The position numbers and the translations under genes are program-made. A stretch of 64,000 nt of DNA, taken from the NCBI GenBank assembly GCA_964437185.1, contig CAYTFU010000003.1:26409-90408 (forward strand). Reading direction: 5' to 3'. This DNA is from an uncultured Candidatus Saccharibacteria bacterium (lineage in GTDB: Bacteria > Patescibacteriota > Minisyncoccia > Phycocordibacterales > UBA2100). The number at the start of each line of letters is the position of its first letter. Position 1 is the stretch's first letter. The notes beneath the pieces were generated by a model. It saw only the letters and a program-made list of their open reading frames with translations, had not been told where the DNA came from and did not search any database. This document shows positions 1 to 64,000 of this stretch, piece by piece.

Positions 1-230
1 ACTCCATGTTTGCGACCATCAGGGCAGGTACCAAGGCAGATGTTGTTTATTGATTGCGCGCGGGCGCGCTGGAGAGTGGCGATAAGGAGATTGCGGTCGT
101 TGCGGAAGTTGGAGCCGTGGTAGCTGTTCATCGTGGCGTACAAGCCAAGACTTCCGACGATTCCAAAAATCGCGACCACTACCAAAACCTCGAGCATCGT
201 TACGCCGCGCGAGTGGGAGGAGGTGTTCAT
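1..230 (-). CDS. Type IV pilin / pseudopilin with prepilin N-terminal cleavage-methylation motif (partial, continues past window start)
   Basis: Minus-strand translation from ATG at 230: MNTSSHSRG|VTMLEVLVVVAIFGIVGSLGLYA... Class III signal peptide with G-1 and E+5. No stop before position 1. ORF is below the track threshold or open-ended, so not listed. Confidence 0.7.
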   Translation of the reverse strand, partial: MNTSSHSRGVTMLEVLVVVAIFGIVGSLGLYATMNSYHGSNFRNDRNLLIATLQRARAQSINNICLGTCPDGRKHG

Positions 231-234
231 ACGA

Positions 235-1482
235 TTAGTGAGCGTTGAGGCTCTGCGTGATCGAGTAGATCGGCGTGATGATCGACACTGCTATAAAACC
301 AACAATCAGACCCATGACGATCATGAGGATGGGCTCAAGCATGGTCGTAAGATTCTTCGTAAGGTCGTTGATCTCCTCTTCGTACATGTCGGAGAGAAAC
401 ATGAGTGAGCTGCTGAGATTACCAGTCGATTCTCCCACCAGTACCATTTGCGTCATGATGGAAGGAAAGAGCTTGGGCGTCCGCTGGAACTGCGTCGAGA
501 TGCGCTGCCCTTTGGTGATGTGTTGCGCCGCATTCACGAGCGCGCGGCGATAGACAAGGTTGCGCGTGCTTGCAGCCACGAGATCAATTGCGTTGACCAC
601 GCCGACGTCACTCTTCAAAAGAAGCGCGAGCGTACGCGAGCAATTGGCGAGGTTGTAGTACTTAGAAAGCCTGCCGATAATTGGTATTCGCAGAAGCACA
701 ACGTCCATAGCGTGGTGGAAAGCGGGAACGAAGCGCATAAGGACGAGAAATCCGATAAAAGAAAATATAAGAGCGCCGATGACGAAAAGACCCCAATTGC
801 CGAGGAATTCCGATATCACGATAAGCGCTCGCGTGGAAAAGGGCAGCGTGGCGTTTACGCCCTGAAATATCGGAATAATTTTTGGAAATATATATACGGT
901 GAGCATGGAGGTGATACCGACGGTCGCAAAGACGATCACCGCCGGATACACCATCGCGCCGATCACTTTGCGGCGAAGCGCGTGCTTCTTCTTGAGCTCC
1001 TCCGCAAGGTAATCGAGATTTTCGTGCAGCGTACCAGAACTCTCCCCTACCTTTACAATGTTGACGCAAAATTCGCCGAAAATGCGCTCGAATTTGCGCA
1101 GACCCACAGAGAGCGCCTGCCCGTTGGACACGTCGAATATAAGACTTTGGAAAATGTAGGACGCGGACTTGGTGCGCGTCTCGCCACGAAGCATGTAGAG
1201 TCCTTCCATGATCGGCATACCGGCGCGGAGAATCATGCCGAGTCGTTTGGCAAAAAATATTTGATCCTGCGTGCCGAATCGTATGGAAAAAGGCTTTCGC
1301 ACGTCGGGCACTTCACGCATCAAACTCTCCTCCGACACGTGGACGCGTTTCGAAGCCTTCCTCTCTTTCGGGGCGCGCCCAATTTTTATTTTCTTGAAGG
1401 GGGCGATTGTAGAAGCAAAAAGCTTTTCCATCGAGACGGAAAATTTGTCACCGATGTCTGCGAGTTTCTTTCGTTTACTCAT
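235..1482 (-). CDS. pilC: Type IV pilus assembly / type II secretion platform protein (PilC/GspF family)
   Basis: 435-aa ORF with polytopic membrane GspF-like repeats. Start chosen at MSKRKK, giving an 8-nt overlap with upstream pilB. Lies between the ATPase and pilin genes. Confidence 0.8.
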   Translation of the reverse strand: MSKRKKLADIGDKFSVSMEKLFASTIAPFKKIKIGRAPKERKASKRVHVSEESLMREVPDVRKPFSIRFGTQDQIFFAKRLGMILRAGMPIMEGLYMLRGETRTKSASYIFQSLIFDVSNGQALSVGLRKFERIFGEFCVNIVKVGESSGTLHENLDYLAEELKKKHALRRKVIGAMVYPAVIVFATVGITSMLTVYIFPKIIPIFQGVNATLPFSTRALIVISEFLGNWGLFVIGALIFSFIGFLVLMRFVPAFHHAMDVVLLRIPIIGRLSKYYNLANCSRTLALLLKSDVGVVNAIDLVAASTRNLVYRRALVNAAQHITKGQRISTQFQRTPKLFPSIMTQMVLVGESTGNLSSSLMFLSDMYEEEINDLTKNLTTMLEPILMIVMGLIVGFIAVSIITPIYSITQSLNAH

Positions 1483-2737
1483 AGCGCATGCGAAGCACTT
1501 CCTCAATGGTCGTGATACCAGCCGCAGCTTTGTAGAAGCCATCCACCACGATCGGCTTCATCCCCTGCGCGAGCGCGATGTCGCGCAACTCGCTCGCGGA
1601 GGCCTTACGGAGGATCGCCTCGCGAATTGGCGCATCGATAAGCATCACTTCGTGGAGACCCGCGCGGCCCATGTAGCCTGATTCATTGCACGCATCGCAC
1701 CCTTCGCCTGCGTAAAAGGTGGAGTGCTGCTCAAGAAATGCCTCAGGCATGATTTCGGAAAGGCTCTTGCTCTCCGCGTCGTTGAGGGTCTTTTGCACTT
1801 TGCAGTGTTGGCAGATTTTGCGCACGAGCCGCTGGCCGATGGCAATATTGACGGTCGAGGCGATGAGATACGGCTCTACTTTCATATCAAGCAAGCGCGG
1901 GAGCGTGGTCGGCGCGTCGTTGGTATGGAGCGTTGAAAGAATGAGGTGGCCAGTGAGCGCGGTGTTCACGGCAAGCCCGGCTGTCTCCATATCGCGGATC
2001 TCACCCACCATGATGATGTTGGGGTCTTGGCGAAGAAAGCTGCGAAGGCCGTTGGCGAAGGTGAGGCCCGTGCGCGCGTTGACTTGAATCTGATTGATAC
2101 CCGAGACGGAGTATTCGATGGGATCTTCAATCGTCATTACCGACACGTCGGGCTGATTGAGCATTTTGACGAGGGTATAGAGCGTTGTCGTTTTTCCCGA
2201 GCCTGTGGGGCCGGTGGCGAGAATCATGCCGTGCGGCATGCGAATTGCGCGCTCAATCTTTTTTCGATTTTCTGCGGTAAAGCCGAGCGTGTCGAGTGTA
2301 AACTCCTCCGCTTGATCAGAGAGCAATCGAAGCACCGCATTTTCGCCATAGTACGTCGGCACAATGGAAGTACGCACGTCGACACTCGCGCCGTCTTCGA
2401 GCGTGACTTTGAATCGGCCGTCTTGCGCCGCGTGATGTTCATCAGTGCGCAAGCCGCACAAAATTTTGAGACGGGATATTACCTCTTGATGAATGCGCGG
2501 CGCAAAATGTTGAACCTCCTGCAACACGCCGTCGATGCGAAGTCGCACCGCAAGACCGTCTGCTCGCGGGTCGAGGTGTACGTCTGACGCGCGAGCCGAA
2601 TAGGCGCACTGCACGAGCGCTTCCACGAGTCGAATGATCGAAAGTCCAGCACCTTTTTGCAGCTCCGCTGCGAGGAAGCGAGCATGATCGCGGCTCTGGG
2701 GTGCTCTGTGTTGTGTGGCCTGGTGCTGGGTGCTCAT
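1475..2737 (-). CDS. pilB: Type IV pilus/T2SS assembly ATPase (GspE/PilB family), short form lacking the N-terminal domain
   Basis: Walker A GPTGSGKTT, Asp/His boxes, tetracysteine CQHC...CDAC zinc motif typical of PilB/GspE, 420 aa. Confidence 0.85.
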   Translation of the reverse strand: MSTQHQATQHRAPQSRDHARFLAAELQKGAGLSIIRLVEALVQCAYSARASDVHLDPRADGLAVRLRIDGVLQEVQHFAPRIHQEVISRLKILCGLRTDEHHAAQDGRFKVTLEDGASVDVRTSIVPTYYGENAVLRLLSDQAEEFTLDTLGFTAENRKKIERAIRMPHGMILATGPTGSGKTTTLYTLVKMLNQPDVSVMTIEDPIEYSVSGINQIQVNARTGLTFANGLRSFLRQDPNIIMVGEIRDMETAGLAVNTALTGHLILSTLHTNDAPTTLPRLLDMKVEPYLIASTVNIAIGQRLVRKICQHCKVQKTLNDAESKSLSEIMPEAFLEQHSTFYAGEGCDACNESGYMGRAGLHEVMLIDAPIREAILRKASASELRDIALAQGMKPIVVDGFYKAAAGITTIEEVLRMRYE

Positions 2738-2894
2738 AAAAATGGCTTACATGCTGGGGGATGTCGCGACGCTTAATATCGCAAAATCATACAACGAGAT
2801 TGGCCACAAAACAAGGGCCGTGTGCACAACAGCCCCCGCACGCGGTATTCCGCGGCGGGGGCTGCAAGTTTCCTACAACGCTACTAGACCCGGG

Positions 2895-4136
2895 CTAGTT
2901 GATCGTCACAAAGCTCGCGCTCGAAGACGCTGCGTTGTTCGAGCCGTCCTTCGACTCGACGACGTAGTAGTACGTAGTCGAAGCCGTGAGGCCTGTGAGG
3001 TTGAAGCTGTGCGCGAGCGTGTACGCAGCGTTCACCATGGAAGGCGCAGTGTTCATGTCGACCGGGGAAACGGTCGAGTAGTACACCTTGCCGTTCGCGG
3101 CCTCGTTGGTCGTCCAGAGAATCGTAGCTGTCGTGCTTCCGATTGGTGAAGCAGAAACCGCAGAGATCACTGGCGCCGTGGAATCAGGCGTGAGTGTGGT
3201 GAAGGTCATGTCGCTTGAAGTTGCAACATTGCCCCTGATGTCGGTCGACATCACGCGGTAGTGATACACCATCGATGGCAAAAGTCCCGTAAGATTGGTG
3301 CTGTGTGCACCTGCGAGGGCAAACATCGGTGCGGTCGTAGAACCGTACGAAGCGGTCGTGCCGTACTCGATCTTGTCCGTCGCACTTTCGTTGGTCGTCC
3401 AATTGATCGTCGCACCAGTCGTCGTGAGGTTGGTCGATCCAACTGCTGAGATCACAGGAGCGGTCTTATCCTTCCCGCGCTCTTCTCGATCGGTATCATC
3501 ATCGTCCATTTTGTCCTCAATCCCCTTCGGCAAGTTTTGCCTCTGACACTCCGGGATTTCAGGCCGTTCACCACCATGCTTTCTGAGCCACCCAGGAGCA
3601 ATCAGGTGCCCAGGCGGGACGATAGCGCAGAGTCTTCCGTGGGCGCGAGCAGACGTGGATGTCGCACTTGTCGACGTGCCGTTCTGCCATGCGAGTGGAT
3701 GCTCGCGAAGAAATTCGTTGAGCTTCTTCAGGGTCTTTGGACCTACAAAGCCCGCCTGCTCGATGCCGTGCTTCTTCTGAAATCGCTTCACGGCTTCTGC
3801 AGTAAGGCGACCGTAGTAACCCGAGATGGTGCCTTCTGGATAGATCGAAGGATCTGCCGCAAGAAGCGCCTGAAGGGCAGTTACATCCTCACCGGTTGAG
3901 CCCTGACGAAGCGCGCGAGCGAGATCGACGATTGCCGTCTTTTGATCCTGCATGAGGGTCTTCTGTTGCTGCGCGAGCGATTGCTGCTGCTCTTGAAGCG
4001 CTTTCATTTGCGCCTGGAGACTTTTAATCTGTTCAAGCAAGGCCTGAACATTGGTTGGGGTTTGTGCAAATGCGGCGACCGGCATAAGGACGCCGAGCAT
4101 TACCGTACCCGCGAGAATCTTTTTAATTCTTGTCAT
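2895..4136 (-). CDS. Secreted protein with peptidoglycan-binding domain (PG_binding_1-like) and two Fn3-like repeats
   Basis: N-terminal signal peptide; central motif GEDVTALQALLAADPSIYPEGTISGYYGRLTAEAVKRFQKKHGI; C-terminal duplicated module TAPVISAV...TTATI.WTTNE...YGTT. Confidence 0.6.
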   Translation of the reverse strand: MTRIKKILAGTVMLGVLMPVAAFAQTPTNVQALLEQIKSLQAQMKALQEQQQSLAQQQKTLMQDQKTAIVDLARALRQGSTGEDVTALQALLAADPSIYPEGTISGYYGRLTAEAVKRFQKKHGIEQAGFVGPKTLKKLNEFLREHPLAWQNGTSTSATSTSARAHGRLCAIVPPGHLIAPGWLRKHGGERPEIPECQRQNLPKGIEDKMDDDDTDREERGKDKTAPVISAVGSTNLTTTGATINWTTNESATDKIEYGTTASYGSTTAPMFALAGAHSTNLTGLLPSMVYHYRVMSTDIRGNVATSSDMTFTTLTPDSTAPVISAVSASPIGSTTATILWTTNEAANGKVYYSTVSPVDMNTAPSMVNAAYTLAHSFNLTGLTASTTYYYVVESKDGSNNAASSSASFVTIN

Positions 4137-4319
4137 ATAATTGTTCTAACTTTTAATAGACTACTAATGCGCACACGTATTGAAGACGAATCTACCGTAC
4201 TTCCCTTACTGGACACCGCCCTAAAATCGGTGCCAAATACGTATGCTCATAGTTTACCATGCATTTTTTATACCCACGAAACGCCCAATGCCCCTCGACG
4301 GCTTTTCGCACGGGTTTCG

Positions 4320-4415
4320 CAAGGGTAACCCTTGTGAAAAGGGTTACCCTTGTTTTTGAACCGCGCACGGGGGATGTCGGCAGTAGGGGGAATGGGTAAT
4401 CAAGGGTTACCCTTG
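4320..4415. repeat. REP family 1 cluster: three copies of the 15-nt palindrome CAAGGGTWACCCTTG at the 3' flank of RAYT-1
   Basis: Units at 4320-4334, 4338-4352 and 4401-4415. The last overlaps the RAYT stop codon. Confidence 0.85.
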
Positions 4416-5120
4416 ATTGTTGCGGATGGTGAGCCACTCGTTGAGCTCCCGACCCATGTCGCGCACTGACGTAAATTTCCATGGAAACGGTTCGGGCTTA
4501 ATGATTTTTGACTGAACCCTCCGAAGCGGATGCATGTAATCTTGCAGGCTAGAATACTGATATTCCTCCAAAAACGCCGCACCCTTACGTACATCCACAA
4601 TGCCGTTCTTTTTCCACGTCCCTCCATCGGGCGCTAACTTGATCGGGTTGAGGTGAATGTAGGAAAACAGGTATTGCAGATAACGATCTTCATGTACGTG
4701 CTCCGCCTTAAACGGGCCTTGCATGAGTGACCCCACGCGCTCGTACTTCTTATTGAAATACATCGAATATGCTGTTGTAACCTTCAGCATAAATTTGGAT
4801 ATTCCGACCTCACTGTGCGATTGACGCGCAAGAATGTGAAAGTGGTTTGGCATAAGGCACCACGCCCCAATGTCGATCAATCGATTGTCGATATCGAGTG
4901 ACGCGAGTCGCTCGTATGTAAACCCGCGAATGAGGTATGCGCCTATATTTACGGGGGTCTTGGAGTTGCAAAGATACATGAGCAACACCATTCGCTGATA
5001 ATCCGCCTCGTCTGCGAAGATAGTTCGCTTTTCGACTCCGCGATTGTAAAGGTGGTAGATTTCTCCTTCCGCTAGTGCCAATCCTCGCTCCATATGAGCA
5101 TCATACCACCCCACCAGCAA
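4407..5120 (-). CDS. REP-associated tyrosine transposase (RAYT; IS200/IS605 TnpA Y1 HUH family)
   Basis: YHLYNRG N-motif, HUH motif WCLMPNHFHIL, catalytic Tyr region YIHLNPIK. Immediately flanked on both sides by REP palindromes. Confidence 0.8.
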   Translation of the reverse strand: MLVGWYDAHMERGLALAEGEIYHLYNRGVEKRTIFADEADYQRMVLLMYLCNSKTPVNIGAYLIRGFTYERLASLDIDNRLIDIGAWCLMPNHFHILARQSHSEVGISKFMLKVTTAYSMYFNKKYERVGSLMQGPFKAEHVHEDRYLQYLFSYIHLNPIKLAPDGGTWKKNGIVDVRKGAAFLEEYQYSSLQDYMHPLRRVQSKIIKPEPFPWKFTSVRDMGRELNEWLTIRNNQG

Positions 5121-5224
5121 GGGTAACCCTTTTCACAAGGGTTTCACAAGGGTTACCCTTGATAATTCGTGGCTATTAGACACCCTCTTTCGGGGCTAAT
5201 GGGCTTCAACAAGGGTTACCCTTG
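5118..5224. repeat. REP family 1 cluster at the 5' flank of RAYT-1, including a composite ~45-nt unit
   Basis: CAAGGGTAACCCTT at 5118-5131, a partial unit at 5136-5143, a full unit at 5147-5161, and the composite CGGGGCTAATGGGCTTCAACAAGGGTTACCCTTG at 5191-5224. Confidence 0.85.
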
Positions 5225-5242
5225 ATTTTGTGCGAATAACCC

Positions 5243-5527
5243 TTACCTCCCGCTCCTCCGCTCGAAAACAAGCGGCCTATTTATAAACATCGCGCCGATG
5301 GCCCACAGCCTCAACGGTGACCGCATTTTGCTCGCAGAATACACAACTCGGTAGTCGCCGACCCGTAACTTATACAAACCTTTAAGCTCGCGATGGAGGC
5401 GTTCTGGTACGACGTCGTCGTAGTTCTCTTCAAACCAAGCAACTTTCTCTATAATTCTTCGCGCAATAATCTGATCAAGTGCTTCGAGGTCTCGCAAGGC
5501 ATCTGCAGTCCACCTAACGGACGCCAT
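5243..5527 (-). CDS. Type II toxin, RelE/ParE family
   Basis: 94 aa; RelE/ParE-like pattern ...LKGLYKLRVGDYRVVY...; overlaps the upstream small ORF by 14 nt. Confidence 0.7.
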   Translation of the reverse strand: MASVRWTADALRDLEALDQIIARRIIEKVAWFEENYDDVVPERLHRELKGLYKLRVGDYRVVYSASKMRSPLRLWAIGAMFINRPLVFERRSGR

Positions 5528-5702
5528 TCTTCTTCATTACTGCAGCGTGCGGCGTGATTTTTTGTTTCTTCTGCATTCGCTTCCTTAGCTCAGTTGCAAA
5601 CGGTCTCTGCAATTTGAGGCCGGAATCTGGGTCACCAAAAAACTCGAGTATTTTCTGCTCGACAAGATTCCCGAACTTTTTATTGAGCTCTGCTGTGGTC
5701 AT
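5514..5702 (-). CDS. Putative antitoxin of the RelE/ParE module (small, basic C-terminus)
   Basis: 62-aa ORF immediately upstream of and overlapping the toxin gene. Assignment is by position; no clear family signature was read. Confidence 0.45.
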   Translation of the reverse strand: MTTAELNKKFGNLVEQKILEFFGDPDSGLKLQRPFATELRKRMQKKQKITPHAAVMKKNGVR

Positions 5703-5747
5703 GTGTTGAATATATCACGCGAACCACCGACTGCAACGACCTCCGCC

Positions 5748-5888
5748 AAAAGGGTTACCCTTGATAATTTTTAACTATCTGACACCCGCATTCGGGGCTA
5801 ATGGGCTTCAACAAGGGTTACCTTTGTTTTTTGAGGAGGGCTGGGAGCCGGTTCTCGGGGCTAAAGGTCTTCATCAAGGGTTACCCTT
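5748..5888. repeat. REP family 1 cluster (three units, two inside the composite ~45-nt element)
   Basis: AAAGGGTTACCCTTG at 5748-5763, composite CGGGGCTAATGGGCTTCAACAAGGGTTACCTTTG ending at 5828, and GGGGCTAAAGGTCTTCATCAAGGGTTACCCTTG ending at 5888. Confidence 0.85.
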
Positions 5889-5896
5889 GATTGCCT

Positions 5897-7309
5897 TTAC
5901 TGCACAAGCACTTGGAAGTTTCCTCCAGTAATGGCTACGGGACCTGATATTCCAGCAGGAGGTGTAGGTGAGGTGAAAACTACGCTGATAGTATCCCCGC
6001 TCCCCGGCTCACCGCCATCGACAATGGTGAACGTCGCGGCAACAGGCGTCTTGGCTTGGCCTTGCGTCGTGCCCTCGGCAGTGAAGATGATGGTGCTTCC
6101 GCCCCCATCAATCGAGGTAATATTGTCGAAGTGATAGCCGACGCCGCTTATGTGGTCGACAAGCTCAAACTCGCCCTGAGGATCACCTTGCTCATCGCGC
6201 CAGACACTACCGCCGAAAGTCCAGAAGGTCGTGAAGGTCTTGCTGCTCTTCACTTTGTAGTTGCCACCACCCGTCACATATTGGATGTCGGGCATGCAGG
6301 AGTAGGTGTCAACACTCAGACTACCTGTGTTATTAGGGTAGTACACATCATTAATCAAGAACGATGCCTGATTGCCGTCTCCAACAACGAGCGCCTTGTA
6401 CTCGTGCGGGGGAGTAAAGACACCCCACGGCGTCGTACCGTTGAAGGTTAGGTCGAGCAATGTCGTGCCGAGATATTCGTACGTCGACACAGCGTCTGTC
6501 CAGCCGACCGACGTTGGTGTTCGGTAGGAGTATCGAGCATCGAAGTTGATTCCGTCTCCCGCATTCGCCATACCGTACGCGCGCAAGATATAGTTGGTTC
6601 CCGTGTCGAACGTCATGCTTGAGAGCGTGGGTGATGGATTATTGGCAGCTACGGTAACGGTTTCGAGCACGGTAGATTGTGTTGTATATGCAGGACATGC
6701 CACAGGAGGAGCAATTTCCGTTACGACTACATTATCGAGCGCGGGGCCGTAGTACCCTTCAACAGTACTTGCAAACGTCAGTGTAGTGCTCAGTCCCGTT
6801 GCCACAAATGTATAGGTCTTCGTCTCCCACTGCATATCGGCAAGTGTTGTGCCGTGAGCTACGGTGTCGTAGGAGTAGCCTGTTGATGCTCCGCCAGTCG
6901 CGCTCACGGTTAGTGTTTTGAGGGACGGGCCACCAGCGGGGTTACCCGAAAGATCGAAGGAGACTTCATAACTTGCTCCGGGAACCGTTGCAAAGGTCTG
7001 ACTAATGGCACCCGGCGTGTAGCCCGTAAGGTCAAGACTCCGACCCCCCCCTGGCGATGACTGCCAATAACTGCCGATATAATCAATTGTTCCTGATTCC
7101 ACTGTCCAACCAGCAATATTAGTAGAATCAATTGCTGCCAACGTTATAAAAACGCCAGGGGATGTGCCTGTCTCGAAACCTCCGTTGGTCACTGCTGCTG
7201 CAGCAAGAGCAGGTGCCATAAGGGCCAAGGGCGTGCAGAGCGATGCGGCGAGAGCAATCTTTGTAAAGAATTTTTTCATATTATTTTTCTGATTAATTTT
7301 AGTAAGCAA
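5897..7309 (-). CDS. Secreted protein with an N-terminal DUF642/galactose-binding-like domain
   Basis: Signal peptide; VTNGGFETG...IAGWTV.SGTIDYIGSYWQ...G.RSLDL.G...G.ISQTF.T.PGASYEVSFDLSGNP pattern; Thr/Gly-rich remainder. Confidence 0.45.
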   Translation of the reverse strand: MLTKINQKNNMKKFFTKIALAASLCTPLALMAPALAAAAVTNGGFETGTSPGVFITLAAIDSTNIAGWTVESGTIDYIGSYWQSSPGGGRSLDLTGYTPGAISQTFATVPGASYEVSFDLSGNPAGGPSLKTLTVSATGGASTGYSYDTVAHGTTLADMQWETKTYTFVATGLSTTLTFASTVEGYYGPALDNVVVTEIAPPVACPAYTTQSTVLETVTVAANNPSPTLSSMTFDTGTNYILRAYGMANAGDGINFDARYSYRTPTSVGWTDAVSTYEYLGTTLLDLTFNGTTPWGVFTPPHEYKALVVGDGNQASFLINDVYYPNNTGSLSVDTYSCMPDIQYVTGGGNYKVKSSKTFTTFWTFGGSVWRDEQGDPQGEFELVDHISGVGYHFDNITSIDGGGSTIIFTAEGTTQGQAKTPVAATFTIVDGGEPGSGDTISVVFTSPTPPAGISGPVAITGGNFQVLVQ

Positions 7310-7340
7310 CCCTAATAATTACTGCCGAGTAATTGCAATT

Positions 7341-10300
7341 TTAGTTGTCCTGATGCGCCTGTTGGTTGCCCATGTTGATGAAGAGTGGCCCGACTGTGTT
7401 GAGGACAACTTTGTCATCCTTATCCCGAATAATCATGTAAGCCTGATCTTCGCCTCCCGGCTCACCAGCGTCATTGAACATGAATTGAATGGTGGCATCC
7501 TCTACTCCATTGAAGCGTCCAGTGCCCACTCCCGTGATCGTGTCGAATTCGGCATTCGGCATTCTTGGGTCAATCTCAGGATCATCTGTACACTGTGCGC
7601 TATTAAGCGTCAGCAAGTGGAATTTCTGCGCTTTCTTGCCGTTTATGCCCCAGTTGACCTCGAGGCGATTCGGTCCGCGACTTACGTCACAGTGAAGGGT
7701 AAAGCCATGTGTCACACGCGTCTCTTTTGCAGATCGGCCTGTAACTCCGCTCAACACGACACCAGTCTCAAGTGTGTTAGGAAACACACTCCCGCCACCG
7801 GTGAAGTGACCCGGTGTGTCGTTGTTGGTGAGCGTACAGGTCATGTTTTCGCCAAGCGCGACAGTCGTATCGCCGTTTACATCACAATCTCCACTAAACC
7901 CTTCGAAGATATAGCCGGGGAGCTGTGTCTCTCCTGCGGTGTATGTACCTGGATTTACAGGAACCGCTACTCCAGAAGAAACTGGAGACCCTTCAAGCGT
8001 GAGATTGAAGTCATTAGGGTTCGCAATTCCACCGTTGCCATTATCAACCACCTTTACCACGGTAATGTACGCCTGCTGGTCGTCATTGGTGATGGTGCAA
8101 GTGACGGTCTCGCCGAGGCCAATCGATACCGTGCCGTCATTGTCGCCATTGGTGCACGACCACGAAGAAGCAGCGTAGCCAGTAGGACCGGCCGATTCAG
8201 AGAGAACATAAGAGCCGGCATCGAAAGACGCACCACTCGAAACATCAGGAGAGCCTGCCGCGCCCGGGCCAGTGATTGAGGTCGGCCCAGTTGCCGTGAG
8301 GGTCCACGCTGATTCGAGAGCCGTGCCGCCGCTGTTGTTCACAACTACTTTGTTGAGGTGAAGTACGGGCGCGATGTCATCGTTGGTAATCGTACAAGTG
8401 ACATTGTCTCCCGCCCCGAGCGTGACGGTATCGCCATCGTCCTGCGTCACACCAACGCATACCCAGTCAGAAGCAGCGTAGCCGAGAGGGCCGCCACTTT
8501 CGGAGAGGTCGTACGAACCAATCGGAACAATCGCGCTCGTGATGGAGAGATCCCCTTCTTCGCCCGATATTGTGGTCTGGTCGTTGTCTGTCGCTTCAAT
8601 CGTCCAGTCGGTATCAACCGCCGTACCACCATTGTCTATCACCACTTCCTTTTCAAGCGTAAGTGTCGGAAGTTTGGTGTTCGTGAAGGTGCAGGTGACT
8701 GTTTCTCCAGCGGCAAGGTTGATCGAGGAAGGATCGGATGCGTCATCGCACGTCGCAGATGTGAGATCCCAGCCAGCTGGTACCGTCTCAGATACTGAGT
8801 AGGTGCCAGCGTCAATATCACCAGAGTCATTCGATCCGCCATTTGCGAGTACGAATCCATCCTGGTCATAGGAAGCGGCGAAGTCGAAGTTGCCGTCGCC
8901 ACCAACAGTCACTTTGTTAACAATTATTTTGCTGTCCTTCGTGTTGGTGAAGGTGCACGTGACATTCTCACCCGCCGCGACGTTGAAGGTTGCGACGCCT
9001 GTGCCGATATTGCCAGAACTATTGCTGTCGTCGCACGTAATGTCAGTGAGGTCCCAGCCTGAAGTCACAGTCTCGGTTGAGTCATAGGTACCCGGGATGA
9101 CCTCCTGCGTCGCAGTATCATTGTCGTTCAAGATGCCAGAGACATCACCGGTGAAGGTGAAGTCAGCATCGCCGCCAATGGTCTGCTTCTCGATGGTAAT
9201 CGAGCCGTGCTTCGTATTTGTGAAGACACAGGTGACTGTCTCACCCGCCGTGAGGTCGATAGTGGCTGCACTTTCGATGCCCTCGATTGAACTTGTGCAG
9301 ACCGTCGACGTGAGGTCCCATCCCGCAAGCTCAGTCTCCGCGACAGAGTACGTCCCCGGATTGAGGTCGCCCGAGTCGTCTTGCTGGCCATCGGAAATAT
9401 CCGCGTCTCCGCTGCCATACGAGAGATCGAAGTCGAAGACCGCAAGATCGCCATCGGGTATTGTCTGCTTCTCGACGATAATATTGGCATCCTTTTGATT
9501 CGTAAATGTACAGGTGATGGTTTCCCCCGCGTCGAGGTCAAGATCTTGTCCATCAGTATCTACAGGGTCACCGAGCGAGCTCGCGCAGCTAATCGATGTG
9601 TTGTCCCAACCAGCTTCCGCTGCTTCCGTGACATCGTAGACACCAGGAGCGAGGTCGCCAGAGTTGTTTGCGGTGGAACCGTCAGCGAGAACAAACGGCA
9701 AGCCGTAGTCAGTGGTGAAGCCGAACTCGGTGAGGTCGCCTGCAGGATCAGTCACCTTGTCGACGATGATAAACGCATCGGCTTCGTTGGTGAACGTACA
9801 CGTGATCTCCTCACCAGCGTTCGGAGTAATCTGGTTTACAGGATCTCCATTGCTGCATGTCGCACTCAAGAGATCCCATCCTGCTGGCACTGGAGTTTCT
9901 GCCATCGTGTAGGTGTTGTCTGGGTCGAGATCACTAAATACTTGTGAAGCTGTATTTGCGACCGTCGTCAATTGCGCACTCGAAGGAAGGCCAGCGCCCG
10001 TCATTACGAAGTCAAACGTGCCATTCCCACCGATTGTATTTTTTACAAGCGTGATCTTTGCAAGCTTCTCGTTTGTGAATGTGCACGTAACAGTTTCACC
10101 TGGCTCAACATCTATACTATTAATTGCCTCACCCTTGTCACATGTCGCGCTCTCCTGTTGCCAACCCGCAATAGCTGCTTCTGAGACCGTGTACGATCCG
10201 GGAACGACTTCGAAATCTCTTTGTTTCGGCAAGGCATTCCCTATATCCCCGTCGTCATCGAGAAGAAATGCACCAATGCTACCGCTCCCCGTAAAGGAGA

Positions 10301-13232
10301 AATCTTGCGTGCTGTTTGGTATTGCATTCTTGATAATTACGACATGACCACGCTTTGTGTTCGTGAATGTACACGTGACTGTTTCGCCAGCGCCAACATC
10401 AATATCCCCCACCGTTTCGCCCTGATCGCAGGTAGCCGAAGCCTGATCCCATCCGGCCGGAATCGTTTCTGTAACATTGTACTTGCCTGGAATTACAGAC
10501 TGACTGTTTGGTGCTGCAGCATCCGTAAGCGAAAAACTGACGTAACCAGCTCCTCCGGCAGTAAAGCTAAAGCTCTGAGTATCGCCGCTAGGATTGGTTA
10601 CTTTATCGACGATGATTGTGCCGTTTTGAGTATTGGTGAAGGTACAAGTGACGGTCTCCCCAGCTTGTAGTGAAATATTATTCACTGCACTACCGTCACT
10701 ACAGCTCGTATTCGTCAGGTTCCATCCGGCCGGAATGTTGACCTCCGATACTGAATACGTGCCTGGCGCAAGTATGCCGCTGTCACTGGCCGCAGCGGCG
10801 TCCGTAAGGTTGAAGTTGCTAACGCTCCACGAAGGGTCAAATTCAAATGATTGGTTCGAGCCCGAAGGATCAGTCACCTTGTCGATTAGAATCTTACCCT
10901 GCTTCGTATTAGTGAACGTACAGGTCACGTGCTCGCCTGCGCCGACAGTGATGGACTGTATGGTTTCGTCGAGGTCACAAGTTGCAGACGTGAGATCCCA
11001 GCCTGTAGGAACCGATTCTGTGATGTTGTACTCACCAGGTACGAAGTTATTAACGGTCTGACTTGCGGTACCACCTGAAGTGGTGAGCTGTGTAACGCCT
11101 GTGCTTCCAGTAAAGTCGAATGTGCCGTCACCACCAATTGTGTTCTTCACGATAGTGATTGAGCCGCGCCTCGTGTTGGTGAAGGTGCAAGTAATAGTTT
11201 CTCCCGCATCGAGCTCAAGGGTGCCTATAGTTTCAGTGTCTCCTATTGAGCTCACGCACGTGGCGGATGTGAGATCCCATCCCGTTGGAACAGTTTCAGA
11301 GATCGAATAAATGCCAGCATTTAGTGACTGACTGTTCGGTTGCGCAGCGTCCGTAAGAGAGAAGCCATTGTACCCAGTGCCACCCGCAGTAAAGCTGAAG
11401 CTTTGCGCGTCCGCAGCTGGGACGGTTACTTTATCGACAATAATCGTACCTTGCTGGAGAGTATTCGTGAATGTGCAAGTCACCGATTCGCTTGCAGCAA
11501 GATTGATAGTAGCGGTTCGAGTATTGAGGTCAACTGTTGAATTTGTAGTCGGATCAACGCACACAAGGTTTGTGAGGCTATACCCCGCCGCAGATGCCTC
11601 TGACACCGTGTATGCTCCCGGCGCTAACGCTGAGAATACCCGTGTGTTTGGAAGCGACCCATCGCCATCGTCGTCAAGCGAGAAATTCGTTAGGCCTGCG
11701 CCAGTTGTGGTAAAAGCAAAATCCTGTGAATCATTGGGCACAGTATCTTTAATGATTGTGATGGTCGCGTTATTTGGGATAAGAATATCTGCTCCTTTTA
11801 TCTGATTGTCTTGTGAGCCGCCCGTGCCGTCGAACTTAACCGTCTTGATGTGGTATGGGCCACCGCTAATCTGAGACGAACCGAGCCCAGGGCCCCAACT
11901 CACACCCGTCCCATCGCCTGTTACAGCTAGGTGCCCGCCGAAGAATAGCAAAATGTCGCAACCGTCCGCCGCGCTACACCCTGAAGTCGTGAACGGAATT
12001 GTTACGGTAACGACCGAGTCGCCTGTGTCACCATTCGCGGCCACGTCGTGCGCAAGAGTTATCGCACCTGGAGTAATAGTCCCTCCGTCGATGTAAATCG
12101 AGATATTACGAGGAGCTCCAAAATCCGCCATATAGGCATTCTCCTTGTTAGTCTGAGCTGCTGAGGAGCCATCCTTACTATCGAACGGATCGTTTGGAAT
12201 AGGTACAAGATGGTCAGGGGCGCTTCCTGAGGGATTTAGGTTCGTACATGCAGCTGCGTCTGCCCCCGCAAGATCCGAACAAGCGTTCAAAGTTGGAGTT
12301 CCAGGCGCAAACGATCCATTACCCTGTGCGCCCCCAGTGTTTGGATTCACAGTCGTCAAAAAGTCGTACGCGTGAATGCCGGCCTTCGTGTACTGATACG
12401 TGAACGTAATGCTGTGGGCCCCGTCCACAACTTTCGCGTCACGAAAGAGCAGCCTTTGAGGAACGGTCATTCCCTCGTAATAAATTGAGTTTGATTGCTG
12501 GACAATCGAGCCGATCCAATTGCACTCTCCCGCCGTAGGATTATTGTTCGAGCATTGGGTAAAGCTCGTTTGCAGTGGGTCTATAACACTGGTTGTGGCC
12601 AATACTGCACCATCCCCGTCCTCAGCAGAAATAGTATAAAGAGGAGTAAAAAGATCGGACAAAACGTAGTTATACGTAAACACACCTGTCTCATCAGTCA
12701 CGATGTTAAATACTTCCGTGGAATAAATTTCTGAAGGGTTGAGAAGTGATCCACCTACAATTCTCAGAACAATATTCTGTATTGCAGTAAAAAACCTTCC
12801 AAAAATAGAGACGGTTTCCTCAGGATTATATTCGGCCTTTTCTGTCGAGAGCTCGGGTGAAGGGGTCGAGGCTGCTACGGCAGCGCTTTGATCGGTAGAA
12901 TCGTTGGAGGATGATTCCGTGGTAGTCGTGGTAGAAGTGTCTTCTGGTGCGTCAACAGGAGCGTCTGTCTGCTCGGAGGTTGTCGAATCCGTACTCCCTT
13001 CACTCGCCGTAGAATCTTCCGCAACGGTATCTGCAGGTGCGTCTGCTGTCGCATCACTACTAGCGGTCGTCTCTGTAGAAGTGTCCGCAGGAGATTCGGT
13101 CGCGGCTACCGTAGTGTCCGTTAGCTCCTCGGCATACGAAACGGAATGTAAAAAAAGCATCATAAAACCCATCGATGAAAAAAGCATCAACGCTGCGATG
13201 GTCTTGCGCACATTTATTGTTGAGAGAGTCAT
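7341..13232 (-). CDS. Giant secreted surface protein (1963 aa) with an acidic S/T-rich linker and 14 tandem ~95-aa prealbumin/SpaA-like repeats, each with a conserved Cys pair
   Basis: Signal peptide MTLSTINVRKTIAALMLFSSMGF...; 14 repeats ending in the motif [VIM]TC[TV][FIL]TN across about 7650-11600; no internal stops. Confidence 0.75.
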   Translation of the reverse strand: MTLSTINVRKTIAALMLFSSMGFMMLFLHSVSYAEELTDTTVAATESPADTSTETTASSDATADAPADTVAEDSTASEGSTDSTTSEQTDAPVDAPEDTSTTTTTESSSNDSTDQSAAVAASTPSPELSTEKAEYNPEETVSIFGRFFTAIQNIVLRIVGGSLLNPSEIYSTEVFNIVTDETGVFTYNYVLSDLFTPLYTISAEDGDGAVLATTSVIDPLQTSFTQCSNNNPTAGECNWIGSIVQQSNSIYYEGMTVPQRLLFRDAKVVDGAHSITFTYQYTKAGIHAYDFLTTVNPNTGGAQGNGSFAPGTPTLNACSDLAGADAAACTNLNPSGSAPDHLVPIPNDPFDSKDGSSAAQTNKENAYMADFGAPRNISIYIDGGTITPGAITLAHDVAANGDTGDSVVTVTIPFTTSGCSAADGCDILLFFGGHLAVTGDGTGVSWGPGLGSSQISGGPYHIKTVKFDGTGGSQDNQIKGADILIPNNATITIIKDTVPNDSQDFAFTTTGAGLTNFSLDDDGDGSLPNTRVFSALAPGAYTVSEASAAGYSLTNLVCVDPTTNSTVDLNTRTATINLAASESVTCTFTNTLQQGTIIVDKVTVPAADAQSFSFTAGGTGYNGFSLTDAAQPNSQSLNAGIYSISETVPTGWDLTSATCVSSIGDTETIGTLELDAGETITCTFTNTRRGSITIVKNTIGGDGTFDFTGSTGVTQLTTSGGTASQTVNNFVPGEYNITESVPTGWDLTSATCDLDETIQSITVGAGEHVTCTFTNTKQGKILIDKVTDPSGSNQSFEFDPSWSVSNFNLTDAAAASDSGILAPGTYSVSEVNIPAGWNLTNTSCSDGSAVNNISLQAGETVTCTFTNTQNGTIIVDKVTNPSGDTQSFSFTAGGAGYVSFSLTDAAAPNSQSVIPGKYNVTETIPAGWDQASATCDQGETVGDIDVGAGETVTCTFTNTKRGHVVIIKNAIPNSTQDFSFTGSGSIGAFLLDDDGDIGNALPKQRDFEVVPGSYTVSEAAIAGWQQESATCDKGEAINSIDVEPGETVTCTFTNEKLAKITLVKNTIGGNGTFDFVMTGAGLPSSAQLTTVANTASQVFSDLDPDNTYTMAETPVPAGWDLLSATCSNGDPVNQITPNAGEEITCTFTNEADAFIIVDKVTDPAGDLTEFGFTTDYGLPFVLADGSTANNSGDLAPGVYDVTEAAEAGWDNTSISCASSLGDPVDTDGQDLDLDAGETITCTFTNQKDANIIVEKQTIPDGDLAVFDFDLSYGSGDADISDGQQDDSGDLNPGTYSVAETELAGWDLTSTVCTSSIEGIESAATIDLTAGETVTCVFTNTKHGSITIEKQTIGGDADFTFTGDVSGILNDNDTATQEVIPGTYDSTETVTSGWDLTDITCDDSNSSGNIGTGVATFNVAAGENVTCTFTNTKDSKIIVNKVTVGGDGNFDFAASYDQDGFVLANGGSNDSGDIDAGTYSVSETVPAGWDLTSATCDDASDPSSINLAAGETVTCTFTNTKLPTLTLEKEVVIDNGGTAVDTDWTIEATDNDQTTISGEEGDLSITSAIVPIGSYDLSESGGPLGYAASDWVCVGVTQDDGDTVTLGAGDNVTCTITNDDIAPVLHLNKVVVNNSGGTALESAWTLTATGPTSITGPGAAGSPDVSSGASFDAGSYVLSESAGPTGYAASSWSCTNGDNDGTVSIGLGETVTCTITNDDQQAYITVVKVVDNGNGGIANPNDFNLTLEGSPVSSGVAVPVNPGTYTAGETQLPGYIFEGFSGDCDVNGDTTVALGENMTCTLTNNDTPGHFTGGGSVFPNTLETGVVLSGVTGRSAKETRVTHGFTLHCDVSRGPNRLEVNWGINGKKAQKFHLLTLNSAQCTDDPEIDPRMPNAEFDTITGVGTGRFNGVEDATIQFMFNDAGEPGGEDQAYMIIRDKDDKVVLNTVGPLFINMGNQQAHQDN

Positions 13233-13395
13233 AGGAGTAAGAAATATTTTTTATAATGTGTCCGTGCAGAAAGAGCGGTTCGGCAACATAACATGAGGAG
13301 CAGCATCCCTGCCCCGAACTCCCTGCAGAATACCATTTTTGCCGTTTCGTCAAATTCAAAAAATGGGGACTTCGCGTGGATAAAAAGTGGATATC

Positions 13396-13427
13396 AAAAA
13401 CCGCCGCGTCATACGCGGCGGTTTTTG
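13396..13427. terminator. Bidirectional rho-independent terminator hairpin
   Basis: AAAAA-CCGCCGCG-TCATAC-GCGGCGG-TTTTTG; lies 3' of the DUF2283 gene and 5' of the giant gene. Confidence 0.6.
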
Positions 13428-13446
13428 CACGTAGAGGGAGGGATGG

Positions 13447-13722
13447 CTATGCTGCGGTCGGTGTTGCGCTTCCGACGGAGACGGGGATACCACCTTTTAT
13501 GTTCGTTTGTAGTTTAGCGAGAAATTCTCGCTGCGACGAAACATCGAGGATCTCAACGCCGACGACATCTCCCTTGGCATCAAAATCTACAACAAACGTA
13601 TCGGAATTCTTATGAGTACGGGCAACCTTCTCATCTGTCATTTTGAGGTACACAGCGTCGGCCAGCATGTCGTATTTTATGTCCATAATTTTATAAATTA
13701 TCTGGATAATATGCTGTGACAA
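13447..13722 (-). CDS. DUF2283-family protein (antitoxin partner of DUF4258)
   Basis: MDIKYDMLADAVYLKMTD... matches the DUF2283 N-terminal signature; overlaps the upstream DUF4258 gene by 32 nt. Confidence 0.65.
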   Translation of the reverse strand: MSQHIIQIIYKIMDIKYDMLADAVYLKMTDEKVARTHKNSDTFVVDFDAKGDVVGVEILDVSSQREFLAKLQTNIKGGIPVSVGSATPTAA

Positions 13723-13948
13723 TTACGTACTCCACATCTTTCTTGGTTCCCCATTTGAAGTATATAACCTCTATTACCCTCGCGTCATCAACCTTCTTTC
13801 GGACCAGTACTCTACCTTCAAAAGCGTGCTTTGTAAAGTCTGGCGAACTGATCGCTCGCTTGATGTGATCAACATCAATGCCTCGTTCCACCAATCGGCT
13901 CTGAAAATGCGCGGTGAAGCGAAGTCTCATAGTAATAGTAAGCGACAA
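13691..13948 (-). CDS. DUF4258-family protein (putative toxin of the DUF4258/DUF2283 pair)
   Basis: 85 aa, HFQSRLVERGIDVDHIKRAI...; the conserved pairing with DUF2283 is established knowledge. Confidence 0.6.
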   Translation of the reverse strand: MSLTITMRLRFTAHFQSRLVERGIDVDHIKRAISSPDFTKHAFEGRVLVRKKVDDARVIEVIYFKWGTKKDVEYVIVTAYYPDNL

Positions 13949-14093
13949 ATGGTGAGCGTAGGGTTCCAGTATAGCCTACTTGTGGACATTCACTTGATTT
14001 CGCCTTGAGCTAGGGCATAGTTGGGATACAACGGCTTCGGCCTCGAGGCGGCGGAAACGCCACCTCTTATATTTTGCACTTCAACAAGGGTAA

Positions 14094-14140
14094 CCCTTAC
14101 AGAAACCCTTGCGGAAAGGGTTACTCTTGCCTAAGCTTTT
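14094..14140. repeat. REP family 1 doublet
   Basis: CAAGGGTAACCCTT at 14094-14107 and AAAGGGTTACTCTTG at 14126-14140. Confidence 0.8.
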
Positions 14141-14260
14141 CCACCTCCTGCGGTCATACACCCGCTTGTAGAGCGGGCTGTATGTGTAAAAATATGTAAG
14201 AAGGATAGAAATAGGGCGTCTTATGTAGCGTTAGCAGAGTAATCGTTCGTAAAAAAATAT

Positions 14261-14803
14261 ATGAAAACGCATATAGCGGTTTTGGTAGGGATTATCAGTG
14301 TTATGTCTCCGGGCCTTGCGTTTGCCAACCTCTTAAACGCAGGCGTGGGGGTAAACGGAAATGTTGAGAGCAATCTCGAACTAGAGGTGGAGGAGCGCGA
14401 TCGCGAGGCAAATGAGGTGAGTGCCACCGCAAAGCTCGGGATTGGAGCGAGCACATCTGCGAGTGCGCGGGAAGATGCTCGAGATGATCGTGCAACTTCA
14501 AGTCGTGGCAATTCGGATGAAGCGGGCGATACTGCCCCGAACGCAACGAGCTCCGAGCACCGCAAAGATGGCGAAAACGCGTCCGGTGAGGATGGTCGCG
14601 GATTCGGCAAGGGCGGGCTCGTCGGGTTCTTTCGCTGGATATTCGGCCTCCCCGATGACACAACTGTCGGAGAGATCCGCACAGAGCTTCAGGCTACAAC
14701 GACCCTTTCGACAAGCTCAGGGCAGGCCGTGAGCACGGATTCGTCCTCGCAAGGTTTGGGATTCTGGGCTCGAATCTTTGGATTCCTCTCGCTGGGTAAT
14801 TAA
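14261..14803 (+). CDS. Secreted low-complexity acidic/Ser-rich protein (hypothetical)
   Basis: Signal peptide MKTHIAVLVGIISVMSPGLAFA; only + strand gene in the island; followed by a terminator. Confidence 0.5.
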   Translation: MKTHIAVLVGIISVMSPGLAFANLLNAGVGVNGNVESNLELEVEERDREANEVSATAKLGIGASTSASAREDARDDRATSSRGNSDEAGDTAPNATSSEHRKDGENASGEDGRGFGKGGLVGFFRWIFGLPDDTTVGEIRTELQATTTLSTSSGQAVSTDSSSQGLGFWARIFGFLSLGN

Positions 14804-14814
14804 CGTGCCATTCG

Positions 14815-14848
14815 AATCAAAACGCCGCCCTCTTGGGCGGCGTTTTGC
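14815..14848 (+). terminator. Rho-independent terminator
   Basis: AACGCCGCCC-TCTT-GGGCGGCGTT followed by TTTG. Confidence 0.7.
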
Positions 14849-14862
14849 GTTCTCAAGATCCC

Positions 14863-14877
14863 CAAGGGTTAACCTTG
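14863..14877. repeat. Degenerate REP family 1 unit
   Basis: CAAGGGTTAACCTTG. Confidence 0.5.
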
Positions 14878-14958
14878 CCCTTTTATGCCTGTGGATATTC
14901 ACTTGATTTTCATCCCCTATGATATACACTTTGTGGACAAATGGCCTTCGGGCTCGGG

Positions 14959-14986
14959 CCGCTCGCAAGAGCGGCTCAAATTTTTT
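14959..14986 (+). terminator. Second hairpin plus T-tract (GCAA tetraloop)
   Basis: GCCGCTC-GCAA-GAGCGGC-TCAAATTTTTT. Confidence 0.5.
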
Positions 14987-14996
14987 AAGGCGGTTT

Positions 14997-15398
14997 CTAG
15001 AGAATTGACCTCACCCGCTGACGAATCTCCTCATAGGTGTTTTTAGGTATTCGGCCCATCTTGACGAGCAACCGCTTTGAATCGAGTAGGCGCACCTGCG
15101 AAAGCAAAGCTGTGCTCTCGCCGCCAAGAAACGCAAAAGTGTAATGGTATTTACCATCGCGTTTCGCTGTGGTGAGCGGTATTCCAACAAATACATTCTT
15201 ACTGTACTTTTTTAGCACGAGTACTGGCCGAGCAAACTTCTCCCCCTTGCCATCTTGCTCGAAACCAATGTTGACACCAATGGCACACCACCATACCTCG
15301 CGTTCGTAAAAATAAAGATTAAACTCACTTTTACTGGTAGATTTTTTTCGCTCGTTCCACGTATCGAAATCCTTTTTCATTTCGCACAATGTTGTCAC
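14997..15398 (-). CDS. PemK/MazF-family toxin (orphan, no adjacent antitoxin ORF)
   Basis: EVWWCAIGVNIGFEQDGKGEKFARPVLVLKK....VGIPLTT matches the MazF/PemK signature (GEVWWVDLG..GSEQ.G.RP.LV...VIVAPLTT). Confidence 0.6.
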   Translation of the reverse strand: MTTLCEMKKDFDTWNERKKSTSKSEFNLYFYEREVWWCAIGVNIGFEQDGKGEKFARPVLVLKKYSKNVFVGIPLTTAKRDGKYHYTFAFLGGESTALLSQVRLLDSKRLLVKMGRIPKNTYEEIRQRVRSIL

Positions 15399-15420
15399 GG
15401 CAAAAGACCCGTTCCACGAT

Positions 15421-15453
15421 CAAGGGTAACCCTTTCAGAAAGGGTTACCCTTG
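15421..15453. repeat. REP family 1 doublet
   Basis: CAAGGGTAACCCTT at 15421-15434 and AAAGGGTTACCCTTG at 15439-15453. Confidence 0.85.
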
Positions 15454-15466
15454 CGGTTATAAACCG

Positions 15467-16183
15467 CTAGCGGTTGCCACGGCGAGGGGCGCCGATGACG
15501 CTTACCGTGCCATTTGCGAGGCGGATGTCGACGGTGCTCACGTTGTCGAGCTCGTCGGTCTCGAAAATGTGACCCTTCGGATCGATCTCTATCTTGAGAC
15601 GATAATCGCCGTCCGGAAGCCCTGTGATGTCGATAGACTGGCCGTCGAGTTGGTAGCCGTAGGTGTCACCCCAACCCACCGACATGCCCTGCACCTGATC
15701 TCCGCAGGAACTATAGACCGCTTGCTTCGGCGCTCCTGGGAGCTTGGTATTCATGCGCGTAGTGTCCATCACGCAGAATGTCATCTTGCTACCTACGCGA
15801 TTTTCTTGACCGTTTGCGGTAATCGGCTGGAGCGTGTACGCCGCATAATCGTCGAAGTGGAAATGATTGTGCGCTACGTGCCACGTAAAGGTGCCCGCCT
15901 TATATTCCGTATTCGTTCCGTCGTCATTGTAAACGCGCTGGAAGACATCTTGACCGTTGCTGATCACATCCCCTGCAAAAAGTTCTAGCGGCCCCGCGCC
16001 ATTGTTCCACGCCGTCGTGCTAAAGCGGAGAGACGTGCCCACAAGTGTGTTTTCAAGTCGAATATTGCTCGCCGGAAGTGCTTTTAGATTGGGCACGAGC
16101 TGCGACGCGGCGTGAAGATGCCCGCCAAACATCACAACCAACCCCGCCACAGAAAGCGCGGAGTATGCAATGGTGTTTTTCAT
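15467..16183 (-). CDS. Secreted lysyl oxidase-like copper amine oxidase (LOX catalytic domain homolog)
   Basis: Signal peptide. WHVAHNHFH matches the LOX copper site WHSCHQHYH. SKMTFCVMDT aligns with GHKASFCLEDT (LTQ Lys). GDTYGYQLDGQSIDITG aligns with YDTYGADIDCQWIDITD (LTQ Tyr). C-terminal DYRLKIEIDP...ETDELDNV matches NYILKVSVNP...ESDYTNNV. Confidence 0.75.
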   Translation of the reverse strand: MKNTIAYSALSVAGLVVMFGGHLHAASQLVPNLKALPASNIRLENTLVGTSLRFSTTAWNNGAGPLELFAGDVISNGQDVFQRVYNDDGTNTEYKAGTFTWHVAHNHFHFDDYAAYTLQPITANGQENRVGSKMTFCVMDTTRMNTKLPGAPKQAVYSSCGDQVQGMSVGWGDTYGYQLDGQSIDITGLPDGDYRLKIEIDPKGHIFETDELDNVSTVDIRLANGTVSVIGAPRRGNR

Positions 16184-16189
16184 ACGCGG

Positions 16190-16972
16190 TTATTCGCGGT
16201 GGTTGCGCGCGCGGTCCTCAGCCCAGTACACGTGTCGGAGGGTGCGCTCGCCGTGACCCAAATCCTGCTCAAAAATGGAGACGCGGCCATTGGACGATCG
16301 GTAAATCTCTTTACCCCACGCTTTCGGATCGTTGGAATCTGTATCCGCTCCGGACGATGCAGTGGACTGAGCAATCGTCGTCGAGCCATCGAGATGCGAA
16401 TAGATTGCTGCGAGCTGATCGTAATCATGGTGATTCGGCTTGGTGCTGTTCGGGCTGCTCGAGTAGTCCATACAGGTGCTCTGCGACGATCCGTCTTCGC
16501 TCGTATGGCCAAGACCGAACAAGTGCCCAACTTCCTGACACATGACGTGCAACTTCTCATCTGGGTTGTTGTATTGCGGAAGATTGAAATAGCTGTCGTT
16601 CATCTTGGCCGTACCCTTCGTGATATGCGAACCGTTAATCCATATCTGCGCGAGTCCTATCCAGCCATTGTATCCATACTTACGGTTACAGACCTCGATG
16701 CGGCCAGTCGTCGCCTTGCAGTTACTACCTCCTTGCCCAGTTACTACGACAGTGTCGAGAACGCTCGATGCGCTCCAGTCTGCTGATGCGGTAGCGAGAT
16801 ACGAATCCCACGTGCTACTTACATTGTCTCCCATCTTTATCGTAAACGGATTGGCTGTACGAGCCCAGTGATAACTCCCCCACGCGTGACTGGCGAAGAC
16901 CGTGGTCGCGCCAAGGAGCACTACAACGCCGAGTGCCGCGACGGAAATGCCTGCCTTTGTGATCTTATTCAT
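16190..16972 (-). CDS. Secreted zinc metalloprotease, metzincin (snapalysin/M7-like)
   Basis: Signal peptide; HEVGHLFGLGH (HExxHxxGxxH) followed by Met-turn CMDY; 6-nt gap to the downstream LOX-like gene. Confidence 0.7.
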   Translation of the reverse strand: MNKITKAGISVAALGVVVLLGATTVFASHAWGSYHWARTANPFTIKMGDNVSSTWDSYLATASADWSASSVLDTVVVTGQGGSNCKATTGRIEVCNRKYGYNGWIGLAQIWINGSHITKGTAKMNDSYFNLPQYNNPDEKLHVMCQEVGHLFGLGHTSEDGSSQSTCMDYSSSPNSTKPNHHDYDQLAAIYSHLDGSTTIAQSTASSGADTDSNDPKAWGKEIYRSSNGRVSIFEQDLGHGERTLRHVYWAEDRARNHRE

Positions 16973-17063
16973 AATAGTATGAGTGTTTAGGTTAATGTCT
17001 AAATGGTACGGTGCATTTCTGCACTCGTCAAGGTCCGCCGCTGCATATCCAAAAAAGGCTTTA

Positions 17064-17438
17064 TTATTGCGCTAAATTTCGTGTAAGAAACAGGATACGT
17101 TTTGCGAGCACATACGCGCCAAGCGGATCTGACGATTCTGTGGCGTACGCAGGCCAACCTTCCACTGCCTTCTCAAGCCCCAAATTTTCAAACGCCTCTT
17201 TTAAATACTGAAGGGAGCGCGCGTCGTTTTCCGGCGGGAGCGCGCCTGTAGAAAGATATGGTCGAAAATCTTTGCGGCGATCGAGTGCTGCCTGCTCATT
17301 TGGCAGGTCCGAAAGGAGCGCGCGTGCCCAATCAATCGCCTTTTGCTGCTCTGGGGTCGCCCGAGGTTTTCCATCTTTCTGCGAAGCACCCGCCGGTGAT
17401 TCAGATTCTGAATTGCTCATCGGCCAAGTATACCGCAC
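17064..17438 (-). CDS. Hypothetical protein
   Basis: 124-aa ORF abutting the upstream CAP gene stop (17439); no recognised motif. Confidence 0.35.
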   Translation of the reverse strand: MRYTWPMSNSESESPAGASQKDGKPRATPEQQKAIDWARALLSDLPNEQAALDRRKDFRPYLSTGALPPENDARSLQYLKEAFENLGLEKAVEGWPAYATESSDPLGAYVLAKRILFLTRNLAQ

Positions 17439-18593
17439 TTACGGAAGCGCGGCAGCCGCGCTCGCCATCGTGGCTTGCGGCGTGACGAGGGTGGGCAAAA
17501 AGACAAACGAATCCGCAGCCACAAGCACAGCAAGGATAAACGAGAGCATCACACCCGCGGCAACCGCCTTGCGCGTGTGATGAAGTCGGATTTCCCACTC
17601 CGTGGCAACTCCGAGAGCAATCACAATGAGAATCGCGAGGGTCCAATACAGGTACTGCATCATGCTGCGCGGCGACGCGGCGATGTGCGCCCAAATAGAT
17701 GCGTAGTTGGGCGTGGAACCCGCGACGACCGTGACGGGTGGCGCCACTTTGCTCGGCTTCACCGCTTCGGGTGCGGGTGCAGGAACTTCCTCCGCTGCTG
17801 TCCCAAGTACTTCAACCTCTTTCTCCACTCCCCCCTGCGCGATCACCCGATCTTCGGATGTCTCTGGCGCGGGCTCTTGCTCTGCGACCGGCACAGGCGT
17901 CACCTCTCCCAGGACCGATGGAGCAGAAGTCGCGAGAGCGATTTCGCTTGGGCTTTCAGGTATCGAGACGCCTGCGAGCGCTCGCTGCACGCCCGACGAA
18001 GATGGGGTGCCGAAAACCTGGGCCACAAATGTCGTGCGACGTCCCCGGTAGGTACCTTCCGCGATCGCAATGCCGATTTCTGTAAACTTGGGATTCAAAA
18101 TGTTTTCGCGGTGAGTGGGAGAATTCATCCACGCGCGCTCGACGTCGCTCGATTCAGAAAAGTCGACCGCGAGATTCTCGCCCGCGTAGTCAAACGCATA
18201 CCCTTCCTGTGTAAACCAATGCCACGGATCAATTCCTTCGGGAGAAATGTGCGCGAAATAGCTCTTTGCCGCCATGTCGTTGGCCTTGGCCTGCGCGACT
18301 GCTGTAAGGGCGGGGCTCAATGTAAGCGCGGTGAGGCTGTTTTGCGTACGATCACCATTGGTCAGATCCACAAGGACGGTGGCAAGCACCGACGCGTACT
18401 GCTGAGACGTAATGAAGTAGCGATCGACGGATGACCCGATAAAAATCGAGACGACGAGTGCCGAAACAATCGCCACGCCCGCGCCGCCAAAAAGCTCCGC
18501 TTCTTTACGCCCTTTTTTGCTCCGAGGCAGGAGGGATCGCAACATCGATCGCCGCGCAAGCGCGTTTTTCTTCGGCTCTTTCTTGCGCACCAT
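17439..18593 (-). CDS. Membrane-anchored CAP/SCP/PR-1 domain protein
   Basis: N-terminal basic region and TM; CAP signature ...ERAWMNSPTHRENILNPKFTEIGIAIA...; Pro/Glu-rich linker; C-terminal TM. Confidence 0.65.
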   Translation of the reverse strand: MVRKKEPKKNALARRSMLRSLLPRSKKGRKEAELFGGAGVAIVSALVVSIFIGSSVDRYFITSQQYASVLATVLVDLTNGDRTQNSLTALTLSPALTAVAQAKANDMAAKSYFAHISPEGIDPWHWFTQEGYAFDYAGENLAVDFSESSDVERAWMNSPTHRENILNPKFTEIGIAIAEGTYRGRRTTFVAQVFGTPSSSGVQRALAGVSIPESPSEIALATSAPSVLGEVTPVPVAEQEPAPETSEDRVIAQGGVEKEVEVLGTAAEEVPAPAPEAVKPSKVAPPVTVVAGSTPNYASIWAHIAASPRSMMQYLYWTLAILIVIALGVATEWEIRLHHTRKAVAAGVMLSFILAVLVAADSFVFLPTLVTPQATMASAAAALP

Positions 18594-18621
18594 CCTTTCA
18601 TTGTCTCATGTGAGTGCCAAC

Positions 18622-18656
18622 GCAAAAACCGCCCTCTGTGGAGGGCGGTTTTTTTA
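18622..18656 (-). terminator. Rho-independent terminator (bidirectional hairpin) 3' of the adhesin gene
   Basis: AAAAA-CCGCCCTC-TGTG-GAGGGCGG-TTTTTTT. Confidence 0.7.
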
Positions 18657-18721
18657 CCTCTTTGTTGTCTATGGAGACATGTGGATCCCACTCCTGTGGA
18701 GTTGGGATGCCTGCGCGTTGC

Positions 18722-21700
18722 CTAGGGCAACGGCGGCAATGGAATATTCAAGCTTGAGCACTTGAGCATGTTGATCCAGCGTTTGGTCGTCTTGTAGACG
18801 TAGCCGGTCGTCTCGCCCTGCTTCAAGAGTCCGCGATCAACCCATGGCTTCAAGACGCCGTCGTTCTCACTTGCCTGGAAGTCTCGCACTGCCTTGTCGG
18901 TCATTGGGCCAAAGACGCCGGTGATCGGGAGCGAAATCTTCATCTGCTCATTGAGGAACGTCTGGAGCTTCTTCACTTCCTCCGGATCGTTCTTCGTGCT
19001 GATGCGGAGGTAATCGCGCAGGAACGGAGCGCACGATGCGCCGAGCACCTGACCAGTCGATGTACCGAGCACCTGGCCCGGACCGAAAGTCGGATTACCG
19101 AAGTCGGTTCCCCCACCGCCTGTTGTCCTTGGAGGTGTAGGTGTAGTTACGACCGGCGTGTTTACCTTTATAACTACGCTCCCGTCGTCATTTGCATCGT
19201 TGGTTTCGGCATTCTCGTGAGACGAAACCGCGGTGTTCGTCACTTCAGTACCGGCGGATGCCGTTACCGTAGCGACAATCTGAAGTGATGTCGTTGCGTT
19301 TGCGGCGAGAGATCCGATAGTCCATACGCCGGTCGAAGTAGCGTAATCACCCTCTCCATTGTCGGAAACGTACGTCAAGCCAGAAGGAAGGTTATCAGTT
19401 ACGGAGACTCCCGACGCAGTAGCTGGGCCGCTGTTGGATACGGTGATGGTGAACGTTACATTCTGTCCGTTATCCGGCGTTGCGTCATCTACCTCTTTTG
19501 TCACTGCGATATCCGAACCTGTCGGAATGATCGTGTTGACGAAGGTACAAGTAATGTCATCTCCCGCGATGAGATTGCTAAAGCCCGCAAACGAACCGTC
19601 ATAATTGACCGCCGCATCAGATTCAAGCGGAGAGTCGATCACACACACCAAGCTTGTGAAGTCCCACCCTTGTGCCTGGTTCTCGCTCACGGAACTAGAG
19701 CCATCGATATCGAGAGCTACCGTTTCAGAGCCGGCTCCTCCTTCGGTCGTGATCTCAACATCAGTCTCCATACCTTGCACATTGAACGTGAACGTGCCGT
19801 TTCCACCGACCGTATTCTTCACGATCGTGAGTGTCGGGATGAAAGGGGCACAATCCGCGTCTTCAAGATCCACGCCGCCGCCTTGGCTACCGTCGTCGTT
19901 GTCGTTGTCAATGCCATCGGAGCATTCCGCGAGTGTGTTTTCTGTAAGCGGATTTACGGTGATCGATACGGTTGACTCATTGCTGTCGACAGAGCTGTCG
20001 TTTGCCTTGAAGGTAAACGAATCCGATCCACTGAAGTTGAGATTCGGCGTGTAGGTGAACTGGCCCGTGCCTACGTTGAGGAATGTAATGCTGCCATTTG
20101 AGGGATTGCTCGTGGTGGCAAACGTAAGTGGATCGCCATCTACATCGGTCGCACCGAGGACGCCGGGGACTGCGATGTTTTGATCGGTCGTGATGGATTG
20201 ACCCGTCGAGACAGGCGCGTCGTTCACTGGATTAACGGTAATGGTTACGGTTACCGATCCGCTTAGGCCGCTATTTGTGTCGTTAACGTGATACGTGAAC
20301 GAGTCAGAACCATTGAAGTTTGCGTCTGGCGCGTAATCGAAACTACCGTCGCCGCTTAGTGTAAGAATCCCGTTCGAAACATCGGTATCAAGAACCGCCG
20401 TCATCGTATCCCCGTCGGCATCCGTGTCGTTTCCGAGTACGCCCGGGGCGGCAATCGAAAGTGTCGCATCTTCGTTGACGGAATAGGCATCGGCAACAGC
20501 ATTTGGCGCATCGTTGGTGTTGCTTACGGTCACGTTGACCGTCGCAGTATCAGTGCCACCGTTATCGTCGGATATCGTGTACGTGAAGCTGTCGGAGCCT
20601 ACGTATCCGGCGTTTGGAGTGTATTTTACAGACCCTGCATCAAGAGTAGCGGTGCCGTTTGAAGCCGACCCAACACTCTGCACCGTGAGAGTTTCTGCCG
20701 TATCGGGTGAAATTAAGTCGTTCGCAAGGACATCGATGACGTTGTCGACTGAATCTTCGTTTACGTTTGCCGAGTCATTTACTGCATCGGGATCATCGTT
20801 GACTGGCGTAACGGTGATAGAGAACGATCCACTGTTGCTTCCGATAAGATCGGCTACAGAAAAGGTGAATCCATCTGGACCATTGTAGTTGAGAGCTGGA
20901 GTGTAGCTGAAAGTACCATTCGAGTTGAGCGTGAACGCTGCGGAGTTTGTCGGCCCCGTAACGATCGCGTACGTAAGCACATCGCCCTCCGCATCAATGG
21001 CAGTAACAGCACCCGAAAAGCCGACGTCCTCTGGCGTCGTGCTCGCCTGGTCGCTCACGGGGGTTGGGAATGTATTGAAGTACGTGTTGGTAACGACACA
21101 CGTGACCGTGGTGCCTGATACTACCGTAACGGTACCGCCTGGAGCACAATCGTCACCAAACGATGTCGTGTAGTGTGCGTTCGCTGGCTCACTCACCGTA
21201 TAAGAACCTGCAGTCAGCGTGTACTCAGTACCGGTCTCGGAACCTGCCGCTGGAGATCCTGTGACGTCCACACCGCCCTGCTTCACGCTGATCGGGAACT
21301 GGTCGGCAGTCGCTGTTCCACCTCCCGTGATTACTACATTCTTAATAACAGAAAGCGTCCCTGGAACAACATTAAACTCATCGTCGTCGGTCAATCCTGA
21401 ACAACCAGGATCGGCAGGGTAGTCGATCAGCCCATCGCCATCATTATCAACGCCGTCATCGCATTGATATACAACCTCGACTGTTTGAATAAATGTGGAA
21501 AGCCCACCCTCATTACCTGCCTGATTCGCATGATGGATGCTGACTCGAATGGTGTAACTGCCGGGAGCAGAGTAGGTGTGGGAAGTAGACCATGGAGTAT
21601 CCGCAATAATTCCATTGTTTGAATTGTTTGTGAAGTTTAGATCGGTCTCGTCCATAAATACGACCCAGGCCGAAGGATCGCCCCAGTCGACAGAAATGTA

Positions 21701-21931
21701 CTGCTGATTCGCTGGGCCCGTAAAAGTATTCGCAGAAGCAATGCCACTTGCCGTCACATTGAGACCGTTCAAAGTAAGCGATCCTGATATTACGTAGTTT
21801 GCAGCTGCGTGTGCCGTGTTCGGAGCAAGCGCTACGCCCGCAAACGACATCGATATCATGCTTAGAGTTACGAAAACAGATCCCGCCTTGTCGAGAAAGG
21901 ACCCCTTGTGCGCGAAGACATTAATATTCAT
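18722..21931 (-). CDS. Large secreted adhesin-like protein (1069 aa): prealbumin-like domains, cadherin-like/VCBS repeats, DUF11 repeat, C-terminal peptidoglycan-binding domain
   Basis: Signal peptide; TVTCVVTNT and ITCTFVNT Cys-pair domains; repeated VNDDP/TNDAP/VNDAP modules; VTKEVDDATPDNGQNVTFTITVSNSG...VSVTDNLPSGLTYVS (DUF11); C-terminal KKLQTFLNEQ...GVFGPMTDKAVRDFQ. Confidence 0.7.
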   Translation of the reverse strand: MNINVFAHKGSFLDKAGSVFVTLSMISMSFAGVALAPNTAHAAANYVISGSLTLNGLNVTASGIASANTFTGPANQQYISVDWGDPSAWVVFMDETDLNFTNNSNNGIIADTPWSTSHTYSAPGSYTIRVSIHHANQAGNEGGLSTFIQTVEVVYQCDDGVDNDGDGLIDYPADPGCSGLTDDDEFNVVPGTLSVIKNVVITGGGTATADQFPISVKQGGVDVTGSPAAGSETGTEYTLTAGSYTVSEPANAHYTTSFGDDCAPGGTVTVVSGTTVTCVVTNTYFNTFPTPVSDQASTTPEDVGFSGAVTAIDAEGDVLTYAIVTGPTNSAAFTLNSNGTFSYTPALNYNGPDGFTFSVADLIGSNSGSFSITVTPVNDDPDAVNDSANVNEDSVDNVIDVLANDLISPDTAETLTVQSVGSASNGTATLDAGSVKYTPNAGYVGSDSFTYTISDDNGGTDTATVNVTVSNTNDAPNAVADAYSVNEDATLSIAAPGVLGNDTDADGDTMTAVLDTDVSNGILTLSGDGSFDYAPDANFNGSDSFTYHVNDTNSGLSGSVTVTITVNPVNDAPVSTGQSITTDQNIAVPGVLGATDVDGDPLTFATTSNPSNGSITFLNVGTGQFTYTPNLNFSGSDSFTFKANDSSVDSNESTVSITVNPLTENTLAECSDGIDNDNDDGSQGGGVDLEDADCAPFIPTLTIVKNTVGGNGTFTFNVQGMETDVEITTEGGAGSETVALDIDGSSSVSENQAQGWDFTSLVCVIDSPLESDAAVNYDGSFAGFSNLIAGDDITCTFVNTIIPTGSDIAVTKEVDDATPDNGQNVTFTITVSNSGPATASGVSVTDNLPSGLTYVSDNGEGDYATSTGVWTIGSLAANATTSLQIVATVTASAGTEVTNTAVSSHENAETNDANDDGSVVIKVNTPVVTTPTPPRTTGGGGTDFGNPTFGPGQVLGTSTGQVLGASCAPFLRDYLRISTKNDPEEVKKLQTFLNEQMKISLPITGVFGPMTDKAVRDFQASENDGVLKPWVDRGLLKQGETTGYVYKTTKRWINMLKCSSLNIPLPPLP

Positions 21932-22152
21932 ATTTTGTTAGTAATTAGGTAATAAATTGACCCTAGTAATGACTTCAGGAAAGATCTAAATTTCGGGCGT
22001 ACTTTACACTGTATACGGGAGTTTTGTCAAGACCTCCGCATTAGACGCAATATCACAACACTACCCACGCCTCAAACTTACCACAAGCGCAAAATTGGTG
22101 AAATGGTGTGCGTAAAGTGTGCATAAATATCAAAATCTGTGGATTACACGCA

Positions 22153-22179
22153 TCATGTGGGGTTTCGTAAATCCCACGT
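22153..22179. repeat. REP family 2 palindrome (3' flank of RAYT-2)
   Basis: CATGTGGGGTTTCGTAAATCCCACGTA. Confidence 0.75.
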
Positions 22180-22206
22180 ACCACCAAAATAGCCAAGTAA
22201 CACTTC

Positions 22207-22860
22207 TTACTCGAGCAGGGCGATTTCCATTTTCCAAGAAATATCTTTTATGAAGCGCTGTGTTTTTGATACGACACCACCGTATGCCTCCTCGAATAAT
22301 TCTCTGTTCAGAATCGACGGGAAATTTACCTGTCCCGAATAGTCAGGAAAACTGCTCCAGCGATATGTCCGTAGAAATGCCATGGCCTTTCTTTCACTTG
22401 CGATTCCGCCCTCGCGCCAGCCTTTAGCCCCTTCGAGAAAGTCGAGGGGATTGAGATGAATGTAATGCAGGATGTGCAAAAAATGCGCTTCGCGCTCGAT
22501 CAGTACCTTCTTGGTGCGTCCCTGAAACAGCGCTCCCTCGCGTTCATGAAGTTCGTTGTAATAGTTGGCATACCCAACATTGAGCTTGCGAATAAATTTT
22601 GTTAGTCCTCCGTCCTCTATTTCGGATACGAGTAAATGGTAATGATTTTTCATAAGACACCACCCGTGTAAATCAATCAGCCGCTTTCGCTTCGCCAACG
22701 TGGGGTTTCGTAAATCCCACGTCTTTCGTCTATATGCGTCTGGCGCAGGCCGAATATCATTGAATTCGTATATGTCTCGCACAAAGCGAGCGCAGTGCGC
22801 ATCGTCATCAAAAATTGTTCGCTTATCTACACCCCTATTGAGTACATGATACAGCTCCAC
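22207..22860 (-). CDS. REP-associated tyrosine transposase (RAYT-2; IS200/IS605 TnpA Y1 family) carrying an internal REP-2 copy
   Basis: YHVLNRG, HUH motif WCLMKNHYHLL, YIHLNPLDF; internal palindrome at 22698-22724 encodes ...TWDLRNPTLA... in frame. Confidence 0.75.
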   Translation of the reverse strand: MELYHVLNRGVDKRTIFDDDAHCARFVRDIYEFNDIRPAPDAYRRKTWDLRNPTLAKRKRLIDLHGWCLMKNHYHLLVSEIEDGGLTKFIRKLNVGYANYYNELHEREGALFQGRTKKVLIEREAHFLHILHYIHLNPLDFLEGAKGWREGGIASERKAMAFLRTYRWSSFPDYSGQVNFPSILNRELFEEAYGGVVSKTQRFIKDISWKMEIALLE

Positions 22861-22876
22861 TCCAATAGTGTACTTT

Positions 22877-22907
22877 CAACGTGGGATTTACGAAATCCCA
22901 CGTGGGG
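22877..22907. repeat. REP family 2 perfect hairpin (5' flank of RAYT-2)
   Basis: CAACGTGGGATTTACGAAATCCCACGTGGGG. Confidence 0.8.
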
Positions 22908-22912
22908 AAATG

Positions 22913-24100
22913 TTAGCCGAAAGTAAATGTGTATGCCTGAAGTCCGGGATTTTCAATAAAGATTTCAAGCGTGTGCATGCCGTAGTCAGCGTCTTCAACG
23001 AGTTTGTACAACCCGTTTTTTTGGATGACTACTTCCCCGCTTCCATTCACATCCTCCCCGCGCGCATCACCAAGCGGTTTGCCATCGCGCGTTACTTTGA
23101 TCTTTATAGCGGTCTCCGCACTCGCGACGAAATACACGCTCCTCGCGTTGTAAATATATTTTATATATGCGCCTGCAGTTTTGTTGGTCGCGTATTCGGG
23201 ATGAATATTCCACGTGCCCGAAAGATAAAAAGCATTTTGTTTCAAAGTAGACGGAATCGCGAGCGTCTGTTCGCCCTCGCTCCAGAGAAGCCCGTTGCCA
23301 AAACGATCATTCCGCTCCGCGCCAAAATATGTCTCGGGGCTCTGTACGCGCCGGAGATCGCTCTCCGAAAGTCCGCCCTTCTGACTGATCGGCATATTCG
23401 TGTCGATAGAAAGACCAAGTCGCTCCGCTCGCTCAGCAAGCGCTTTCTGAATCGCGCGCTCTGTCTCGGCGTAGGCCCCCTCTCCCGCGTGATCAAACAC
23501 AATGTACCCGTCGATGTCGATAAGATATTTTCGCGGCCAGTACTGGTTGCCAAACGCGTTCCACGTCTTGTATGCGTTGTCGAGAATGACAGGATACTTG
23601 ATTCCGTCTTCATCTACTGCACTCTGCACGTTTTTGAGTAGCTTTTCGAAGGCAAACTCGGGTGTATGGACGCCGATGATTTCGAGTCCCTTATCCGAAT
23701 ACTTGCTGTACCAATCTTTCAAATACGGCAGCGTACGCTCACAATTGATGCAGCTGTAGGTCCAAATATCTATAAGGACGACTTTCTTTCCCCGAAACTC
23801 ACCGATTGTGATAGGCTCGCCTTTTGTGTTTATGTAGCCGTCGGGTGATACGAGCTCCGGAGAACGCTTAAATTGCCGTGCTTTTTTCGCTGCCTCGGAG
23901 GGTTGTGGCGATGTCGCCGGTACCTGGGTCGGCACGCTTCCTACTTCTATCGGCGCAACGTCCATAGCAAGCGCATCAGCCGTCTCGATCTCAAGGGGAG
24001 CCGCCACGTCTCCCAAGTCTCGAGAATTCAAAAATACGAGCACCGACCCGATACCGAGAGCCACGGCAACGATACTACCTATGATGAATTCGAGTCTCAT
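22913..24100 (-). CDS. Membrane-anchored TlpA/ResA-like thiol:disulfide oxidoreductase with extra C-terminal domain
   Basis: N-terminal TM; redoxin fold with the CINC active site (WTYSCINCERTLPYL...); last gene of the trx-ccdA-tlpA operon. Confidence 0.7.
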   Translation of the reverse strand: MRLEFIIGSIVAVALGIGSVLVFLNSRDLGDVAAPLEIETADALAMDVAPIEVGSVPTQVPATSPQPSEAAKKARQFKRSPELVSPDGYINTKGEPITIGEFRGKKVVLIDIWTYSCINCERTLPYLKDWYSKYSDKGLEIIGVHTPEFAFEKLLKNVQSAVDEDGIKYPVILDNAYKTWNAFGNQYWPRKYLIDIDGYIVFDHAGEGAYAETERAIQKALAERAERLGLSIDTNMPISQKGGLSESDLRRVQSPETYFGAERNDRFGNGLLWSEGEQTLAIPSTLKQNAFYLSGTWNIHPEYATNKTAGAYIKYIYNARSVYFVASAETAIKIKVTRDGKPLGDARGEDVNGSGEVVIQKNGLYKLVEDADYGMHTLEIFIENPGLQAYTFTFG

Positions 24101-24101
24101 A

Positions 24102-24836
24102 CTAATTGACTAATTGTAACAAGTGCTGCTCGATTCTCGTCACATCAAGAAAACCGGTATCAAGTATTTTGATCTGCAGTGCCTTGTCGGCGCCGGTAAT
24201 GATGGCAATGCCGACAAGAATAAAGAGCACGCCGAGCACACGCTTTAAGAGGCCTTTGGAATCTGCAGCGAGACCAAGCTTGTCGACAAGCCTCTGACCG
24301 ATAAGCGCGATCAGCATGAGGACTATGCATAGGCCGAGCACATACACGGTGAGGTACACGACACCGAGCGCGTAGCTCACGGGAAGGACCGTCGCTAGCA
24401 CGAGAAAGTAGGTGGGGCTGCACGCCGAGAATACTGGACCGAGCGCGGCTCCCATAATCACATCTCCGAGAAAACTCTTTCGCTGGTATCCCTGCGCCAA
24501 GAGTTGATTGGATCCCCTATTAAGGCCCGATACGAAGGGGAGATTCTCCCACAGTGCAGGAAATATGAGTATGAGACCAAACGCGAGTATGATACCACCA
24601 GAAAAAGCCTTCCAGAACGATTCGGGAACACCAATGAGCACGGTACTCGCCTTCAGAAGCAGGGTAAACGCGATCAGCGAAATGCCGAGCGATGAGACGA
24701 TCACCAACGCGCGCTTCTTGTCGGCACCCCCATCAATCGAACCGCCAATAATTACGGGGAGAATCGGAAGAACGCATGGAGCGAGGACCGTCAGAATCCC
24801 CGAAACGAATGCGACGAACAGGAAGGAAATCTCCAT
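24102..24836 (-). CDS. ccdA: Cytochrome c-type biogenesis / disulfide reductant transfer protein CcdA (DsbD transmembrane family)
   Basis: 244-aa polytopic membrane protein; the two cysteines in TM regions are typical of CcdA (LAPCVLPILPVI...). Confidence 0.7.
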   Translation of the reverse strand: MEISFLFVAFVSGILTVLAPCVLPILPVIIGGSIDGGADKKRALVIVSSLGISLIAFTLLLKASTVLIGVPESFWKAFSGGIILAFGLILIFPALWENLPFVSGLNRGSNQLLAQGYQRKSFLGDVIMGAALGPVFSACSPTYFLVLATVLPVSYALGVVYLTVYVLGLCIVLMLIALIGQRLVDKLGLAADSKGLLKRVLGVLFILVGIAIITGADKALQIKILDTGFLDVTRIEQHLLQLVN

Positions 24837-24840
24837 GTAG

Positions 24841-25452
24841 TTACTGCACCTCGGCGACGAGTGTAGCGAGCGTAGCAGATCCGCTCCACTTCTTAATCAT
24901 GGTGCCATCTGCCTTTACCTGAACGAATGTGTGTTGGTAGGTCACGCCGTACTTCTTTTTGAGATCGGCAGAGCTGTCGTAATTGACGTCGAGAATGGCA
25001 AGACCTTTGGGTATTGACGCTACCCTTGCTCTAATGTCGGCATCTACAGCTTTACAGGAAGGGCACCACAACGCTCGGAAAAAAAGTACAACATCCCCAG
25101 ACTCAGCTTTTGCGAGCTTCTCAGCGGCATACGCTTCATACGTGCCGGCAAACATCATCGCCTCTGCAGGAGCAGCCTCTTTCTTTTCCATCATTGCGCC
25201 GTCCTTCTTCTCCATCGCTTCAGGCGCTTTCTCCATAGCTGCATCTTTGTTCATGGCGTCTTCAGACATCACCGCGTCATTTTTCTCCATTACTTCCGCT
25301 ACCTCTCCCGATTGTGCACCGCTCGATCTGCCCGAATCTGAAATTACGTAATATCCTCCTCCGAGCACAACGATAGCGCCGAAGATTAGTATGAGAATGC
25401 CGTTCATAGATTTTCTTGAGCTTATAGTTCCTGTATTGTATTTTCTCCCCAA
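24841..25452 (-). CDS. Membrane-anchored thioredoxin-like protein (CPSC active site)
   Basis: N-terminal TM; Met/Ala/Glu-rich linker; thioredoxin fold ...VVLFFRALWCPSCKAVD.... Confidence 0.65.
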   Translation of the reverse strand: MGRKYNTGTISSRKSMNGILILIFGAIVVLGGGYYVISDSGRSSGAQSGEVAEVMEKNDAVMSEDAMNKDAAMEKAPEAMEKKDGAMMEKKEAAPAEAMMFAGTYEAYAAEKLAKAESGDVVLFFRALWCPSCKAVDADIRARVASIPKGLAILDVNYDSSADLKKKYGVTYQHTFVQVKADGTMIKKWSGSATLATLVAEVQ

Positions 25453-25494
25453 CCGATGTCAAGGCGACTTTACATTTACCTGTGGATAATTGGA

Positions 25495-25860
25495 TCAATG
25501 GTACCGGGTGCTGTAGTAGCGCGCTCCCACCTTCGCTATGATCATCGCAAGCAGCGCCCACACGAGCCAGGGGTCGAGCGCGTGCGCAAAGGTCTGCACG
25601 ATGATGCCGAGAAGTAGCACTCCCCCGCCAGCAAAAAAGGCCGCGCGACCAGCTACTTGCCGATGCTCAATATCTCGCTCATCAAGAGCGGATTCGGAAA
25701 GCACGAATACCGAGAAAATACCGGCGACGAACACCGCGGCGCCAAGAATGAGCATGTGCACCATATCTGTCATCCAGAACTTCAACGGATTCACGAGACA
25801 GATCGCGAGCACCGCAAACACGAGCGCGCATATTCCCTGCAATATTAAGTGTTTGTTCAT
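25495..25860 (-). CDS. Small polytopic membrane protein (hypothetical), co-transcribed with the HTH regulator
   Basis: 121 aa with 3-4 predicted TM helices; 4-nt overlap with the upstream HTH gene. Confidence 0.45.
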   Translation of the reverse strand: MNKHLILQGICALVFAVLAICLVNPLKFWMTDMVHMLILGAAVFVAGIFSVFVLSESALDERDIEHRQVAGRAAFFAGGGVLLLGIIVQTFAHALDPWLVWALLAMIIAKVGARYYSTRYH

Positions 25861-26093
25861 AGACTAAAAATATCTTCTACCGATCTTTTAAAGTATCGCG
25901 CGATTTTGAGCGCGAGCATAACCGACGGTGTGTAATTCCCCTTTTCGATCGCAATGATCGTCTGCCGACTGACACCAACACGCGCCGCGAGTTCTTCTTG
26001 CGTAACGCCCGTTGAGGCGCGCAGTTGCTGCACTCGATTTGTTACATATTTCATTACAGCTGTAACGCTACATTCTATGAAGGTACCTGTCAA
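25857..26093 (-). CDS. XRE-family helix-turn-helix transcriptional regulator
   Basis: LRASTGVTQEELAARVGVSRQTIIAIEKGNYTPSVMLALKIARYF: Cro/C1-type HTH. Confidence 0.7.
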   Translation of the reverse strand: MTGTFIECSVTAVMKYVTNRVQQLRASTGVTQEELAARVGVSRQTIIAIEKGNYTPSVMLALKIARYFKRSVEDIFSL

Positions 26094-26153
26094 ACGAACT
26101 TTACATGTGTACTGCAGCGCGAAGGGGCATTATTGCACGATATACTGCTCAGC

Positions 26154-27803
26154 ATGAATATTCGCGAAGATATCGCTCGAATCATAAAGGGCGATGCGCA
26201 GGACGACGACGCGACGCGGGCGCAGTATAGTCACGACACAAGCATTTTTGAAAAAACTCCGGCCGTGGTTGTCTTTCCGAAGGATGCGGAGGATGTGTCA
26301 TCTGTCGTGAAATACGCGAACGACGCGAAGCTTGCGGGCAACCACATATCGGTAGCCGCGCGCTCGGCAGGCACCGACATGACGGGCGGCCCGCTTACCG
26401 ACTCGATCTCAATGGTGTTTACAAAATACATGAACCACATTGGCGAAATTGGTGATGATTACGCCGAGACGGAACCCGGCGTGTACTACCGAGATTTTGA
26501 GAAGGCGACACTCGAAAAACGCGGCATGATCATGCCTTCATACCCCGCTTCTCGTGGAATCTGCGCGCTCGGAGGCATGGTCTCCAATAATTCTGGAGGA
26601 GAACTCACCCTGCAGTATGGAAAAACGAATCGCTTTGTCCGATCTCTCGATGTCGTGCTTTCCGATGGCACCAAAGCGACTTTCAAACCGCTTACGAGTG
26701 CCGAACTTGCCGAAAAAAAGGCGCTCGATACGCTTGAAGGAAGCATTTATCGCGACGTTCATTCGCTCATCACTGAGCATGCCTCGGAAATAGAGGCCGC
26801 TCGTCCTACCGTGACCAAAAATTCCGCTGGCTACGCACTCTGGGATGTCATGAATCCGAAGTACGGAACATTCGATCTTTCGCAACTCGTCGTCGGATCC
26901 CAAGGTACGCTTGCGATTGTGACAAAAGCCCGCCTCGGCCTCGTGAAGACAAAGGAGCATCGCGCAATGCTCGTCATTTTTCTCTCAGACATCAGTATTT
27001 TGCCGGAGATCGTATCGCGCGTACTGAAATACAACCCTGAGTCGTTTGAATCGTATGATGATCAGACCTTCAAGCTCGCGGTGCGCTTCGTGCGACAGAT
27101 CGTGAGCCACTTTGGTATCGAACGAATGATTCGACTCGGCTTTTCTTTCATCCCCGAAATGTGGCTCGTGCTTACGGGCGGCGTCCCGAAGCTCGTCCTG
27201 ATGGCGGAATTTGCTGAGGACACGCCTGAGGAGGCGCTCCGGCAAGCTGAAGGCGCGCGCGACGCGCTTCACGATCTCTCCGTCCAAACCAAGATCGCGC
27301 AGTCGGAGGCAGCGGCGGCCAAATATTGGACGATTCGCCGCGAGAGCTTTTCGCTGCTGCGAAAAAATCTGAAAGGGCTTTACGCCGCCCCTTTTATCGA
27401 TGACATCGTGGTGCATCCCAGCGACTACCCGAAGTTTCTTCCGGAGCTCCAGGCCATACTTTCTGAATATAAACTCATTTACACCATTGCGGGGCATATC
27501 GGCGACGGCAACTTTCACATTATCCCTCTCATGAACCTTGGCCGCCCCGCCGATCACCAGCATATTTTGGAACTCTCGCCGCGCGTGTATGAACTCGTCG
27601 GCAAGTATCGCGGCTCGATCACGGGCGAGCACAACGACGGCATAATACGCACACCCTACCTGCCGCTCATGTTTGGAGAGAAGATGTGCGCGCTCTTCGC
27701 CGAAGTGAAGAGAATTTTTGATCCTCTCAACATCTTCAATCCTGGCAAAAAAATCGGTGGTACGATTGCAGATATAGAAGCGTTTATGATTAAACATGGT
27801 TGA
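26154..27803 (+). CDS. FAD-linked oxidase (PCMH-type FAD-binding domain; GlcD / D-lactate dehydrogenase-like)
   Basis: SAGTDMTGGPL... FAD-binding signature; start moved to the internal ATG at 26154 (MNIRED...) to avoid overlapping the convergent HTH gene. Confidence 0.65.
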   Translation: MNIREDIARIIKGDAQDDDATRAQYSHDTSIFEKTPAVVVFPKDAEDVSSVVKYANDAKLAGNHISVAARSAGTDMTGGPLTDSISMVFTKYMNHIGEIGDDYAETEPGVYYRDFEKATLEKRGMIMPSYPASRGICALGGMVSNNSGGELTLQYGKTNRFVRSLDVVLSDGTKATFKPLTSAELAEKKALDTLEGSIYRDVHSLITEHASEIEAARPTVTKNSAGYALWDVMNPKYGTFDLSQLVVGSQGTLAIVTKARLGLVKTKEHRAMLVIFLSDISILPEIVSRVLKYNPESFESYDDQTFKLAVRFVRQIVSHFGIERMIRLGFSFIPEMWLVLTGGVPKLVLMAEFAEDTPEEALRQAEGARDALHDLSVQTKIAQSEAAAAKYWTIRRESFSLLRKNLKGLYAAPFIDDIVVHPSDYPKFLPELQAILSEYKLIYTIAGHIGDGNFHIIPLMNLGRPADHQHILELSPRVYELVGKYRGSITGEHNDGIIRTPYLPLMFGEKMCALFAEVKRIFDPLNIFNPGKKIGGTIADIEAFMIKHG

Positions 27804-28851
27804 TGGGCTCGGGAAAACGTTTGCGCTCGCTGGAATTGGATTTTTCTCCTTGATTGGAAATTTCGTTCCACGCGTGGCTTCGGCACACGAAGTGTACGTC
27901 TTGGATCCTGTCACGGTGGAGCACGCGATGGCGAGTGTCTCTCCAAACCCCTTCCTTGCATATTTTGGCAACGAAATACTTTTCTTCTTTTGGGGGTTTG
28001 TGGCTGCGGTGATTTTCTCCACGATGTTTGCAGGTTCGATATTCCACGTGCTGGAACATAAATTGGGCCCTACACTTTTCGCACTCAAAAAGTATGCACT
28101 TCCTATTGCACGTATCACGGTGGGTCTTTGTTTTGTCGCATTCGCGCTTTCAGGCAACATCTACGGCTCTGAACTCTTCCTTAAGCAGGGCTTCGGAGAG
28201 GCGACCCTCCTAATGCAAATCTTCCTCACCACCCTCGGAGCTCTGGCGACCCTCGGCCTCTTCACGCGAATAGCTGGCATCGGCATGTTGGTGGTCTACG
28301 GGCTTGCGTGGAGCGTGTGGGGAAACTATCTCCTCACGTACACTGACTTTCTTGGTGTCGCCGCACTGCTTGCAATCTTGGGCGGAGGGATGTTTTCAAT
28401 TGATTCTCTCCTCGGAGAAAAGATATCGGCGACCAATTCTTTCACCCTGAGGCTGCGCCCATATGCATTTCCGTTTCTTCGCATATGTTTCGGTTGGGGA
28501 GTGCTGTACGCTTCTATCTATGCGAAGTTTATTCATAGCCAGCTTGCGCTCGACGTCGTCAACATCCACGACCTCACACGCTTCTTCCCTTTTGATCCCC
28601 TCTTTGTTGTGCTCGGCGCACTTATCGTCGAATTCATCGCTGGATTGCTGGTCTTTTTCGGTGTCATGTTGCGCTGGACGCTCGTCTTTCTCGCCTTCTG
28701 GCTCACCCTCTCGCTCATCTACTTCCAGGAGCTCATTTGGCCTCACGGCATTCTCTTCGGCCTCGCCGTGGCACTCTTCTTGCATGGGTACGATGAATAC
28801 TCTATCGGTGGTCGATTCTTTAAGCGAAACGGAAAGGAGCCGGTAATTTAG
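27796..28851 (+). CDS. Polytopic membrane protein (hypothetical), 8-nt overlap with the oxidase gene
   Basis: 351 aa with multiple hydrophobic helices; no catalytic motif recognised. Confidence 0.45.
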   Translation: MVDGLGKTFALAGIGFFSLIGNFVPRVASAHEVYVLDPVTVEHAMASVSPNPFLAYFGNEILFFFWGFVAAVIFSTMFAGSIFHVLEHKLGPTLFALKKYALPIARITVGLCFVAFALSGNIYGSELFLKQGFGEATLLMQIFLTTLGALATLGLFTRIAGIGMLVVYGLAWSVWGNYLLTYTDFLGVAALLAILGGGMFSIDSLLGEKISATNSFTLRLRPYAFPFLRICFGWGVLYASIYAKFIHSQLALDVVNIHDLTRFFPFDPLFVVLGALIVEFIAGLLVFFGVMLRWTLVFLAFWLTLSLIYFQELIWPHGILFGLAVALFLHGYDEYSIGGRFFKRNGKEPVI

Positions 28852-29327
28852 CGCGGAGTTTTCCACAGGTCAGATGGCGGGGCACCTGATACAGTGCAAA
28901 TGGAGTTGCACTTTGACTGTTCCAATGAGGCGAGCTTTTTGATTCCCACATCCACGGGTGGGGCCCAAAACGCTCGCCTCTTGCTCTTAAACGAGGGAGG
29001 CGAGCGGCCAAGTTTTTAACATTCTGGGAGATTGACGTGTCACATGAACCTGAACGCCTCTCATTCGGCTTCCGGGATCAACCGTTGGCTACACTCGATG
29101 ATCCGAGCGAGTCGCAGACACCTGCACCCGCGCAGCCGATTTCCCTCGCCGGCCCACCCACTCCCGGCGATGATGCACAGAGCGAAGAAGAGTCTGACCA
29201 GGACCCGTTCGGCGTCCACGATGTCGAAAGCGATCCCATGTACGAGGGCCCCAACCGCTGCGACGACTGAACTCCTCGCGCCGACTCCATGTAAGGGGCC
29301 GCCACACAATTGTGGCGGCCTCAAGCA

Positions 29328-29888
29328 CTACGCGTTCGCGCCTTTTCGCACAAACAACATCAACACTATCAAAAACGCAAAGGCAGAAATTGCCATCATC
29401 GGATACGTAACATAGCCAAACTCGAGAAAGAGAATTTGCGTGCAGCTCACCATCCCATCACTCGGGCACGGGAGAGACCCGGCCGGATACATTTGGAGTA
29501 TGTGGTGGTAGATCGCTACACCAAGCCCTACCACAGAGAGTGCGATTGAGTAATCCGCGATTCGGACGTCGCGTTTCCATAGCGCCAAGGCAAATAGAAT
29601 CACCTGCGGATAGAGAAAGGCGCGCTGCCACCAGCACAGCGGACACGGAGGAAGGCTAAAAATGCTTGAATGAATGATAGTCATCGCGCTCGCGCCGAGC
29701 GTGACCACAAATCCAATTACGAGACCCCAACTATTCAAAAACCACGCGACGTCCTGGAGGTCGGGAAGCTTTTTGCGCAAAAAATAGAGTGCGAGCAAGC
29801 TCGCTGCAAATACCTGAATCGCGATCGTTCCAAGCGCCAACCAGTAGTTGAGCGTCTCAAGGGGCATGGTTACTGCGGCAAAGCGCAC
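29328..29888 (-). CDS. dsbB: Disulfide bond formation protein B (DsbB/BdbC family)
   Basis: Four TM helices; the CPLCWWQR motif in the first periplasmic loop is characteristic of DsbB/BdbC. Confidence 0.65.
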   Translation of the reverse strand: MRFAAVTMPLETLNYWLALGTIAIQVFAASLLALYFLRKKLPDLQDVAWFLNSWGLVIGFVVTLGASAMTIIHSSIFSLPPCPLCWWQRAFLYPQVILFALALWKRDVRIADYSIALSVVGLGVAIYHHILQMYPAGSLPCPSDGMVSCTQILFLEFGYVTYPMMAISAFAFLIVLMLFVRKGANA

Positions 29889-30250
29889 CCGCTTAGTTGT
29901 GACAATTCAATGAGTGAGCGCTCGCCCGTGAGCGTGCTTGTGCTGTTGGGAAATACCCACGTCGGATAGCTCGAAATGTTCTTCGCCTTGCACTCTTCAG
30001 TCTGCCCCTTACCGTCGGCGGTCGAGCACTCCACGTAGGGCAAGAGTTTCGCTGATCGGCCAAACATGGCCTTGGTCTTCTGACAGTGAGGGCACCAGAA
30101 AGCACCGTAAAATATCACGCCCTTATCCTTCAAGCACTGCGCGAAGGTGTCGAGTTGCCCCGGTCGTGCGTTTGCCATCGAAAGACTGCCGATTCCCGCG
30201 ACGATGATCGCGATTATCAAAAGCCAAAATATCATTACTCCTTTCTTCAT
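29870..30250 (-). CDS. Membrane-anchored DsbA-like thiol:disulfide oxidoreductase (CPHC active site)
   Basis: FYGAFWCPHCQKTKAMFG: thioredoxin fold with the DsbA-type CPHC motif; start chosen at MKKGVMIFWLL; 19-nt overlap with dsbB. Confidence 0.65.
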   Translation of the reverse strand: MKKGVMIFWLLIIAIIVAGIGSLSMANARPGQLDTFAQCLKDKGVIFYGAFWCPHCQKTKAMFGRSAKLLPYVECSTADGKGQTEECKAKNISSYPTWVFPNSTSTLTGERSLIELSQLSGCALPQ

Positions 30251-30270
30251 GGTTGAAATAATACACTGCC

Positions 30271-30831
30271 TTGCCACTGATGCCAAATGCTCGTATCTCA
30301 TATACAATGCCGCATATGAGCACACCGATTGAGAATATTGAGAAAGCGCTTCACGTAGAAGATATAGACCGCGATTTCGTTCTTCGCATTGTCCAACCGG
30401 CGCTCAACGGCCTTCTCGACGGATCAATTTCTACTCTCGCACCGCTCTTTGCCGCCGCATACGCAACGGGCAACTCTCACGTAACGTTTCTCGTCGGGAC
30501 CTCAGCGGCAATCGGAGCTGGCATCAGCATGGCCTTCGCTGAAGCGCTTTCCGACACGGGAGAATTGACGGGACGAGGCCACCCCGCAATGCGTGGTTTT
30601 ATTGTAGGCTTTATGACGTTTATTGGCGGAATACTGCACACACTCCCCTTCCTCATTTCAAATCTTTCAGTTGCGCTTTACCTCGCGTACCTCGTCGTTG
30701 GGCTCGAACTTATCGCCATCGCCTACATTCGATACAGATATTTCAAGATGCGATTCTGGCTCTCTGTAGTACAGGTCGTTATTGGCGGCGCGCTCGTATT
30801 TCTCGCCGGGGTTTTGATCGGCAGTGCATAA
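30271..30831 (+). CDS. VIT1/CCC1-family membrane protein (putative Fe/Mn transporter)
   Basis: Pattern ...GTSAAIGAGISMAFAEALSDTGELTGRG... and C-terminal TM helices resemble the VIT family; start uncertain (alternative 30316). Confidence 0.45.
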   Translation: MPLMPNARISYTMPHMSTPIENIEKALHVEDIDRDFVLRIVQPALNGLLDGSISTLAPLFAAAYATGNSHVTFLVGTSAAIGAGISMAFAEALSDTGELTGRGHPAMRGFIVGFMTFIGGILHTLPFLISNLSVALYLAYLVVGLELIAIAYIRYRYFKMRFWLSVVQVVIGGALVFLAGVLIGSA

Positions 30832-30856
30832 TTCAAGTGAGATTTTTTTATTTCTA

Positions 30857-30889
30857 CAAGGGTAACCCTTGAGAAAAGGGTTACCCTTG
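30857..30889. repeat. REP family 1 doublet
   Basis: CAAGGGTAACCCTTG at 30857-30871 and AAAGGGTTACCCTTG at 30875-30889. Confidence 0.85.
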
Positions 30890-30906
30890 TATTGACACAA
30901 GAGATT

Positions 30907-31353
30907 TTAGTGGTGGCGGGCGGCGCCGCACTTACAGCCCACCGGACGGATGAATTCGTCGTAATACTCTAAGTCGTAATCGATCGTGATCTCCTCGCAC
31001 TTTTGTATATCTCTCGTCGCGTGGATAAGTATTTTTCCATTGGTAATTTCCGCCTCGGTATTCGGATCGCAGCAGTGATTGATATATCGGGCGGTATTCG
31101 ATTGTGGAGAGCCGTCGATCGTCCACATCTCGTCGATTTCAAACAGGTAGCGAGATTTCGAGGTATCGGCCACCGGTGTCGGTATTTTCTGTCCCGTATA
31201 TTCGAGAATGAACTCGCCGTTCTTAATATCGGTGAGCGCAAAAAGTCCAGATCCCACGTCGGGCGCAACATCCTTTATCACAAAGCGAGCATCTATCGTT
31301 TCCATAACGAGCGAGTATAATGCATGTATGTCCAAACGCGAACACATTTCCAC
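30907..31353 (-). CDS. SET-domain protein (putative protein-lysine methyltransferase)
   Basis: GSGLFAL...EYTG...NHCCDPN...ITIDYD: canonical SET motifs; start may instead be METIDARF (30907..31305), which removes the overlap with hisS. Confidence 0.7.
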   Translation of the reverse strand: MEMCSRLDIHALYSLVMETIDARFVIKDVAPDVGSGLFALTDIKNGEFILEYTGQKIPTPVADTSKSRYLFEIDEMWTIDGSPQSNTARYINHCCDPNTEAEITNGKILIHATRDIQKCEEITIDYDLEYYDEFIRPVGCKCGAARHH

Positions 31354-32590
31354 GGAAAATTACAAGGGCGTGCGAGATTTTTATCCCGAAGACTTCTTTC
31401 TTCAGAAATATATTTTTGAACACATGGAGCGCGTGTGCGAGCTTTTCGGCTACGAAGAGTACACTGCCTCCGTGCTTGAACCGGCGGAGTTGTACCGCGC
31501 AAAGAGCAGCGAGGAAATTGTAAATGAGCAGACCTACACCTTTACGGATCGCGGAGGCAGGGATGTAACGCTTCGTCCCGAAATGACTCCCACGCTCGCG
31601 CGCATGATCGCCGCTCGACAGCGTGACATTCCACTCCCCGCTCGCTGGTACACCATCGCCAATGTGTTTCGATACGAACGACCTCAGCGAGGCCGACTCC
31701 GCGAGCACTGGCAGCTCAACGCCGACATCGTGGGCGTGGAGGGCGTCGAGGCCGACGCCGAAATTATCGCAGTCGCGCACGGCGTCATGCGCTCAATGGG
31801 AGCGGATGAGAGAAATTTTGAAATCAGAGTGTCCGACCGCCGCATTCTCGACGCAATCTATCAGTCCGTTGGAATTGCCAAAGAATATGCGGGTAATGTT
31901 ACGCGCCTTCTAGATCGCCGGGCAAAGATAGATGACTTTGAAAAAGAATTGACCGAAATGATTGCGCACGAGGAAAAGGCTATCAAGCTCATCGAGGAAC
32001 TCGAGAACATTACCTCTACCGCGTACCTCGAAGAACTTCGCACGCGTCTTGAACAGATGGGTGTGCGCAACATGGTCGTTGATACCAAAATTACGCGCGG
32101 CTTTGATTATTACACAGGAATGGTTTTTGAAGTGTACGACACCGATGAGAGCAATCGGCGATCGCTCTTTGGCGGAGGTCGATACGACAGTCTTCTGAGC
32201 CTCTTTGGCGGCGAGTCGATCCCCGCTGTCGGATTCGGCATGGGCGACGTCACGGCGCGCGATTTCCTTGAGACGCACAACCTCATCCCCTCATACGTAC
32301 CGTCTACCGAACTCATGATCTGCGTCGTCGAACCTGAAGCGACATCACATGCAGTGCAACTCGCACAGAGCCTTCGTCGCGAAGACGTGACGGTAGCTGT
32401 GAACTTCTCCGGCAAGCGCATCGGCGATCAAATCCGTCACGCGGACAAAGCAAAAATCCCCTTCGTCATCGCCGTCGGCTCAAAGGAACGCGACACCGGG
32501 CGCTATACGATCAAAAACCTTTCGACGGGCAACGAAATCACGCTTTCCGCCGACCGTATTTCTGAGCATCTCTTCTCCTCACTCGGCTAA
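31328..32590 (+). CDS. hisS: Histidine--tRNA ligase
   Basis: Class II aaRS motifs and a HisRS-specific anticodon-binding domain; start at MSKREHIS, internal to the longer track ORF. Confidence 0.85.
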   Translation: MSKREHISTENYKGVRDFYPEDFFLQKYIFEHMERVCELFGYEEYTASVLEPAELYRAKSSEEIVNEQTYTFTDRGGRDVTLRPEMTPTLARMIAARQRDIPLPARWYTIANVFRYERPQRGRLREHWQLNADIVGVEGVEADAEIIAVAHGVMRSMGADERNFEIRVSDRRILDAIYQSVGIAKEYAGNVTRLLDRRAKIDDFEKELTEMIAHEEKAIKLIEELENITSTAYLEELRTRLEQMGVRNMVVDTKITRGFDYYTGMVFEVYDTDESNRRSLFGGGRYDSLLSLFGGESIPAVGFGMGDVTARDFLETHNLIPSYVPSTELMICVVEPEATSHAVQLAQSLRREDVTVAVNFSGKRIGDQIRHADKAKIPFVIAVGSKERDTGRYTIKNLSTGNEITLSADRISEHLFSSLG

Positions 32591-32609
32591 TATTCCCGAC
32601 ATACCGAAC

Positions 32610-33185
32610 ATGCGAACCGTTGTTTTCGATATTGAGACCGCAAATTGGATGAGCGACATCGGCTCTTCTGACCCGGCCGATCTTACGATCGCGATTGTAT
32701 GTATCCACGATTCCGAGACCGACACCTACTCTAGCTACCTCGAAAGTGAGCTTCACCAACTTTGGAACATTCTTGAGCGCACCGATGTGCTCGTCGGCTA
32801 CAACTCCGATCATTTCGATATTCCGCTTTTGAATAAGTACTACCCGGGCGATCTCACGCGCATAAAAAGTCTCGACATAATGAAAGAGGTACACTCATCG
32901 CTCGGGCGGAGGCTCAAGCTCGACTCCATCGCCGAAGCGACGCTCGGCACCAAAAAATCCGCATCCGGCTCTCAATCGCTCCAATGGTGGCGTGCTGGAG
33001 AAGTCGAAAAGGTGCGATCTTATTGCCTCAAGGACGTCGAGATCACAAAAAATATTTTTGACTATGCACTAAAAAACGGCTCTATAAAGTACAAAGACCT
33101 CGGCCGTTCGCGCGAAGTGAAGCTCAACACTTCAAAATGGCTCTCTCCCGCCGGCGGCGCCATGACATTTACGCTTGGGTTGTAA
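32610..33185 (+). CDS. DEDDy-type 3'-5' exonuclease-like (RNase H-like fold) protein
   Basis: Exo I VVFDIETAN, Exo II GYNSDHFDIPLL, Exo III YCLKDVEIT. Confidence 0.55.
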   Translation: MRTVVFDIETANWMSDIGSSDPADLTIAIVCIHDSETDTYSSYLESELHQLWNILERTDVLVGYNSDHFDIPLLNKYYPGDLTRIKSLDIMKEVHSSLGRRLKLDSIAEATLGTKKSASGSQSLQWWRAGEVEKVRSYCLKDVEITKNIFDYALKNGSIKYKDLGRSREVKLNTSKWLSPAGGAMTFTLGL

Positions 33186-33268
33186 ATATTTGACAGTCTG
33201 TGCCGCGCTGCTAGTCTGCTCGGCAGGCGGGTATATTCCCGCGTTCACAACGCACAGAGGAGGCGCTT

Positions 33269-33820
33269 ATGTGGAGGATGCTCATCCCAAACAGCTTAAC
33301 TGCGTACAGGCTCTGTGTAGGTCTCGTACTGCCAGGGTTGTATCTTCACGGATGGCGATTGGGGCTACTTGTTTTCGGCGTAACCGCCGCTGCAAGTGAT
33401 TTGCTTGACGGTTTCAGTGCACGCCTGCTCAAAAGCACCAGCGAACTCGGCAAGAAGTTCGATCCCGTAGCCGACATGACTTTATGTATCGGGGGTGTTT
33501 CAGTGGTACTCATCGACGTCGGTGTCACTTGGTACGCTCTGATCTACTGGGTACCTGTAGCATGGGCCGCCTACTACACGGTGGCCGTGTCGGCAATGCG
33601 ATGCCATGGACTCATCGAGGCTTCGAACCTGGAAGCGCGAGTCGCAATTGCGTTAATGATGATAAGTGGTTGTGCATTTTACGGACGCATAACCTTACAT
33701 CAGGAACCTGACCCGTCGTTTCGTCTCGAGCGAATCGCCATTGGCCTCCTGATTATCGGCTGCGTTTTCGAGATGCTTGCAATCCGAAAGTATCGGTTAG
33801 AGGCCAGCCAGACTATCTAG
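33269..33820 (+). CDS. CDP-alcohol phosphatidyltransferase family protein
   Basis: DLLDGFSARLLKSTSELGKKFDPVAD matches D-x2-DG-x2-AR-x8-G-x3-D-x3-D; multi-TM. Confidence 0.75.
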   Translation: MWRMLIPNSLTAYRLCVGLVLPGLYLHGWRLGLLVFGVTAAASDLLDGFSARLLKSTSELGKKFDPVADMTLCIGGVSVVLIDVGVTWYALIYWVPVAWAAYYTVAVSAMRCHGLIEASNLEARVAIALMMISGCAFYGRITLHQEPDPSFRLERIAIGLLIIGCVFEMLAIRKYRLEASQTI

Positions 33821-33904
33821 GCGTTCTTTTACCCTAATGGCCCGCTCCTGGAGGAAGCGGGCCGCGCTATTTATAGTGTGTGTTTACACGAGCTTGTCGA
33901 ATTG

Positions 33905-33977
33905 TGCTTGGGACCAGAATCGAACTGGTGACCCTTCCCTCTTCAGGGGAATGCTCTACCAACTGAGCTACCCAAGC
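33905..33977 (-). tRNA. tRNA-Phe (anticodon GAA)
   Basis: Cloverleaf read from the reverse complement: acceptor GCTTGGG/CCCAAGC, D arm GCTC-AGTTGGTA-GAGC, anticodon loop CTGAAGA, T arm ACCAG-TTCGATT-CTGGT, discriminator A. Confidence 0.8.
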
Positions 33978-34149
33978 CCATACACCAAATTTGCCATCGT
34001 TTTTATTGCATCCCAAACTAGTCCGCGGACACACTCGATGGGCAAACGGTATGTACATGCATCATCTCAAAATAAAACATAAATGCAATTACGGCAAAAT
34101 TGGTGTCGGGGCAAGCGTGCAGTCACTGCCACGCCAACCCAGATCATTT

Positions 34150-34491
34150 TTACTCTGGCGTGGAGGTGGCCTGTGTCGATGAGGGAGATCGCAAAAAACT
34201 CGACAATTTACCCACGATTTCCTCCAATTGATCGCGAAAACCGCCCATTTGCGTCCCCGCCTCTACGCCAACACCCTGAACCTTGTTGACCGTCTGCAAC
34301 ACCTGCTGTACTGAAGGATTGACGTACGTCATGTAAAACCATAGCGGGCCGAGGAGGAGGAGCGCGTAGATAAGAAATTTTACGAGACCGCCCCAAAACG
34401 CATTGCGCCGCATCGCGTGGAGCATTTTGTTGTTTTCACGAACCATCTTGTATATCTCCTGCTGCTGCCCCTGGTATGGATTGATTTCCAT
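34150..34491 (-). CDS. Small membrane protein (hypothetical)
   Basis: 113 aa with a central TM helix. Confidence 0.4.
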   Translation of the reverse strand: MEINPYQGQQQEIYKMVRENNKMLHAMRRNAFWGGLVKFLIYALLLLGPLWFYMTYVNPSVQQVLQTVNKVQGVGVEAGTQMGGFRDQLEEIVGKLSSFLRSPSSTQATSTPE

Positions 34492-34532
34492 GTGTTTATT
34501 ATATCATCATCAAAATGCTACAGTAACGATGC

Positions 34533-34604
34533 GCCCTCGTAGCACAATGGATAGTGCGGACCCGTCCTAAGGGTATGATTTCGGTTCGATTCCGGACGAG
34601 GGCA
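34533..34604 (+). tRNA. tRNA-Arg (anticodon CCT)
   Basis: Acceptor GCCCTCG/CGAGGGC, D arm GCAC-AATGGATA-GTGC, anticodon loop GTCCTAA, T arm TTCGG-TTCGATT-CCGGA, discriminator A. Confidence 0.7.
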
Positions 34605-34847
34605 CTAAATCGCGAGCAGCTCGCGTAGGCGGTGCTCGTCGAAGCCGACGACGAGGTCACTGCCTACGGTGATCACAGGGACGCCCATCTGTCCGCTTTT
34701 TTCGATCATCTCCTTGCGCTTCGGGAGATCGGTGCCCACATTGTATTCGGTAAAAGACACTCCATTTGCAGCAAAGAAGTCTTTGGCCAAGTGGCAAAAG
34801 TGGCAGGTGTTGGTCGTATAAATAGTTACGGGCTTTTTTGTTGCCAT
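34605..34847 (-). CDS. Glutaredoxin/NrdH-like redoxin (CHFC active site)
   Basis: VTIYTTNTCHFCHLAKDFF...GVPVITVG: glutaredoxin fold. Confidence 0.7.
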   Translation of the reverse strand: MATKKPVTIYTTNTCHFCHLAKDFFAANGVSFTEYNVGTDLPKRKEMIEKSGQMGVPVITVGSDLVVGFDEHRLRELLAI

Positions 34848-34924
34848 ATAATTATTTTGAAAATATTAAAGGACGGTCAGTATACCACGCGGACTTATCC
34901 ACAGCTGACACTCATGGGACTGTG

Positions 34925-34995
34925 TGCGGAATACGAGAATCGAACTCGTATCTACTGCTTGGGAAGCAGTCGTTCTACCACTAAACTAATTCCGC
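34925..34995 (-). tRNA. tRNA-Gly (anticodon CCC)
   Basis: Reverse complement: acceptor GCGGAAT/ATTCCGC, anticodon stem-loop ACTGC-TTCCCAA-GCAGT, T arm ACGAG-TTCGATT-CTCGT, discriminator A. Confidence 0.75.
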
Positions 34996-35039
34996 CTGAC
35001 GTGAAATTTATCAAAATTTTTACGTTTCCGCGAGCTACC

Positions 35040-35408
35040 TCACCACCCGAACACTCCCCTGATTTTCTGCATCATCGTGGATGTCGCTTCGGTAACCGTC
35101 GCAGCTTGCGGCTCGACGATAACGATGAGTCCCTCTCCCTCGCGCGCCAAAGAGTACTGTTCACGTAGAAGCTCCTCCATGCCGCGCTGCGACTGGAGGC
35201 TCGCGATATCTTTGTCAAGCTGCTGTCTCCTTGTCGCCAGGTCAGCGAGCTGAATTTCAGCCTCAATGCGAAGAGCGGCGGATTCGCGTTCTTTCTCATA
35301 CGCGCTCCACAAACTGAAACCAGCAAAAACGACAAGAGCGACCACGAGTGCCAAAACAACACGCCGACCAAAAAGCCTCACCGGATCGTTTCTTTGTCTA
35401 ATTGCCAT
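35040..35408 (-). CDS. Septum formation initiator (FtsB/DivIC-like) cell division protein
   Basis: N-terminal TM followed by coiled coil ...LRIEAEIQLADLATRRQQLDKDIASLQS... . Confidence 0.5.
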   Translation of the reverse strand: MAIRQRNDPVRLFGRRVVLALVVALVVFAGFSLWSAYEKERESAALRIEAEIQLADLATRRQQLDKDIASLQSQRGMEELLREQYSLAREGEGLIVIVEPQAATVTEATSTMMQKIRGVFGW

Positions 35409-35578
35409 ACGATAACTATTCCATTATACTAACAAAGCGAGTGTATATGAGTTTTCTTTTTCACAAACGAACAAAAAAAGCGATTCAGATTATCTGGAGC
35501 GTGGTGGCCGTGCTGATCATTCTCGGTATGGTGGTATTCTTCGCCCCTGGGTTTGCCAACCTTATCTAGCCTTTTCCA

Positions 35579-35593
35579 CAAGGGTTACCCTTG
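35579..35593. repeat. REP family 1 unit
   Basis: CAAGGGTTACCCTTG between ftsB-like and lepA. Confidence 0.8.
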
Positions 35594-35606
35594 TTGGAGT
35601 GAAGGA

Positions 35607-37391
35607 CTATCCTTCTCGCACGACTTTCAGAAAGACGTCGTGTGGAATATCTACCTTGCCGCGAGCAAGCATTTTCTTTTTCCCTTTTTTCTGTTTTTCT
35701 CGCAATTTCATCTTTCGCGTAATGTCGCCTCCGTAGAGATATCCCGTCACATCTTTGCGCATGGCAGATTTGCGACGCGACGCGATGATTCGCCCCATGG
35801 TCTTCGCCTGAATTTTGAGTTCAAACATTTGGCGCGGAAGCAATTTCTCAAGCTTTTCTACCATCGCCTCTGCTTCATGCTGTACCCGACGGCGCGACAC
35901 GATGCGCGCAAAAGCGGGCACGGGCTCTTCTGCGACAAGTATATCGAGGCGGACCACATCCGCGTTGCGCATACCGAGTAATTCGTAGGAGAGCGACGCA
36001 AAGCCGCTCGACACACTCTTGAGTCGGTCGAAGAAACCTCGCATGAGTTCGCGCAACGGCATTTCGGCCGCGAGGCGCGTTTTTCCATCGGGAAGTGTCT
36101 CGGTTTCGCCGACCACCGCTTCGTGATCGTAGAGAAGCTGCGTAATCACTCCGAGATGTTCGGGTGGTGAAATTACAAATACTTTCGCCCACGGTTCATG
36201 GACTTCTTTTGCGGTACCGTCGTCGGGAAAGCGTGCGGGCGAGTATATATGTTCTATCTCGCCGTTTGCTTTTACGATCTCATAGACGGTTGTGGGCATG
36301 GTTACGACGAGTTCGAGAGAAAATTCCCGCCGTAAACGCTCGATCACGATCTCGAGATGAAGCATGCCGAGGAATCCGCAACGAAAACCTTTGCCCATCA
36401 CACCTGAGGACTCTTCTTCATACGAAAGCGACGAGTCCGAGAGACGGAGGCGCTCCAGCGATTGCCGCACGATTGTGAGATCGTCTTGGCTCTCTGGATA
36501 CACGCTTGCCCAAATGACAGGCGTGGGGGAACGATATCCAAAAAGACCCGGCGCGGGATTTCGAACCGACGTCACGGTATCTCCCACAGACGCGATTCCA
36601 GGCTTCTTAATGCCGGTAACCACGTACCCGATTTCCCCTTCGTGTATTCGCTCGGTTGGTCGCTCCTCGGGCATAAGAACTCCGACTTCAAGCGCGACGA
36701 AATCCGCCTCTCCCGCAACGAGCCGCAGGGAATCGCCCTTGGCGATGGAGCCTCCAAATACGCGCATAAAAACGATCACGCCGCGGTGATCGGAGTATCC
36801 AAAATCAAACACAAGCGCCTGCACACCCGTATTTGCAGGTACCGGTGCGGGTATATTCTCTACAATAGCGTTTAACACTTCTACGACTCCCGCACCCGTC
36901 TTCCCCGAGGCGCGCAAGACTTCCGATTCCGGACATTTGAGCAGGAGCGCGAGTTCACTCACGATGTCGTCTACGCGCGCGTGAGGGGCATCAATCTTCG
37001 AAACAATAGGAATAATTTTTAGATTCAGTTCCTGTGCGACTGAAAGTACGGAAAGCGTTTGTGCCTCCACCCCTTGCGTCGAGTCTACGAGCAAAAGCAC
37101 GCCTTCGACGGCGGTGAGCGCGCGCGACACTTCGTATGCAAAATCCACGTGCCCGGGCGTGTCGATGAGGTTGAGTATGTATTCCTCTCCCTTATGATTC
37201 CACTTCATCCGCACCGGCTGCATTTTGATCGTAATGCCGCGTTCACGCTCCAAATCCATCCGGTCGAGCACTTGCTCCTGCATGCGACGCGGCTCGATCG
37301 TGCCCGTAAGTTCAAGCATGCGATCAGCCAGCGTCGATTTGCCGTGGTCGATATGAGCAATAATACTAAAATTTCTAATTCGTGAAGACAT
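35607..37391 (-). CDS. lepA: Elongation factor 4 (LepA)
   Basis: NFSIIAHIDHGKSTLADR G-domain and LepA-specific C-terminal domain. Confidence 0.9.
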   Translation of the reverse strand: MSSRIRNFSIIAHIDHGKSTLADRMLELTGTIEPRRMQEQVLDRMDLERERGITIKMQPVRMKWNHKGEEYILNLIDTPGHVDFAYEVSRALTAVEGVLLLVDSTQGVEAQTLSVLSVAQELNLKIIPIVSKIDAPHARVDDIVSELALLLKCPESEVLRASGKTGAGVVEVLNAIVENIPAPVPANTGVQALVFDFGYSDHRGVIVFMRVFGGSIAKGDSLRLVAGEADFVALEVGVLMPEERPTERIHEGEIGYVVTGIKKPGIASVGDTVTSVRNPAPGLFGYRSPTPVIWASVYPESQDDLTIVRQSLERLRLSDSSLSYEEESSGVMGKGFRCGFLGMLHLEIVIERLRREFSLELVVTMPTTVYEIVKANGEIEHIYSPARFPDDGTAKEVHEPWAKVFVISPPEHLGVITQLLYDHEAVVGETETLPDGKTRLAAEMPLRELMRGFFDRLKSVSSGFASLSYELLGMRNADVVRLDILVAEEPVPAFARIVSRRRVQHEAEAMVEKLEKLLPRQMFELKIQAKTMGRIIASRRKSAMRKDVTGYLYGGDITRKMKLREKQKKGKKKMLARGKVDIPHDVFLKVVREG

Positions 37392-37394
37392 ACG

Positions 37395-39104
37395 TTATTG
37401 AGGTCCCGTGAGACTTCCCTCTTCAGCAGAAGCAACGACCGCCACGCCGCGCGGCGTCGATAGCGACTTACGCCATAGGCGATCGTGAATGGCGGAAGCG
37501 TTGTCTTTAAATTCACTGTTGCCGAGGAGCCAATATACAAGAGCGCACGACAGAATACCACACATACCGCCGATAAAGCCTCGAGACAAGACTGAGAGCG
37601 TTGTCGAGGCGAGCGAAATGGGACCTATCGCCCCCAGCACAACGTACGTGACCGCACCTCCCACGAGCGCCGCAAACGCACTTTCACTCCACGATTGTAT
37701 AACCTGCTGGAAAAACCCTCTGAACGTGCGCTCAAAATGGAGAAGCAGCACGAGCGTGCTCACAATCGCAACCAACGAATACGCAAACGCGAGTGTGAGA
37801 ATGCTACTTCCCGGAACTCCGGTCACGCGCAAGATTTCCTGCCCCACGAGCATGAGCAACTCGTTCTGAAAAAAACCGATAAGCACAGCGCTGAGAGCAA
37901 CGGTTGCGACGGCCGTCCCCGCCGCAACGGCAAATGGTACAAGCGTGCGGCCAGCAGCGTAGTACCCACGGACAAGAAGCAGCGTGAGGCTCTGAAAGAC
38001 AAGCGATACGGCGAGCAGCCCAAATGCCGCAGCGGTGAGCCGCGTGTCAGTCCAGTCAAACGATCCAGCGCCAAGCACCACCCGCACCATGTGTGCGCGC
38101 AAAACGATGATCAGCGCGGTAATCGGAAGCGACCAAAAGAATATGTGCCGCGCGGCAGTTGCAATGTGCGATATGAAAGCGCTTTGCTCTCCGCGCGCCA
38201 TAGCCGCTGCCAAGGTCGGAAATGCCGCGACGGAATACGATGCGCCCACAATGGCCAAAGGTACCGCTTGAAGGTTGTACGCAAACATGAACACCGCGAT
38301 AGACCCAGAAGCGAGCAATCCCGCAAGCGCCGTAAGACCGAGAAAGGTGATTTGATTCATCGAAAGTGCAAAAGCGCGCGGTACGGATATCCGGACAGTT
38401 TCGGCGATTGCTCTCATATCCAGCGTGCGCGGCATTGCGTGAAAGAATCCATCTCCAAACGTCGTGGGTATTTGAATCGCGAAGTGCAAAAAGGCCCCTA
38501 GGACGACACCTATAGCCAATCCGGCTGCGCCCCACAACGGATACAACACCAGCACTCCAACGATGATGCCGAGATTGTAGAGAAGTGGCGAAAGCGCATA
38601 GAGGGCGTAGCGATGTCGCGCCTGAGTTATTGCCGCACAAATGTTTGAAAAGCCCAGAAAAATCGGCTGAAGCAGCATGATGCGCGTGAGCAATAAGAGA
38701 TCGGTATCGGCGGACATAAGCTGCGGGAAAAAGAGCTGGAGCAATGCTGGGGCCGCGATGTACGCAATAATCGAAACGATAATTGCGAGTGTGGAAAATC
38801 CAGCAAGAATGGTGTCGATATATTTTTTCTGCGCGTCAGGAGCTCGCTTGGCCAGCTCTGGAATAAGCACATAGACCGAGACGAGTGCGCCAATCGCGAC
38901 GAAAATAATGTCGGGTATTCGAAATGCCGCGTAATACACATCAAGCGTTGCTGACGCGCCAAACGCACTTGCCAGCATGCGGTCGCGCAGGAGGGCGAGA
39001 AGCGACGAAAGAAGAGCGGATGACGCGAGAATGTAAACAGCAATGTGCAGGCCTCGGACTTCGTAAGAGAGAAATTTAAACGCCCGCCCCGTTAGAGCGA
39101 TCAT
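37395..39104 (-). CDS. murJ: Lipid II flippase MurJ (MviN)
   Basis: 569-aa 14-TM protein with MurJ N-terminal signature ...RDRMLASAFGASATLDVYYAAFRIPD. Confidence 0.8.
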   Translation of the reverse strand: MIALTGRAFKFLSYEVRGLHIAVYILASSALLSSLLALLRDRMLASAFGASATLDVYYAAFRIPDIIFVAIGALVSVYVLIPELAKRAPDAQKKYIDTILAGFSTLAIIVSIIAYIAAPALLQLFFPQLMSADTDLLLLTRIMLLQPIFLGFSNICAAITQARHRYALYALSPLLYNLGIIVGVLVLYPLWGAAGLAIGVVLGAFLHFAIQIPTTFGDGFFHAMPRTLDMRAIAETVRISVPRAFALSMNQITFLGLTALAGLLASGSIAVFMFAYNLQAVPLAIVGASYSVAAFPTLAAAMARGEQSAFISHIATAARHIFFWSLPITALIIVLRAHMVRVVLGAGSFDWTDTRLTAAAFGLLAVSLVFQSLTLLLVRGYYAAGRTLVPFAVAAGTAVATVALSAVLIGFFQNELLMLVGQEILRVTGVPGSSILTLAFAYSLVAIVSTLVLLLHFERTFRGFFQQVIQSWSESAFAALVGGAVTYVVLGAIGPISLASTTLSVLSRGFIGGMCGILSCALVYWLLGNSEFKDNASAIHDRLWRKSLSTPRGVAVVASAEEGSLTGPQ

Positions 39105-39255
39105 ACTACGGTTTTAATAAGTAAAATATTTAAAAGTCGCAAATCTGGAACACGCTCTAACGGGGCAAGATTCATCATATCTATTCAGTCAGAAATACCG
39201 CCATATTCATGCGGATGGTATCACACTACACACAAACCCGCCGTGAGGCGGGGTT

Positions 39256-39762
39256 GTGTGTTTCTGCGTAATGAGCCGGATTCTGTGCCGATTCTGTCCA
39301 CCGCAGGTGGTTACAGAATCGAGCATCCTGCGAAGCCTTGGCGAAGCAGGATAGTACCATAGTACTTCTCCGCTAAAGCTACGAAGCATACTCGATTTTG
39401 CAACTGCCTGCGGCAGGCAAAATCGGTAGCAACCATGTATCTAGCCCCGAGATTGCTCGCGGGGTCGAGCGACTCTCCCGTGAGATATCCAATTGGTGTA
39501 TCCCATGGGCACGGTCTTGCACGCGGGTAGGATTTTTGCCGTTGCACCCCCAACGTCTCCATTGGGGCTAATGCGATGAGATGACATCTCATCGCATCCC
39601 CTTGCTTCTCAGCTTGGGCGTCTCTGTTCGCATCCCTAGGATTACCCCGGCGGGCGTTACCCGCTACCGTCCTCCACCTTCCTTTCGAAACGTGGGCGTG
39701 TCCGGACTTTCCTAACCATCTCTCCGAAGATCGATGGCTCAGCTGCCTAACGCAGAGAACCA
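39256..39762 (-). ncRNA. rnpB: RNase P RNA (bacterial type A-like) with an inserted palindromic hairpin
   Basis: On the minus strand: P4 5' strand GGTTAGGAAAGTCCGGACACG, P4 3' strand CACAGAATCCGGCTCATTACGCAG, P1 pairing GTTCTCTGCGTTA / TTACGCAGAAAC, internal GGGTAACGCCCGCCGGGG. Ends are approximate. Confidence 0.7.
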
Positions 39763-39837
39763 TTCTACTGCATATTGACAAAATCATCAAGTAATAGTAT
39801 AAATAATTTTAGAATAACAACGGGGGATACGATCATG

Positions 39838-40026
39838 CGTTCGCCTATGCAGAAAAGGGCGGTGAAGGCCGCTATGTGGGTGGCGGTACTCGGATTAGCT
39901 TTGGCAGTACTAGGGCTCATGCTTTGGCCTTACGCCTCCTCGCTGGGGGCTCCGGTACTTTTTATAGTCCCGTTCCTAATCTTCGTCTTGGCTTTATTAT
40001 GCTGGGGTTTGAGCCGGGAGGATTAA
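39838..40026 (+). CDS. Small membrane protein (hypothetical)
   Basis: MRSPMQKRAVKAAMWVAVLGLALAVLGLMLWPY... with two TM segments; followed by a terminator. Confidence 0.4.
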   Translation, partial: RSPMQKRAVKAAMWVAVLGLALAVLGLMLWPYASSLGAPVLFIVPFLIFVLALLCWGLSRED

Positions 40027-40029
40027 ACT

Positions 40030-40090
40030 GCCCGACGAACGAGAAAGTAGCCCTGCGGCACTTTCTTCCGTCGGGCTCTTTCTTTTTTAT
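40030..40090 (+). terminator. Rho-independent terminator (long hairpin plus T-tract)
   Basis: GCCCGACG...CCGTCGGGC followed by TCTTTCTTTTTT. Confidence 0.6.
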
Positions 40091-40097
40091 CGCTCAC

Positions 40098-42455
40098 TTA
40101 GATGATCTCGCACGTCCCTCCCGCGCACGCCAATTCCTTCGCTTGTTCGGTCTCGTCGGTGCGCTCGTACACAATGAGCTTCGAGTAATCGATGACCGGG
40201 AACTTCGCAGCAAGTGCCTCGTACGTCTTTTTGTCGATCGTCTCGTACGGTGCGAGGCGATACACGTGATTCTCGCGCGGGAGGAATGAGAGGCCGCCGA
40301 TTATGTCCCAATTGTCCGAGATCCAGGCGACCACTGCTACCCATTCTTCGTCGCCGACAGAAATCGTCGCGGAAGGATTGTGTTCGGTGAAGTTGAGCTT
40401 GACCATCTTCCAATATTCGAGCTGCTGAATTGCGGTCAGATCATTTTTGAATACCGATCCGCTCGGCGCCTTCACCGGAAATTCAAGGACAAAGGTACTC
40501 GCGTCGTGGGCCTGTTGCCCGACTTCGGGATGAGCTTGTACGCCCTGATCACGCATCATCTTGTAGAGCGAGTCCGTCGCAGAGATACGGACGCGGCGGA
40601 TGTAGTACTGCGAATGACGTGGGTGAATACCCGAAGAGCAGTTGAAGGTCTGGGACACAGTGCCCGATGGCTTCACGCAAGTAATCGAGCTGGACGGATT
40701 GACGCCAAACCGCTTCGCGTACATTGCATTGGTGCGCTTCGTCGCCTCACGCATTTTTCGCATGACCTTTGGATCGCGAACGGCCGGGCAATCCCACTGA
40801 CCGGTGATCGAGACGCCGAGCAAACGCTCTGCCTCACAATTCTCCTGCCAATCCTTCGAAATGTAGTTGAACTTCGTGAGTGTGGACTGGTAGGTACCGA
40901 GAAGCGTCGCGAGACGAGCTTTGCGAAGAAGCGAAACTTCCGTGTCGTCGGCTCGCGCGATCACCTCAGAGAGATTACAAAACTGCTTTGATTGAAGAAT
41001 GATCTCTCCACACGGATTGGTGCCCACCTGGCCGATGAAGCCGTTTTTCTTGCCATGCTTTTTCTGGAGAAGCGCAATTCGGCGCTCAGGCATTGTCTTT
41101 TCGAGCGAGCCTCGATTGAAGATGCCTCTCTCACCCGTACCGCTCTTCATAAGCGCCACCCACTCATCCATAAGCTCAGCATTCGTGGGCTTCATCTCAT
41201 AAACGGCGGAATTGTTGGCAACGGATCGGTATGGATCAGTGAGGAAAAATTGTCCTTTCTTTGCGTCTCGAATCTCTACGTCGTCGAGATCAGAAAGCGA
41301 GATCATTGCGGTGCGGCGCACGCCGCCCGCGACCACGCACTCACCGATCTTACAGATGATGTCGTGCGCGTCGATGTTGCGAAGGCGCCTTCCCTGTCGG
41401 CGAAGAATGCGCTCGCGCGCAAAGGCAAGCAAGCTGCGCAGCGGCTCGGGGCCGGAAGCCTTGCCTCCCATCGTCTTCAAGCGCGCGCCTGCGGGGCGAA
41501 TCAAAGAAAAATCAAATTCAATGTCTTTGCCCGAGTACCATGCTTTGAGTCCGAGCGTGAGCGCGTCGCACCAACCCTCTTTCGTATCAACGACAACGTG
41601 CGTCCCCAATTTTTCTCCTGTCTGCTTTTCAATTTGCGGAAGCTGCTGCACGTTTTGACTCTCGACGGCGTATCCGACACCACATCCCTGCATCGAGAGA
41701 TACATAATCTCGGCAAAATCTTCGAGCTTCACCGGCGCGGTGAAGGAGCAGTTGTAGAAACACGTGTTGCACTTGCGAGCGGGACCACCGGCAAACTGCA
41801 TCGCGCGCATGCTCGGCATCACCTCTTGATTCAAAATCGCTTGGCGAATTTCCGCATACTCTTTTTTGCTGAGCTTGTCGCCAAGATTTTCTTTCATAAA
41901 TCCAACGTAGCGATCGACGGTCTCGATCCACGTCTCGCGTCGCTGCTCGCTCTCGATCCACCGCGCGTAAGTGCGCAAATAGATAAATTCTCCGAGCGCG
42001 TTGTTTTTGAAATACTGCTTACTCTCTTCCGCGAGCTTCTTCACATGCTCCGGCACCTCACCCTGCTCCTTGCGAAGCTTGGATCGCTCCGCGCGATACA
42101 AAATGTACGCCTTTGCGGTCGCCACGTAATCAGAGAGTATGAGCTGCCGCTCCACTTCGTCTTGGCACCCTTCGACGGTCGGTAAAAAGTTCTTGTACGT
42201 CTTCGCAATGCGCATCATTTCGCTCGCCACCTTGTGCGCGACAACAGTCGCCTCATCAGAAGATCCTTCATTTGAAGCGATCATCGCCTTATGAATCACG
42301 CCGACTATTTTTGGGAAATCAAACGGCACAATTCGTCCGTCGCGCTTCTGTATCTGAGATAAATATTTTTTGTACACTCGAATCGCAGCACTATCACTCG
42401 CTGCGGGGGCGACCTTTGCTCTCACCAAACGTGTTGTGGCTCTTGTCATGCGCAT
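40098..42455 (-). CDS. nrdJ: Class II (adenosylcobalamin-dependent) ribonucleotide reductase NrdJ
   Basis: 785-aa monomeric RNR with ATP-cone-less N-terminus, catalytic Cys region and C-terminal CxxC...C tail (ELACAGGTCEI). Confidence 0.85.
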   Translation of the reverse strand: MRMTRATTRLVRAKVAPAASDSAAIRVYKKYLSQIQKRDGRIVPFDFPKIVGVIHKAMIASNEGSSDEATVVAHKVASEMMRIAKTYKNFLPTVEGCQDEVERQLILSDYVATAKAYILYRAERSKLRKEQGEVPEHVKKLAEESKQYFKNNALGEFIYLRTYARWIESEQRRETWIETVDRYVGFMKENLGDKLSKKEYAEIRQAILNQEVMPSMRAMQFAGGPARKCNTCFYNCSFTAPVKLEDFAEIMYLSMQGCGVGYAVESQNVQQLPQIEKQTGEKLGTHVVVDTKEGWCDALTLGLKAWYSGKDIEFDFSLIRPAGARLKTMGGKASGPEPLRSLLAFARERILRRQGRRLRNIDAHDIICKIGECVVAGGVRRTAMISLSDLDDVEIRDAKKGQFFLTDPYRSVANNSAVYEMKPTNAELMDEWVALMKSGTGERGIFNRGSLEKTMPERRIALLQKKHGKKNGFIGQVGTNPCGEIILQSKQFCNLSEVIARADDTEVSLLRKARLATLLGTYQSTLTKFNYISKDWQENCEAERLLGVSITGQWDCPAVRDPKVMRKMREATKRTNAMYAKRFGVNPSSSITCVKPSGTVSQTFNCSSGIHPRHSQYYIRRVRISATDSLYKMMRDQGVQAHPEVGQQAHDASTFVLEFPVKAPSGSVFKNDLTAIQQLEYWKMVKLNFTEHNPSATISVGDEEWVAVVAWISDNWDIIGGLSFLPRENHVYRLAPYETIDKKTYEALAAKFPVIDYSKLIVYERTDETEQAKELACAGGTCEII

Positions 42456-42559
42456 GTTCGACTACACCTCTCTATTAATCCCCTTGTCTATTGAATCGGA
42501 GATATATTGTACTCCTCCAGTGGTCGATTTGGGAGCAGAAAAAACTGTGGAAAACTCCC

Positions 42560-43111
42560 TTAAAGTCGCACAATATCGCCTATCGCTATTTTATGTTGAT
42601 CTGTATAGCCCGCCGGAAGCTCCAAAACGTAGCGCACAGGCAGAGGGGGCTCAAAACTCGTGGGATACGTGCTCGGGGACACACTTTTTGCAATATGTAC
42701 AATCTTTCCTTCCGCTGAGATCCACACGATGTCGATAGAAAAGAGCATATCCTTCATCCAAAAGGCATACACGCCATCTTCCGGAAAAACGAAAAGCATT
42801 CCTTCGTCTGGTTCGAGCCCACCTCTTCCACTCAAACCCTTCTGTCGCAACTCCGGCGTGTCGACGACGGTAACTCTAATTGCAGCGCCATTCAGATAGA
42901 TAGTTTCCTGGCTCGCATTCGCCTCGCCTCCTGTCTGCTTGCCTACGTCAACGGGATTCCTGGCGATGCCCGTGATCCACAGAAGAAGCGTAAAAAAAAC
43001 TACGCCCGCGCACGTCAGTACGATACTGCGCCACATGAATGCCAATCCTACACTATTGATCGCGTCTGCGCGCGGCTTATTTGTGCGATGCGACGATCCG
43101 CTCGTACACAT
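42560..43111 (-). CDS. DUF192 (COG1430) family protein
   Basis: N-terminal TM; conserved DUF192 blocks ...PELRQKGLSGR...GMLFVFP...FWMKDMLFSIDIVWI... . Confidence 0.65.
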   Translation of the reverse strand: MCTSGSSHRTNKPRADAINSVGLAFMWRSIVLTCAGVVFFTLLLWITGIARNPVDVGKQTGGEANASQETIYLNGAAIRVTVVDTPELRQKGLSGRGGLEPDEGMLFVFPEDGVYAFWMKDMLFSIDIVWISAEGKIVHIAKSVSPSTYPTSFEPPLPVRYVLELPAGYTDQHKIAIGDIVRL

Positions 43112-44222
43112 TGAGATAGGAATCCGTCATCCTCTGAATGGTGAAGTGGTCTATAACTCGCTTTCGACAAGCGTGCCGCATTGCTTTGTACTCCCTCGGA
43201 TCCAAATCATAGATTTTTTGGACAGCCTCGCGCAACCCTTCCACGCCTGTTTTTTTGATAATCCAGTCTCCGCGAACATTTGCTTCGGAAGAATTCACTA
43301 TAAAACCTGTTACTCCATCTTCGACAACTTCAGGTATTGATCCGCGAGCAAACGCTACAACGGGCGTGCCGCAGCTCATGGCTTCAATAAGTACGAGGCC
43401 AAACTGCTCCTCGCATGATACGGGCAAGAAAAACAACTTGCTTTCTTGGTAGTGTCGGATGAGCTGGTGTCGGTTGAGATCTGTCTCGATTGTGATTTGT
43501 GAAGCAGAATCTTGGGTACCAACCTGGCCGAGAACTGATTCTTGATACCACTGGGCATGTTCTCTTTTTGGGATTCCAAATAGTCTGGCCTCACGACCAA
43601 GATCATGAGCAACAGCAATAGCAATGTCCGCGCCTTTTTCAGGAATCATACGCCCGGCCCACATTATGCACCTCCCCCCATCGGGGCTAAACCCGAATGT
43701 ATCTGGATCTATACCGTGATAGATCGTATCCGCATATCGCAGATCCGGCAGCAATTTTCTCAGCGCATTGCTCGCCGACACAAAGTGCACATGCGGCAAT
43801 TCTCTGAAAAAACCGAAAAATCTCCGCACGTAGTCCGCATCATGCATGTTGTGGATAGTGATGATGATTGGTTTTTTGACAAATGGGGCAAAAGGGAGCG
43901 CTATATCGCCGTCGCCAATATTTATGTGGTATATATCAAAATCATCTTGCATGCCAAACGCCTTAGAGATGAGCGCTTGTTCAAAAAGGATGTGCTTACC
44001 GGACGTTGCGAGACTTACGTCCGCCGATGATGGAAGGTGATCAATACTTACCGTACGCACCGGGAGCTCTGACGCGCCGGAGGCAAATGCAGTCACATTG
44101 AGCGAGGTGCTGCTCAGACGCTTCGCGAGTTCCTCCGCGTAACTGTAAATAAACACCGCCGTGCCGTTCGGAGTTCCCTTCCTCATATTGAAGTAATTGG
44201 AGCAAATCAGCGCGACATTCAT
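43077..44222 (-). CDS. Glycosyltransferase family 4 (GT-B fold)
   Basis: [29 protein letters not shown]...GFIV: the GT4 E-x7-E region. Confidence 0.8.
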
Positions 44223-44234
44223 ACTACAAACTCG

Positions 44235-46478
44235 CTAATCCAGCGTAATGAGAGTTCTAATAAGTTCTGCCGACCATCGATAAATATTGTAATCGCGAAC
44301 GGAAGTCCTCATAGATTTCATGCGGCGACACTGCTCGCTCTTTGGCATAGTGAGCGCAGCGTGGAGGGCATCTGAGGTCTCCTCGGCGCTGTACGGATTG
44401 ATGAGTAGGGCACCTTTCAGGTCGCGAGAGGCACCCGCAAATTGACTCAATACCAGCACCCCCTCGTTGTCCGAACGAGCTGCTGCATACTCCTTGGCGA
44501 CAAGGTTCATACCATCATGTAACGACGTGATGAGACACACGTACGCACTGCGGTACAACTGCCGCAGCTCCTCGTGCGAGTAATGCCGCTTTTCGAGGAC
44601 AATTGGACGCCAATCTTTAGTGCCAAATTTTTGGTTAATACGTTCTGCTTCCGCGGTGATGCGTGCGGCATACTCTCGGTATTTTTCTACTGATTCGCGC
44701 GTCGGCGCCGCAATCTGGAGAAGGGTGAGATTGCTACGATATTGCGGATGTTTATCAAATAAAAATTCAATCGCTTTGAACCTCTCAAGTATCCCCTTGG
44801 TGTAGTCCAACCTATCGACACCGAGAATAATGTGCGGCGTCTTAATCTGGAGGGAATCGATACGGCGCGAATCCGGTCTTTCATGCGCATCTGAATCTCC
44901 TGAGAACGCTATGGAGATTGGAAACGGCTTCACATGAGTCTGGTGCCCCCCTCGATACACGGAAAACTGATCGTAGTCGATGCGCGATTCGATCTCGAGT
45001 TCTACCGTATCAATGAAGCTATTGCAGTGCTGCTGCATATGAAAACCGATAAGATCGGCTCCGAGCATTCCGTCGAGCAACTCTCGCCTCCACGGGCATA
45101 TATTGAACTGCGCTGCTGAAGGCCAAGGAATGTGCCAAAAGATAGCAACGAGCGCATCGGGGCGACTCTTTTTTATGATTTCCGGAACCAACGCAAGATG
45201 GTAATCATTGACGATAACGAGCGGCCGCTCAACGTGACGTATTTCTTCAAGCAAAGTTTTTGCAAACTTTGCACTCACTTTTTTATACTGCTTCCAATCT
45301 TCAGTACGAAAAATCGGGCGTGTGTGTGCCATGTGACAGAGTGGCCATAGCACTTCATTTGAAAAGCCCGTGTAATATCCCCCCACTTCCTTTTCGGAGA
45401 GCCACACACGCTTGAGCGTGTACTTGGGCTCGTCTGGAGGGACACGTACCTTCCCATCTGCATCCGCTGTTTCCACATCGGCGTTGCCGCTACCGTGCGC
45501 AATCCACATTCCCCCACATGCCTCCATGACTGGTTCGAGAGCCGTCACCACACCTCCCGCAGGCACCGACCATTCAATCTTGTTCTTTATTTTCGAGTGC
45601 ACGTATGGCTCTCGATTCGATAACACAAATATTGGTCGATCGCGGAGGTGCGCCTTGATAAACTCTCGCAACCGCTCCGCAGTCCACGGTGAATCGATTT
45701 TTTCAAGACGCATGCGCGCCTCCTCACTTGCTGCGTGACGCGCCTGTCGCAGACTTTTTGTAACCTTGGAGATTTCGCCAGCCAGTGGACTCAAAAAACT
45801 TGAATCGTGAAATATCTCTGCCGCGTGATTCCCCCTCCGAACCTCTTGAAGAGACTCAACCAGCTTTGAGATCGCGCGAAAGAACACCCACCGAACGAGG
45901 ACAAACACGACTATCGCTGTCAAAATGATCTGGGAAAACAATCGAATAAGATTGTCCCGCCAAATTGCGCGAATATTGTCCTCGATGTAGGTCGCATTCT
46001 GCGAGACGGCGAGTGCGCCGACGACGCGCTCTTCTTCGTGCAGCGGGAGTACGTAGGTATAAAAAGAGCTCGCTCCAAGCTGCACGAAATCGCCACGCGC
46101 TTCGTCGCTGTCCATCACATACGTTACAAAATTTTCTTGCTCTGGAAGGGGCAAATCTTGCGACACTGCTACGGGTACGCCCGTACTGTCAAACACGCCG
46201 AGCCCCGCAAGACGCTCGTCGTTCACAAACCGATCAATCACACGCTGCACGGTGCTTGTCGCCTTTGTGTTGTACGAAGGCTCGATACTCTCGGCAAGGC
46301 TGTCGGCGAGAACCTGGCTGCGAGATTGGAGCCGCGAAGTCAGCTCGATCCGTGCCTGACTCACCTGATTGAAGGCAAAGGCTGCGATAACGAGACTTAC
46401 GGCGAGCACAGCGCCACCAGTAACAAGGAGAACCTGTCGCATTCGAGACATACTACCCGTAATTGTGGATAACCTCAA
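44235..46478 (-). CDS. otsA: Trehalose-6-phosphate synthase (OtsA, GT20) fused to an N-terminal two-TM extracytoplasmic sensor / HAMP-like region
   Basis: C-terminal ~460 aa is OtsA (RPIFVLSNREPY..., GVDRLDYTKGI..., HDGMNLVAKEY). N-terminal ~290 aa has a TM, a periplasmic-like domain, a second TM and a HAMP-like helix. Confidence 0.8.
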   Translation of the reverse strand: MRLSTITGSMSRMRQVLLVTGGAVLAVSLVIAAFAFNQVSQARIELTSRLQSRSQVLADSLAESIEPSYNTKATSTVQRVIDRFVNDERLAGLGVFDSTGVPVAVSQDLPLPEQENFVTYVMDSDEARGDFVQLGASSFYTYVLPLHEEERVVGALAVSQNATYIEDNIRAIWRDNLIRLFSQIILTAIVVFVLVRWVFFRAISKLVESLQEVRRGNHAAEIFHDSSFLSPLAGEISKVTKSLRQARHAASEEARMRLEKIDSPWTAERLREFIKAHLRDRPIFVLSNREPYVHSKIKNKIEWSVPAGGVVTALEPVMEACGGMWIAHGSGNADVETADADGKVRVPPDEPKYTLKRVWLSEKEVGGYYTGFSNEVLWPLCHMAHTRPIFRTEDWKQYKKVSAKFAKTLLEEIRHVERPLVIVNDYHLALVPEIIKKSRPDALVAIFWHIPWPSAAQFNICPWRRELLDGMLGADLIGFHMQQHCNSFIDTVELEIESRIDYDQFSVYRGGHQTHVKPFPISIAFSGDSDAHERPDSRRIDSLQIKTPHIILGVDRLDYTKGILERFKAIEFLFDKHPQYRSNLTLLQIAAPTRESVEKYREYAARITAEAERINQKFGTKDWRPIVLEKRHYSHEELRQLYRSAYVCLITSLHDGMNLVAKEYAAARSDNEGVLVLSQFAGASRDLKGALLINPYSAEETSDALHAALTMPKSEQCRRMKSMRTSVRDYNIYRWSAELIRTLITLD

Positions 46479-46501
46479 ACATGCTTTAATCGCCGCGACG
46501 C

Positions 46502-47764
46502 ATGATTAATGTCATGCGCGATAACTGTGCGGCGCAGTGGTACAGTACTCTCATGAAATCAACAGAGAGCTGCGTGCACTGCGGCACCGCACCCGTCAAT
46601 CACTCAGCACACTGGCTCGACGCATCGCTCACGATCGTGGTGACGACAGTACTTTCGCCGCTTCTACCTTTGGTGCCGAGCGCAGTGAGTCTTGAGCGAT
46701 CTGCGCTGATACGCGCGGCGCTTAGAGCGACGACCGCACTCACCGTTTTCCTCGGCATCATTCGCTTCAGAGATGCCATTGAGGGAGCAGGTGCTCGCAC
46801 GCAGATGATGTGGGATGAGGCAAAACGTCGCGGTATAAAAATCCAACAAGCAGAAATATTCGGTCGCCCTTCGGAATACTGCCGCGCCCTGCTTCCGATA
46901 GCGCCCGAAGCAGAAAAGAAGGAATGGATGCTTTTTGAAAGCATGCCCGTGCCGCCGTGGATCAACGCTCGAAATCCGCACTCTATAGACGACAAACTGT
47001 CATTCAAGAAAGTTTTTACGGCAGCGAATCTTCCCGTCGCCGAGGGCCGCGCAGCCCTTACCTACCGCGCTGCGTTGCGCGCATTTCGCAGCATCGGCGC
47101 TCCCCTGGTCGTCAAACCGCGCGAGGGTTCGCGCGCGCGCCACACGAGCGTACACATTTCAAGCGAACAGCAACTCAGATCAGCGTACGACATTGCAAAA
47201 CAGCTCTGCCCGGTCGTCATGGTTGAAAAATTTATACCGGGCATCTTATACCGTGCGACATGCGTAGGGGGGAAACTTGTCGGAGTTGTCCAGTTTGTTC
47301 GACCATCGGTCATTGCGGATGGCGTACAGACGATTATGGAACTCCTTAATTACCACAACAATCACAAGCGCTTTGCTAATCTTACCGACGTAAAGGATGA
47401 CTGGTGGTTTCGCGAGGCGATCGTTCATCAAGGGTATTCCGTGGATGATGTGCCTCCGAAGGGGGCGGTTATCACCCTCTCCGAACACTCTGAACGCCCA
47501 AATGGCGGCTACTTTATCGATGTCACGGATTCAATTCCTGAGAGTCATAGACGAACTATTGAGTCCGGTGCCTCTGTCGCAAACATTCCTGTCATCGGCT
47601 TTGACATCATTTCAGAAGACCTCACCGAAGGCGACAAAACATTTACCTTTATCGAGGGCAACGCGCTCCCATTTATAGAGCTGCACCATATTCCTTACGA
47701 AGGCACGCCTCGAAATGCCGCCGCTGCGGTGTGGGATTTGTGGCAACAGCCTTCCCACTCTTAA
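46502..47764 (+). CDS. Membrane-anchored ATP-grasp ligase (RimK / cyanophycin-synthetase-N-terminal-like)
   Basis: N-terminal hydrophobic segments then the ATP-grasp pattern ...APLVVKPREGSRARHTSV...VMVEKFIPG...; start could be 46554. Confidence 0.55.
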   Translation: MINVMRDNCAAQWYSTLMKSTESCVHCGTAPVNHSAHWLDASLTIVVTTVLSPLLPLVPSAVSLERSALIRAALRATTALTVFLGIIRFRDAIEGAGARTQMMWDEAKRRGIKIQQAEIFGRPSEYCRALLPIAPEAEKKEWMLFESMPVPPWINARNPHSIDDKLSFKKVFTAANLPVAEGRAALTYRAALRAFRSIGAPLVVKPREGSRARHTSVHISSEQQLRSAYDIAKQLCPVVMVEKFIPGILYRATCVGGKLVGVVQFVRPSVIADGVQTIMELLNYHNNHKRFANLTDVKDDWWFREAIVHQGYSVDDVPPKGAVITLSEHSERPNGGYFIDVTDSIPESHRRTIESGASVANIPVIGFDIISEDLTEGDKTFTFIEGNALPFIELHHIPYEGTPRNAAAAVWDLWQQPSHS

Positions 47765-48684
47765 CGCACCATAATTACGACCTGGGTGAGAACAAAAACG
47801 ATCGCGAATCCAGCGCAAAGGCCGATTATCAGACTGGCGGTTCGCGGAAGTCCGTAGAGCACTGTCGCAAGAAACCTCAACTCCGCCCTCCCACTCTCAA
47901 ATCGTATGGGAGCGGGATGGTACGGATGCCGATCGTCGCGCCACTCATCTGTGAGCGCCAATACGCGCGTCGCATCACTTGCAAGGAGTTTCTTTAATTG
48001 CACGCTTTTCGGATCTCGCACCCACTCATTTCCATTCCAATACTCCAGCGGCTGAAAATATGTTTTGATGTGCATATTCGCTCCGCACGTAATTCCGAGG
48101 TAGGCATATTTCTTCTGTACACTGCGAGCGCGACGGACGAAATCCAAAAACATGTACGCTCCAAAATTGCTATTTCTTAATTCCGGCGCGTACGCAATGT
48201 GCCACAGGTGAAAGAAATCCCTGCCTTGTGTTTCGAGTGAATACGCGATTCCACCATTGTCAGTGCGGTATTCGATAATGTGGGTGAGTAAGGGAGATGC
48301 GAGCATTGCGTTGAGTCGGTCACGTGGCATCGCCTCTCGGCCAAATCGAGATGCGAAGTGGCGCACTAAAAAATCTAGCAAGTCATTCTTTCGATCGAAC
48401 TCCTCCTTCTGATGCGTCTGTACATCAAGCGTGCCAAATCTTGCTTTCACCCGTCGATCGATTCTGCGATTCTCAGAGGACTCCTCGAAAAGGTCTACTC
48501 GAACTCGAGAACCGCGAGCCATAAAGAGCATCTCAGTTTTTTCCTCGCGTACTCCCACGAATGGCAAAAAACCTTTTTGGTAACATTCGGAAAGATCGTC
48601 CCCTTCCTCAAGGTATGCGTATGTGGAGTATCCAAACGAATATAGGCTCGGATTGATAGCGAGCTCTGAGTGGAATACTCTCAT
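47761..48684 (-). CDS. Arginyl/leucyl-tRNA--protein transferase-like (ATE/Bpt family) protein with C-terminal TM
   Basis: ATE_C block FFHLWHIAYAPE...YAYLGITCGANMHIKTYFQPLEYWNG matches the consensus Y.YLGY.I..C.KM.YK..F.P.E. Confidence 0.55.
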   Translation of the reverse strand: MRVFHSELAINPSLYSFGYSTYAYLEEGDDLSECYQKGFLPFVGVREEKTEMLFMARGSRVRVDLFEESSENRRIDRRVKARFGTLDVQTHQKEEFDRKNDLLDFLVRHFASRFGREAMPRDRLNAMLASPLLTHIIEYRTDNGGIAYSLETQGRDFFHLWHIAYAPELRNSNFGAYMFLDFVRRARSVQKKYAYLGITCGANMHIKTYFQPLEYWNGNEWVRDPKSVQLKKLLASDATRVLALTDEWRDDRHPYHPAPIRFESGRAELRFLATVLYGLPRTASLIIGLCAGFAIVFVLTQVVIMVR

Positions 48685-48738
48685 GTGCCCATAATAACAG
48701 GCGCCATTCGAGAAATCCGAAAGCGCACATCAGACATT

Positions 48739-48960
48739 TCAATGCCTGCGACTTCCCAGCTGATAATCCTTGCGCTGCCGCTCCGACAAACCTTGCGCCT
48801 TACCGGAACGTGATGGCTTCGCTTTTGTATTTTTCGACTTCCGCGTCGGCTGCATCATTGCCTCTTTCACGACACCCTCAAGCCGGGGCGGCCGCGTTAG
48901 GCGCGTGTCTTTCCGAATATCTTTTTTATCACGTTTGGTTTTGTGTACTTTTGCTGTCAT
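48739..48960 (-). CDS. Small highly basic protein (hypothetical)
   Basis: 73 aa, Lys/Arg-rich. Confidence 0.35.
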   Translation of the reverse strand: MTAKVHKTKRDKKDIRKDTRLTRPPRLEGVVKEAMMQPTRKSKNTKAKPSRSGKAQGLSERQRKDYQLGSRRH

Positions 48961-49132
48961 ATACGTTATCGGCTAACGAGTAAACCGGAACTCGACCTCT
49001 TTTATAATACGCTCAGCGGGAAAACGCACCAGCGCTCAGTGAAGGCGCGGGCAAGTACGCATTGATGCTGCACCGGCCGAAAAAGACGAAATCCGGTCCT
49101 CCGCAAGGGAGAGACCGGACCTTGATACTCCC

Positions 49133-49381
49133 TCACTGAGGCGCTCGTCGAATGAACCGGCGAAGGCAATCACCGACAATCGTGCCAGCGAGGAGGCTAA
49201 GCAACGCGCTGCCCACAGTAGCGACAAATTCGGGGTCCAGCAGACCAGGCCACTTATTCAGGTACTGCCAAATCGTCATCGCAGCCACTAGCGCCCCCAA
49301 AAGGCGGACCACAATGACATAAGGCCCCCCTCCCAAGTAAGCGAAAGCAATAGCCGTGACGAACAAGCTTCTAAGTAGCAT
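49133..49381 (-). CDS. Small two-TM membrane protein (hypothetical)
   Basis: 82 aa with hydrophobic helices. Confidence 0.35.
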   Translation of the reverse strand: MLLRSLFVTAIAFAYLGGGPYVIVVRLLGALVAAMTIWQYLNKWPGLLDPEFVATVGSALLSLLAGTIVGDCLRRFIRRAPQ

Positions 49382-49540
49382 CGGGTTGGCTCCTCATGTG
49401 AGACTAAGCGTTACAGCAACGCATTATTCGTGCTGACTGCCGTTGACTCTACTATAGCTGTACTTTCCCGTAAACTATGGCCCCCAAGTGATCGTAACTC
49501 TCAGTACCATTCGGCATGTTCTGCTTTCTCCCACACAAAG

Positions 49541-49623
49541 CGGAGGCGGAGAGATTCGAACTCTCGATGCCTTGCGGCATGCCGCCTTTCCAAGGCGGTG
49601 GAATAAACCACTATCCGACGCCT
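49541..49623 (-). tRNA. tRNA-Ser (anticodon GGA) with long variable arm
   Basis: Reverse complement: acceptor GGAGGCG/CGCCTCC, anticodon stem-loop CCGCC-TTGGAAA-GGCGG, variable arm ATGCC-GCAA-GGCAT, T arm GAGAG-TTCGAAT-CTCTC, discriminator G. Confidence 0.75.
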
Positions 49624-49727
49624 CCGTGTAGGAGATTTATAACACGCCATAGCTATACTCGCATCCCTTTCAACTCTGCGATGCCCCCCGCCGACTTTCA
49701 GGTGCCAAACGCACATGCATTCTAGTC

Positions 49728-50006
49728 TTACCGATTTTGCGCCATGTGATAGACGCGAACTATGAAGATTTCACCTCTCCGCGGATGATGTTCATATATC
49801 AAAACATATGGAAATGGTAGGGTAAGTTTTTCTCGTGTCCCCTTGACGGTCCCCGTACGACCGCTTCGTGGTAACGTGCGCAATCCGTCGGCTGTAGTAA
49901 TGATGTGCGCAACAACCCGACACGCAACAGACTCGCTATGAAGCGAAAGATATTTTTCGATGTGCAAGAGATCGCGTTCTGCGTGTCGCGACCACCATAC
50001 GGTCAT
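49728..50006 (-). CDS. Type II toxin, ParE/RelE family
   Basis: 92 aa ...LTLPFPYVLIYEHHPRRGEIFIVRVYHMAQN; 4-nt overlap with the upstream antitoxin ORF. Confidence 0.65.
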   Translation of the reverse strand: MTVWWSRHAERDLLHIEKYLSLHSESVACRVVAHIITTADGLRTLPRSGRTGTVKGTREKLTLPFPYVLIYEHHPRRGEIFIVRVYHMAQNR

Positions 50007-50233
50007 ACCCCGACTCGCTTCCGGATTGTCAAAATGCTTTTCTTAGAAGCAAACTCTCCGCGTCGCATCGCGGCTTGCGCTTCTTTGACTCCTTTAATTT
50101 GTTCTGTGGTTAGTAGGTACGCAGTACGATTCACTAAGTCAGCGTAATTGATCAACCCTTCAGCTGCCTCATTCTGCTCGGCCAGAGGGAGAGCTTGAAC
50201 TTTCGCAATAGCCTTTTGAAGTAACGTTTTCAT
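50003..50233 (-). CDS. Putative antitoxin (ParD/StbD-like) of the ParE module
   Basis: 76-aa ORF translationally coupled to the toxin; assignment by position and size. Confidence 0.5.
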   Translation of the reverse strand: MKTLLQKAIAKVQALPLAEQNEAAEGLINYADLVNRTAYLLTTEQIKGVKEAQAAMRRGEFASKKSILTIRKRVGV

Positions 50234-50272
50234 GCAAATACTGTACCAGAAAGTACCCTGGTCGCACAGCGC

Positions 50273-50770
50273 TTAGGAGTCGGATATGTGTATGCCTCGT
50301 TTTAAAGCACCGCGAATTCTACTTTCTTTGAGGAGGAGACGCTCCTTTCGGCTGATTATTTTTGCTCGGAGCCGCTTTTCAAACTCATCGGCTTTTTGCG
50401 ATGCTCTCCAACCGAGCCACGCCATAACGACGTTCACAAAGAGCACGGCAAAAAATAACGCGATCACATTCGATACGGGGAGACCCTCTGCGAGCACAAA
50501 AACGGGGACAAAACTGGCGAGCCCAGCTACCACATCCATAAAACGATTTTGCGGCGTCTCTGCTATTTTCACCATCGCCTCCCACAATTCGTATGCTGTA
50601 AAAGCGAGAAAGGCGATGACCGTGGAGGCAAGAAATCCAAAGCCGAACAGAGAGAGGCCGAGTGCGGTCGATACTCCCGTGAGCAGATGAACGACGCTCC
50701 AAAGATCCACCCACTTCCCTTCGCGCCACAAATCGGTTCGTTCAAACCGACCGTCACGAGTTATCCGCAT
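50273..50770 (-). CDS. Polytopic membrane protein (hypothetical)
   Basis: 165 aa with ~4 TM helices; lies between the TA module and htpX. Confidence 0.4.
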   Translation of the reverse strand: MRITRDGRFERTDLWREGKWVDLWSVVHLLTGVSTALGLSLFGFGFLASTVIAFLAFTAYELWEAMVKIAETPQNRFMDVVAGLASFVPVFVLAEGLPVSNVIALFFAVLFVNVVMAWLGWRASQKADEFEKRLRAKIISRKERLLLKESRIRGALKRGIHISDS

Positions 50771-50774
50771 ACCA

Positions 50775-51665
50775 TTACATCCGCATTCCCTGCAATGCGG
50801 CTACTCGCTCTTCGACCGGCGGATGCGTGGAAAAGATCCTTGCGATAAATTTTCCGGCCTCATGCGATCCGAAGGGATTGGAGATGAAAAGGTGTGCGGT
50901 CGCATTGCTCGCGCGCTGCATAGGCGCTTCGTATGAGGAGATTTTTTGGAGCGCGGATGCCAGGCCGTCTGGGTAGCGCGTGAGGAGAGCGCCCGAGGCG
51001 TCGGCAAGAAACTCTCGCCTTCGAGACACCGCCATCTGAATGATCTGCGCGGCAATCGGCGCAATAATGATCGCAGCAATTCCGGCTATGAGCATGAGCG
51101 GATTTTTGTTGTCCCTGTCCCCTCCGCCAAAAAAGCTCATTCGCAAAAAGAGGTCGGCAAGCATTGCTATTACGCCCGCAAGTACTACCGCCACCGTCAT
51201 CACGAGAATATCGCGATTACCGATATGCGAGAGCTCGTGTGCAAGCACTCCCTCAAGCTCGCTGCGATCAAGCCGCGCAAGTAGCCCCATCGTCACGGCG
51301 ACGACGGCGTGCTTCGCATCGCGGCCTGCGGCAAACGCGTTGGGGGCGGGATCTTCAATGACATACACGCGCGGCTTGGGAAGTCCCGCGGTAATCGCGA
51401 GATTTTCCACAAGACGATGCAACTCAAGAAATTGCACAGGGTCTGCCTCTTTCGCACCGGTCGAAGAAAGCGCAACTTTGTCGGAAAACCAGTACGCTGT
51501 GATGTTCATAATAAGAGAAAACGCGACCGCGCCGTAAAGAATCCAAGAATTTCCATATAACTGCGACACGAGCCAGCCGAGCGCGATCACGACGACTAAG
51601 AACCCCGTCATAAGAAACCAGGTCTTTCGTACGTTCGCGCGCTGATGTGTGTAGAGTGATGCCAT
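50775..51665 (-). CDS. htpX: M48-family zinc metalloprotease HtpX
   Basis: HELSHIGNRD (HExxH) and HtpX-like TM topology. Confidence 0.85.
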   Translation of the reverse strand: MASLYTHQRANVRKTWFLMTGFLVVVIALGWLVSQLYGNSWILYGAVAFSLIMNITAYWFSDKVALSSTGAKEADPVQFLELHRLVENLAITAGLPKPRVYVIEDPAPNAFAAGRDAKHAVVAVTMGLLARLDRSELEGVLAHELSHIGNRDILVMTVAVVLAGVIAMLADLFLRMSFFGGGDRDNKNPLMLIAGIAAIIIAPIAAQIIQMAVSRRREFLADASGALLTRYPDGLASALQKISSYEAPMQRASNATAHLFISNPFGSHEAGKFIARIFSTHPPVEERVAALQGMRM

Positions 51666-51716
51666 AGGAACAGCTTACAGCTTTTGGCTGTGAGTTTCTA
51701 GTGGAAAGTTGTTTGA

Positions 51717-52286
51717 TTAAAAACTAACCTTCACCGGATTGCGCGCCTCAGACTCGCCCTCCGCAAGCTGGAAGAATTCGCGCGTCTTGAAGCCAAACAT
51801 GCTGCCGATGAAGTTGGTCGGGAATTGTTCAATCGCATTCTGAAGCTCCTGCACCACTGTGTTGTAGAAGCGGCGAGCTGCCTGAATCTTGTTTTCGGTG
51901 TCGGAGAGTTCGCGCTGAAGCTCGACGAAATTGGTATTCGCTTTGAGATCTGGATATGCTTCGGAAACAGCAAAAAGCGATTTGAGTGCGCCCGTAAGCA
52001 TATTCTCCGCCTGCGCGTGCTCAGCCACAGTCTGAGCACCCATAGCAGTGGTGCGAGCTTCCGTGACCTTCTGGAGCGTTCCCGCTTCGTGCGCTGCGTA
52101 ACCCTTCACTGTATTTACAAGATTCGGAATAAGATCGTAGCGGCGCTTCATCTGCACCTCAATATCCGACCACGCTTCCTCGCAACGATTGATAAGCCGC
52201 ACAAAGCGGTTGTACGCCCAAATCGCCCAGACAACGACCGCCGCCCCTACGCCCAATAATATAAGTGGTGTATTCATATGAGGCAT
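51717..52286 (-). CDS. lemA: LemA family protein
   Basis: N-terminal TM; YNRFVRL...YDLIPNLVNTVKGYAAHE... LemA signature. Confidence 0.8.
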   Translation of the reverse strand: MPHMNTPLILLGVGAAVVVWAIWAYNRFVRLINRCEEAWSDIEVQMKRRYDLIPNLVNTVKGYAAHEAGTLQKVTEARTTAMGAQTVAEHAQAENMLTGALKSLFAVSEAYPDLKANTNFVELQRELSDTENKIQAARRFYNTVVQELQNAIEQFPTNFIGSMFGFKTREFFQLAEGESEARNPVKVSF

Positions 52287-52366
52287 TATAGCATCTGCGG
52301 CAACCTTTCAACAGAGATCCTCGAGACAACGTGACCGATCGGATCATAAATGAGGTGTCCGCCTTG

Positions 52367-52540
52367 TTACCAAGGCGGACCACGTCTCCATGAGCTAGAA
52401 CTGGAAATTCTCGACGCCGGGCCGAAAAACTGAGCCCGGTAACGCCAGCTGAGAACGGCGGCACCAATGATGCCAAAAGCTCCGGCCCCTCCAACATAGA
52501 GGAGCACGACCCAGAAAACGACTAACAGTAGGTTATTCAT
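52367..52540 (-). CDS. Possible small hydrophobic peptide (57 aa) not in the ORF track
   Basis: MNNLLLVVFWVVLLYVGGAGAFGIIGAAVLSWRYRA...; below the 60-aa threshold; intergenic between lemA and groEL. Confidence 0.25.
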   Translation of the reverse strand: MNNLLLVVFWVVLLYVGGAGAFGIIGAAVLSWRYRAQFFGPASRISSSSSWRRGPPW

Positions 52541-52690
52541 GGGTGCTCTCCCGATTGCCGTCGCCCATTGCGTACGGCTTTCTATTCAAATGTATACATC
52601 GGCAGGATAAGCTCGTCAACGAACCGAAGCAGCCGCCCCCAATTGTTCTTATGGGGCGGCCGCTTTTGAGTTGCGTTGCGTGAGGCGAAA

Positions 52691-54352
52691 TTACATGTCA
52701 TCCCCCATTCCCATGCCACCTCCCATACCTCCACCCCCAGGGGCAGCTTTTTTGTCCTCTGGAATGTCGGCGACAGCAGCCTCCGTGGTGAGCAAGACCG
52801 CAGCAGCAGACGCGGCGTTTTCTACACAACTTCGTGTGACCTTCACCGGATCGAGAATGCCCGCCTCGTACATATCGACGATGGATTCCTCCTCAGATTC
52901 GGCGGCGGCGTTGAAGCCGAAGTTGCCGCCCTTCTTCACAACATCTTTTAGCACAACAGCACCGTCCTCTCGCCCGGCATTTTTTGCAATCTGCAGAAGT
53001 GGGGCGGAGAGCGCCGTCACGAGGATTCGGTACCCGACCGAGTATTCATCGTGCGCGTTTTCGTCAATCTTTTTAGCGAGTTTGGCTCCCACCTTTGCGA
53101 GCGCAGATCCTCCACCCGTAACGATTCCCTCGGCGATCGCGGCCTTCGTCGCATTGACGGCGTCTTCGATTTTGTCTTTCAAGTATTTCATCTCTGTCTC
53201 TGTAGCAGCACCTACGCGGATTACCGCTACACCACCCGAGAGCTTCGCGATGCGCTCCTGAAGCTTTTCTTTGTCAAACTTCGAATCGCTGTTTTCAGCG
53301 AGTGTGCGAAGCTGAGCGACGCGATCCTCGATCTCGGATTTCTTACCCTTACCACCGACGATCACCGTCGATTCCTTGGTGGCCACCACGCGCTGCGCGC
53401 GGCCGAGCATTCCCAAATCGGCGTTTTCAAGCTTGATGCCGAGGTCTTCGGAAATTACTGTGCCGCCGACGGTGATCGCAATATCAGCGAGCATCTCTTT
53501 CTTGCGATCGCCATAGCCGGGCGCCTTCACTGCGAGCACGTTGAACGCACCGCGGAGCTTGTTGACCACAAACGTCGCGAGCGCCTCGCCATCCACGTCA
53601 TCCGCAATGATGACGAGATCCTTCTTGCCCGTCTGCGCGACTTTCTCAAGAAGCGGGAGAATGTCCTTAATAGTGGAAATCTTTTTGTCGGTAATAAGAA
53701 TCGGCGCATCCTTCACTTCCGCTTCCATGCGCTCCGCATTCGTCACCATGTAGGCCGACACGTAACCCTTGTCGAATTCCATTCCCTCGACGAAATCAGA
53801 CTCGATACCAAATGAGTGAGATTCCTCTACCGTCACCACGCCGTCCTTCCCTACTTTTTCCACAATGTCTGCGATCGTCTTTCCAAGTTCTTCGGATTCT
53901 GCAGAAATCGTCGCCACCTGTCGCACGTCATTCTTTCCCTTCACTTCACGTGACATTTTTTTGAGTTCATCTACTGCGTCTTTCGCAGCGGCTTCGATGC
54001 CGCGTCGCACCATCATGCCGTTCGCGCCGAGCGCAGTGCGCTTCAGACCCTCGTGAATGATCGCCTGCGTGAGCACCACTGCGGTCGTCGTGCCATCACC
54101 CGCTTTATCGTTGGTCTTGGTAGCCACTTCCTTCACGATCGACGCACCCATGTCTTCAAACTTATCAGCGAGTGTGATTTCTTTTGCAATAGACACGCCG
54201 TCGTTGGTAATCGTCGGGCCTCCCCACGATTTCGAGAGCGCGACGTTGCGACCCTTGGGCCCGAGCGTCACGCGCACCGCGCCCGCGACCACATCGACAC
54301 CACGCTTTAGCGCGGATCGGAGGTCTTGGTCAAAAATAACTTGTTTTGCCAT
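52691..54352 (-). CDS. groEL: Chaperonin GroEL
   Basis: Full-length Cpn60 with C-terminal GGM repeats. Confidence 0.95.
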
Positions 54353-54397
54353 AGCAATAGTTTTTAGTTAGTAGTAAATAGTATGTAGTGAGTATGC

Positions 54398-54724
54398 CTA
54401 CTTTATTACGGCGAGAATATCGCTCTCCTTTACGAGGAAGAGCTCTTCATCCTTGTCGTCCGACGGAACCTCATTGTCCCACCCAGCGTTGAAGAACACT
54501 TTTGCTCCCACCTTCACTGTCATCGGGATAAGATCGCCCTCATCGCCAAAGCGCCCCGGCCCCACCGCGAGCACGACCCCGCGCTTCGACTTCTCCTTTT
54601 GCGCCGTGTCTGGAATGATAATTCCCGACGGCGACTTCGTATCAGCATTTTCGTCTCGCTGCACGAGCACTCGGTCTCCGAGCGGCTGGATAGTAATTTT
54701 GGAACCTTTCGTATCTTTACTCAT
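54398..54724 (-). CDS. groES: Co-chaperonin GroES
   Basis: Start at MSKDTKGSKITIQPLGDRVLV..., internal to the longer track ORF. Confidence 0.9.
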   Translation of the reverse strand: MSKDTKGSKITIQPLGDRVLVQRDENADTKSPSGIIIPDTAQKEKSKRGVVLAVGPGRFGDEGDLIPMTVKVGAKVFFNAGWDNEVPSDDKDEELFLVKESDILAVIK

Positions 54725-54935
54725 AGATAAGATATTCATTAAACCAATAAATGTATGTACGCCGATTGCTCGACGAGGACTGCGAAATGATCGGCTAAAG
54801 CGTTGCCTGGACATTCGCAATCCAGAGGGGTCAAATATACCCGAATCGCCATCCCCTCACAACTTGACGCAATTGCTCCGACGACGTCTCGTACAAAAAC
54901 TTGCTGTAGGAAATATTTGTGCTACACTTTCGTCA

Positions 54936-55169
54936 ATGGTTTGGCTCCAGCAGATGTTGCCCTTCGTGCAAATTGGGTTGTCGATTCTCCTCATCGTCAC
55001 CATCCTTTTGCAGCGCACGGGTGCATCGCTCGGTGGTGCGTTTGGGGCCGATAACTTTAGTTCTGGTTTTCATACCCGCCGTGGATTGGAAAAGACCCTC
55101 TTCCACACGACGATTGTGCTTGGTATACTGTTTGCGATTTCGGCATTGGTCAATCTTGTTATTAGTTAA
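54936..55169 (+). CDS. secG: Preprotein translocase subunit SecG
   Basis: 77 aa: two TM helices with the conserved ILLQ..G..LGGAFG loop; internal start MVWLQQM in the long track ORF. Confidence 0.65.
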   Translation: MVWLQQMLPFVQIGLSILLIVTILLQRTGASLGGAFGADNFSSGFHTRRGLEKTLFHTTIVLGILFAISALVNLVIS

Positions 55170-55229
55170 ACATTCCTGACGTTTCGTACGTCGGAAGGGG
55201 CATCTGCCTCAATATGCGCACAAAGCGCT

Positions 55230-57020
55230 ATGGATTTTCATTCTTACTTCGAAAAGCTGACACAGCCGCGAACCATCCTCCGACTCTCCACTCTTGAGGA
55301 CATGTTGCGAGCCTTCACGCCGGGAGAACGCCTTGCGTTGTACGCACTTACCATAGTCCTCGGAGCCTCGGCGATCGGCCTCTTGATCGGGCTCAACAGC
55401 GCAGTATCGGTCCGCATGCCGACCTACGGAGGCGCGTTTACCGAAGGGCGCGTCGGATCTGCGCGCTTTATTAATCCGATTCTTGCAATTTCTCAATCAG
55501 ACGAGGATTTATCCGAGCTCATATATTCCGGACTCACGCGAATTCACCCGGACGGAAGACTCATCATGGACATTGCGCAAAGTTACGAAATTTCCCCAGA
55601 CGGCACCATGTATACATTTAAAATCAAACCGGACGCCGCTTTTCATGACAAGTCACCGGTGACCGCCGCCGACGTCATGTTTACGGTGGACGCGGCAAAG
55701 AATGCCGCGTTGCGATCTCCCCGCAGGGCGGATTGGGAAGGAGTAGAAGTATCTTCCCCCGATCCGCTCACCGTCGTGTTCAAATTACCGCGCCCCTACA
55801 CGCCATTTATAGAAAATACTTCGCTCGGGATTTTGCCGAAACACATTTGGGCAAATGTCTCTCCCGAAGATTTTCCCTTTAATCCTGCAAACACCCGCCC
55901 CATTGGCAGCGGACCATACCGAATCGTGCGGACAGAATTCGACGCGACGGGGGCAGCGACGCGCTACGATCTCGCGCCATTTTCGCGCTTCGCGCTTGGT
56001 AAACCATTTCTCAAACGCATGACGTTTATTTTCTATCCCAATCAAACCGCCCTAATCGAAGCCCTCAACGAGGGAGAAATTGACGCCGTTGCGGGCGTTG
56101 CACCACACGATCTCGGTATGGTCACGCGCACCGACATGATGGTCGCCCGTGTCGCCCTGCCGCGCGTCTTTGGCGTTTTTTTCAACCAAAATCATGCGCC
56201 GGTTCTCGCCGACCAAGCTGTCCGAGAGGCACTTCTTGCGTCCGTCGACAAGCAGGAGATCATCCGTTCGGTTCTCGGCGGATACGGGGTCGCGCTCGAC
56301 GGAGCAGTTCCACCGGGCGCAACAGGTACCCATGCGCCGGCGGTACCCGAGCCCTTCGTGAACAATGTGTCGACCAGCACCGAAGCGGAGCTCCGCGCTG
56401 CGCTCGTCGACTCGGCGCGTTCAATCCTTATCCGCGGCGGATGGACCTTCGACGAAGCGGCGGGTGTTTGGAAAAAGAAGAAACTTGAATTATCGTTTTC
56501 GCTCGCAACAGCAGACGAACCAGAGCTCGTTGCAACCGTCAACGCGGTAGCGAAATACTGGCGCGCCGCAGGGATCAAAGTGGCGGTGCAGATTTATCCG
56601 CTCTCCGAACTCAACACCAACGTCATTCGTCCGCGCTCATACGACGCGATCCTTTTTGGAGAAGTGGTTGGACGCACAGCAGATCTGTTTGCGTTTTGGC
56701 ATTCTTCTCAACGCAACGACCCGGGTCTCAATCTTGCGCTCTACGCAAACTCAAAAGTGGATGGGCTCCTTGCGCAAGCTCGCGCAACGACAGAAAGAAA
56801 AGCACGCGAAGCCTTGTATGTGCAATTTGACAACGAGATTGCAAAAGACAATCCTGGTGTGTTTCTGTACGCGCCCGAATTTATTTACCTTGTTCCACAG
56901 TCAGTGCACGGCATTAAGCTTGGCGCACTCTCGACCCCGTCGGAACGATACCAGAACGCATACGAATGGTACGCCGATACGGAAAACGTGTGGAGTATTT
57001 TTACTAGTTCGAACAATTAA
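55230..57020 (+). CDS. ABC-type oligopeptide/nickel-family extracellular solute-binding protein (SBP_bac_5)
   Basis: N-terminal TM anchor; family 5 SBP architecture; no adjacent permease or ATPase genes. Confidence 0.7.
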   Translation: MDFHSYFEKLTQPRTILRLSTLEDMLRAFTPGERLALYALTIVLGASAIGLLIGLNSAVSVRMPTYGGAFTEGRVGSARFINPILAISQSDEDLSELIYSGLTRIHPDGRLIMDIAQSYEISPDGTMYTFKIKPDAAFHDKSPVTAADVMFTVDAAKNAALRSPRRADWEGVEVSSPDPLTVVFKLPRPYTPFIENTSLGILPKHIWANVSPEDFPFNPANTRPIGSGPYRIVRTEFDATGAATRYDLAPFSRFALGKPFLKRMTFIFYPNQTALIEALNEGEIDAVAGVAPHDLGMVTRTDMMVARVALPRVFGVFFNQNHAPVLADQAVREALLASVDKQEIIRSVLGGYGVALDGAVPPGATGTHAPAVPEPFVNNVSTSTEAELRAALVDSARSILIRGGWTFDEAAGVWKKKKLELSFSLATADEPELVATVNAVAKYWRAAGIKVAVQIYPLSELNTNVIRPRSYDAILFGEVVGRTADLFAFWHSSQRNDPGLNLALYANSKVDGLLAQARATTERKAREALYVQFDNEIAKDNPGVFLYAPEFIYLVPQSVHGIKLGALSTPSERYQNAYEWYADTENVWSIFTSSNN

Positions 57021-57044
57021 AAAATTATAAATCTCAGAAAATCT

Positions 57045-58952
57045 ATGAACCCCGACAGCAATCTTAATCCATCGACACATCCTCGCGCAGCGTCTCCGCG
57101 GCCAAGCGCGCCGCAGCACGCACGGCCAAGTGGCCGACCTCCGCAGCCCCAGCGCACGGGCCGGCCAGGAGGGGCGCGCCGCTTTGGACGCCCGAGCCAC
57201 CCCCCGCGGCGCGGAAAAGCGCGGGTAGAACACCAACAGCCGACCGCCCGCAAGCAGGCAACAGCACCAATACCTGCACCCGCCGCTGATACCGTGCGCA
57301 TTATTCCTCTCGGCGGCGTAGAAGAAATCGGACGCAACATGACGGCCGTCGAATACGGGAACGACATCTTTATTCTCGACTGCGGCTTCGCTTTTAGCGA
57401 AGAAGATACACCAGGCATCGACTACATCTTGCCTAATACCGGCTATCTCGAAGAACGTCGCGACAAAATACGCGGTCTCCTCATTTCGCACGGCCACCTC
57501 GACCACATCGGCGGCATCCCCTACATCATCGACCGCATCGGCAATCCGATCGTCTACACGCGCAAACTGACGGGTATGATGATCAAAAAGCGACAGGAGG
57601 AATTTGCGCAAACCGCGCCCGTGCAAATACGCGAAGTTGAACGCGACGAAGTGATCAAGCTCGGCGCAGCGACAATTCGATTCTTCGGCGTTACACACAC
57701 CGTCCCCGATTCCATGGGTATCATTATCGAGACGCCCTACGGCGATGTGGTGTTCACGGGCGACATCAAGCTCAACCACCAAGATGGAATTCCGTCTGAC
57801 GAAGAAAAACGCGAGTTTGGCATCTTTAAGGATCGCAAGGTACTCGCTCTCCTCATGGACTCGACCAACGTTTGGCAGCCCGGATTCTCAATCCCTGAGG
57901 CCACCGTGTATAAAACGCTTGAGAAAGTGATCAGCGAAACAAAAGGCCGCCTCATCATCGCGATGTTTGCTTCGCACTTGGAGCGCCTCATCCGCGTGGT
58001 TCACTTCGCCGAACAGTATGGAAAAAAGATTGTCATCGACGGCCGCTCCATGCGCACCAACATCGAGATTGCGCGCGAAATCGGACTCATCAAGTACAAA
58101 GACGACACGGTGATCGCGGTCGAAAACATCACTCAGTATCCGCCTGAGCGCATCATCATTCTCGCCACGGGAGCGCAGGGCGACGAATTCGCTTCACTCG
58201 CGCGCATCGGCAACAAAACACACAAGTACATTCGATTGCAGCCAACTGACACGGTGGTGCTCTCTTCCTCAGTAATTCCGGGCAACGAACGCGCGGTGCA
58301 AAAACTCAAAGACAATCTTTCGAGGCAAGGCGCACATATCATTACCTACCACGCCTCCGACGTGCACGCCTCCGGCCACGGCAACCGCGAAGAGGCCGCA
58401 TGGATCCACACTCAGATCAAGCCAAAATTCTTCATCCCGGTTCACGGCTATCACTACATGCTGCGTGTTCACGGCGACCTCGCCGTGCAGATGGGCGTGC
58501 AACCAGAGAACGTCGTGATTCCCGACAACGGTACGATCGTCGACATCAAAGCGGGAGAAAAAGCCATCCGTCATACGGCAAAGGCACCCGCGGAGCTCCG
58601 CGTAGTGGAGGGGCAAACGGTATCCGAACTTTCTGATGTGCTCATGCGCGATCGCAAGGCGCTTGGGCAGGAAGGATTCTGCGTCGTCGTCGCCACCGTA
58701 GATCGCCGCACGGGCAAGCTTCACAAATCACCAGACATCATCTCTCGCGGATTCGTCTACCTGCGTGACAACAAGGATCTCATGGATCAGACGCGCCTCA
58801 TCATTCGCAAATCGGTAGAAACATCGCTCCGCAATCCCCGCTCGGCCGACCTCGACGTCGCCCGCGAAGACCTCGCCGACTCCGTCGCGCAGTTCCTCCT
58901 CCAGCGCACTATGAAAAGGCCGATTGTGATTCCAGTAATCGTGTCGATCTAA
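57045..58952 (+). CDS. rnj: Ribonuclease J (metallo-beta-lactamase / beta-CASP) with ~80-aa Pro/Arg-rich N-terminal extension
   Basis: HGHLDHIGG motif, beta-CASP domain and C-terminal domain. Confidence 0.85.
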   Translation: MNPDSNLNPSTHPRAASPRPSAPQHARPSGRPPQPQRTGRPGGARRFGRPSHPPRRGKARVEHQQPTARKQATAPIPAPAADTVRIIPLGGVEEIGRNMTAVEYGNDIFILDCGFAFSEEDTPGIDYILPNTGYLEERRDKIRGLLISHGHLDHIGGIPYIIDRIGNPIVYTRKLTGMMIKKRQEEFAQTAPVQIREVERDEVIKLGAATIRFFGVTHTVPDSMGIIIETPYGDVVFTGDIKLNHQDGIPSDEEKREFGIFKDRKVLALLMDSTNVWQPGFSIPEATVYKTLEKVISETKGRLIIAMFASHLERLIRVVHFAEQYGKKIVIDGRSMRTNIEIAREIGLIKYKDDTVIAVENITQYPPERIIILATGAQGDEFASLARIGNKTHKYIRLQPTDTVVLSSSVIPGNERAVQKLKDNLSRQGAHIITYHASDVHASGHGNREEAAWIHTQIKPKFFIPVHGYHYMLRVHGDLAVQMGVQPENVVIPDNGTIVDIKAGEKAIRHTAKAPAELRVVEGQTVSELSDVLMRDRKALGQEGFCVVVATVDRRTGKLHKSPDIISRGFVYLRDNKDLMDQTRLIIRKSVETSLRNPRSADLDVAREDLADSVAQFLLQRTMKRPIVIPVIVSI

Positions 58953-59219
58953 AAACTTGCTCAAAGTCTTCGTTTGTGGTATCAACCTTGTGCACGAAAG
59001 GAAGGAAAACCAATGTCGATGCACAGCTCTTTACGCGGGAGAAAATCGCGGCGAGAACGGGCCCACCCGGGCCAACTACAGGGATCAGCGAGAAAAAACG
59101 GAATCGGATAGCCGCCCACCACAGTCCGGCACCAAACGGATGGTCAGAGTCCGAACCTGTGACCATCAGGGATTCGACTCCAGAAGGGTGGTTCGTAAGT
59201 ACCTTGCTGTGAGTTGTGT

Positions 59220-59259
59220 GGCGGGGTTCTATCGTTGAACCCCGCCGCAACGCTTTTTA
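59220..59259 (+). terminator. Rho-independent terminator closing a ~260-nt non-coding region downstream of rnj
   Basis: GGCGGGGTTC-TATCGT-TGAACCCCGCC then GCAACGCTTTTTA. Confidence 0.6.
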
Positions 59260-60084
59260 TGCAATCTTCCACTTCCCTTTTTTCTTCACAACCAACCCAT
59301 CCCGCTCCAACCCTTCGATCGCCGATTTGAATCTGCTGTCCGTCGCGATGAGATGACATCTCATCGCACTTTCGGCCTGAGGACCAAAGTGTAACGCGCG
59401 CAAGATTGCGCCGCGGACTTGGCGGAGAGAGCCTTCAAACTTAGATTGCTTTACATGGTGCGCGCTTTTGCGGGCTGGATTTTTGTAAAGTTTTTTGATA
59501 TACACTCCATAATCCATCAGTGCCCAATGCCATTCTCTTGATCCGCCAATGGACGGATGCCCCCTAGATGCCTTTTCCGCATATCTTATTATTCTACGGT
59601 CGTATACTAATAAGATACGGGAAAAGAAGTGGTGGATGAAGGCGGCGCGTATGTTTGTTTCGATAAGGACGTCAAATTCGTTGAATGCAAACACTCGAAC
59701 AGCACCTGCGGTGTAATCCCCGATTCCGGGTAGTGCCTTGAGGTGCGCTTTATCCTTGGGCACTATGCCGTTGTATTTTTCTACAATTACTTTCGCGGCA
59801 TCATGCAGATACTTGCCCCTCCTGTTGTATCCGAGCCCACTCCAGATTTTTAGTACGTCGGCCAATTTTGCGCGGGCCAACTTTCTTACCGTCGGAAACA
59901 CCTTCAAAAACTTCTCATACTTCTCCTGCACCCTCGACACTTGCGTCTGTTGCAACATCACCTCCGACACAAGAATTCGATACGGATCCTTAGTCTTTCG
60001 CCACGGCAAATCATGCCGCCCGTTTTTTCTCCAATACTTCCAGACCGTTGTTCTGAATGCGCGCATACGCGCATTAGAGTTCAT
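59257..60084 (-). CDS. MutY-like HhH-GPD DNA glycosylase lacking the [4Fe-4S] cysteine cluster
   Basis: PYRILVSEVMLQQT..., HhH LPGIGDYTAGAV, ...WALMDYG with no following Cys ligands; 24-nt palindrome inside the C-terminal region. Confidence 0.7.
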   Translation of the reverse strand: MNSNARMRAFRTTVWKYWRKNGRHDLPWRKTKDPYRILVSEVMLQQTQVSRVQEKYEKFLKVFPTVRKLARAKLADVLKIWSGLGYNRRGKYLHDAAKVIVEKYNGIVPKDKAHLKALPGIGDYTAGAVRVFAFNEFDVLIETNIRAAFIHHFFSRILLVYDRRIIRYAEKASRGHPSIGGSREWHWALMDYGVYIKKLYKNPARKSAHHVKQSKFEGSLRQVRGAILRALHFGPQAESAMRCHLIATDSRFKSAIEGLERDGLVVKKKGKWKIA

Positions 60085-60793
60085 ATACGACGTCCTTTCG
60101 CTCCACTACCACCTTCCAATTCGCGCGTTTTGCGTATCGATAGAGGTTTGCGTTGGGGTTGAAACAAATTGGCTTCGAGACGATTTCGAGAAACGATATG
60201 TCGGATTCTGTGTCGCCAACTCCGATGGAGTGCGCGAGCGAAAGCCCTTCCTTCTCCACCGCCCTGCGCACGATAGCCGCTTTGTTGAGAATTAAATGTT
60301 GATCCGTAATGTTGCCCGTAAAACATTCCTGCGGCCCGATCTCGTAGAGCATGCCGTATGTCTTATCAAATCCGAGTCGCGGGCAGAATTTGTCGAGCAC
60401 GGTCTTCGGCGAGTGCGACACGGCGAGTAAGAAGTATCCGCGCTTTTTGAGATCGCGCAGCAAATCGCGTGTGTAACGATACACGCGTTTCCACTGTTCA
60501 TCCACCACCTCCTGCGCAGTATCCGCGAGCTCGCTATAGTGCACGCCCTTAAGATGCTCAACGAAAGATTCGACCACTGCCCCTATATATTCATCATAAT
60601 GCCCTTCGCGATTGAGCCAGCGCTCATACTCGTGCTCATAGACACGACGCGCCGAGACAGGAAAAATACGCCGCTCGATTAGGCGATTTACCACCTGAAT
60701 CAACAGACTCGACCGAAAGATTGTCCCGTCGACATCAAATATCGCCACCTTTCTCTTTTCACTTCGGGAACTACCCCCTTTAGCCGCACTCAT
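60074..60793 (-). CDS. HAD-superfamily hydrolase
   Basis: Motif I IFDVDGTI, motif III K, motif IV GVGDTESD. Confidence 0.75.
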   Translation of the reverse strand: MSAAKGGSSRSEKRKVAIFDVDGTIFRSSLLIQVVNRLIERRIFPVSARRVYEHEYERWLNREGHYDEYIGAVVESFVEHLKGVHYSELADTAQEVVDEQWKRVYRYTRDLLRDLKKRGYFLLAVSHSPKTVLDKFCPRLGFDKTYGMLYEIGPQECFTGNITDQHLILNKAAIVRRAVEKEGLSLAHSIGVGDTESDISFLEIVSKPICFNPNANLYRYAKRANWKVVVERKDVVYEL

Positions 60794-60887
60794 GCCACCA
60801 TACTACCCTCCCGCGACGAGAGGGCAATACGTACTCTCATATTGGTCGCATGTATCCAAACGATGCTCAATCTAGTATTCTTCTCGT

Positions 60888-62153
60888 GTGGTACGAAACC
60901 TCAAAGATAGACTGTATTTCCTCGTCGCCAGCTACTTCTGGTTTTTCGCCCGCATTCGCCTAGCGCACTGGAAGCCCCGCATCGTCGTCATCACAGGCTC
61001 AAATGGCAAGACGACCACCCTCGGTCTCATCGAGGCACAGCTTGGCCCCCTCGCGCGATACTCACACCACGCCAACAGCAGTTTTGGAATCCCTTTCGAT
61101 ATATTGGGACTTCGACGCACCACCCTTCGTCCAGCCGAATGGATCATTCTGGTTTTGAGTGCGCCTTTTGCGATTTGGAAAAAACCGTATCCAGAGAAGA
61201 TCTACATTGTTGAAGCAGACTGCGATAGGCCGGGGGAAGGAATGTTTTTGAGCACGTTGCTCCAACCTGAGGTCGTCGTGTGGCTAAGCAGCGCACGCAC
61301 GCACAGCAAGAATTTTGAAAAATCCGTCGCGCGAGGTCGTGCCCAGAACATCGAAGAAGCAATCGCGCGGGAGTTTGCACATTTCATAGAGCATGCGTCG
61401 CGGCAGGTAATCATCAATGCCGACAACTCGCTCATTGTGGGGCAGAGTGCGCGAGCCACAGCGGACGTGATTGAAATCCACGAGCGAGAACAACTCGAAC
61501 ACTACACCGTCTCAGACTCGGGCACCACTTTCACGCTAAATGGAATCACCTACGCGCTTCCGTATTTACTTCCGCGCGAGACGGTGTACGGCATCGCGGC
61601 ATCGCTTAAGCTGGCCGCCTATTTGGATATACGATCCAATGATTTTACTTCCTTCGCCATGCCGCCGGGCCGCAGCTCACTTTTTCGGGGTATACAAAGC
61701 ACAACGATTGTGGACAGTTCCTACAACGCAAACGTCGATTCTGTCGCGGCGATTCTTCACATGACGCGCGAACTTTCGGCAGAGAAAAAATGGGCGGTGA
61801 TCGGCGACCTCACTGAGCAAGGCAAGCTCGAAAAAGAGGAGCACGAAAAGATCGCCCACCTTTTGCGTGAAGAAAAATTTGAAAAAATTATTATTGTCGG
61901 CCCGCGACTCGCTCGTTTCGCGCGCCCCATTCTCATGCAGCAGTCCGAGACTCCCGTTCTATCGTTCCAGAGTCCACGAGAAGCGCTGGATCACATTCAA
62001 TCGACGCTCACCGGCGGCGAGATGTTGATCTTCAAGGGTGCGCGATTTCTCGAAGGAGTTATCGAGCACCTGCTCGCCGACCCCGCTGATCGCAATAAAC
62101 TCTGTAGGCGGGAGGCGATCTGGCGTGCGCGCCGAAAACATTGGGGACTATGA
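60888..62153 (+). CDS. murF: UDP-N-acetylmuramoyl-tripeptide--D-alanyl-D-alanine ligase (Mur ligase family, MurF-like)
   Basis: ITGSNGKTTT P-loop and Mur ligase central and C-terminal domains; 13-nt overlap with the downstream gene. Confidence 0.7.
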   Translation: MVRNLKDRLYFLVASYFWFFARIRLAHWKPRIVVITGSNGKTTTLGLIEAQLGPLARYSHHANSSFGIPFDILGLRRTTLRPAEWIILVLSAPFAIWKKPYPEKIYIVEADCDRPGEGMFLSTLLQPEVVVWLSSARTHSKNFEKSVARGRAQNIEEAIAREFAHFIEHASRQVIINADNSLIVGQSARATADVIEIHEREQLEHYTVSDSGTTFTLNGITYALPYLLPRETVYGIAASLKLAAYLDIRSNDFTSFAMPPGRSSLFRGIQSTTIVDSSYNANVDSVAAILHMTRELSAEKKWAVIGDLTEQGKLEKEEHEKIAHLLREEKFEKIIIVGPRLARFARPILMQQSETPVLSFQSPREALDHIQSTLTGGEMLIFKGARFLEGVIEHLLADPADRNKLCRREAIWRARRKHWGL

Positions 62154-62851
62154 CACGCACCTTTATTTTGCACGGCTGGACATATCAAACTGACACATGG
62201 CAGCCAGCGCTCACGATGCTTCGTGATCGCGGATTCGACGTAGAGTTTCTCAACATCCCCGGCCTTACTGACACGATGGAACTGATACCCGCTTCAGGCT
62301 GGACGCTCGACGATTACGTCGAGTGGTTAGGCAAAAAAACTGAGGCGTACCCCAAAGTCATTCTTATCGGCCATTCAAATGGTGGCCGCATATCAATGGC
62401 GTTTGCTGCACGGTATCAAGAAAAAGTAGAGCGACTCGTTCTTGAAGACAGCGCAGGAATTCCTGCACGCGGTCGGCGCGCACTCAAGCGCGATCTGTTT
62501 CGAGTCATTGCAAAACTCGGAGGCCTTGTCAGCAAATCGCAATTTCTGAGAAAACTTCTTCACAAAATTGCGCGTGAAAACGACTATCAGAATGCAACGC
62601 CGGAGATGCGCAAGACCATGGTGAATCTTGGATCAGTGGATTTCACACCCATCTTCGAGAAGATTAAAGCGCCCACGCTTGTCATCTGGGGCGAAAACGA
62701 TACGACGACACCCCTCTCTGCCGGAATGGAGATCCACAAACAAATCGTCGGTTCGCGTATGACGATCGTAAAAGGCGCTCGCCATTCGCCGCACATTACG
62801 CACACTAGTGAGTTTGTCGATCTGGTCGAGAGAGAACTTTCACAGACATGA
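62141..62851 (+). CDS. Alpha/beta-fold hydrolase
   Basis: Nucleophile elbow GHSNGG and C-terminal His (GARHSPH). Confidence 0.7.
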   Translation: MGTMTRTFILHGWTYQTDTWQPALTMLRDRGFDVEFLNIPGLTDTMELIPASGWTLDDYVEWLGKKTEAYPKVILIGHSNGGRISMAFAARYQEKVERLVLEDSAGIPARGRRALKRDLFRVIAKLGGLVSKSQFLRKLLHKIARENDYQNATPEMRKTMVNLGSVDFTPIFEKIKAPTLVIWGENDTTTPLSAGMEIHKQIVGSRMTIVKGARHSPHITHTSEFVDLVERELSQT

Positions 62852-64000
62852 ATATTTTTAACTCCCTCGGCTCGAACTACACGTTTGGTTTTGCGTTGCG
62901 TGCGCTCTTATCGCGAGACGGGGCGAGCGCTCGGGACGAACTTCAAACCTACCTCGAATCCCGCTACGGTGGCACTGCGACACTCACATACAAGGGCCGC
63001 GAGGCGCTATATCTTGCCGCATCGACGCTCCCCGAGGGGGCAATTGCGATACAGGGCTATACATGCCTCGCCGTCTACGAAGCGATTATCGAAAGCGGTC
63101 ACGCCGTGCATTACCTCGACACCCCTGAAAACGGGCTCAATTTTTCTCCCGCCACTCTTCAATCTGCTCTTGAGGCCAATCCCAATATCCGCGGCGTCGT
63201 GATTCAAAATACGATCGGGGCCTCCTGCGACATTCAGACGATTAAAAAATTGTGCGGTAAGTACGGCGTCGCCCTCATCGAGGATCTCGCACACTCTATC
63301 GGCGCACGCTACGCATCGGGCGAAGAGGCAGGTACGGTGGGCGACATGGCGATTCTCTCCTTTAGTCAGGACAAAGTGGTGGATGCTGTCTCAGGAGGCG
63401 CGCTCATTGTCCGCAATCAAAAATATGAGACCGCTTCAATACACTTTGCGCGTGTATCTGTGTTGCAACAGCTCAAAGACAGAATCTATCCTGTTCTCAC
63501 TTGGAAAATACGGACCGCGTATCGCATGCATGTGGGCAAGGCCGTTCACGGTATCGCCCGCGCGCTTCGATTACTCTCATCTCCTTTCGGCAAACATTCC
63601 GCGCGATTCGTGCGCGCGCTTCCCGGATGGTATTGCGCGAATATCCTAAGACAGTTCCAGGTCCTGGATAATACTGCCAGACATCGACGCGAAGTTGCCG
63701 CCACCTATGCCCGAATTCTCGATAAGCACTTACTCTTTTCGTACGACATCCCACATTCAGCAAATCTTCGCTTTCCCATTCACACACACGATCGCGACAG
63801 TCTTATTCGATTTCTTAAGGCGCGCGGCGTTCATATCTCCGACATCTGGTACGACGCGCCAATCGCTCCCGAAAAGTACATGCGCCGAACGGAGTACAAA
63901 GGCCAGTGTCCTCATGCTGAGAGGATTTCAGAAATGATGCTCAATCTCCCAACGCACGTCAACGTCTCGATGGCAGACGCAGAAGCGATAGCAAATGCAG
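62848..64000 (+). CDS. DegT/DnrJ/EryC1/StrS-family PLP-dependent aminotransferase (partial, runs off window end)
   Basis: Frame-1 ORF from ATG 62848 (ATGA overlap with the upstream stop) with no stop to 64000; motifs LIEDLAHSIG and SFSQDKVV (PLP lysine). Not in the ORF track because it is open-ended. Confidence 0.65.
   Translation, partial: MNIFNSLGSNYTFGFALRALLSRDGASARDELQTYLESRYGGTATLTYKGREALYLAASTLPEGAIAIQGYTCLAVYEAIIESGHAVHYLDTPENGLNFSPATLQSALEANPNIRGVVIQNTIGASCDIQTIKKLCGKYGVALIEDLAHSIGARYASGEEAGTVGDMAILSFSQDKVVDAVSGGALIVRNQKYETASIHFARVSVLQQLKDRIYPVLTWKIRTAYRMHVGKAVHGIARALRLLSSPFGKHSARFVRALPGWYCANILRQFQVLDNTARHRREVAATYARILDKHLLFSYDIPHSANLRFPIHTHDRDSLIRFLKARGVHISDIWYDAPIAPEKYMRRTEYKGQCPHAERISEMMLNLPTHVNVSMADAEAIANA

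Follow-up and report, generated by a model that had tools for sequence, protein, structure and literature searches.

RAYTs are a textbook case of domesticated transposases, and both their biological role and the mode by which REPs are disseminated are unsettled. In a 64-kb stretch of DNA from an ultra-small bacterium of the Patescibacteria, the whole of which is referred to here as the window, the palindrome that flanks a RAYT-like gene on both sides is also present, in frame, within the gene itself.

The gene, RAYT-2, and the sequence elements associated with it are listed in Table 1. An earlier sequence-only reading had recognized a RAYT by the motifs YHVLNRG (aa 4-10), HYH and YIHLNP (aa 133-138), and this assignment was borne out by domain and fold searches. 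Within the HUH motif NHYH (N72-H73-Y74-H75), N72, H73 and H75 are invariant among 37 homologs, with Y74 conserved to at least 90%, while Y133, H135 and N137 are invariant in the class 2 Y-x-x-x-N-P motif (Y133-I-H-L-N137-P138). The Pfam model Y1_Tnp (PF01797) passed marginally, with 24 bits at a gathering cutoff of 23, and matched aa 59-134 only, which begins past the hairpin-encoded linker; it was the sole Pfam match at E <= 0.1, with HTH not detected. The score for the NCBIfam equivalog NF047646 (REP_Tyr_transpos) was 39.1 bits, below the cutoff of 80. A sequence-profile search of the PDB gave no match and only the fold search gave matches, of which the best for the AF2 model (pLDDT 83.5) was 4ER8_A (E = 1.4e-5, TM 0.47/0.60), the E. 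coli RAYT (yafM/TnpAREP) in complex with REP, followed by the TnpA proteins of IS608 and ISDra2. Sequence identity to these solved enzymes is 11-15%, and the model has helices in its C-terminal part.

Table 1. Positions in the window of the RAYT-2 gene, its hairpins and the linker that hosts the intragenic copy.
Feature	Position	Strand	Placement or sequence	Description
RAYT-2 CDS	22207-22860	-		217 aa, GTG start, intact Y1 HUH RAYT-like protein
Upstream hairpin U	22879-22903		ACGTGGGATTT-ACG-AAATCCCACGT on + strand	Perfect 25-nt palindrome, 11-bp stem, 3-nt loop
Intragenic hairpin I	22698-22722		Gene nt 139-163	Stem as U, one non-Watson-Crick position
Downstream hairpin D	22155-22179		27 nt past RAYT-2 stop	Orientation as I, two G.T (+ strand) positions
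Linker	22696-22734	-	Codons 43-55	Sole internal stretch of the AF2 model with pLDDT < 50

The neighbours of RAYT-2 are a redoxin gene upstream and a cadherin-like gene, with no tnpB partner. The gene and its upstream hairpin were recovered in independent assemblies (7 contigs), and clusters are small, mostly of 1-5 members. A paralog at positions 4407-5120 of the window is 39% identical to RAYT-2 and carries a different palindrome; the palindrome of RAYT-2 is its own, as had been claimed.

All three of the hairpin copies that had been described are present, within narrower limits than those first given for the upstream (22877-22907), intragenic (22698-22724) and downstream (22153-22179) copies. 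The upstream hairpin U is situated 18 nt ahead of the GTG start and 9 nt past the stop of the redoxin gene. In the intragenic hairpin I, the odd position reads G.T (a wobble) on the + strand and A.C (a mismatch) on the sense strand, and the loop is opposite to that of U, with CGT on the + strand. Hairpin I encodes T47 W D L R N P T54 and the first base of L55; both the peptide TWDLRNPTLA and the placement of the in-frame copy after the N-terminal strand/helix and ahead of the HUH motif had been given correctly. The pair GTGGGATTT/AAATCCCAC is common to U, I and D. The predicted folding energies of the + strand as ssDNA were -11.5 kcal/mol for U (folding z = -5.4), -9.0 for I and -5.9 for D, and for the latter two the antisense strand is predicted to give the better fold. 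Allowing up to 3 mismatches, a search of the 64 kb recovered only the U, I and D sites, at an expectation of 0.00 in 100 shuffles, and no REP-2 palindrome was found in the window outside the RAYT-2 locus. Chance and assembly artefacts were considered as the origin of the three copies and were ruled out by the shuffles, the independent assemblies and the foreign-flank control described below. Consensus scans for intrinsic terminators and promoters at the locus yielded nothing above the shuffle expectation, and Rfam matched only four tRNAs in the window, none of its matches being at the RAYT-2 locus.

We surveyed 81 homologous loci, taking for each the 16-mer of the CDS that best matched the 150-nt flanks of the same locus. 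This 16-mer fell at nt 120-200 in 51 of the 81 loci with at most one mismatch and in 57 with at most two, whereas only 1-4 of about 80 loci had a match anywhere in the gene, at up to one mismatch, when the flanks were taken from another locus. There were 50 loci with full context, and 36 of these contained all three copies and 11 the flanking pair only, with flanking hairpins on both sides in at least 47. The geometry was regular, with median centres at -50 for the upstream copy, nt 159 (IQR 156-166) for the intragenic copy and +15 for the downstream copy, and most of the loci, including homologs of only about 35% identity, shared the intragenic position. Conservation is seen at the apex GANNT-N3-ANNTC (G in 89%, A in 81% and the closing T in 85%) while the basal stem is lineage-specific, and no 5' GT[AG]G guide tetranucleotide or other conserved motif was found outside or at the base of the stem. 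Runs of perfect complementarity extended over 9-19 bp and included freely varying positions and copy-specific extensions; such extensions, for example to 19 bp in the intragenic copy of locus L015, were enriched but not to a statistically compelling degree. The orientation of the loop is random across loci, and the reading frame through the hairpin has an offset of 2 in 29 loci, 0 in 11 and 1 in a single locus.

To what extent pairing is preserved was estimated from 42 intragenic hairpins, in which 89.2% of cells were paired, a level attained by none of 500 shuffles (53.6% paired), the observed percentage being inflated since the loci were picked because the hairpin family recurred there. Double-sided changes were seen in 11 of 11 pairs, and when the partner was slid by 1-3 columns as a control only 31-43% were paired. 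The three closest homologs, which are 63-67% identical at the amino acid level and reside in unrelated genomic contexts, carry GTGGGACTT/AAGTCCCAC in all three copies, one compensatory change relative to the window; among them are one half-changed intermediate and loops flipped relative to the window. Pairing is thus preserved through compensatory changes, and the three copies at each locus evolve in concert while the loci diverge. Since the copies change in concert, compensatory changes retain the pairing, loops are flipped and the frame differs between sub-clades, we conclude that the conserved object is a nucleic-acid hairpin and not a peptide. The idea that a conserved peptide accounts for the similar nucleotide sequences was tried and rejected: the peptides vary (WDLRNPT, MMEIRSPS, FDLRGRT and NTGATRA, among others) and all three frames are used while pairing is kept. 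As a separate matter, concerted evolution of this kind could alternatively arise from ordinary short-repeat recombination or from repeated insertion into a permissive loop.

The organization resembles that of the REPtrons (E. coli yafM/TnpAREP; PMC2817692, PMC3333891, PMC3479197, PMC8266576), in which a single-copy Y1 HUH gene with a Y-x-x-x-N-P motif has a palindrome on both sides, paralogs in one genome each have a palindrome of their own, protein and palindrome co-evolve, and which include the best structural match, 4ER8. RAYT-2 differs from these in that the 5' GT[AG]G guide is missing, the palindromes, with their 3-nt loop, are perfect and occur in very few copies (none elsewhere in the 64 kb and about one per 33 kb in related flanks), a third copy has a fixed place inside the gene, and the NCBIfam RAYT score is below the cutoff. 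A cognate REP in frame inside the RAYT CDS, at the periphery of the protein, has been described for tnpAREP genes of TnpAY1 subclass 2.4 (Bertels group 4, Quentin et al. 2018, PMC6006769), and the intragenic copy had thus been called unusual with too much emphasis. However, the motifs of that subclass are NH[IFV]H, WQ and YIxNNP rather than NHYH, FQ and YIHLNP, and its REPs are GTAG-tagged long or 'double-foot' types, unlike those found here, where a site kept across most of the clade precedes HuH, between helix A and strand 2. The protein itself is closer to TnpAY1 subclass 2.1 (Bertels group 1, TIRYT), whose NH[YF]H, FQ, Y[IV]HLNP and C-proximal 'SS' are matched by NHYH, F112-Q113, YIHLNP and W168-S169-S170 in a protein of similar length class, and the plasmid-borne relatives in R. 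rubrum and Legionella align to RAYT-2 at 32% identity. Subclass 2.1 is described as being without REP-like flanks, some members having terminal inverted repeats, whereas in the Patescibacterial clade hairpins flank the gene and also occur within it, and the protein has two specific linkers (about 21 and 16 aa) and no detected HTH-like distal domain. In-frame REPs in RAYT genes are hence already known from subclass 2.4, at a different site, and the RAYT-2 clade extends a REPtron-like organization to a RAYT group described as lacking REPs, and also to the Patescibacteria, for which no REP/RAYT study was found in the literature searched. The IS200/IS605 elements (IS608, ISDra2) share the Y1 HUH fold and the subterminal folded-ssDNA hairpins at the ends of a small unit, but have a Y-x-x-x-Q motif, imperfect one-strand hairpins, near-identical multiple copies and often tnpB, none of which was seen here.

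Taken jointly, these data make it probable that the locus represents a REPtron-like system that maintains a cognate hairpin inside the gene, in a RAYT clade described as having no REPs. RAYT-2 falls in a large clade of RAYT-like Y1 HUH enzymes that is specific to the Patescibacteria, with motifs resembling those of TnpAY1 subclass 2.1, and the cognate element would be a perfect palindrome of about 25 nt placed at each locus some 50 nt before the start, some 15 nt after the stop and in frame at about nt 159. The host linker, disordered in the AF2 model, is specific to the clade and accepts any peptide. By homology, at 11-15% identity to the solved enzymes, RAYT-2 may bind and cleave the hairpins, which would serve as folded ssDNA substrates to be bound, cut or rejoined by analogy with E. 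coli TnpAREP and IS608 TnpA. TnpAREP is known to process folded ssDNA REPs and to co-evolve with REPs, including perfect palindromes (PMC8266576, PMC3479197). Exchange between neighbouring copies, by enzyme-mediated cassette replacement or by gene conversion and in either orientation, would keep the copies alike, and the intragenic copy may persist because the linker is a permissive site and the enzyme acts locally. Such a copy, presumably neither recent nor damaging, would couple the element physically to its enzyme. The clade offers a minimal, self-contained system with one small enzyme and three identical substrates within 750 bp, in which metagenomes give a direct view of how enzyme-linked hairpins evolve in concert; if active on perfect 25-nt hairpins, the enzyme would be a compact, sequence-programmable ssDNA nuclease/ligase.

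Several other explanations of the hairpins were weighed against this REPtron-like system. The sequence-only reading had raised the possibility of a recent self-targeting insertion of the REP into its own RAYT gene. The near-identity of the intragenic copy to the flanking copies would agree with this, as would the tendency of loci without an intragenic copy to have a shorter linker, the median NRG-to-HUH distance being 62 aa in these and 68 aa in loci with the copy (about 6 aa shorter). Yet homologs that are 55-68% identical do not differ in length and carry the hairpin at identical codon positions, which encode WD[LF][RV][NS]PT, an intragenic copy is present in 16 of the 17 loci with at least 50% identity, and hairpin I already differs from U by one stem position and the orientation of the loop; an insertion is apparent only relative to distant non-Patescibacterial relatives, and we regard a recent event as hardly credible. 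Little more can be said for a double-stranded operator, in which the palindromes are dyad sites for a dimeric protein, possibly the C-terminal region of the RAYT, and never fold. Here, the apex is conserved in the manner of paired half-sites and HTH-like C-terminal domains have been reported for subclass 2.1 (PMC6006769), but an operator has no need of 9-19 bp of perfect complementarity that includes freely varying positions, Pfam detected no HTH in RAYT-2 and all solved relatives bind folded ssDNA, which makes this explanation very unlikely.

An autonomous IS200/IS605-like element of about 750 bp, with U and D as subterminal end hairpins and I as an alternative end, is improbable, if less so than the operator. 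The compact hairpin-gene-hairpin unit, the unrelated genomic contexts of the closest homologs and the fold related to IS608 and ISDra2 TnpA are as expected for such an element, and there are syntenic Kaiserbacteria loci without the gene at the site, with the same upstream gene order, although the neighbouring gene is only 56-63% identical there and gain is indistinguishable from loss. On the other hand, the Y motif is not of the IS200 type (PMC6006769), near-identical multiple copies were not seen (the window paralogs have diverged to 39% identity and have different palindromes), clusters are small, tnpB is missing, and the perfect palindromes in random relative orientation contrast with the imperfect single-strand hairpins of IS608. 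Autoregulation is a stronger candidate, albeit still an unlikely one. The intragenic hairpin, perhaps jointly with the flanking ones, would act in cis, either as a stem in the mRNA at which ribosomes stall or an RNase is recruited, or through binding of the RAYT to its own gene or transcript so as to limit its synthesis, in line with the tightly kept intragenic position, a stem stability of -7.7 to -9.0 kcal/mol as DNA and the location of the upstream hairpin just before the start and the downstream one just after the stop, where REPs influence mRNA fate (PMC3733652). However, the non-Watson-Crick positions on the sense strand comprise 27 A.C and 13 G.T (G.U), a weak bias, and I and D fold better antisense, which is the opposite of what is expected for a selected mRNA stem. 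Moreover, 11 of the 50 full-context loci lack the intragenic copy, no U-tract terminator is found on the sense strand of the RAYT-2 hairpins, and the cassettes also occur in housekeeping genes, where autoregulation of the RAYT makes no sense.

These occurrences elsewhere also bear on the label REP, which fits this family in the genome of the window only in part: dispersed copies are absent from the 64 kb, and dispersal of the hairpin type was seen in related genomes only. Related MAGs that hold a cognate RAYT locus contain 6-8 orphans of the hairpin type on other contigs, and the flanks of related loci contain 8 orphans per 262 kb, or about one per 33 kb. In the related genomes, orphan hairpins are located in frame in linkers of DnaG, UvrC, PolX/PHP, MurD, AlaRS, KsgA, TsaD and Dus, and in the window one hairpin of the type is found inside a MutY-like gene (59345-59367). 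In the KsgA case there was no net length gain relative to solved homolog structures, and the MutY-like alignment gave no clear net insertion, the cassette being placed in a variable linker in both; for lack of a clear length gain in these two, insertion of cassettes into housekeeping genes is not demonstrated. The Rickettsia RPEs and the intragenic REPs in replication/repair genes (PMC3733652) are likewise palindromic elements placed in frame within protein genes, but the cassettes found here are only about 25 nt, far shorter than RPEs, belong to GTAG-less families and gave no clear net insertion relative to homologs. It is conceivable, though we hold it to be doubtful, that the enzymes both write and replace their palindromic cassettes of about 25 nt in permissive coding linkers, both in their own gene and in genes for replication, repair and translation, with the intragenic copy as a 'master' protected by selection on the reading frame. 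If so, a REP lineage could in this way survive in ultra-compact genomes where intergenic space is nearly absent, and the cassettes would be a source of linker and loop sequences in Patescibacterial proteomes. Short palindromic cassettes in frame within essential genes matter for gene calling, protein alignment and the origin of linkers.

Within the clade itself, the linker that hosts hairpin I connects helix A (aa 20-32) to strand 2 (aa 62-69). It is variable among homologs, and the relatives in R. rubrum and Legionella have neither the stretch of about 21 aa before strand 2 nor the hairpins. The second clade-specific linker, of about 16 aa, follows the Y motif, and four related loci (L050, L054, L055 and L057) have a hairpin copy at about nt 440-466, after the Y motif by the numbering of the window; the two specific linkers of the clade coincide with the two hairpin sites.

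Three occurrences of a 25-nt palindrome (REP-2; ACGTGGGATTT-ACG-AAATCCCACGT) are associated with RAYT-2, a RAYT-like Y1 HUH gene: one upstream (U), one within the coding sequence (I) and one downstream (D). The loop of I is oriented opposite to that of U, and the single non-Watson-Crick position of I pairs as a G.T wobble on the + strand, corresponding to A.C on the sense strand. Predicted stabilities as single-stranded DNA of the + strand were -11.5 (U), -9.0 (I) and -5.9 (D) kcal/mol; for I and D, the sense strand is predicted to give a slightly less stable fold. The gene was recovered in the same context on 7 contigs of independent assemblies, with the U hairpin present on the 4 of these that were inspected.

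Coordinates of the RAYT genes, palindromes and hairpins, with the genes that host in-frame orphan hairpins elsewhere
Feature	Coordinates or loci	Strand	Description
RAYT-2 ORF	22207-22860	-	217 aa, GTG start; motifs YHVLNRG, NHYH, YIHLNP
U hairpin	22879-22903		perfect; start codon 18 nt away
I hairpin	22698-22722		within RAYT-2 CDS (gene nt 139-163); codes T47-W-D-L-R-N-P-T54
D hairpin	22155-22179		27 nt past RAYT-2 stop codon; two non-Watson-Crick positions (G.T on + strand, A.C on sense strand)
RAYT-1 CDS	4407-5120	-	other RAYT paralog
RAYT-1 palindrome	4320-5889, 14085-15453, 30857-30889, 35579-35593		CAAGGGTTACCCTTG; ~17 sites
Third palindrome family	39573-39595, 59345-59367		GCGATGAGAT-GAC-ATCTCATCGC; two exact copies, 20 kb apart
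MutY-like glycosylase gene	59257-60084	-	59345 copy in frame; codes AMRCHLIA
Unrelated hairpin	13395-13427		CAAAAACCGCCGCGT-CAT-ACGCGGCGGTTTTTG; perfect, 15 bp
In-frame orphans, various Patescibacteria	L114, L146, L109, L110, L105, L088, L121, L117, L099, L100		AlaRS, PolX/PHP, UvrC (doublet), KsgA, Dus, DnaG, MurD, TsaD, RsmD-like methyltransferase, PHP-domain protein

The RAYT-2 protein scored 24 bits against Pfam Y1_Tnp, barely over the cutoff of 23 and with a match beginning only at residue 59, and 39 bits against the NCBIfam RAYT equivalog model, under its cutoff of 80. It has about 3,300 homologs, and those with names belong to Kaiserbacteria, Parcubacteria and other Patescibacteria. Residues N72, H73, H75, Y133, H135, N137, S169 and S170 were invariant in an alignment of 37 homologs, and the AlphaFold model inferred from this alignment (pLDDT 83.5) matched, among solved structures, best to 4ER8 (the E. 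coli RAYT with a REP hairpin), followed by IS608 TnpA and ISDra2 TnpA. The motif set NHYH / FQ / YIHLNP / SS is that of TnpAY1 subclass 2.1, which is described as being without REP-like flanks (Quentin et al. 2018, PMC6006769), whereas the Patescibacterial clade has them. Judged from sequence, the locus has a REPtron-like organisation and belongs to a Patescibacteria-specific clade resembling subclass 2.1, distinguished by perfect, GTAG-less palindromes and by an intragenic copy that is maintained at one fixed position on the N-terminal side of the HUH motif. The literature searched did not connect REPs or RAYTs with Patescibacteria.

The sequence-only reading had suggested that the in-frame copy may reflect a recent self-insertion. 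Homologs at 55-68% identity are equal in length to RAYT-2 and have similar peptides at the same place (WDFVSPT, WDLRSPT, LDLRNPT and similar), and the intragenic copy is evidently not a recent insertion. The alternation of LR and FV in these peptides corresponds exactly to the loop flip (TTA-CGA / TTC-GTA), and that of N and S to AAT/AGT with a compensating GAT/GAC. Both changes were confirmed by the DNA of the three nearest homologs (L154-L156, 63-67% identity, every one in an unrelated genomic context): all three hairpins contain GTGGGACTT...AAGTCCCAC as compared to GTGGGATTT...AAATCCCAC in the window, one upstream copy is in a half-changed state, and the loops of the upstream and intragenic copies are flipped with respect to those of the window. 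Since a loop flip needs three simultaneous substitutions, the flips are better explained by replacement or conversion of copies than by point mutation.

To place the triad within the family, we fetched 80 metagenomic loci coding for homologs of 34-61% identity and searched, for each of 81 loci, the CDS 16-mer that best matches, on either strand, the locus's own 150-nt flanks preceding the start codon or following the stop codon. The best match fell at nt 120-200 in 51 of the 81 loci with ≤1 mismatch and in 57 with ≤2, while flanks taken from another locus yielded a match at ≤1 mismatch anywhere in just 1-4 of about 80 loci. The share of loci with an own-flank match (≤1 mismatch) dropped with the distance from RAYT-2, from 16/17 at ≥50% identity to 12/16 at 45-50%, 15/26 at 40-45% and 7/21 at 30-40%. 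Stricter calling of recurrent families yielded 36 loci with all three copies and 11 with the two flanking copies only. The geometry of the triad was tight, with median centres 50 nt before codon 1 (U), at nt 159 (I; IQR 156-166) and 15 nt past the stop (D), and the stems were common to the copies of one locus but unrelated across loci (ATGATGGAG, TTCGACCT, ACGGAAGT, CACGGGT and others).

Loop-aligned, 42 intragenic hairpins had standard pairs in 89.2% of the cells, a fraction inflated by the choice of the set for a recurring hairpin family, as compared to 53.6% after shuffling (0/500 reached the observed value) and 31-43% when the partner was slid by 1-3 columns. Double-sided changes were seen in 11/11 pairs. 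The reading frame through the hairpin had offset 2 in 29 loci, 0 in 11 and 1 in one, and the encoded peptides differed accordingly. The conserved object is, by this evidence, the hairpin. Loop orientation was random between copies (same/inverted: U-I 16/14, I-D 15/14, U-D 22/23), and only the apex was kept across loci, GANNT-N3-ANNTC, with G in 89%, A in 81% and the closing T in 85%. A common recognition feature would be expected to look like this, with a conserved apex and a lineage-specific basal stem. A role as a structure in the sense mRNA is disfavoured because A.C mismatches exceed G.U on the sense strand (27 vs 13). Individual copies have private, perfectly complementary stem extensions (≤19 bp inside the CDS) or tandem double hairpins (L015 5152-5192, L014 2037-2069, L065 5150-5198), which hints at a process copying one arm from the other.

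Sequence comparisons establish that the triad is conserved, that its copies evolve in concert and with compensatory changes, and that loops flip. By analogy with its family (PMC3479197, PMC8266576), the enzyme would bind the folded single strand and cut or rejoin beside it, and the copies may be homogenised by this action or by recombination between neighbouring copies. The unit could instead be an IS200-like mobile element, and its absence from syntenic relatives would fit, but this is disfavoured because the enzyme has a Y motif of the Y---NP form, no near-identical copies were seen, and the two RAYT paralogs of the window share 39% identity and differ in their palindromes. In relatives that share the upstream gene order (DsbB, FAD oxidase, HTH, thioredoxin, DsbD, redoxin), no RAYT immediately follows the redoxin gene; one of them, L161, has a RAYT-like gene of 31% identity one gene further on (6966-7670). 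The intergenic spacers that follow this gene in L160 and L162 have the motif CTATCGGAC in common, which in L160 forms an inverted repeat with GTCCGATAG.

Within the model, pLDDT drops below 50 in a single internal stretch, residues 43-55, which contains the peptide encoded by the hairpin and is part of the linker from helix A (20-32) to strand 2 (62-69). Across the family, this linker varies greatly in both length and sequence, and it tends to be about 6 aa shorter in loci without the intragenic hairpin; it may be a permissive place in the gene. The hairpin triad was absent from two non-Patescibacterial relatives, plasmid transposases of Rhodospirillum rubrum and Legionella (32% identity each), and the R. 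rubrum protein is without about 21 residues over aa 31-51 and about 16 residues past the Y motif. The proposed homolog alignment thus gave a divided answer: the segment is no insertion relative to close relatives, but lies within one relative to distant relatives. A second intragenic hairpin site was observed at about nt 440-466 in L050, L054, L055 and L057. By window numbering, this site lies past the Y motif in the second of the clade-specific segments (aa 139-163 = nt 415-489), which is missing from the R. rubrum relative.

A search for more REP-2 copies, likewise proposed, yielded none beyond the three in the 64 kb (≤3 mismatches; 0.00 matches in shuffles), but orphans of the same type were found in related genomes. 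Scanning a collection of genomes that did not include the origin genome for GTGGGRTTT-N3-AAAYCCCAC identified 69 stretches, about 25 in Patescibacteria and the rest singletons, with a chance estimate of about 70 for such a pattern. Five matches were RAYT loci, of which L103, L115 and L122 had all three copies, and L108 and L116 each had an exact match ahead of the gene and another within it. One Saccharibacteria MAG contained a RAYT locus and orphans on 5 other contigs, and one Paceibacterota MAG a RAYT locus and orphans on 3. The orphans were intergenic or in frame within genes; Di Nocera et al. (PMC3733652) describe REPs located inside genes for replication and repair. Inter-domain linkers house the orphans of DnaG and UvrC (by Pfam domain matches) and KsgA (by a solved homolog), while that of AlaRS is inside the tRNA-synt_2c match. 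The KsgA linker is no longer than in Bacillus KsgA, so no net insertion is seen there. With 8 orphans per 262 kb in the flanks of 53 family-positive loci, the hairpin family behaves as a low-copy REP.

The RAYT-1 palindrome is truly dispersed, in contrast to REP-2, with three clusters around the gene and other sites 9-30 kb off, several of them doublets; none of its sites is inside the RAYT-1 CDS. A third palindrome family shares the REP-2 design (stem of about 10-12 bp, 3-nt loop) and has no cognate RAYT in the window. At about the place of its in-frame copy, NPMRCHLI is found in some MutY-like homologs, not in most. Columns ~190-250 of their alignment contain alternative peptides (KKLHKNPARKS vs KRSGVRNNSRS, an extra SSVLQKT, an extra PPAGG/PSIGG) that occur irrespective of overall similarity and may represent further cassette, frame-shift or inversion events. 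The perfect hairpin at 13395 bears no relation to the REP families and looks like a bidirectional intrinsic terminator.

Follow-up and report, generated by a model that had tools for sequence, protein, structure and literature searches.

A candidate REP-like hairpin repeat shared by the RNase P RNA and a MutY-like gene of a CPR bacterium, and its association with a RAYT-type transposase

The 64,000-nt stretch of bacterial DNA analysed here (the window) carries one 24-nt palindrome, GCGATGAGATGACATCTCATCGCA, at two positions of the forward strand, 39573-39596 within the RNase P RNA gene (rnpB) and 59345-59368 within the coding sequence of a MutY-like DNA glycosylase. This raises the question of how an RNA gene and a protein gene came to hold an identical sequence. 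The initial annotation reported both copies and thought their coincidence unlikely by chance; a scan of the window bears out both statements, with 0.00 occurrences expected in 100 dinucleotide-preserving shuffles, and finds no third match in the window when up to three mismatches are allowed. Here we argue that the 24-mer is very probably a dispersed REP-like hairpin repeat of a RAYT-type HUH/Y1 transposase, located in the Kaiserbacteria-like genome of an ultra-small, uncultured bacterium of the candidate phyla radiation (CPR).

The palindrome in its RNA and protein contexts

Identity between the two window copies ends at 24 nt because their flanks differ. Self-complementarity extends over 27 nt with 13-bp arms in rnpB (39571-39597, minus strand), where the RNA strand reads ATGCGATGAGATG-T-CATCTCATCGCAT, and over 23 nt with 11-bp arms in the MutY-like gene. 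Since both genes lie on the minus strand, a point on which the initial annotation is amended, the centre base is U in both transcripts, and RNA hairpins are predicted for the rnpB copy (-21.5 kcal/mol, z -4.9) and the MutY-like copy (-17.2 kcal/mol), with z-scores of about -4.3 to -4.9 for the window copies. Direct reading of the palindrome gives three open frames out of six, encoding AMRCHLIA, DEMSSHR, and DEMTSHR. The AMRCHLIA frame requires T as the centre base on the coding strand; the centre codon in the MutY-like frame is TGT (Cys), and the same frame of the opposite strand reads TGA (stop).

The rnpB gene (bacterial type A RNase P RNA, minus strand) was placed at 39420-39747 by alignment to RF00010 (69.7 bits, E 7e-21), a span that represents the Rfam-aligned part, the true ends lying slightly beyond. 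At the Rfam gathering threshold four tRNAs alone are reported in the window; the RNase P RNA was found by a permissive scan and, given that its 69.7 bits fall below the gathering score of 100, is missed by a default Rfam scan. The rnpB of L013 (9442-9921) is likewise under this threshold (85.8 bits vs 100), and standard annotation would overlook the RNase P RNA of this lineage. Matches of the hairpin to microRNA and snoRNA families in Rfam (E 0.07-6) were set aside as chance hairpin matches.

In L013, L014, and L016, syntenic rnpB orthologues retrieved via MurJ homologues have the RNR gene on one side and the MurJ gene on the other, and their comparison reveals hypervariability of P12-P14, both in length and in sequence. 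In RF00010 the counterpart of the window copy is the hairpin of model positions ~161-179, which we take to be P13 in E. coli numbering. P13 is a 14-16-nt hairpin in the three relatives, unrelated in sequence to the palindrome (AUUCC-UUC-GGGAAU in L014, CAUCC-UGCAA-GGAUG in L013), and a 27-nt palindrome in the window; the repeat is missing from the rnpB of relatives whose MurJ is 72-81% identical. As the palindrome occupies the P13 position, where relatives have other hairpins, it constitutes or extends P13. The initial annotation, which described an extra hairpin between conserved segments, is therefore corrected on this point, for the copy takes the place of a native helix; the possibility it raised, that the hairpin is lineage-specific, is confirmed by the different P13 sequences of the three relatives. 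Contig L067, a separate assembly, matches the rnpB region with 100% identity.

The second copy (59345-59368, minus strand, located by the 24-mer match) lies in frame in a 275-aa HhH-GPD DNA glycosylase (59257-60084, minus strand; Pfam PF00730, 56 bits), homologues of which are named 'A/G-specific adenine glycosylase' by JGI, and encodes A240-MRCHLI-A247. An alignment of 28 homologues places the repeat in a variable-length segment that follows RGAILRxL in the C-terminal domain, and short homologues lack ~8 residues there, a lineage-specific pattern in the comparison that the initial annotation had called for. In an AlphaFold (AF2) model of the protein (mean pLDDT 86), residues 240-247 are predicted to form a short helix and loop within a C-terminal domain of three helices plus a beta-hairpin, and the 10-residue block over the repeat has a pLDDT of 76 vs 90-94 in the adjoining blocks.

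A palindrome family and its transposase genes

A genome scan (one genome per species, query CGATGAGATGNCATCTCATCG) returned eight loci, in MAGs labelled Kaiserbacteria and Saccharibacteria and in one Vibrio, and a metagenome scan with covarying positions left free returned 47, mostly from groundwater. Together these loci represent ~39 distinct copies in public data (9 flanking RAYT genes, 15 in frame in ORFs of 150 aa or more, the one in rnpB, and 14 intergenic or on short contigs), and the same repeat recurs in many assemblies from different projects. The consensus, (AAAT)[G/C]CGATGAG[A/G]TG-N-CA[T/C]CTCATCG[C/G](ATTT), is fully symmetric, and wherever copies differ, a change in one arm has its mirror image in the other, out to 18 bp. 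Solitary copies are clean palindromes of 21-35 nt, whose arms of 10-18 bp enclose one centre base, and hold no transposase remnants. Nearly all copies are singlets, adjacent pairs of different subfamilies occurring only in L004, L006, and L074. Neither a target-site duplication nor a conserved flanking motif was found among 45 aligned copies, the centre base has no fixed orientation relative to RAYT or host genes, and neither window copy has duplicated flanks. The Vibrio match (L008) fits the roughly 0.5 chance matches that we estimate for 596 Gb; three matches from a scan of viral contigs were treated as chance, their variable positions not being complementary, and that scan yielded no evidence of a phage origin.

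At three loci, paired copies ~720-730 nt apart enclose an ORF of ~225 aa. This ORF matches Pfam PF01797 (Y1_Tnp, IS200-like transposase) at 31-36 bits against a cut-off of 23, and its best and only NCBIfam match is NF047646 (REP-associated tyrosine transposase, RAYT), at 39-43 bits against a curated cut-off of 80. An invariant HUH motif (H82-x-H84) and Y142-I-H-x-N-P are evident in the alignment, and some homologues carry the JGI name RayT; a profile match to E. coli TnpA-REP (4er8) was non-significant (E 0.64), and a PDB single-sequence search with the RAYT gave no match.

Members of the palindrome family are found 1-25 nt from the ends of the RAYT gene in every locus that holds it, six or more of the Kaiserbacteria type. 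They occur at both ends in L072/L073, L007/L025, L021, L035, and L074, and at the one end present in the contig in L029, L040, and L043. In L007/L025, ACGATGAGATGACATCTCATCGT lies 14 nt before the RAYT start and CACGATGAGATAACATCTCATCGTG 1 nt past the stop, and in L021 and L035 the gene is bracketed by CCGATGAGGTG-type copies; every combination of centre bases is seen around RAYT genes. L074 (593-656 and 13648-13674) comes from the MAG of L006, and its RAYT has a third subfamily, TGCAGTGAGGTGGGACCTCACTGCA, on its flanks. The gene order thyA-dcd-RAYT-folA is found in L007, L021, L035, and L072, with a similar neighbourhood in L074, and this arrangement is kept among relatives whose RAYTs are 60-70% identical. 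Such a conserved locus is consistent with vertical inheritance, and no locus examined holds a second RAYT copy of this clade (that of P0330).

The RAYT of the window's own organism, P0330, is 60% identical to that of L007 and is encoded at L072 10001-10678. Its flanking palindromes, AATGCGATGAGATGTCATCTCATCGCATT and AAATGCGATGAGATGTCATCTCATCGCATTT, are 29-31 nt long and contain the window repeat exactly, their core being identical to the rnpB copy. The P0330 contig L073 and the contig L067, which is 100% identical to the window, come from one sample (ERZ27247837), and L072 does not overlap the window, which places the cognate transposase gene outside it. The genomic association between palindrome and RAYT gene is thus observed both in this organism and in its relatives, and it lends support to the proposal in the initial annotation of a miniature mobile hairpin element.

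A tblastn search of the window uncovered two more RAYT-like genes, each with palindromes of its own. One (237 aa, 4407-5120, minus strand, 45% identical to P0330) has AAGGGT[A/T]ACCCTT palindromes at its flanks, often in doublets; this family is found at 4320-4352, 4398-4418, 5119-5160, 5211-5223, 5750-5762, 5873-5891, 14086-14098, 15421-15453, 30855-30891, and 35580-35592, and is the most abundant palindrome family of the window, apparently mostly intergenic. The other gene (217 aa, 22207-22860, minus strand, 32% identical) is associated with GTGGG[A/G]TTT-N3-AAATCCCAC palindromes, which flank it at 22157-22177 and 22879-22903; a further copy, at 22700-22720, lies in frame within the RAYT gene itself, where it encodes TWDLRNPT. 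A single organism therefore has three RAYT paralogues, of three clades, and three palindrome families paired one to one, which is the REPtron pattern (PMC6006769); the notion that the 24-mer represents a distinct third palindrome family gains support from the same pairing. Palindromes centred on ACG, like that at 22879-22903, also occur in L001 (5289-5313 and 7823-7847), L072 (5757-5787), and L075 (10624-10644), examples being GGAGAT-ACG-ATCTCC and CGATTT-ACG-AAATCG, and may belong to one broader family.

Host ORFs confirmed by Pfam encode UvrB, LysRS, PurD, TsaD (two genomes), ATP synthase gamma (AtpG), and MiaA. Within coding sequences the copies are found in both orientations (DEVSPHR vs DEVTPHR), in both open frame types, and in different frames. 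The TsaD of a Saccharibacteria-labelled MAG is 58% identical to that of a Kaiserbacteria-type contig, from which the genomes bearing these two labels may be closer kin than the labels imply. Several neighbouring observations are recorded here: a 584-aa membrane protein (L006 4355-6109, minus strand) contains the repeat in frame three times, twice as AMRCHLIA and once as AMRRRLIA; a member of the family in Kaiserbacteria GWA2_52_12 (L005 2688-2708; also L051, L052, and L058) lies ~280 nt from the tmRNA gene (2017-2407); and in L016 a pair of ATAGGGCGATATATCGCCCTAT sequences (1526-1549 and 1978-1999) brackets a gene with a Pfam match to the Trp_repressor family, not a transposase, and may be an operator pair or another type of repeat.

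Relation to known repeats and alternative explanations

The arrangement shares much with the REP/RAYT systems described in the REPtron literature (PMC3116915, PMC5581495, PMC6006769, PMC3479197): an apparently single-copy HUH/Y1 gene is bracketed by short palindromes that are also scattered alone, every transposase paralogue is paired with a palindrome family of its own, and synteny is conserved. In canonical REPs the hairpin is imperfect and bears a GT[AG]G guide tetranucleotide at its 5' foot (PMC6006769), whereas this tetranucleotide is absent from the present family. REPs are imperfect, oriented hairpins; the palindromes seen here are perfect, and with a single central base they have no built-in orientation. 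Further differences from REP/RAYT systems are the prevalence of singlets over REPIN doublets, the large intragenic share, the CPR host, and a transposase that scores below the NCBIfam RAYT cut-off. Copy number is apparently low (two copies in 64 kb vs hundreds per genome for classical REPs), and in place of the extragenic, high-copy doublets typical of REPs, both window copies are intragenic and 15 of the 39 copies are in long ORFs. The missing GT[AG]G, the perfect palindromes, the mirrored changes, the mixed centres, and the low copy number together make this family a variant rather than a canonical REP member.

Intragenic placement has precedents, in that in-frame REPs are known, many of them in DNA-repair and tRNA synthetase genes (Di Nocera et al. 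2013, PMC3733652), as are REPs inside tnpA-REP genes (subclass 2.4; the REPtron arrangement is described in the same work, PMC6006769). The window palindrome at 22700-22720, in frame within its own RAYT-like gene, is a case like those of subclass 2.4. The copies described here are similarly translated within apparently functional repair and tRNA-related enzymes (UvrB, MutY-like, LysRS, TsaD, and MiaA), whereas published intragenic REPs are GTAG- or CGTC-tagged, come from Proteobacteria, Opitutus, and similar organisms, and are a minority of large extragenic families. In the literature we found no published REP in an RNase P RNA gene and no REP/RAYT or in-frame palindrome system in CPR bacteria. 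The main ingredients all have precedents, then, and the CPR host and the RNase P RNA location are the two for which no description was found.

Other repeat classes share single features with the family. Location in frame within protein genes recalls the Rickettsia palindromic elements (RPEs). RPEs, roughly 100-150 bp long, occur in Rickettsia alone and are not known to have an associated transposase, whereas the repeats analysed here have 21-35 nt and a CPR host and do not belong to that class. One RPE sits in a structural RNA gene, the tmRNA of R. bellii (PMC1458961). TIRYT/TIR repeats, some of which are self-complementary, form small dispersed families (PMC3733652), and in both respects the present family resembles them. 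IS200/IS605 elements use Y1 HUH chemistry and have subterminal hairpins that are recognised on single-stranded DNA, features that the family presumably shares, and like them it has a gene-plus-hairpins unit of ~0.7 kb; unlike in those elements, the gene is apparently not multiplying and hairpins alone are dispersed. MITEs are 70-300 bp long, with terminal inverted repeats and a target-site duplication; the element is too short for one, and the window copies lack duplicated flanks. HIP1 (GCGATCGC), DNA uptake sequence, parS, NrdR, and CIRCE-type elements were rejected on sequence, copy number, or context.

Transposase pairing, mirrored changes, both orientations, the conserved locus, and recurrence across assemblies weigh against the explanations that compete with a RAYT-associated repeat. 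The palindrome could be a non-mobile site conserved for binding by a host protein, either a regulator of thyA-dcd-folA or a chromosome organiser. The perfect dyad symmetry, the conserved ATGAG-N7-CTCAT core, the low copy number, and the two copies around a gene of a nucleotide-metabolism cluster would all suit such a site, and chromosome-organisation sites such as parS can be intragenic. We nevertheless regard it as very unlikely, as the gene between the two copies encodes a Y1 transposase, copies lie within unrelated housekeeping genes and an RNA helix, and changes are mirrored to 18 bp, which binding by a dimer would not demand; moreover, three paralogous transposases with three different palindromes point to enzyme-substrate pairs rather than a regulon. 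The shared protein-binding site offered by the initial annotation is retained in one sense, that the hairpins are, by analogy, presumed transposase substrates, and given up in any other. A functional RNA module, selected in the RNase P RNA and the MutY-like mRNA for one post-transcriptional role that they share, such as recognition by RNase III or an RNA-binding protein, is a highly improbable reading as well. Both window transcripts contain the hairpin in the same orientation, with a central U and a stable fold, compensatory changes keep the stem between orthologues, and REPs are known to affect mRNA stability (PMC3733652); on the other hand, copies in coding sequences occur in both orientations and in different frames, RAYT-flanking copies have all centre-base combinations, and the rnpB and MutY-like genes of close relatives are unrelated at these positions.

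At ~730 bp, and with a hairpin on either side of a Y1 transposase gene, the unit is much like IS200, and one might take it for an ordinary IS200/IS605 element whose dead copies have left eroded ends as solitary hairpins. This is exceedingly improbable in our judgement: the unit keeps one position, thyA-dcd-X-folA, though the RAYTs differ by 30-40%, no locus seen has a second copy of the clade, the solitary copies are clean stretches of 21-35 nt free of transposase remnants, and the 225-aa protein finds its best match in the RAYT model. The last alternative ascribes the shared 24-mer to chance, to an assembly artefact, or to two palindromes that arose independently in situ. All that speaks for it is that a palindrome holds half the information that its length suggests; with 0.00 occurrences expected, the 100% identity of L067, and recurrence across assemblies and projects, we consider its probability negligible.

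Proposed mechanism, recurrent sites, and implications

The mechanism that we propose for the RAYT-associated repeat follows the biochemistry of E. coli TnpA-REP and IS608 (PMC3479197, PMC6006769). By analogy with these enzymes, the transposase would bind the folded hairpin on single-stranded DNA, cleave next to it, and join it into other single-stranded sites, and hairpin copies could thereby spread without the gene. In a gene-dense genome only harmless copies would survive. Copies in proteins would need a tolerant segment and one of three stop-free frame types (AMRCHLIA, DE[V/M]SPHR, or DE[V/M]TSHR/TPHR), and copies in structured RNAs would be tolerated where the hairpin merely lengthens a peripheral helix. 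The rnpB copy would accordingly replace or extend the apical part of P13, and the MutY-like copy would supply ~8 residues of a hypervariable stretch in a C-terminal winged-helix-like domain. In the loci compared, no mobility event was seen and no target-site signature was found.

Sites orthologous to one another in the MutY-like, TsaD, and MiaA genes are occupied by palindromes in several lineages. The MutY-like site has a different palindrome in each of five lineages, from at least three unrelated families: a GCGATGAGATG-type copy in the window, CAAATCCGATGAGGTGTCACCTCATCGGATTTG in L009 (6916-6948), TATCGGCCTATTCGCGCGAATAGGCCGATA in L010 (10838-10867), a degenerate relative of the latter in L012 (about 10730-10760), and TAACGACCTACGAGGTCGTTA in the closest relative, L075 (10624-10644). 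The stem is preserved between these orthologues by compensatory changes. Further palindromes are present within the MutY-like orthologues of L010 (10582-10606), L009 (6679-6699), and L075 (10239-10266), those of L010 and L009 at a second length-variable site, after HHFF. The palindrome family is found at one loop of TsaD in three genomes and in both orientations (L001 7584-7606, L003 4347-4369, and L047 about 4778-4796). In MiaA the copies (L002 7928-7948, L034 72-92, and L038 2816-2836) cover the HxLLD motif, presumably with no change in length relative to E. coli MiaA, and orientation and subfamily vary among the TsaD and MiaA genomes.

Random transposition with purifying selection does not obviously predict such reuse of orthologous sites, and their repeated occupation, as read from the sequences, suggests hairpin-targeted insertion or in situ replacement. 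We put forward, as a tentative idea that we think rather unlikely to hold, that hairpin repeats of CPR bacteria are not spread randomly but rewritten into the same hairpin-tolerant positions of essential genes. Rewriting of this kind would fit a RAYT that aims at the apex of existing hairpins; it would equally fit one that replaces or homogenises resident hairpins, which are then symmetrised by hairpin-templated copying. If true, it would be a mode of action for which REP/RAYT systems have no description, and it could make the repeat a working part of RNase P RNA, in P13.

Identification of the palindrome as a probable RAYT-associated repeat would explain how an RNA gene and a protein gene came to share an identical 24-mer, otherwise a puzzle, and would extend REP/RAYT-type systems to CPR bacteria, whose tiny, gene-dense genomes leave repeats few non-genic places to go. 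The family would then offer a natural example of a mobile hairpin that serves as a ribozyme helix and as a peptide in proteins of DNA repair, tRNA modification, and ATP synthase, and its orientation-less, GTAG-free substrate could help in the study of how RAYTs recognise and move hairpins. For annotation, such repeats may depress covariance-model scores, as with the rnpB that falls under the Rfam threshold, and the lineage-specific peptides that they encode can confuse both gene annotation and protein alignment.
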